24,608 bases of DNA. It comes from Candidatus Aenigmatarchaeota archaeon. Lineage in GTDB: Archaea; Aenigmatarchaeota; Aenigmatarchaeia; GW2011-AR5; JAGGXF01. Shown piece by piece: positions 1 through 24,608 of the stretch. How positions within the stretch are numbered: position 1 is the first letter of the stretch; every line of letters begins with the position of its first letter. The notes beneath the pieces are model-generated. The model was not told the DNA's origin, ran no database searches, and saw only the letters and a program-made list of their open reading frames with translations. The translations under genes and the position numbers were made by a program. The stretch covers positions 1-24,608 of the forward strand of contig JAOZPR010000011.1 in NCBI GenBank assembly GCA_029932645.1, in the 5' to 3' direction.

Positions 1-9
1 CGCAGCCAA

Positions 10-654
10 ATGGTTAACTTGACAATAAGATTAGAAAGCTTAGAAAGCAATGGAACATCTGAGGATATTAACAGGACAATCCAGATTAGTGGTGTACACG
101 AGGAAACGATAAGAAAAAATTTGACAGAAGGTCTGTGGAGGGCGGTAGTAGCTGTGAAAAGCGATGATGGAGAAAAGGCCGGACCAAGAAGCGTCGTGTT
201 TACAATAGAGGAAAAAGAGCACCGGCCGACGCAAAAACTACCCATGGACTATAGAAAGATATCAGGCCCTGGTCTGGTAGGAGAAGAGATACGAAATCCG
301 TTCGAGACAGTCAAGTATACTATAAGGAACGCGTCTTCTGTTTTTGAGTATTGGAACAATATAGAGTATCTGAGAATAGAAAAATCTTCTAACTCTGTGC
401 AAAGGACATTTGTTATTGGTGATGCTAGGCTGGAAACATTTGGAAATGTTAGCGAGCAGCGGAAAGAGCTGATATGTCCAAAGGGTATGCTGTGGACTAG
501 GCTATACAATGGTGTCACAGAAGAGAGATTTCTTGGTTATGGAGCTGAACTAGAACAGATTATGAACGAGGTTTTGGACAAGATGCAGGAAGAGATAGCA
601 AATCTGAGAGAACGCATAGAAACTGGTGACATTGATATTGATTATCAAATATAG
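10..654 (+). CDS. Hypothetical protein (214 aa), no recognisable family; may be 5'-truncated
   Basis: Long ORF with protein-like composition. The frame stays open to the window edge (cgc agc caa atg), so the true start may lie upstream. Confidence 0.7.
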   Translation: MVNLTIRLESLESNGTSEDINRTIQISGVHEETIRKNLTEGLWRAVVAVKSDDGEKAGPRSVVFTIEEKEHRPTQKLPMDYRKISGPGLVGEEIRNPFETVKYTIRNASSVFEYWNNIEYLRIEKSSNSVQRTFVIGDARLETFGNVSEQRKELICPKGMLWTRLYNGVTEERFLGYGAELEQIMNEVLDKMQEEIANLRERIETGDIDIDYQI

Positions 655-671
655 TACCAACTATTTAATTC

Positions 672-690
672 TGTTTGGATTTTCCAAACA
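672..690. terminator. 8-bp perfect inverted repeat TGTTTGGA-ttt-TCCAAACA between convergent genes; possible terminator or binding site
   Basis: Seen directly between the stop of ORF 10-654 and the stop of the minus-strand microprotein at 710. Function is inferred. Confidence 0.3.
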
Positions 691-709
691 ATTGTCTAAT
701 TATTTCTAA

Positions 710-841
710 CTATACAAAGTCTATGAGCGGTTCGCCACATTTATGGCACTCGAACATGTGGTCACCGCCATCATAGATAAGCCGCACCTCTATTCTGTTC
801 AAGGCTCTGCAGTGAGGACAAGAAACAACGACATCTTTCAT
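710..841 (-). CDS. Small zinc-ribbon protein, 43 aa: MKDVVVSCPHCRALNRIEVRLIYDGGDHMFECHKCGEPLIDFV
   Basis: Translated by hand (below the ORF-track cutoff): ATG at 841, TAG at 712-710. Two CxxC motifs (CPHC, CHKCG). A TTTTAAAA TATA-like box lies 23-30 nt upstream of the ATG. Confidence 0.8.
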   Translation of the reverse strand: MKDVVVSCPHCRALNRIEVRLIYDGGDHMFECHKCGEPLIDFV

Positions 842-861
842 ATTTTTTTACTGTTATCAAT

Positions 862-887
862 ACTTTTAAAACTAACTTTTAAAACTA
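862..887. repeat. Perfect 13-bp tandem duplication ACTTTTAAAACTA x2 in a divergent promoter region
   Basis: 862-874 and 875-887 are identical. Each copy contains the palindrome TTTTAAAA. Confidence 0.7.
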
Positions 888-903
888 TCTTGGTCTGGGT
901 TCT

Positions 904-917
904 AAAAACTTTAAGTA
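904..917 (+). promoter_or_regulatory. Putative BRE/TATA promoter (AAAAAC-TTTAAGTA) for a leaderless DUF2797 transcript
   Basis: TATA-like box about 25 nt upstream of ATG 942; no SD motif. Confidence 0.45.
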
Positions 918-941
918 TAATCTGAAGCAAGATATATCTTT

Positions 942-1757
942 ATGACAGAATCTGGTCAAGTGTTCAGGGTTTTTTGGCAGGATTTCAAGCCTGTTATGCA
1001 ACTCAGGGCGAATGGAAATAGTACTGATATAAGGACTATAAAGCTTTTTGACGATGCGCAAATATCATGGAAAGTCGGCGACAAATACTGTACAGGCTAC
1101 TGGAAAAACGGCTATAGGCCATGTCCGAACAATGAAAAAATAGACTATGGTTCTAAGTGCAAGACTTGTATGCAGCTGGATGAATACTTTCGTTGTATTA
1201 GATGTGATGGTTCTAATTGTCTGAATCCAAACGCAAGACGCCAATGTATGGAGGATGTGTTTTTTCTGTACCTGGCTTCTTTCAATTCATTGCTAAAGGT
1301 CGGTATTTCCAGGATGTTTAGATTAAAGACAAGACTGGTGGAGCAGGGCGCAGACTTCGGCGCAAAACTATTAAAAATAAAAGACGGAAAAAAGGCGAGA
1401 AAGACCGAACAGCAAATTTCCCACAAACTTAATGTTGTTGATAGGGTCAACGGTTCGCAGAAGTTTGAACACCTTTTTGGCGATCCGAACACATCTCTGA
1501 AAAAAATAACGTCTTCTATTCAAAAACTGAATGCATTAGGATACGAAATAAATCCAGAGATATATGACCTTAGAAGCTATTACAGGCTTGACCGGGTCAG
1601 TAATGAGCCAGTTTTCATAGATAATGCGAGAGGAAAGACAATCAAAGGCAAGGTCGTCGCGCTGAAGGGTAACATATTGATACTTGAAACAGATAAAGGT
1701 GGGAATATCGCTTTAAACACACATGACCTTATCGGCAGAAAGTTTAAAGAGATATAA
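942..1757 (+). CDS. DUF2797-family Cys-rich protein
   Basis: CTG..CP, CKTC and CIRC clusters, then YLA..LKVGIS..RLVEQGA and a C-terminal G-x-V-x-x-x-KG-x-x-L pattern typical of DUF2797. Confidence 0.75.
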   Translation: MTESGQVFRVFWQDFKPVMQLRANGNSTDIRTIKLFDDAQISWKVGDKYCTGYWKNGYRPCPNNEKIDYGSKCKTCMQLDEYFRCIRCDGSNCLNPNARRQCMEDVFFLYLASFNSLLKVGISRMFRLKTRLVEQGADFGAKLLKIKDGKKARKTEQQISHKLNVVDRVNGSQKFEHLFGDPNTSLKKITSSIQKLNALGYEINPEIYDLRSYYRLDRVSNEPVFIDNARGKTIKGKVVALKGNILILETDKGGNIALNTHDLIGRKFKEI

Positions 1758-1842
1758 TTACAAGCTCATTTTAAAATTAATTTTTTATTTTCTTTTCACT
1801 TTAAGCTTTTAAAAATTTATAGTGAATTAACAATAGGTTAAA

Positions 1843-2481
1843 ATGCAAGTATACAAAGGGATTTATTTATTGGATGGGGTGGGATTTGATTCTAATATCT
1901 ATGTAATAGACGGCGAAGTTATAGTTGATACTGGAACCGGCGCATTCTTTAAAGAGACCAAAGAAGAGATGCTCAGGCTTGGTCTAAAGCCAAAGAGGTT
2001 TAAGCTGATTATTAATACGCACTGCCATTTTGACCACACCGGCGGGGATAAGAAGTTTAGGGACTGGCTTAAAGCAAAAATAGCTATTCATAAGAAAGAC
2101 AGAAAGAGTTTGGAGACAGGAAAAAACACACTGGCTGAATTGTTTGATGAGAAAGCCAGATCAATAACAGCTGATATAGAGTTGGATAAGAAGGACGTTA
2201 TAAAGACTAAGAACTTTTCTTTTGAGATTATTGCTACGCCCGGCCACACACCAGGTTCTATTTGTTTATATGAAAAGAAAAAAAGAATTTTAATATCAGG
2301 GGACACCATTTTTACCGATGGTATAGGCAGAACAGACTATCCCGGAGGAAGTAAAAGAGAGTTGATAAACTCCATAGAAAAGCTGGCCAAGCTACGCGTT
2401 GACTGCCTTTTGCCAGGGCACGGTATGCCAAAGACAGTTGGTGCAGGCTTCCTGATAAAACAGATTCTGGCCACGGCTTAA
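1843..2481 (+). CDS. Metallo-beta-lactamase fold hydrolase (glyoxalase II-like)
   Basis: Motifs VDTG, THCHFDHTGG, TPGHTPGS, SGD, GRTDYPGG, PGHG. Confidence 0.9.
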   Translation: MQVYKGIYLLDGVGFDSNIYVIDGEVIVDTGTGAFFKETKEEMLRLGLKPKRFKLIINTHCHFDHTGGDKKFRDWLKAKIAIHKKDRKSLETGKNTLAELFDEKARSITADIELDKKDVIKTKNFSFEIIATPGHTPGSICLYEKKKRILISGDTIFTDGIGRTDYPGGSKRELINSIEKLAKLRVDCLLPGHGMPKTVGAGFLIKQILATA

Positions 2482-2567
2482 AGCTTATTAAAAAGTTTTT
2501 TAAACTTTATTTTGATTAAATTTTATTTGTGGGTTTTTATTTGTTTTATTCACGCGGGGGTGAAAAA

Positions 2568-3026
2568 ATGGTCAAGAAAAAGAAAAAAGATTTTACATTC
2601 TTTTGGGAGGAGCCATGGGAAAATATGAGAGACCTTCAAAAGGAGATGCAAAAGAAGATGAAAAGTGCTTTTGACTTTTCTGAGCCGTTCACATTCCAGT
2701 TCAATGTTCCGAAATTTTTCAGGGGAATCCGGCTTGGAAAAACAGACGATGAAATAATAGTGATTGCAGAGCTGCCTGGCTTCAGTAAGGAAGATGTGCA
2801 GATAGAGGTCGGCGAGGACAGCATTCACATATCTGCTGAGAAAAAGACGAAGAAAAAAGAAGAGAGCTTTTTTGAAGCGAGTTCTTCAAAGATAGACAAA
2901 AAATTTTCTTTGCCTGAAAAGGTCATACCAGACAGAGCAAAGGCAAAAATGATAAACGGTGTGCTGGAGATAAGGCTTGCCAGAGCCAAACCAAAGAAAA
3001 AATCCAGAAGATTGAAAATAGAATAG
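2568..3026 (+). CDS. Small heat shock protein Hsp20 (alpha-crystallin domain)
   Basis: Motifs AELPGFSKEDVQIEV and AKMINGVLEIRL, plus a C-terminal L-K-I-E motif. Start moved to ATG 2568, which follows the SD GGGGGTGA. Confidence 0.92.
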   Translation: MVKKKKKDFTFFWEEPWENMRDLQKEMQKKMKSAFDFSEPFTFQFNVPKFFRGIRLGKTDDEIIVIAELPGFSKEDVQIEVGEDSIHISAEKKTKKKEESFFEASSSKIDKKFSLPEKVIPDRAKAKMINGVLEIRLARAKPKKKSRRLKIE

Positions 3027-3045
3027 TTAAAATAGAAGAGTTTTT

Positions 3046-4080
3046 TTAATTCTTTTTACACTTTATTATTTTTTCTTTTTTGTTTATCTCAAATTTCACT
3101 GGTAAAAACTTTTCGGTAACCCAGATATTTGTTTCCATATGCTTCGTTATTTTAGAAACCCTGATTTGGCTTTCTTTCTTATTTATTGATGCAAGTCCAA
3201 TGTAAGGTATAATCTGGTCAGCCATATGAGAGTCTATGGGCGCTCCTGACTTATACTCTTTCAATAGTTTTTTCCCGGCTTCTTTTCCTACGTCTTCTGA
3301 TCTTTTCTTTATTTCACCCAAGGCATTGGCTCCTATTACAGAGTTTTTTGTCTCTATCCAAAGGTCTATACCAGAGCCTATAGAGTCAGTATTCACATAG
3401 TCAGTTTTTATATTTACAGCACCAAGCTGCTTTATGATATTTGTTGCAGACTGTGCCTGTCTTTCTGCGACGCGAGCGTCTCTCAGTTGCAGAGAAGCAT
3501 GAGAAATACCATTTAAAGATTTGATTTCCCCTTGCTTGATAAGACAAACTGGTCTAAACTTTTCTACGGGCAAAACTTTCATCTCGACGCTTGCGCCACC
3601 TTTTGGATAATAACCGTACTTGATTATATTAAGCTCAGCTTCATAGCCAAACTTCTTTAATATCGGCAGAAGCACGTACTTGATGTAATTTATTGGGACA
3701 GCCCATTTTCCTGTCGTGGCTCCGCCATTAATTTTAATATCGACTTCACTTTTCGCATGGGCAGCTGGCATCATTAGTGCCTGTAAAACAAGGCCAACTG
3801 AGCCTGCTGTTGGTATATTAATTGACAAACTACCAGGCTTGATGGTTCTTGGTGTGAATTCTAGTTTTAAAGATTTGAGAGCAGCTCCCTTAACATCAGC
3901 ATCGCATAAACTCGCAGCAGCCTTTACTGCCTCTAGATGTTGTACTTTCAAGCCAGCAACAGCCCGACCTTTTCTGATATTTATTATTTTACATGCCTTG
4001 CCTGTTATGGCTGATAAGGACAGGGCAGTTCTTATTATCTGCCCGCCACCCTCAAGATAAGAACCATCTATCTGTATCAT
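3046..4080 (-). CDS. rtcA: RNA 3'-terminal phosphate cyclase
   Basis: IDGSYLEGGGQIIR, GYYPKGG, and the catalytic His in DSHMADQ. Confidence 0.95.
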   Translation of the reverse strand: MIQIDGSYLEGGGQIIRTALSLSAITGKACKIINIRKGRAVAGLKVQHLEAVKAAASLCDADVKGAALKSLKLEFTPRTIKPGSLSINIPTAGSVGLVLQALMMPAAHAKSEVDIKINGGATTGKWAVPINYIKYVLLPILKKFGYEAELNIIKYGYYPKGGASVEMKVLPVEKFRPVCLIKQGEIKSLNGISHASLQLRDARVAERQAQSATNIIKQLGAVNIKTDYVNTDSIGSGIDLWIETKNSVIGANALGEIKKRSEDVGKEAGKKLLKEYKSGAPIDSHMADQIIPYIGLASINKKESQIRVSKITKHMETNIWVTEKFLPVKFEINKKEKIIKCKKN

Positions 4081-4117
4081 GTTAACCAGCCAGCATCTTG
4101 ACTAACCAAAATCACCA

Positions 4118-5386
4118 TCAAAGAACAATCTCTTCTCCGCATTTTGGAGCAAACGCATTGATATTCAGCAGTTCTGTAATGTCTTTGGCGAATTTTTTAC
4201 ACTTATCACCATGGACACATATAACTTTTTCTGGGGACAGTTTCTTGATGATGTCTAGCAATTCTTCCCGGTCAGCATGTGCAGAAAAGTTGAACCTATG
4301 CATCTCACATTGAACTTTAAAGTTATTTTTTTTACCACCCATTTCTTCATTAGAATATATACCACTCTTCAAGAGATTATATCCTGGTGTGTCCTCAACC
4401 AGAAAACCGCTGAACAAGATTTTAGTTTTTGGGTTGTCGTGAAGTTTCTGCAGATAGTATATAATTGGACCGCCACCTAGCATACCTGCGGTTGTCAGAA
4501 TAATACCACCTTTTTTTATTATACTATCTCGTTGTCTCGTGTTTCTTATCCAAGTTATTTTACTCATAATTTTTTTCAGTTCTTTGGCATTTTTTATATA
4601 TTTTTTATAGTAGTGAATGATTTCTGTTGCTTGTTTAGCCATTCCGTCCATTGCTATGAAATCAGCAAACTCCTCTAGCATAAGCAAAAGCTCTTGTGCT
4701 CGGCCAACAGCAAAGGTTGGTATCAAAGCAATATCGTTGTTGGCTAGAGCCTCTTTTACATGATGCTTTATTTTTTCTTCTTCTTTTTCTCGTTCTGGCT
4801 GAATTGTATCACCATACGTACTTTCTGTGATTAATATGTCTACTTTGCTCGGCAAAGAGCAACCATTCAAAAGCCTCGAAGCCTTTAGTTTTATATCTCC
4901 AGTATAAAAAATTCTTTTTTCTTTTGTTAGCAGTATTGATGAACTACCTGGTATATGACCGGCGTCAAAGAGCTCGGCACGCATACCTCTAAGTTTACGC
5001 GGTGATCGATATCCAACTGGTTCTGCATTTCTCATCATGTCTTTGAGTTCTCTTTTGGAGAACGGCAGTCTTTCTTTTCTTTTTTTGGCTATTTTCAGTG
5101 AGTCGTTCAGAAGCAGGTAGCTTAGCTCAAGCGTCAAGTCTGTTGCCAGCACTTTTGGATTGCTTCTTTTGAAAAGCACTGGAACTGCTCCGGAATGGTC
5201 CAGATGCGCGTGAGATGGAATAACAAAGTCTATCTTCTCTTTTGGTGCAATAGGATACTCCACTGGTTCTTCCTGAAGCTTCACACCATAGTCCATAATG
5301 ATGTTTGTTTTGTTATCGCTTATCATAATGCCGGACTTGCCTACTTCCCCAGCACCACCCAAAAACCTTGCTTTTATTTTAATCAC
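4118..5386 (-). CDS. MBL/beta-CASP ribonuclease (aCPSF2-like, no KH domains)
   Basis: FLGGAGEVG, SHAHLDH, GHIPGS, YTGD, ESTYG, FSAHAD, VHG. The start is uncertain (GTG 5386 or ATA 5377). Confidence 0.9.
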   Translation of the reverse strand: MIKIKARFLGGAGEVGKSGIMISDNKTNIIMDYGVKLQEEPVEYPIAPKEKIDFVIPSHAHLDHSGAVPVLFKRSNPKVLATDLTLELSYLLLNDSLKIAKKRKERLPFSKRELKDMMRNAEPVGYRSPRKLRGMRAELFDAGHIPGSSSILLTKEKRIFYTGDIKLKASRLLNGCSLPSKVDILITESTYGDTIQPEREKEEEKIKHHVKEALANNDIALIPTFAVGRAQELLLMLEEFADFIAMDGMAKQATEIIHYYKKYIKNAKELKKIMSKITWIRNTRQRDSIIKKGGIILTTAGMLGGGPIIYYLQKLHDNPKTKILFSGFLVEDTPGYNLLKSGIYSNEEMGGKKNNFKVQCEMHRFNFSAHADREELLDIIKKLSPEKVICVHGDKCKKFAKDITELLNINAFAPKCGEEIVL

Positions 5387-5554
5387 CCGTTCATATTATT
5401 ATCCATATTATTATTCATAACAGATTTTATTATTCATGACACATTTTCAATAATCTTTCTTTGTTTAGACGTATATATAAGTAATAGCCATTGATTTAAA
5501 ATTTTAATAGGCTAACTATTCATAAAGAATTATAGCAGTAATTATAGTGGTAAT

Positions 5555-6643
5555 ATGAATATGGATGAAAAACTCGGTTTAATAAAACGAATGGCAGAAG
5601 AGATAGTGACAGAGCAAGAGCTGTACGAGCTATTGAAGGAAAAGAAGCACCCGATAGCATATGATGGTTTTGAGCCGTCTGGTATGGCGCATGTACCATT
5701 CGGAATTTATAGAGCCATGAATCTCAAGGACATGCTCAAGGCAGGTCTTCATTTCAAGTTATTGCTGGCTGATTGGCATGCATGGATAAATAACAAGATG
5801 GGAGGAGATCTGGATAAAATAAAAACCGTTGGTAAATATTTTATAGAGGTCTGGAAGGCCGGGGGCGTGGATATTAGCAAGATAGATGTTGTCTGGGCCA
5901 GTGATCTTGTTGCTTCCAGCGATTACTGGAAAAAGGTTGTTCTTGTTGCAAAGAACACTACGCTAAAGCGCGCAACACGCTGTCTTTCGATTATGGGCAG
6001 GAAAGCGGGCGAATTGAAGGACGTTGCCCAATATTTCTATCCGATGATGCAGTGCGCAGATATATTCCATCTGGAGGCAGACATATGCCAGCTCGGTCTG
6101 GACCAGAGAAGGGTTAACATGCTCGCAAGAGAGCTTGGACCCAAACTTGGCTGGTGGAAACCCGTTATTATTAGTCATCATATGCTTATGGGTCTGCAGG
6201 GGGTCAAGGAACCAGAGGGATTTGATGATAACACAGCCTTCGACAGAGAGATTAGCTCAAAGATGAGCAAGAGCAAAGCAAGCACATGTATATTTGTTCA
6301 TGATACAGAAGAGCAGATAAGAGAAAAAATAAGAAGGGCATACTGCCCTGAAAAGCAGGTTCAGAATAATCCAATGTTAGACTATACAAAGCACATGATA
6401 TTCAGATCATTTAAGACAATGAAAATAGAAAGGCAGAAGAAGTTTGGCGGAGATATAGAGTTCTCTGGTTATGAGGATTTAGAAAGAGCATATATACAGG
6501 GGAATATACATCCGTTAGATCTGAAAAACGCTATTACCAGATATCTTGATACTATGATAAAGCCTGTAAGAGAACATTTTGAAAAAAACGAGAAAGCCAG
6601 AGAACTATATGAGTTCGTGAAGAAACAGAAGGTTACACGCTGA
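5555..6643 (+). CDS. tyrS: Tyrosyl-tRNA synthetase, archaeal/eukaryotic type
   Basis: YDGFEPSG, YPMMQCADIF, GLDQR, KMSKS, IHPLDLK. Confidence 0.96.
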   Translation: MNMDEKLGLIKRMAEEIVTEQELYELLKEKKHPIAYDGFEPSGMAHVPFGIYRAMNLKDMLKAGLHFKLLLADWHAWINNKMGGDLDKIKTVGKYFIEVWKAGGVDISKIDVVWASDLVASSDYWKKVVLVAKNTTLKRATRCLSIMGRKAGELKDVAQYFYPMMQCADIFHLEADICQLGLDQRRVNMLARELGPKLGWWKPVIISHHMLMGLQGVKEPEGFDDNTAFDREISSKMSKSKASTCIFVHDTEEQIREKIRRAYCPEKQVQNNPMLDYTKHMIFRSFKTMKIERQKKFGGDIEFSGYEDLERAYIQGNIHPLDLKNAITRYLDTMIKPVREHFEKNEKARELYEFVKKQKVTR

Positions 6644-6654
6644 CCGCACTCAAC

Positions 6655-6963
6655 CTATTTTTTGAATTTGAACATGTATTTCTTTGATATATGACGAGTG
6701 CCTCGTCTTGATTCTATTTTTATTCCATCTTTCTTTAGTAGTGCTATTTTTCTTTTTAGTCCGCGTGAATATCCACCAAGGCGTCCGTCGCTCCTAATAA
6801 CCTTATAACACGGTATGCTCTTTGGGTCCTTGTTGGTTTTCATAAACATGCCGACTGCACGCGGTGATGTTTTTGCTATGCGTGCAAGCTCTCCATAGCT
6901 AACTACCATGCCTCTAGGAACTTTCTTTAGCGTGCTGAAGACCCGTTTCCTTGCGATGTTCAT
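6655..6963 (-). CDS. MGMT/AGT-family alkyltransferase-like protein (C-terminal DNA-binding domain only; PCYK variant)
   Basis: VPRGMVVSYGELA, PRAVG, IPCYKVIRSDG, LGGY. Confidence 0.85.
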   Translation of the reverse strand: MNIARKRVFSTLKKVPRGMVVSYGELARIAKTSPRAVGMFMKTNKDPKSIPCYKVIRSDGRLGGYSRGLKRKIALLKKDGIKIESRRGTRHISKKYMFKFKK

Positions 6964-7059
6964 AATTTAAACAATAAAAAGGCATTTTTAAATTTTTAAT
7001 AATAATTTAAAACAAGAAAGAATTAAGAAAGAATTATAAAGTATGACCTAGGTGTTAAC

Positions 7060-8343
7060 ATGCTCGACATAAAAATGATTAGGGAAAACCCAGCTATTGT
7101 TAAGAATGACTTGAAGAAGAGAAAGGATATGGAAAAAATAAAATGGGTAGACGAATTGCTAGAGTATGATAAAAAGAGAAGAGAGTTGATTAAGAAAGCA
7201 GACGAGCTGAAGCACAGGAGAAACACGATCACTAGGGAAATATCAGAGCTCAAGCAGAAAGGCAAAGATATTGAAAAAAAGAAGAAGGAAATGAAAAAGA
7301 TACCAGAACAGATTAAGAAAACGGACGACGAAATCAGAAAAACAGATGAGAAAATTCGTTTTATACTAATGCGTCTGCCAAACATTCTTCACGAGTCTGT
7401 TCCTGTCGGAAAGGACGAGCACGATAATGTTGTTGTGAAGGTTTGCGGAAAAAAACCTAAGTTTGACTTCAAGCCAAAAAATCATATGGATATTTTACTG
7501 AATCTTGGATTAATAGACTCGGAGAGCGCTGCTAAAGTAGCCGGGCGCGGCTTTTTTTATTTCAAGAGGGAGCTGGTTGTACTTGATTATGCGCTTCTTA
7601 GATATGCAGCAGACTTCATGCAAAAAAGAGGTTACATGCTTATAGAACCGCCATTTATGCTACGACGCACACCATACGAAGGTGTTACAGACCTTGGAGA
7701 TTTTGAAGATGTTATGTATAAAACAGACGGCGACGACTTGTACCTGATAGCTACTAGCGAACATCCGATGGCAGCGATGTTCATGAACGAGATTCTTGAT
7801 AAAGATGAGCTTCCGATAAAACTCACGGGTGTGAGTCCTTGCTTCAGGCGTGAGGTTGGTACCCACGGAAAGTACACCAAAGGGCTCTATAGGATGCACC
7901 AGTTCAACAAGGTCGAACAGTTTATCTTTTCTCTTCCAGAGCAGTCCTGGCAGCTGCATGAGGAGTTGCAAAAAAACTCAGAGGACATATATAATGGTCT
8001 TGGATTGCACTACAGGGTTGTTAATGTTTGTACAGGAGATATTGGTACAATAGCAGCAAAAAAATATGATATAGAGATGTGGATGGCTGATGATGTTTTC
8101 AGGGAGCTTGGCTCTAATTCCAATTGCACGGACTACCAGGCAAGAAGACTTAATATAAGATACCGAAACAAACCAGGACAAGCAGCTGCGGGGTTTGTTC
8201 ACACATTAAACAACACAGCCTTGGCAACGAGCAGGACAATTATAGCAATCATAGAACAGTTCCAGCAGGCCGATGGCACGGTAAAAATACCAAAGGTCTT
8301 ATGGCCGTACACAGGATTCAAGGTTTTGGGTATAAAATCTTGA
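7060..8343 (+). CDS. serS: Seryl-tRNA synthetase
   Basis: MLDIKMIREN, N-terminal coiled coil, LIATSE, FRRE, HQFNKVEQF, SNCTDYQARR, HTLN; SD AGGTG. Confidence 0.97.
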   Translation: MLDIKMIRENPAIVKNDLKKRKDMEKIKWVDELLEYDKKRRELIKKADELKHRRNTITREISELKQKGKDIEKKKKEMKKIPEQIKKTDDEIRKTDEKIRFILMRLPNILHESVPVGKDEHDNVVVKVCGKKPKFDFKPKNHMDILLNLGLIDSESAAKVAGRGFFYFKRELVVLDYALLRYAADFMQKRGYMLIEPPFMLRRTPYEGVTDLGDFEDVMYKTDGDDLYLIATSEHPMAAMFMNEILDKDELPIKLTGVSPCFRREVGTHGKYTKGLYRMHQFNKVEQFIFSLPEQSWQLHEELQKNSEDIYNGLGLHYRVVNVCTGDIGTIAAKKYDIEMWMADDVFRELGSNSNCTDYQARRLNIRYRNKPGQAAAGFVHTLNNTALATSRTIIAIIEQFQQADGTVKIPKVLWPYTGFKVLGIKS

Positions 8344-8353
8344 GAAAAAATAA

Positions 8354-8371
8354 GACAAAACTTTTTAAATA
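8354..8371 (+). promoter_or_regulatory. Putative BRE/TATA promoter of topA (GACAAAAC-TTTTTAAATA)
   Basis: A purine-rich BRE-like run precedes a TTTAAATA box upstream of the SD GAGGTG and GTG 8427. Confidence 0.45.
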
Positions 8372-8426
8372 CTTCTCCTATATTATAATGAACTTATAAT
8401 AAAATTAATCCGAATGAGGTGTTTTT

Positions 8427-10574
8427 GTGTACACATTAATTATAGCAGAAAAGCCGAGCGCAGCTAAAAAAATAGCTGAATCACTAGCAGACAAAAAGCC
8501 AGTCAAGCATGGCGAGCGAAACAATGTCTGGTTTGAATTTGACCGGGACAAAAAACCCTTTGTTTCTGTTCCTGCTGTTGGTCATTTGTTTGCTCTAAAG
8601 CAAAAAGAGAAGGGCTGGACATACCCAAGGTTTGACGTCCACTGGATTCCCAGTTTTGAGGCCAGAAAAACGGCGGAATTCTCTAGAAAATATTTTGAAA
8701 ACATCGAAAAGCTAGCCAAAGATGCTGATGATTTTATTGTAGCGACGGACTATGATACAGAAGGAGCTGTCATCGGCTTTAATATCGTCCGTTTTATTTG
8801 CAAGAGAAACAATGCCAAGAGAATGAAATTTTCGACAATGACCAAAGAAGATTTGGTCAAGGCCTTTTTAGGCATGTCCAAAACCATGAATAAAAATCTT
8901 GTAGAGGCTGGATTAGCAAGACATTATCTGGATTGGTACTGGGGCATTAATCTGACTAGGGCACTTACACTGGCCATAAAAAACGCTTCCCAGCGATTTA
9001 AGATATTATCAACCGGTCGTGTACAGGGGCCAGTTCTTCATATGCTTGCGAAGCATGAAAAGAAAATAAAAGCATTCAAGCCAAAACCGTTCTGGCAAAT
9101 TTTACTGAAGATTGAAATAGGAAAAGATACCTTTGATGCGGCTTATGAGAGAGATAAACTCTGGAACAAGAAAAAAGCTGATGATGTTCTAAAAAAGGCC
9201 AAAACAAAAAAAGCTGTTGTAGAAGAAATTCAAAAGCGGACTCAAAGGCAGAAGCCACCAAAGCCTTATAATACAACATCTTTCTTAGCAGACATTTACA
9301 GATATTTTGGTTATACTCCGCAACAAGCACTTAATATTGCTGAGAGATTATATCAGGCAGGTTTGATTTCTTATCCGAGAACAGCCTCTGAAAAGTTACC
9401 AGCAGCGATTGGCTACAAAAAGATTTTGACCAAAATCGCGAAACAAAAGAAATACGAAAAGGGTGCAAAGTTTCTCTTAGAAAAGCCTGAACTGAAGCCA
9501 ACAGAAGGCAAGCGCACAGATCCGGCACATCCTGCTATATTTCCGACCGGAGAAAAACCAAAAAGGCTTGGTAGTAAGCAACAGTCTGTCTACGATTTGG
9601 TTGTCAGAAGATTTTTGGCTGTTTTTGGCGATCCAGCAAAGCGGGAATCCATCAAGGTAATACTCAATGCTGGAGGAGAAAAATTCTTTTTAATGGGCAA
9701 ACGCACTATAGAGCCTGGATGGACAGCACTCTATGGTAGATATGCCAAAAGGGATGAAACAATTTTACCAGATATCAAGAAGGGAGACAAGCTAAATATC
9801 AAAAACGCCAAGCAGCTGGCAAAAGAGACGCAGCCACCGCAAAGATTTTCACAGGGGTCTGTTTTGAAGGAGATGGAGTCACGCGGAGTGGGAACAAAGG
9901 CGACGCGCGCGCAAATTCTTCAAACACTTTATAATAGAAATTATTTGATGGGAAAGAGCATTAATGTTACTGGTCTTGGTATGAGTGTCTCAGATATTTT
10001 GGAAAAGAACGTTTCTGAGGTCGTCTCTGAACAGCTAACAAGGCATTTTGAGCAGGAGACTGAAAAAATAGAGCTCGGAAAGGAGAAGCGTGAAAAGGTG
10101 CTAGAGGAAGCAAGAAAGACCCTGACAAAGATTCTGAAAAAGTTTAAGAAAAAAGAAAACAAGATAGGCAAGGCATTGACAAAATCAGTTATAGAGACAG
10201 AGGAGAAACAGTCTATATTAGGAAAATGTCCGAAGTGTGGCGGTATTCTCAAAGTCCATAAATCATGGCGTACAAAGAAGCGGTTCGTCGGATGCTCTAA
10301 TTATCCCAAGTGCAGGTATGGCCAGCCGTTACCAAGAGAAGGAATTATAGAGCCCACCGGAAAGGTCTGTCCGGACTGTGGCTCGCCAATAATACAGATA
10401 AGAAGAATGGGAAAGCGCCCGTTCAGGACATGTGTTGATATAAATTGCCCCACAAAAAAGGAATGGAGAGACGATAAGCTCTTAGCAAAGGTTCAAGCCA
10501 AGAGCAAGGCAGAATCGAAAAAGGCAATAGAAGACGAAAAAAAGAAGGCGAACAACAAGACAAAGAAAAAATAA
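8427..10574 (+). CDS. topA: Type IA DNA topoisomerase with C-terminal zinc ribbons
   Basis: IAEKPS, ATDYDTEG (TOPRIM), GRVQ, catalytic SYPRT, GTKATR, CPKCG and CPDCG; GTG start after GAGGTG. Confidence 0.96.
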   Translation: MYTLIIAEKPSAAKKIAESLADKKPVKHGERNNVWFEFDRDKKPFVSVPAVGHLFALKQKEKGWTYPRFDVHWIPSFEARKTAEFSRKYFENIEKLAKDADDFIVATDYDTEGAVIGFNIVRFICKRNNAKRMKFSTMTKEDLVKAFLGMSKTMNKNLVEAGLARHYLDWYWGINLTRALTLAIKNASQRFKILSTGRVQGPVLHMLAKHEKKIKAFKPKPFWQILLKIEIGKDTFDAAYERDKLWNKKKADDVLKKAKTKKAVVEEIQKRTQRQKPPKPYNTTSFLADIYRYFGYTPQQALNIAERLYQAGLISYPRTASEKLPAAIGYKKILTKIAKQKKYEKGAKFLLEKPELKPTEGKRTDPAHPAIFPTGEKPKRLGSKQQSVYDLVVRRFLAVFGDPAKRESIKVILNAGGEKFFLMGKRTIEPGWTALYGRYAKRDETILPDIKKGDKLNIKNAKQLAKETQPPQRFSQGSVLKEMESRGVGTKATRAQILQTLYNRNYLMGKSINVTGLGMSVSDILEKNVSEVVSEQLTRHFEQETEKIELGKEKREKVLEEARKTLTKILKKFKKKENKIGKALTKSVIETEEKQSILGKCPKCGGILKVHKSWRTKKRFVGCSNYPKCRYGQPLPREGIIEPTGKVCPDCGSPIIQIRRMGKRPFRTCVDINCPTKKEWRDDKLLAKVQAKSKAESKKAIEDEKKKANNKTKKK

Positions 10575-10669
10575 AATCCTAAAACATTACGTATCAATTA
10601 CGTTTACATTTATAAGTTTTTTTCTATTATACTAAGTTATAACAGATAGAATGCTCGTTGGGTGTTGCT

Positions 10670-11626
10670 GTGGTAAGTTTAGAAACAGAGATAGCTGGTA
10701 TAGTTCTGAAAAACCCACTCGGTTTGGGTTCTTGCCGACTTGGGTATACTGGTGCACAACTTGTTCTCGCAGCCAGACAGGGATTCGGTTTTATTACAAC
10801 AAAGTCTATAAGTGTCGAGCCGAGAAATGGGTATATACCCCCATGTATCTATAGGAAGGGGAGTTACATACTAAATGCAGAAGGTCTCCCAAACCTTGGA
10901 ATGAAACAGACTAGGAATGAAATAGATTTTTACAACAAAAAAGCTGGTAATGATAGGGTGCCTCTAGGAGTCAGTGTTTTCGGTTCTTCGGTGGAAGAGT
11001 TTCAGACCATTACCGAATATCTTGACAGCGAAGAGTTTGAGTTCTTTGAACTTAATTTGTCATGTCCTCATTCTGACCCAACAAAAAAAGAAGCGTGTTA
11101 TCTTGTTGGTCAGGACCCAGAATTGACTGCTGAAGTTGTCAAAGCTGTGCGAAAAAGGACGAGCAAGCCAATATTTGTTAAGCTGACACCTTCTGTTCTG
11201 AATATATCTTATATAGCCCAGAGTGCTGTGGAGGCGGGTGCAGATGTAATTTCGGCTACCAATACAATGCCCGCAATGGACATACACACAGAGAACGGCT
11301 TGGAGGGCAAACCTGTTTTGTCAAACATAACCGGTGGTATGTCGGGGCAGTCTCTTTTGCCTATATCACTTAAATGTGTTTATAACATTAGGGAAAAACT
11401 AACAAGAACACCTCTAGTTGGTATAGGAGGAGTTTGTAGTGGAGAAAGTTTAGTCAAATATCTTTTCGCGGGCGCAAGCGCTGTTCAAGCTGTTTCCGTC
11501 TTTTACAACGATGGCGGTTACAGCAATTTTCAGAGAATTATAGACGAACTTAAGTTGTATATGATGAAAAACGATTATGAAACAATAGGCGAAATGGTCG
11601 GGCTCACTCATAAAAAGATTAGGTAA
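10670..11626 (+). CDS. Dihydroorotate dehydrogenase family 1 / dihydropyrimidine dehydrogenase-like FMN subunit (second pyrD paralog)
   Basis: TTKS, NAEGLPN, ELNLSCPH, KLTP, ATNT, GGMSG, GIGG. Start placed at GTG 10670 after the SD GGGTG. Confidence 0.8.
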   Translation: MVSLETEIAGIVLKNPLGLGSCRLGYTGAQLVLAARQGFGFITTKSISVEPRNGYIPPCIYRKGSYILNAEGLPNLGMKQTRNEIDFYNKKAGNDRVPLGVSVFGSSVEEFQTITEYLDSEEFEFFELNLSCPHSDPTKKEACYLVGQDPELTAEVVKAVRKRTSKPIFVKLTPSVLNISYIAQSAVEAGADVISATNTMPAMDIHTENGLEGKPVLSNITGGMSGQSLLPISLKCVYNIREKLTRTPLVGIGGVCSGESLVKYLFAGASAVQAVSVFYNDGGYSNFQRIIDELKLYMMKNDYETIGEMVGLTHKKIR

Positions 11627-11650
11627 GTTATTTCTTTTGGGGTGTTTTAT

Positions 11651-12310
11651 ATGGCAGACAACTTTTCTATAAATGGTGTAAATGGTGTTAATATTCAGTG
11701 GTTAGGACACGCTTCATTTAAGATAAAGGCTGGTGATAAAGCTGTTTACATTGACCCATATGTTCTGAAGGATGCGGAAAAAGCCGACTTGGTTTTGGTC
11801 ACACATGACCACTATGACCACTGTGATGCTGGAAAAATAGAAAAAATAAGCAAGGAAGACACGATTATAATTACAACTAAGCAATGTGCTGATAAATTAT
11901 CTGGCTGCAAGGCAAGCACTGAAACAATGGAACAGAACGAGGAAAAAACAATAGATGGTATCAAAATTAAAACCATTCCTTCTTACAACATAGGCAAGGA
12001 TTTTCATCCTAAAGGTCGCGGCATTGGTTTCATAATAGAAATCGACGGTAAAAAAATTTATCACGCTGGGGATACAGACAAAATACCAGAGATGAATTCG
12101 CTTGCCGCAGTAGGTATTGATGTTGCATTGCTACCCGTCGGCGGAACATATACGATGGATGCCAGGGAGGCAGCAGAAGCCGCAAAGATAATTAAACCGA
12201 AAATAGCCGTTCCAATGCACTGGGGAATGATAGTTGGTTCAAAAAAGGATGCAGAAGCTTTTGCTGAATTGCTTAAAGGCACAGGCATAATCGTAAAAAT
12301 TTTAGATTAA
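11651..12310 (+). CDS. MBL-fold metal-dependent hydrolase (UPF0173/UlaG-like)
   Basis: WLGHASF, IDPY, THDHYDH, YHAGDT, LPVGG, PMHWG; ATG 11651 after GGGGTG. Confidence 0.9.
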   Translation: MADNFSINGVNGVNIQWLGHASFKIKAGDKAVYIDPYVLKDAEKADLVLVTHDHYDHCDAGKIEKISKEDTIIITTKQCADKLSGCKASTETMEQNEEKTIDGIKIKTIPSYNIGKDFHPKGRGIGFIIEIDGKKIYHAGDTDKIPEMNSLAAVGIDVALLPVGGTYTMDAREAAEAAKIIKPKIAVPMHWGMIVGSKKDAEAFAELLKGTGIIVKILD

Positions 12311-12398
12311 ACAAGAACTATAAAGAAGACGACAGATAAAAAATACAATTAATTATTAACAACAAAAGAATTTAAAATTTAGCCCAACTTTTTCATGG

Positions 12399-12413
12399 CA
12401 AATACTTTATAAA
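12399..12413 (+). promoter_or_regulatory. TATA box (TTTATAAA) of the argF-pyrB-pyrI operon
   Basis: Consensus TTTATAAA at 12406-12413, about 135 nt upstream of argF, which implies a long leader. Confidence 0.5.
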
Positions 12414-12441
12414 CTTTCGCATCTAATTATCGAAGGGTTCA

Positions 12442-12552
12442 ATGAATGCAGATGAGCTCGAAAAGCTAACCATCAAAGAAAAAATCGGTTGTTATCTGTT
12501 TCTCCTCCTTTTAAATCAACTTTTTGTTAATAAATTAGAGGTGATTAGATGA
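12442..12552 (+). CDS. Putative 36-aa leader peptide (uORF): MNADELEKLTIKEKIGCYLFLLLLNQLFVNKLEVIR
   Basis: Translated by hand. The ATG lies about 29 nt downstream of the TATA box and the stop overlaps the argF start as ATGA. Confidence 0.35.
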   Translation: MNADELEKLTIKEKIGCYLFLLLLNQLFVNKLEVIR

Positions 12553-13466
12553 ATCTGAAAGGAAGACATTTCTTAACATTATTAGACTACAAACCAGCTG
12601 AGTTAAAAGAGATTATAGACTTGGCAATTAAGATGAAATCTGGAAAGGTTGTGAAAAAACTACCGGAAAAGACATTAGGTATGCTCTTTCAGAAGCCTTC
12701 AACAAGGACAAGAATTTCTTTCGAGGCCGGTATGACACAGCTCGACGGACATGCGATATATCTTGACTTTCGGACAACGCAACTTGGGCGAGGTGAAACC
12801 ATATCAGATACGTCAAAGGTTCTGAGCAGATATTGTGATATATTAATGGCTAGGTTGTACAAGCAAACAGATATTATAGAGCTGGCCAACGCTTCAAGCA
12901 TACCTGTTATAAATGCTCTGACTGATTTGTATCATCCTTGTCAAACAATGGCTGATATGATGACTGTTGTTGAAAAGAAGGGCAGCCTAGATGGACTCAA
13001 GATAACTTTCTTTGGTGACTGCGGTTTCAACATGTGCAACTCTACTATAATAGGCTTTTCCAAGCTGGGCGCAGATGTTGTTGCAGTCTGCCCTGACAAA
13101 GATATTTACATGCCAAATCCTGAAATACTAAATGCAGCCAAGAAACAGGCCGTGGGGTCGATAAGCGTGGAGCATGATGTGATAAAGGGAGCAGAAGATG
13201 CAGATGTTATATATACAGACACCTGGGTTAGTATGGGGCAAGAAGATGCTGAACAAAGGATAAAGGATCTAGAGCCGTATCAAGTTAACACGAAATTAGT
13301 TGGCCACGCTAATAAAGACGTTTTAGTTATGCACTGTCTGCCAGCACACCGGGGAAACGAAATAACAGACGAAGTTATAGATGGGCCGCATTCAATTGTG
13401 TTTGACGAGGCAGAAAATAGGTTGCATGTGCAGAAGGCCATTATGGTGGCTCTTCTGGGAGTCTGA
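12549..13466 (+). CDS. argF: Ornithine carbamoyltransferase
   Basis: KPSTRTR, HPCQ, DTWVSMG (ornithine-binding SMG loop), HCLP, DEAENRLH. Confidence 0.93.
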   Translation: MNLKGRHFLTLLDYKPAELKEIIDLAIKMKSGKVVKKLPEKTLGMLFQKPSTRTRISFEAGMTQLDGHAIYLDFRTTQLGRGETISDTSKVLSRYCDILMARLYKQTDIIELANASSIPVINALTDLYHPCQTMADMMTVVEKKGSLDGLKITFFGDCGFNMCNSTIIGFSKLGADVVAVCPDKDIYMPNPEILNAAKKQAVGSISVEHDVIKGAEDADVIYTDTWVSMGQEDAEQRIKDLEPYQVNTKLVGHANKDVLVMHCLPAHRGNEITDEVIDGPHSIVFDEAENRLHVQKAIMVALLGV

Positions 13467-13502
13467 TCATTGGCGATCTAACATAATTGGGATGGTGATT
13501 GA

Positions 13503-14414
13503 ATGAATAAAACAGATATAATATCAACACGAAACATGAAGAGAGATTTTATTGAAGATATCCTGAAAAGGACCAAAAAGATGGAACCGATTGCAGAAGC
13601 AAAAAAGCAGGTGGATATACTAGAAGGGAAAACTCTAGCTACCTTGTTTTTTGAGCCTTCCACCAGAACAAAACTATCTTTCATGGCAGCGATGAATTTG
13701 CTTGGCGGAACTATTATTGGTTTTGATGATCCGAGAACCTCCTCTGTGAAAAAAGGAGAAACACTCGCAGATACGATACGGGTTGTTGAGGGATACGCAA
13801 ATGCGATAGTTATGAGACATCCGAACGAAGGTGCAGCAGCATTGGCCGCAAAATTTAGCAAGGTTCCCATAATAAACGGCGGCGACGGTTCTAACCAGCA
13901 CCCAACACAGGCATTGCTGGATTTGTATACGATAATAAAAGAAAAGGGAACTCTAGATGGCTTAGAGGTGACGCTCGCGGGCGACCTGAAATATGGTAGA
14001 ACAGTTCACTCACTTGCATACGCATTGAGCAAGTTTGACGCATCATTAGTATTCTCTTCGCCGCCGTCTCTGAGAATGCCAGAGTGGATTGTTGCTGACA
14101 TCAAAGCAGCGGGTACCCCGGTTAAAGAGATTAATAACATTGAAGTACAGTCTGACGTGCTCTACTTGACAAGAATACAAAAGGAGCGGTTCCCAGATAT
14201 AGAAGAATATCAGAAGGTTGCAAGCGCATATGTCCTTGATGGAGATGCTATGGAAAAACTAGGAAAAGAGACAATGATAATGCACCCATTACCAAGAGTC
14301 AACGAAATATCAGCAGAGGTCGATAAAGACAAGAGAGCAAAATATTTTATACAATCCTTTTATGGTGTGCCAACACGTATGGCACTGCTTGCTATGGTTA
14401 TGACCGATAGGTAA
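13503..14414 (+). CDS. pyrB: Aspartate carbamoyltransferase catalytic subunit
   Basis: FFEPSTRT, KGETLADT, HPTQ, GDLKYGRTVHSL, RIQKER, HPLPR. Confidence 0.97.
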   Translation: MNKTDIISTRNMKRDFIEDILKRTKKMEPIAEAKKQVDILEGKTLATLFFEPSTRTKLSFMAAMNLLGGTIIGFDDPRTSSVKKGETLADTIRVVEGYANAIVMRHPNEGAAALAAKFSKVPIINGGDGSNQHPTQALLDLYTIIKEKGTLDGLEVTLAGDLKYGRTVHSLAYALSKFDASLVFSSPPSLRMPEWIVADIKAAGTPVKEINNIEVQSDVLYLTRIQKERFPDIEEYQKVASAYVLDGDAMEKLGKETMIMHPLPRVNEISAEVDKDKRAKYFIQSFYGVPTRMALLAMVMTDR

Positions 14415-14447
14415 GATTAAGATGATAAATGATAAGGAGGTATTGGC

Positions 14448-14906
14448 ATGGGTGAAGAATTGAAAGTTAAAAAAATCGAGAACGGGATTGTCTTGGACCA
14501 CCTACCGTGTGGTACAGCGCCGGACATCATGAAAATCTTAGGTGTAGACGACGAGACAAAAGAGACAATTAGTATCCTTATGAATGTTCCCAGCTCCATG
14601 TACGAAAAGAAGGATATAATTAAAATAGAGGGCAAGGAATTTGAGGATATAATGGTTGATAAAATAGCATTGCTGGCCCCGGGTGCAACAGTCAATATAA
14701 TAAAAGACTTTGCAGTTATTGAAAAGCGAAAAATAAGAATACCAGATGTTATTGATGTTGTTAACTGTCCGAATCCTTCTTGCATAACAAACCAGAAAGA
14801 GCCGATAAAACCAAAACTTTTGGTGGAGTTCACAAAACCACTAAAGGTGAGATGTTTTTATTGTGAGCGCGTGTTCAGCGAACAGGATGTTATGGAGAAA
14901 ATGTGA
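14448..14906 (+). CDS. pyrI: Aspartate carbamoyltransferase regulatory subunit
   Basis: LKVKKIENGIVLDH, KKDIIKIE, CPNPSCIT, CFYCE; SD AAGGAGGT. Confidence 0.96.
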   Translation: MGEELKVKKIENGIVLDHLPCGTAPDIMKILGVDDETKETISILMNVPSSMYEKKDIIKIEGKEFEDIMVDKIALLAPGATVNIIKDFAVIEKRKIRIPDVIDVVNCPNPSCITNQKEPIKPKLLVEFTKPLKVRCFYCERVFSEQDVMEKM

Positions 14907-14929
14907 TTGTCTGTCTTTTGGTATCTTCT

Positions 14930-15736
14930 TCATGCAATTTGTTTTCTATATTTGTTAATCAGTTTATAGAATTCTTCGGCAGCTTTTCTTTGGTCGTTTG
15001 CATACATGATTGCTCGGCCGATGTGGATAACTATGTTCTCTCCGGCGCTCATGAGAAGTTTTTTCACATCGCCACCCTGTGCGCCAACACCAGGACACAA
15101 AAATACTTTGTCATCACCGACAATTTTTCTAATTTTCTTAATATCATCGTCTGTTACATGACCAGTAGCACCGATTACACAACCGTCCGTTCCATTGTTT
15201 CTAATTTCTTGGGCTATTTTTTCATACAGCGGCACGCCATTATTTAATGAATCCTTTTGAATCCAAACAGATTGCGGATTGGACATGAGGGTAAGGCATA
15301 TCAAACCAAGGTCGTTTTTATGCGCCTGTTCTGTAGCTTCTTTTATGTTTCCGGCAAACGGAGAAAAAGTTAGAGCATCAAAGCCAGCCCTCTTTATCCA
15401 GTATAGAGCAGACGCATTAGTAGAGCCGATATCCCCGAGCTTGTGGTCCAGTATGCTAACGAGCCCATAGTCGTGTGCTGTTGTATTAATTTTTCTTAGC
15501 TGATTTAGTGTCAACGGAAAAAGGACGAACTGGCTGTTCGGTTTTATAGCGCACACATAATCTTTCGTGTTCTCTATAAGATCCATGCAAAAATTAAAGA
15601 AAATCTCGTTGATGACATCCGTGTCATTCGGTCTGTCTTCTGGGCTTAGCATTTTTTCAAGCGACGGGTCAAGGCCGACAGAGATTATGCTGTTTTTTTC
15701 ATTACGTGCTTTTTCATATTTTTCTATGAAGTTCAT
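14930..15736 (-). CDS. pyrF: Orotidine-5'-phosphate decarboxylase (long, subfamily 2 type)
   Basis: VGLDP, KPN, LDHKLGDIGST, PGVGAQGG, IGRAI. Confidence 0.95.
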   Translation of the reverse strand: MNFIEKYEKARNEKNSIISVGLDPSLEKMLSPEDRPNDTDVINEIFFNFCMDLIENTKDYVCAIKPNSQFVLFPLTLNQLRKINTTAHDYGLVSILDHKLGDIGSTNASALYWIKRAGFDALTFSPFAGNIKEATEQAHKNDLGLICLTLMSNPQSVWIQKDSLNNGVPLYEKIAQEIRNNGTDGCVIGATGHVTDDDIKKIRKIVGDDKVFLCPGVGAQGGDVKKLLMSAGENIVIHIGRAIMYANDQRKAAEEFYKLINKYRKQIA

Positions 15737-16404
15737 TTCTTTTCACCAGCGACCCATTTTTTATCCCATGCTATCGGATCTTTTAAGAATTTTGATACCT
15801 CGCTATATTCATCTTCTGAGAAGTATCCTTTTCTTTTTGCGAGTTCTAATGTGTTGTTCCAGTCTGTCAGCCAGAACAATTCAACACCCCACTCTTTCAT
15901 TTTTTCAACTATTACCGGTCTTCCATAGCTGAAGACTACCATACAATACTTTGGAACTCCGCCATCATTCTTTATACCATTAAAGAAATTTGTCTTGCTC
16001 CCACCGTCTGTTATGAGGTCCTCAACCAAAAGCACCCGGTCACCTTTTTTCAAAACGCCTTCAGTCTGTCTTTTTTCCCCGTGTTTTTTTGGTTCTTTTC
16101 TTACATATATCATGGGCTTTTCAATCTTTTGTGATAAAAATGCCGCATATGGTATTCCTGCTGTTGCCCCACCAGCAACCACATCTATATTTTCAAGCCC
16201 TATATCTTCTCTTACGATCTTTTCAAGCAGTTCAATTATTCGTTTTCTTTCTTGAGGAAATGAAATTATCCTTCTGCAGTCAACATAAACAGGAGAGTGA
16301 ATACCGGAAACAAAGACAAAAGGCGTTTCTATATTGGCAGAAATCGCTTTTATTTTTAGAAGTATTTCAGATACATCATCCCTTTCTTTTGGCGAAAGAC
16401 TCAT
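15733..16404 (-). CDS. pyrE: Orotate phosphoribosyltransferase
   Basis: SGIHSPVYVDCR, YVRKEPKKHG, VEDLITDGGS. Start moved to ATG 16404 (ATGA overlap with the pyrC stop). Confidence 0.95.
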   Translation of the reverse strand: MSLSPKERDDVSEILLKIKAISANIETPFVFVSGIHSPVYVDCRRIISFPQERKRIIELLEKIVREDIGLENIDVVAGGATAGIPYAAFLSQKIEKPMIYVRKEPKKHGEKRQTEGVLKKGDRVLLVEDLITDGGSKTNFFNGIKNDGGVPKYCMVVFSYGRPVIVEKMKEWGVELFWLTDWNNTLELAKRKGYFSEDEYSEVSKFLKDPIAWDKKWVAGEKK

Positions 16405-17684
16405 AATACCACCCCATCTTCCATGACTATTCGGCCATCTGCTATAGTCATAACAGGACAACCTTTTAATTTTAAACCCTCGAATGGCGACCATCCGCAC
16501 TTGGTGTAGAGGTCATCAGATTTTATTTTATGATGTTTTTTCATATCAACGACAGCAATGTCCGCATCAAAGCCCTGTTTTATATACCCTTTTTTTGCAA
16601 GCCCGAAGCGTTTTGCAGGGTTTTCACAACATAGCTGGATAAATCGTTCAAAACTAAGCAAGCGGCTGTTAACAGCATCAAGAAGCAAACCAGCCCGCGT
16701 TTCGACACCAGGAACTCCACCAGGCGCTGTCCAGACATCCTTGGACTTCTCTTCTATTGTATGCGGTGCATGATCTGTTGACACCATGTCTATAATGCCG
16801 TTATTAATCGCTGTCCAGAGCGCTGCTTGGTCTTGCTTTGTTCTGAGCGGCGGATTCATCGCCAACAGGGCTTTTTTCTCACGTATGTCAGTTTTTGTAA
16901 AGAATAGATAATGTGGGCATGTTTCTGTTGTTACATCTGCTCCATGCGACTTGGCGTTTTTAATCAGTTCAACGCCGCCTTCAGTTGTCAGATGCACAAT
17001 GTGCAGTCTTGTTTTATATGTTCCTGCCATTTTCAAAGCCTTTTCTATCGCCCTTATTTCAGACTCAGACGGTTTTGTGTCTGCATAGCTCTCAGGATGT
17101 CCTTCTATTTTTTTATTTTTCATTGCAGCTTCATTTATCTCAGGTGTTTCTGCATGAACAGCCAAAACCTCTCCGGTTTTTGAAACAGCCTGAAAAGCCT
17201 TTTCTTGTTTCGCCGAGTCTGTTAAAAGTAAGTCACCAGTGCTTTTGCACATAAACATTTTATAGCCACAGACCATGTCTTTTACTTCATCAAGAGCTTC
17301 GAGATTGTCTGGCCCGACACCAAAATATAAACCAAAGTTAACTATGGATTTCTTTTTTGCTATCTCTAATTTTTCTTTTAGCCTTTCCGGTGTTGTAATC
17401 GGCGGAACATTGTTAGGCATGTCAAGAACAGTCGTAACACCACCATGTGCCGCAGCTTTGGAGCCAGTAAGCCAGTCTTCTTTATATGTCTGACCAGGGT
17501 CACGAAAGTGAACATGTGGATCAATCAGCCCGGGTATGATTATCTTTCCAGAACAATTAATTATTTTATCCGCGTCTGTGGGATGCTGTTCTTTCGTTAT
17601 TTTTTCTATTTTTTCGCTGAGCAACAGGTTGGCATCAATAAGACGACCTTGTGTAAAAATTTTGCCATTTATTAAGGCGAGCAT
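16401..17684 (-). CDS. pyrC: Dihydroorotase (long type I)
   Basis: PGLIDPHVHFRDPG, DMPN, MNPPLR, TDHAPH; ATG 17684 after GAGGTG. Confidence 0.94.
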   Translation of the reverse strand: MLALINGKIFTQGRLIDANLLLSEKIEKITKEQHPTDADKIINCSGKIIIPGLIDPHVHFRDPGQTYKEDWLTGSKAAAHGGVTTVLDMPNNVPPITTPERLKEKLEIAKKKSIVNFGLYFGVGPDNLEALDEVKDMVCGYKMFMCKSTGDLLLTDSAKQEKAFQAVSKTGEVLAVHAETPEINEAAMKNKKIEGHPESYADTKPSESEIRAIEKALKMAGTYKTRLHIVHLTTEGGVELIKNAKSHGADVTTETCPHYLFFTKTDIREKKALLAMNPPLRTKQDQAALWTAINNGIIDMVSTDHAPHTIEEKSKDVWTAPGGVPGVETRAGLLLDAVNSRLLSFERFIQLCCENPAKRFGLAKKGYIKQGFDADIAVVDMKKHHKIKSDDLYTKCGWSPFEGLKLKGCPVMTIADGRIVMEDGVVL

Positions 17685-17705
17685 AACTTCAAACACCTCG
17701 TTCAG

Positions 17706-18527
17706 CTAACTTCTCCAGCTGTAGTATTCTTTTAGATTGACCTTTTTCCCGTTCTTCAAGCGCGCGAATTTTCCGAACTCTGTCATCTGCCTGAGCTGTT
17801 CCGAACTGAACACCGGACCATCCTTACAAACACGAAAGCCATTTATTATACACTGACCACAGACACCAAACCCGCATTTCATAAAGCGTTCAAGAGAAGC
17901 CTGCAGTGCTATATTATGTTGTTCAGTCAAATTAAAAACAGCTTTCATCATCATCTCTGGGCCGCATGTGTAAACAACATCAAATTTTTTTCGTTTCAGA
18001 AGTTCTCTTGCTATGTCTGTAGAAAATCCTTTAATACCAAGAGAACCATCATCAGTTGCTACGTATAGTTTTGAGTTCCCATTCAATCTTTCCTTGAAAA
18101 GAATAGCATCTGCTGTTTTGGCTCCGACAATAACAACAGGCTTATCAAGCATCTCGACCAGCGGAACCAGTGGTATCACTCCGCAGCCACCAGCAATGAC
18201 GCAGGCATTTTTTTGTGGTGTGAACCCGTTGCCATACGGACCTCTGATACCTACGATGTCATCAACAGACAACTCGAACATTTTTTTTGTGAATTTTCCT
18301 TTAAGTTGCACAGTTATGGCAGTGTTGTTCCCGATATAAGACAAGCTGAATGGCTTCTCACCGATTCTCGGAATCCAGAACATGATGAACTGGCCAGGCA
18401 CGGCTTCAAGCTTGGTATCAAGAAAAAATGTTTTTGTGTTATAGTTTTCATCAACTATTTTTTTTATTTTGACAGCTTTTGGCATGTCTGTACCATGCCC
18501 TGCGGTATGATCAATATTATGATTCAT
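17706..18527 (-). CDS. pyrK: Dihydroorotate dehydrogenase electron transfer subunit
   Basis: PGQF, KPFS, RGPYGNGF, CGPEMM, CGFGVCGQC..VC [2Fe-2S] motif. The start overlaps the end of pyrD. Confidence 0.94.
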   Translation of the reverse strand: MNHNIDHTAGHGTDMPKAVKIKKIVDENYNTKTFFLDTKLEAVPGQFIMFWIPRIGEKPFSLSYIGNNTAITVQLKGKFTKKMFELSVDDIVGIRGPYGNGFTPQKNACVIAGGCGVIPLVPLVEMLDKPVVIVGAKTADAILFKERLNGNSKLYVATDDGSLGIKGFSTDIARELLKRKKFDVVYTCGPEMMMKAVFNLTEQHNIALQASLERFMKCGFGVCGQCIINGFRVCKDGPVFSSEQLRQMTEFGKFARLKNGKKVNLKEYYSWRS

Positions 18528-19440
18528 GAGCAGCACCCACCAATTGTTTTATGCTGGTATAACCATTGTTATCCATCCATTCTGAGAGCTCTTCAGATAT
18601 CTTTTTGAAGACGTCTAAGCCACGATAGTATATCGCAGAGCCGATACCAACAGCGCTTGCGCCTGCCATGATCATTTCTACAGTAGCTTTTCCGTTCATG
18701 ATTCCACCTATCCCTATAACAGGTATATCAACTGTTTCATAGATGTCATAGACACAACGAATTGCAACGGGTTTTATAGCAGGACCGGACAGTCCGCCTT
18801 TCTTAAATGCCATAACAGGTTTTGCTGTCTCTATGTTTATAATCATGCCAGGGCCAACTGTGTTTATAGCAGAGATCCCGTCTGCACCAGCATCTTCGAC
18901 CGCTTTTGCTATTTCTTTAATGTCTGTAACATTCGGAGAAAGTTTCACTATGACAGGTATGGACACAGCATCTTTCACATTTCTAACCAGGCTGCTCAAA
19001 AGTTCTGGGTCACTGTAGTAAGGTTTTTTATGAATTACATTTGGGCAGGACACATTAAGCTCAATAATATCTACTCCGGCAGCTTCTCCCAGTTTTGCAA
19101 CAGTAATAAAATCCTCGTTTCTGTCCCCTATTGTATTGAGAATCAGCGGTATTTTTTTTTCTTTAACAGTCTTTATTTCTTCAATGTAATTATCTATGCC
19201 TGGGTTTGAGAGTCCGACAGCATTTATCAACCCATGCCCAAAAGACAAAACAGTCGGGTTGGCATGACCATTTCTTGATTCAATGCTTATTGATTTTGTT
19301 GTTACAGCACCAGCGCCGTTCTCATATACCCTTATCAGAGATTCTGCAGAGACGCCAAGAAAACCAGCAGCTAGTATGGTCGGATTTCTTAGCTCTGTTC
19401 CGAGTAGTGTTGTTTTTAGATTTGCTGTGATGACAGACAA
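18517..19440 (-). CDS. pyrD: Dihydroorotate dehydrogenase family 1B catalytic subunit
   Basis: TTKS, NAVGLSNPG, ELNVSCPN, KLSPN, INT, GGLSG; TTG start after GAGGTG; adjacent to pyrK. Confidence 0.95.
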   Translation of the reverse strand: MSVITANLKTTLLGTELRNPTILAAGFLGVSAESLIRVYENGAGAVTTKSISIESRNGHANPTVLSFGHGLINAVGLSNPGIDNYIEEIKTVKEKKIPLILNTIGDRNEDFITVAKLGEAAGVDIIELNVSCPNVIHKKPYYSDPELLSSLVRNVKDAVSIPVIVKLSPNVTDIKEIAKAVEDAGADGISAINTVGPGMIINIETAKPVMAFKKGGLSGPAIKPVAIRCVYDIYETVDIPVIGIGGIMNGKATVEMIMAGASAVGIGSAIYYRGLDVFKKISEELSEWMDNNGYTSIKQLVGAAHES

Positions 19441-19555
19441 TTACCACACCTCAAAAACATTTAATTTATATAATTTATTAAATTATTAAAATAGAAGAGA
19501 TGGCGATTGATATATATTAGTACTGATGTAATGATAAAGGCCATGGTGATATTAA

Positions 19556-19987
19556 ATGATAGCGCTGGGCAGCGATCATGCCGGTTTTGAACTTAAAGAA
19601 AAAATAAAGAAGTACCTAGAAGAGAAAAAAGTCGAAACAAAAGACTATGGCTGCTTTTCTGATGACCCCGTAGATTATCCTGATTATGCTGAGAAGGTTG
19701 CCAAGGCTGTTGCTAACGGTGATGCGGATAGAGGCATACTCGTCTGTGGAACAGGTCTTGGTATGAGCATGTCTGCTAATAAGTTGCCGGGTATAAGAGC
19801 AGCCCTTTGCTGGAACGAGAAAGCAGCGGAGATGAGCAGGAAGCACAATGATGCAAACGTATTGTGCTTGGGAGCAAGATTAATAGATCATACTGATGCG
19901 CTAAGGATTGTCGATGTGTGGCTCAAGACGAGTTTTGATGGCGGTAGACATATAAAAAGAGTGGAGAAGATAAATAAGATTGTTTAA
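19556..19987 (+). CDS. rpiB: Ribose-5-phosphate isomerase B
   Basis: GSDHAG, DYPD, CGTGLG, ANK, HNDANVL, FDGGRH. Confidence 0.96.
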   Translation: MIALGSDHAGFELKEKIKKYLEEKKVETKDYGCFSDDPVDYPDYAEKVAKAVANGDADRGILVCGTGLGMSMSANKLPGIRAALCWNEKAAEMSRKHNDANVLCLGARLIDHTDALRIVDVWLKTSFDGGRHIKRVEKINKIV

Positions 19988-20010
19988 TTGTTTTATAGGA
20001 GTGTTATTAG

Positions 20011-21006
20011 ATGCCAAAACTGCAGTTAGCTCTTGATTTTATAAGAGCAGAAGATGCTATCAGAATTGCTGATGCGTGCAATGATTATGTGGACTTTGTA
20101 GAGGCAGGAACACCTTTAATTAAGGCTATGGGTATGTCTGTTGTTAAAAGAACCAAAGAACAAAACCCAGACAAAGTAATTGTTGTTGACATGAAGCCTA
20201 TGGATGTGGGAAAGCTCGAGATGGAGTTGGCAATCAAAGCCGGCGCAGATGTTGTAATAATACCTGGGATTGCTCCTTTATCAACACTCGAAGAGTGCAT
20301 CAAGACTGCTGAGACAAATGGTGTTAAAGTATCCATAGGCACGACAGGGATGGAACAGTTGCTTGGTAAGGAAGAAACAATTAAGCGTATGGAAGACATT
20401 AGGTCAAAATGGCAGGGCGTTGTTATCAATCTCCCCGAAGATGCGATAAAAATATCTGGTTATGAATTCAAGTCAGCTGGTCTCGTGATTGTAAAAAAGT
20501 TAAAGGAGAAATATCCGAATAAGGTTATTGTTGCCGACTTAAAGACCATATCCAACGCAGATAAAGAATTCGAGGCAGCATTTGAAGCAGGTGCAGATAT
20601 AGCATGTATAATTGCTGCAACAACAGACGAAGAGATAAAAAAGGCTGTAGATACGGCTAAGAAATATGGCAAAAAGGTTATGGCTGACCTGATTGGCATA
20701 AGGGACCACATCGGCGAGGATGGCCTTATTCAGAGAGCTGAGCAGCTGAAAAAACTGGGTGTAGATTATATTTGTTATCATGTCCCTATTGATGATCAGG
20801 TTCGCGGTAAAGAAGTTCCACCAAAAAGCATACAAAGGATATCCGATGCTATAACTATAGCAGTTGCATGCGCAGGTGGTATAAACCAGCAAACAGCTGC
20901 AAATATTGTTAAGGCTGGCGCAGAGGTTATAATTGTAGGCGGTGCTATAACAAAGGCTCCTGATCCGGGAAAGGTCGCTAAAAAAATAAGAGAGGCTTTT
21001 TCTTAG
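20011..21006 (+). CDS. hxlA: 3-hexulose-6-phosphate synthase (HPS/KGPDC family) with an internal partial-barrel duplication
   Basis: LQLALD, EAGTPLIK, DMKPMD, AGGI, IVGGAI; lies between rpiB and phi; 331 aa against roughly 210 aa for a typical HPS. Confidence 0.85.
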   Translation: MPKLQLALDFIRAEDAIRIADACNDYVDFVEAGTPLIKAMGMSVVKRTKEQNPDKVIVVDMKPMDVGKLEMELAIKAGADVVIIPGIAPLSTLEECIKTAETNGVKVSIGTTGMEQLLGKEETIKRMEDIRSKWQGVVINLPEDAIKISGYEFKSAGLVIVKKLKEKYPNKVIVADLKTISNADKEFEAAFEAGADIACIIAATTDEEIKKAVDTAKKYGKKVMADLIGIRDHIGEDGLIQRAEQLKKLGVDYICYHVPIDDQVRGKEVPPKSIQRISDAITIAVACAGGINQQTAANIVKAGAEVIIVGGAITKAPDPGKVAKKIREAFS

Positions 21007-21071
21007 CCTATAGATAATTTTTAGTAATTAAATTCATAATTAGATATGGTGTTATAGCAAGTGGTGATATT

Positions 21072-21668
21072 ATGAAATTTGCAAAACAGGCTATAGAAGA
21101 AATTTTGAGTCATGTTAAAGACGTAACAGAAAACATTAAAGGAGAAGAAATAGAACAGCTAATGGAGTATATCATTGCTGCTAAAAGGGTTTTTGTTTAT
21201 GGTACAGGGAGATCCGGTCTTGTTTCCAAGGCATTTGCCATAAGGCTAGCGCACCTCGGTTTTGATGTTTATATCGTTGGTGAGACTATAACACCGCCAG
21301 TAACAAAGGGAGATGTCTTATTTTGCGTATCTGGCTCTGGCAGGACCGGCTCGGTTGTTTTGTTGGCGAAGACAGCCAAAGAAGAGGGAGCAACCGTGGT
21401 TGCTATAACTTCTGATGCCAACTCCACTCTTGCTCAACTCGCAGACACCTTCCTGATAATAAAGGGCAGAACAAAAAACGATATATTGAAAGAAGAAAAA
21501 GATTATCTAACAGATCAAATAAAAGGGAAATATTCACCGTTATCGCCGATGGGAACTTTGTTCGAGGACGCGTGTCAGATATTTCTGGACGGCATTATTG
21601 TCGAGCTGATGAATAGAACTGGGAAGACTGAAAGGGATCTCAGGTCAAGACACATGAATATGGAATAG
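21072..21668 (+). CDS. hxlB: 6-phospho-3-hexuloisomerase (SIS domain)
   Basis: GTGRSG, RLAHLG, VGETITP, SGSG, PMGTLFE, C-terminal RHMNME. Confidence 0.93.
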   Translation: MKFAKQAIEEILSHVKDVTENIKGEEIEQLMEYIIAAKRVFVYGTGRSGLVSKAFAIRLAHLGFDVYIVGETITPPVTKGDVLFCVSGSGRTGSVVLLAKTAKEEGATVVAITSDANSTLAQLADTFLIIKGRTKNDILKEEKDYLTDQIKGKYSPLSPMGTLFEDACQIFLDGIIVELMNRTGKTERDLRSRHMNME

Positions 21669-21676
21669 GGGTTATA

Positions 21677-22237
21677 TTATCTTTTACAGACTTTTAGAAA
21701 ATTCTCAAATATTTCATAACCGTATTCAGTATTTTCAACTTCTGGATGAAACTGGACACCATACAAAGGTCTTCTTTTATGTTTCATCGCTTGGATTGGA
21801 CAGTTTATAGAATGTGCTAATATCTCAAAGTTGGGACATGCCTTAACAATGTCATTGTGGGATTCCCAGACCGTAAACTTTTTGGGCAGGCCGCGAAAGA
21901 GGTCATCCTCCTTATCGACGATTATCTCCGCCTTTCCATATTCCGGCGTATCTGCTGCTGCGACACTACCACCAAAACAAAGAGCCATCAACTGATGACC
22001 AACACATATCCCCATTATCGGTCCATTAAAGTTTTCAATATAGTTTTTACAGTATCCAAGCTTCTCCACCTCTGATATAATTCTTGGAGCGCCACCAGAC
22101 AGCACAAGAGCATCTGCATTTATTTTTTCTAGTGGCACTGTATTGGAAATTATTTCTGTGTCGCATCCAAGATATTTTAACACACGATATTCTCTATGTG
22201 TCCATTGTCCGCCGTTGTCAACAACCAAAACACGCAT
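21677..22237 (-). CDS. guaAA: GMP synthase subunit A (glutamine amidotransferase)
   Basis: VDNGGQWTHR, LSGG, GICVGHQ, QFHPEV. Start moved to ATG 22237. Confidence 0.94.
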   Translation of the reverse strand: MRVLVVDNGGQWTHREYRVLKYLGCDTEIISNTVPLEKINADALVLSGGAPRIISEVEKLGYCKNYIENFNGPIMGICVGHQLMALCFGGSVAAADTPEYGKAEIIVDKEDDLFRGLPKKFTVWESHNDIVKACPNFEILAHSINCPIQAMKHKRRPLYGVQFHPEVENTEYGYEIFENFLKVCKR

Positions 22238-22264
22238 GATAATCACTTTTCATTAGTCCTTTCA

Positions 22265-23224
22265 TTATTCAAACTCTATTGTAGCTGGAGGCTTGTTTGT
22301 TATATCGTATACAACCCGGGTGACTTTGTCTTTCAGAACATTTGTTATTCTGGTTGAAATTTTCTGTAGTATTTCATGCGATATTTTACTATATGCTGCA
22401 GACATGCCATCAATACTATCGACAGCCCGGATAACTATTGTATACCCATATGCTCTTACATCACCATGCACGCCAACACTTTTCGTCGGTAGCAGAACAG
22501 CAAAATATTGCCATGGTATCTCTATTTTACCTTTTTCAGCCGCTGCTTCTATTTCTTTTTCTAGGATAAAAGAGGCCTCTCTTATAATATCCACTTTTTC
22601 TTCCGTAACCTCCCCAACTATTCTTATAGCAAGGCCTGGGCCAGGAAATGGTTGTTTTGTATATATCTTTTTTGGTATGTTCAAAGCTTTTCCAACATTT
22701 CTTACCTCATCCTTATACAAATCTCTCAATGGCTCCACAAGCTTTAGCCCCATTTTTTCAGGCAAGCCACCAACATTATGATGCGCCTTTATCCTGTTCC
22801 TTATTCCACCGCCAGACTCTATCCAGTCTGGTGCTATTGTTCCTTGTGCCAAATACTCTGCCCCGAAATCTTCTGCTACTTTCTCGAAGATTTTTATAAA
22901 AAGCTCACCACATATCTTTCTTTTCTCTTCTGGATCGCGGACACCTTTCAGGGCTGATAAAAATTTTTCTTTGGCATCTACAATCTTCATATTCAGTTTC
23001 AGCTCTTTACCAAGTTCTTGCATTTGTTCTGTTTCGTTTTTTCTCATAAATCCGGTGTCGACAAAAACGCACAGAAGTCTACTACCGACAGCCTTGTTCA
23101 CAAGAGCTGCCACTGTTGTCGAGTCCACACCTCCAGACCAAGCTAGTATTACCTTTCCTTTAACATCTGTTTTTATCTTTTCTATAGCATCTTGGACAAA
23201 AATTTTTGGGTCAAAACCAAGCAT
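22265..23224 (-). CDS. guaAB: GMP synthase subunit B (ATP pyrophosphatase)
   Basis: SGGVDS PP-loop, QGTIAPD, HHNVGGLP, PFPGPGLAIR, KPPATIEFE; ATG 23224 after AGGTGA. Confidence 0.95.
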   Translation of the reverse strand: MLGFDPKIFVQDAIEKIKTDVKGKVILAWSGGVDSTTVAALVNKAVGSRLLCVFVDTGFMRKNETEQMQELGKELKLNMKIVDAKEKFLSALKGVRDPEEKRKICGELFIKIFEKVAEDFGAEYLAQGTIAPDWIESGGGIRNRIKAHHNVGGLPEKMGLKLVEPLRDLYKDEVRNVGKALNIPKKIYTKQPFPGPGLAIRIVGEVTEEKVDIIREASFILEKEIEAAAEKGKIEIPWQYFAVLLPTKSVGVHGDVRAYGYTIVIRAVDSIDGMSAAYSKISHEILQKISTRITNVLKDKVTRVVYDITNKPPATIEFE

Positions 23225-23264
23225 AGACTTCACCTAAAGTTTTTTTGTTGACTAAAGTTTTGTA

Positions 23265-24302
23265 TCAAAGCTCTATATTATATTCTTCTATAGTGATTTT
23301 TTTGGTTTTATCTACCTCACCGATGACATCTGCAGCTGTGCCATATTTCTCTGCGATTCTTATTATTTCTTTTTCTTCTTTTGCTATCACACAAAAACCA
23401 ACACCCATGTTAAAGGTTCTGAACATTTCCTTGTCTTGGATTTTTCCAAGCCGCTTTATCTCAGAAAATATTTCAGGTATTGGCAAGAGTTTTTCTATTT
23501 TATAGCCGACGTTTTCGTTCAGTCTCCTTATATTAAGAAAACCACCACCAGTTATATGAGCAAGGCCGTGAATGTTTTCAAAGTCGCTTTTGATCATCTC
23601 CAACACAGGCTTTACATATATTTTTGTTGGTGTGAGAAGTTCTTCGGCGACTGTTTTACCCCATGGTAGAATATCATTTATTTTATATTTTTCAAAAATA
23701 ACCTTTCTCGCCAAAGTCAAACCGTTCGTATGAATGCCAGAACTGGCCAAGCCGATTATTTTATCTCCCGGCTCTATTTTATCGCCTACAATTATTTTAT
23801 CTTTCTTCACAAAGCCCAACGCAGCACCAGCCAAGTCAAATCCCTTATGGTCGATACCTCTTATTACATCTTTCAATGTTGCTGTCTCACCACCGACTAT
23901 TACTATATTTGCCTGTTCTGCGCCCTTCAGAAGCCCAACTCCGATTTCTTTCATTATATCTGGGTCTGTTCTTTCCATTGCCAGATAATCGACAAGTGCT
24001 ATTGGTTCTGCGCCCACGCAAATGATATCATCGACATTCATCGCAATCATGTCTATTCCGACAGTATCGTATTGATTGGCTAGCTGTGCTACTAGAACTT
24101 TTGTTCCGACGCCATCTGAGGACAGAACAAGATATTTATCGCCGAAATCTACGAAGTTGGCAAAATGACCGATTTCAGCTTTTGGTTCTCCTATTTTACC
24201 TTTTCTGAACGCAAAGCTTTTTTTAACAACATCTACTAGGCTCTTTATAGATTCTGCCTCTTTATCTATATCAACACCAGCTTTTGCATATGTTGTTACC
24301 AT
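23265..24302 (-). CDS. purM: Phosphoribosylformylglycinamidine cyclo-ligase (AIR synthetase)
   Basis: YAKAGVD, DGVGTK, GGETA, SSGIHTNG, HITGGG, FNMGVG; ATG 24302. Confidence 0.96.
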   Translation of the reverse strand: MVTTYAKAGVDIDKEAESIKSLVDVVKKSFAFRKGKIGEPKAEIGHFANFVDFGDKYLVLSSDGVGTKVLVAQLANQYDTVGIDMIAMNVDDIICVGAEPIALVDYLAMERTDPDIMKEIGVGLLKGAEQANIVIVGGETATLKDVIRGIDHKGFDLAGAALGFVKKDKIIVGDKIEPGDKIIGLASSGIHTNGLTLARKVIFEKYKINDILPWGKTVAEELLTPTKIYVKPVLEMIKSDFENIHGLAHITGGGFLNIRRLNENVGYKIEKLLPIPEIFSEIKRLGKIQDKEMFRTFNMGVGFCVIAKEEKEIIRIAEKYGTAADVIGEVDKTKKITIEEYNIEL

Positions 24303-24333
24303 TCTAGCTGCCCCCAACCAAAATTAAATACCT

Positions 24334-24608
24334 TTAAATACCTAGCTTTGATCTCCAAAAGCGTACAGCTTCTTCTGTTTTGTCTGAGGCAGTTCCAGTG
24401 TAGTTTTCCACCTTTTCAAGTATTTTTTTTCTATCTTCTGGAATACTATCCAAAAGTTTTTTTATTTTTTCATCTTTTTTAATCAGTTCAGAAAGCGGTG
24501 TGCCACTTTTTAGCGCCTCGTTTACAAGATTTTTCACATATTTGTGGGCATTGATATGCCCGCCCATTGCGAGCATGATATAGACAGGTTCTGCCAGAGC
24601 AGTACCAG
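24334..24608 (-). CDS. purB: Adenylosuccinate lyase, C-terminal part (truncated by the window edge)
   Basis: The frame is open to the window end: ...GTALAEPVYIML..GH..AH...ENYTGTA, resembling the PurB C-terminus. Purine gene context supports this. Confidence 0.7.
   Translation of the reverse strand, partial: GTALAEPVYIMLAMGGHINAHKYVKNLVNEALKSGTPLSELIKKDEKIKKLLDSIPEDRKKILEKVENYTGTASDKTEEAVRFWRSKLGI

Follow-up and report, generated by a model that had tools for sequence, protein, structure and literature searches.

We describe an HPS gene in the window (the whole stretch of DNA analysed, 24,608 nucleotides) whose 331-residue product contains an internal half-barrel duplication (Table 1). The product probably works as a single-chain pseudo-dimer, in which a half-barrel is predicted to dock in the place of the partner subunit and likely donates Asp65 to one composite active site. 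Each active site of the OMPDC-suprafamily enzymes is built from two subunits. HPS is a homodimer with shared active sites, and the partner Asp serves HPS and KGPDC as it does OMPDC. Judged by its sequence, the protein studied here is a variant of HPS and not a plain member, because the DxKxxD motif is not intact on the barrel: its last position is Ser181, which is never Asp in 12/12 family sequences. No description of this half-barrel form was found in the literature library searched, which is incomplete.

Table 1. Position of the HPS gene, its parts and its neighbours in the window.
Feature	Position	Strand	Evidence or remarks
rpiB, ribose-5-phosphate isomerase B; opens the rpiB-hps-phi cluster	19556-19987	+	PF02502, E 1e-63; TIGR01120, 201.8 bits (cut-off 138.65)
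HPS with internal half-barrel duplication, 331 aa	20011-21006	+	ORF, profile, repeat scan, model, superposition
aa 1-37, intact beta1-alpha1-beta2 of the catalytic barrel	20011-20121	+	Asp9, Glu31, Thr34
Copy 1, aa 38-131 (alpha2-beta3-alpha3-beta4-alpha4-beta5-alpha5)	20122-20403	+	predicted looped-out half-barrel, stand-in for the partner subunit
Donor loop Pro63-Met64-Asp65-x-Gly67-x-x-Glu70	20197-20220	+	Asp65 codon 20203-20205
Thr92, the third of the residues that copy 1 alone retains	20284-20286	+	12/12 in copy 1, 0/12 in copy 2, 99% in plain HPS
aa 132-153, re-entering the barrel; likely what is left of an eroded beta6 (to Pro142) and of a second beta2, also eroded (145-148)	20404-20469	+	
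Copy 2, aa 154-247, predicted beta3-beta5 of the catalytic barrel	20470-20751	+	6-residue insertion after beta5
Asp176 (copy 2)	20536-20538		
Lys178 (copy 2)	20542-20544		
Ser181 (copy 2), in place of the last Asp	20551-20553		
Asp226 (copy 2)			
aa 248-331, beta6-beta8	20752-21003	+	His257 and glycines 289, 290 and 310, each 11/11; fits the 3AJX table of PMC5980557
phi (hxlB), 6-phospho-3-hexuloisomerase	21072-21668	+	TIGR03127, 198 bits (cut-off 160)

The ORF scored 265.6 bits with TIGR03128 (cut-off 200), two stretches being summed, and Pfam and NCBIfam each found two HPS stretches in it. In the genomes of four relatives, the same cut-off was passed by no single stretch. The site residues that the table of PMC5980557 gives for 3AJX (D8, E30, T33, D59, K61, D109, H134, G165 and G186) all have counterparts here (D9, E31, T34, D176, K178, D226, H257, G289 and G310). 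An identity as KGPDC (UlaD/SgbH) was rejected: the E112, R139, T169 and R192 of that table are absent, with D226, I260, A288 and G311 in their stead, and NF009831 and NF009832 scored below cut-off. OMP decarboxylase was rejected as well, as Glu31 and not Lys stands at the end of beta2 and the scores were 60.8 against 92.3 for TIGR01740 and 85.8 against 208 for NF010386; a separate pyrF lies at window positions 14930-15736. The protein shares its predicted barrel fold, the site residues and the phi neighbour with plain HPS (3AJX; 3F4W; the HPS-PHI fusion 9LJ9; TIGR03128). Unlike these, it has a 116-residue insertion copying alpha2-beta5, a His-x-Pro in place of His-x-Gly (Gly136 of 3AJX), six extra residues after beta5 and a DxKxxD motif split over two copies, whereas D-x-K-x-x-D-x-G-x-x-E was whole in 218/218 plain HPS.

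An earlier note on this DNA had described a diverged repeat at an offset of 116 residues. When the ORF was compared with itself at all offsets, one strong repeat was indeed found, and the best off-diagonal segment paired aa 38-131 with aa 154-247 at this offset. Its ungapped BLOSUM62 score was 146, compared to a maximum of 54 and a mean of 32.9 in 300 shuffles; between aa 38-130 and aa 154-246, 31/93 residues and 134/279 bases were identical. D60, K62, D65, D176, K178 and S181 occupy the positions that the note gave. The duplication is partial, as claimed, but beta2 and beta6 are probably not confined to one copy: the model has a strand at 145-148, likely an eroded second beta2, and a likely beta6 remnant ends at Pro142, which is invariant. 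Residues 132-153 are in register with aa 248-259 and aa 28-37, with a weak signal at the sequence level. The unit that was repeated thus probably extends further, over about aa 28-143 and 144-259, with beta2 duplicated too and then eroded; outside aa 38-131, where profile scores are near zero, the basis is this register and the model only. Misassembly, thought unlikely before, was rejected because 12 family sequences have the same architecture and a contig of 409 bases from another study covers positions 20196-20604 across the junction with 0 differences (one of four runs gave such a bridging piece).

These 12 sequences came from homologue searches. In the protein search, with 8,000 candidates scored, P0002-P0007 showed the same architecture at 49-75% identity and ranked ahead of plain HPS; further members came to light when contigs were scanned and longer proteins were searched. 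By the depositor labels of the assembled genomes, the relatives stem from Ca. Aenigmatarchaeota (L001, 75% identity), Ca. Nanohalarchaeota (L002), an uncultured bacterium (L003), Syntrophaceae (L004 and L005) and Ca. Omnitrophota (L006). The 12 rows of the counted alignment are not independent, as P0007/L003 and L004/P0123 are close pairs. Left out were L006 (only the first 100 residues match, followed by unrelated sequence), L030 (frame broken upstream; near P0007), L005 (from the same genome as L004, and a C-terminal part) and L001, L002, L027 and L028 (close copies of P0002 and P0004). A search of 1.84 billion representatives returned the partial members P0252 and P0259, the fragments P0268 and P0360, and P0249 (= L004). 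Among 201 genomes of the phylum, the long form was present in 2 and a plain-length match in 8; because of this patchiness, the half-barrel HPS gene has likely moved sideways.

The free proteins have 331-342 residues. In a fused form of about 970 residues, the half-barrel HPS is joined to two PHI-like domains and one more HPS-like barrel, and it also occurs within giant ORFs of over 3,000 and of 17,786 residues (the latter L003); PHI-like fusions were seen in P0007, L003, L005, L029, P0123 and P0124. The extra full barrel of the 970-residue fusions (P0123, P0124, L005:424-1047) keeps Asp/Gly/Thr but neither the beta2 Thr nor the His, a donor-like state, and the two PHI-like domains follow it. 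In L003 and L029:4001-5131, the half-barrel module and tandem PHI-like domains lie inside the giant ORFs. The match in L006:6001-6300, also in a giant ORF, consists of the first 100 residues only, at 70% identity, and this half copy shows that such modules can erode. DGG motifs recur in L006 and L029; none were found in the examined part of L003.

To compare the two copies, we took the positions conserved in at least 90% of 227 single-barrel HPS and recorded which copy keeps each. Asp65, Gly67 and Thr92, present in at least 99% of the plain proteins, were found in copy 1 of all 12 sequences and in copy 2 of none, and P63, D65, G67 and E70 were invariant in copy 1. Conversely, copy 2 was fixed (12/12) at each of the sites equivalent to positions 48, 59, 60 and 62, which copy 1 kept in 0/11, 3/12, 5/12 and 10/12, respectively. 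As the note had stated, copy 2 retains D176-x-K178 and has lost the last Asp: D176 and K178, like D226, were present in 12/12, and position 181 was Asp in 0/12. An intact D-x-K-x-x-D was therefore not found on beta3 of the catalytic barrel, its last Asp occurring only in copy 1 as Asp65. For copy 1, a full DxKxxD and a missing beta5 Asp had been reported; both are true of this protein and neither is a family trait, since position 60 is Asp in 5/12 and Glu in 7/12, position 62 is Lys in 10/12 and Leu in 2/12, and Asp110 on beta5 is kept in 9/12. The drift of Asp60 and Lys62 strengthens the case for a division of labour; such a division predicts which residues each copy should hold constant, and the pattern in the family agrees. 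In the N-terminal part, Asp9, Glu31 and Thr34 were kept in 11/11, 10/11 (Gly in P0004) and 11/11. Counting two partial relatives, Asp65 was retained in 13/14: P0259 has it and stops before the copy-2 motif, and the exception, P0252, has Asn at 9, 65 and 176 together and is likely a dead, inactive member. Sequence comparison further argues that copy 1 is not decaying, because its mean identity is 0.53 compared to 0.56 for copy 2 and its dN against L001 is 0.20 at a dS of 1.03 (barrel: dN 0.14, dS 2.11, near saturation).

The AlphaFold2 prediction of the single chain, made with the 12-row alignment, reached a pLDDT of 92.7 and a pTM of 0.91. It consists of one complete (beta/alpha)8 barrel of the HPS type, assembled from separated parts of the chain, and a rigidly placed half-barrel; the insert was confidently positioned. 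The predicted barrel comprises aa 1-37 and 154-331, with Asp9, Glu31, Thr34, Asp176, Lys178, Asp226, His257 and the phosphate glycines, and the predicted extra domain comprises aa 38-153, with the eroded second beta2 coming after beta5 in the sequence. The barrel superposed on the HPS structures (3AJX, 3F4W, 9LJ9) at 1.4-1.6 Å over 200-207 residues; for 3AJX, 207/207 residues aligned at 1.6 Å, starting at residue 2. Within the barrel, the count of identities to 3AJX fits copy 2 and not copy 1, which together with the model indicates that copy 2 completes the barrel and copy 1 is looped out, as the note had proposed. This topology is discriminated by one structure, 3AJX, because with 3F4W and 9LJ9 a hand count gave a difference of just 2 identities between the two topologies, and AlphaFold2, having been trained on HPS/KGPDC dimers, could place the insert by analogy.

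In the proposed mechanism, the internal duplication would span beta2 to beta6. The short helix that follows beta2 would be the point where the chain leaves and re-enters the barrel, and the linear tandem repeat would fold as a permuted swap: the intact first beta2 would pair with copy 2, whereas the sheet of copy 1 would be completed by the second, eroded beta2. Copy 1 would then present Asp65 to the site formed by Glu31, Asp176, Lys178, Asp226 and His257, giving one active site per chain, and each copy would have shed what only the other copy needs. In OMPDC, D96' of DxKxxD comes from the second subunit and its Ala variant had no detectable activity, according to PMC12874384; HPS Asp64 stands at the same aligned position in Table 1 of PMC5980557.

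The same split could operate between chains, either in a domain-swapped dimer or by pairing of the open half-barrel edges, so that the enzyme would still be an oligomer. We regard this as unlikely. The residue pattern is the same in cis and in trans, the four-stranded half-barrel has an open edge and the insert folds alone in the prediction, but the single chain already gave a high pTM with the insert confidently on its own barrel, and an intramolecular site would be simpler in ORFs of several thousand residues. Still less probable is a purely structural cap that shields the former dimer face, with Asp65, Gly67 and Thr92 kept for packing and catalysis proceeding without the last Asp. All three residues could be interface residues, and the need of HPS for a partner Asp is extrapolated from OMPDC; however, Asp65 was never replaced by Glu or another residue in 12/12, while the nearby Asp60 became Glu in 7, and the sole exception, P0252, has lost Asp9 and Asp176 too.

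The search of longer proteins also revealed aldehyde:ferredoxin oxidoreductase (AOR) fusions of about 990 residues that end in two HPS barrels, and free full-tandem forms of 353-395 residues were found too. In the full-tandem HPS (P0125-P0131), the first barrel keeps Asp/Gly/Thr and lacks the beta1 Asp, the beta2 Thr and most His and phosphate residues, and the second is complete apart from the last Asp (7/7 in each respect). On inspection, the donor of P0262, from the same family, is cut to roughly the same core as the insert. P0125-P0131 and P0262 thus resemble the half-barrel family in that the donor Asp/Gly/Thr is split from a barrel without the last Asp, but their eroded donor barrel lies ahead of the complete barrel, whereas here the insert lies within it. 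The tandem layout was rejected for our protein, whose donor is the 116-aa insert after beta2. From the beta5 Asp to the His, the tandem proteins have 25 residues (7/7) and the half-barrel family 31 (10/10).

In a tree with the motif columns, copy 2 nested among the tandem catalytic barrels (97/86). Without these columns, and with L029, P0050 and 24 other plain rows left out, copies 1 and 2 grouped against the other 40 rows (SH-aLRT 92). In a tree of the C-terminal part alone, the two families separated, and a joint clade was not rejected (p-AU 0.094). The longer stretch after beta5, seen in copy 2 and apparently in copy 1, points to duplication within this lineage, and two independent origins seem likelier than one. 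Gene elongation by internal duplication of beta-alpha units is known from HisA/HisF, where two halves make one barrel. Such units are duplicated here as well, but the barrel is already complete in the prediction; the extra half stands apart from it and would take over from a second subunit.

The gene is flanked by rpiB and phi, with all three on the same strand, amid purine and pyrimidine synthesis genes. The order rpiB-hps-phi, and with it the linkage to phi/hxlB, recurs in L001; in L002, phi is not adjacent. In the host genome (G000), this gene is the sole HPS, the other PF00215 match being pyrF. Searches of G000, which is 89% complete, gave no transketolase, transaldolase, 6-phosphogluconate dehydrogenase, RpiA or PfkB; PRPP synthase and FBP aldolase/phosphatase are present. 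A reverse ribulose-monophosphate route is known for archaea. Since no other pentose route was found, this route would be the evident source of ribose 5-phosphate in G000, which argues that the enzyme works though its barrel is without the last Asp. Together with PHI and RpiB, it would convert fructose 6-phosphate to ribulose 5-phosphate and formaldehyde, and then supply ribose 5-phosphate for nucleotide synthesis. Counting against this role, G042, one of two genomes with giant-ORF relatives, has transketolase. To the last reading, in which the protein is no longer an HPS and catalyses a related, KGPDC-like enediolate reaction or serves in binding or regulation, we give little credence: the His-x-Pro, the insertion after beta5, the promiscuity of HPS and KGPDC described in PMC5980557 and the lack of an AOR for formaldehyde removal among the G000 ORFs would suit it, but Asp226, Ile260, Ala288 and Gly311 form the HPS signature and not that of KGPDC (Glu112, Arg139, Thr169, Arg192), the gene sits between rpiB and phi with relatives fused to PHI-like domains, and G000 has no second HPS.

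Several features of the surroundings were recorded. In this archaeal genome of 0.72 Mb, pyrC, pyrD, pyrK, pyrF, guaA (in two parts) and purM are clustered in the window at 16401-24576; de novo pyrimidine/purine clusters are unusual for small host-dependent archaea. Two dihydroorotate-dehydrogenase-family genes lie within 9 kb, at 10658-11626 (+) and 18517-19440 (-), and the former may be a paralogue with another substrate. A tandem pair of carbamoyltransferase-family genes, followed by pyrI, occupies 12549-14906 (+). The ORFs at 10-654 (+) and 14903-15247 (+) had no Pfam match; the latter, which may be spurious, overlaps with pyrF on the other strand. Next to the relative in L002, the ORF at L002:7025-8722 (-) looks on inspection like a 6-phosphogluconolactonase / glucose-6-phosphate dehydrogenase fusion.

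If the single-chain pseudo-dimer is real, it would be a natural experiment in which the contribution of a subunit can be told from what it takes from its partner. Conservation in the family points to Asp65, Gly67 and Thr92 as the donor residues, and about four strands of a partner would suffice. Unlike in a homodimer, mutations could be placed in either half of DxKxxD on its own within a single chain, and a monomeric HPS may be handy for engineering formaldehyde fixation, where it could be fused with PHI or methanol dehydrogenase. A wider reading, which we put forward tentatively and with rather more doubt than confidence, is that this is a naturally monomeric, active member of the OMPDC suprafamily of otherwise obligate dimers, whose beta2-beta6 duplication, folded as a permuted swap, is a built-in four-stranded partner; that the donor/acceptor split evolved twice, the second time independently in the AOR-linked tandem HPS; and that the one-chain form let HPS function as part of multi-enzyme fusions and giant polyproteins and pass between bacteria and archaea with small genomes. 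For protein evolution, it would be a clear case in which quaternary structure gave way to a partial duplication, a step apparently taken twice within one enzyme family.
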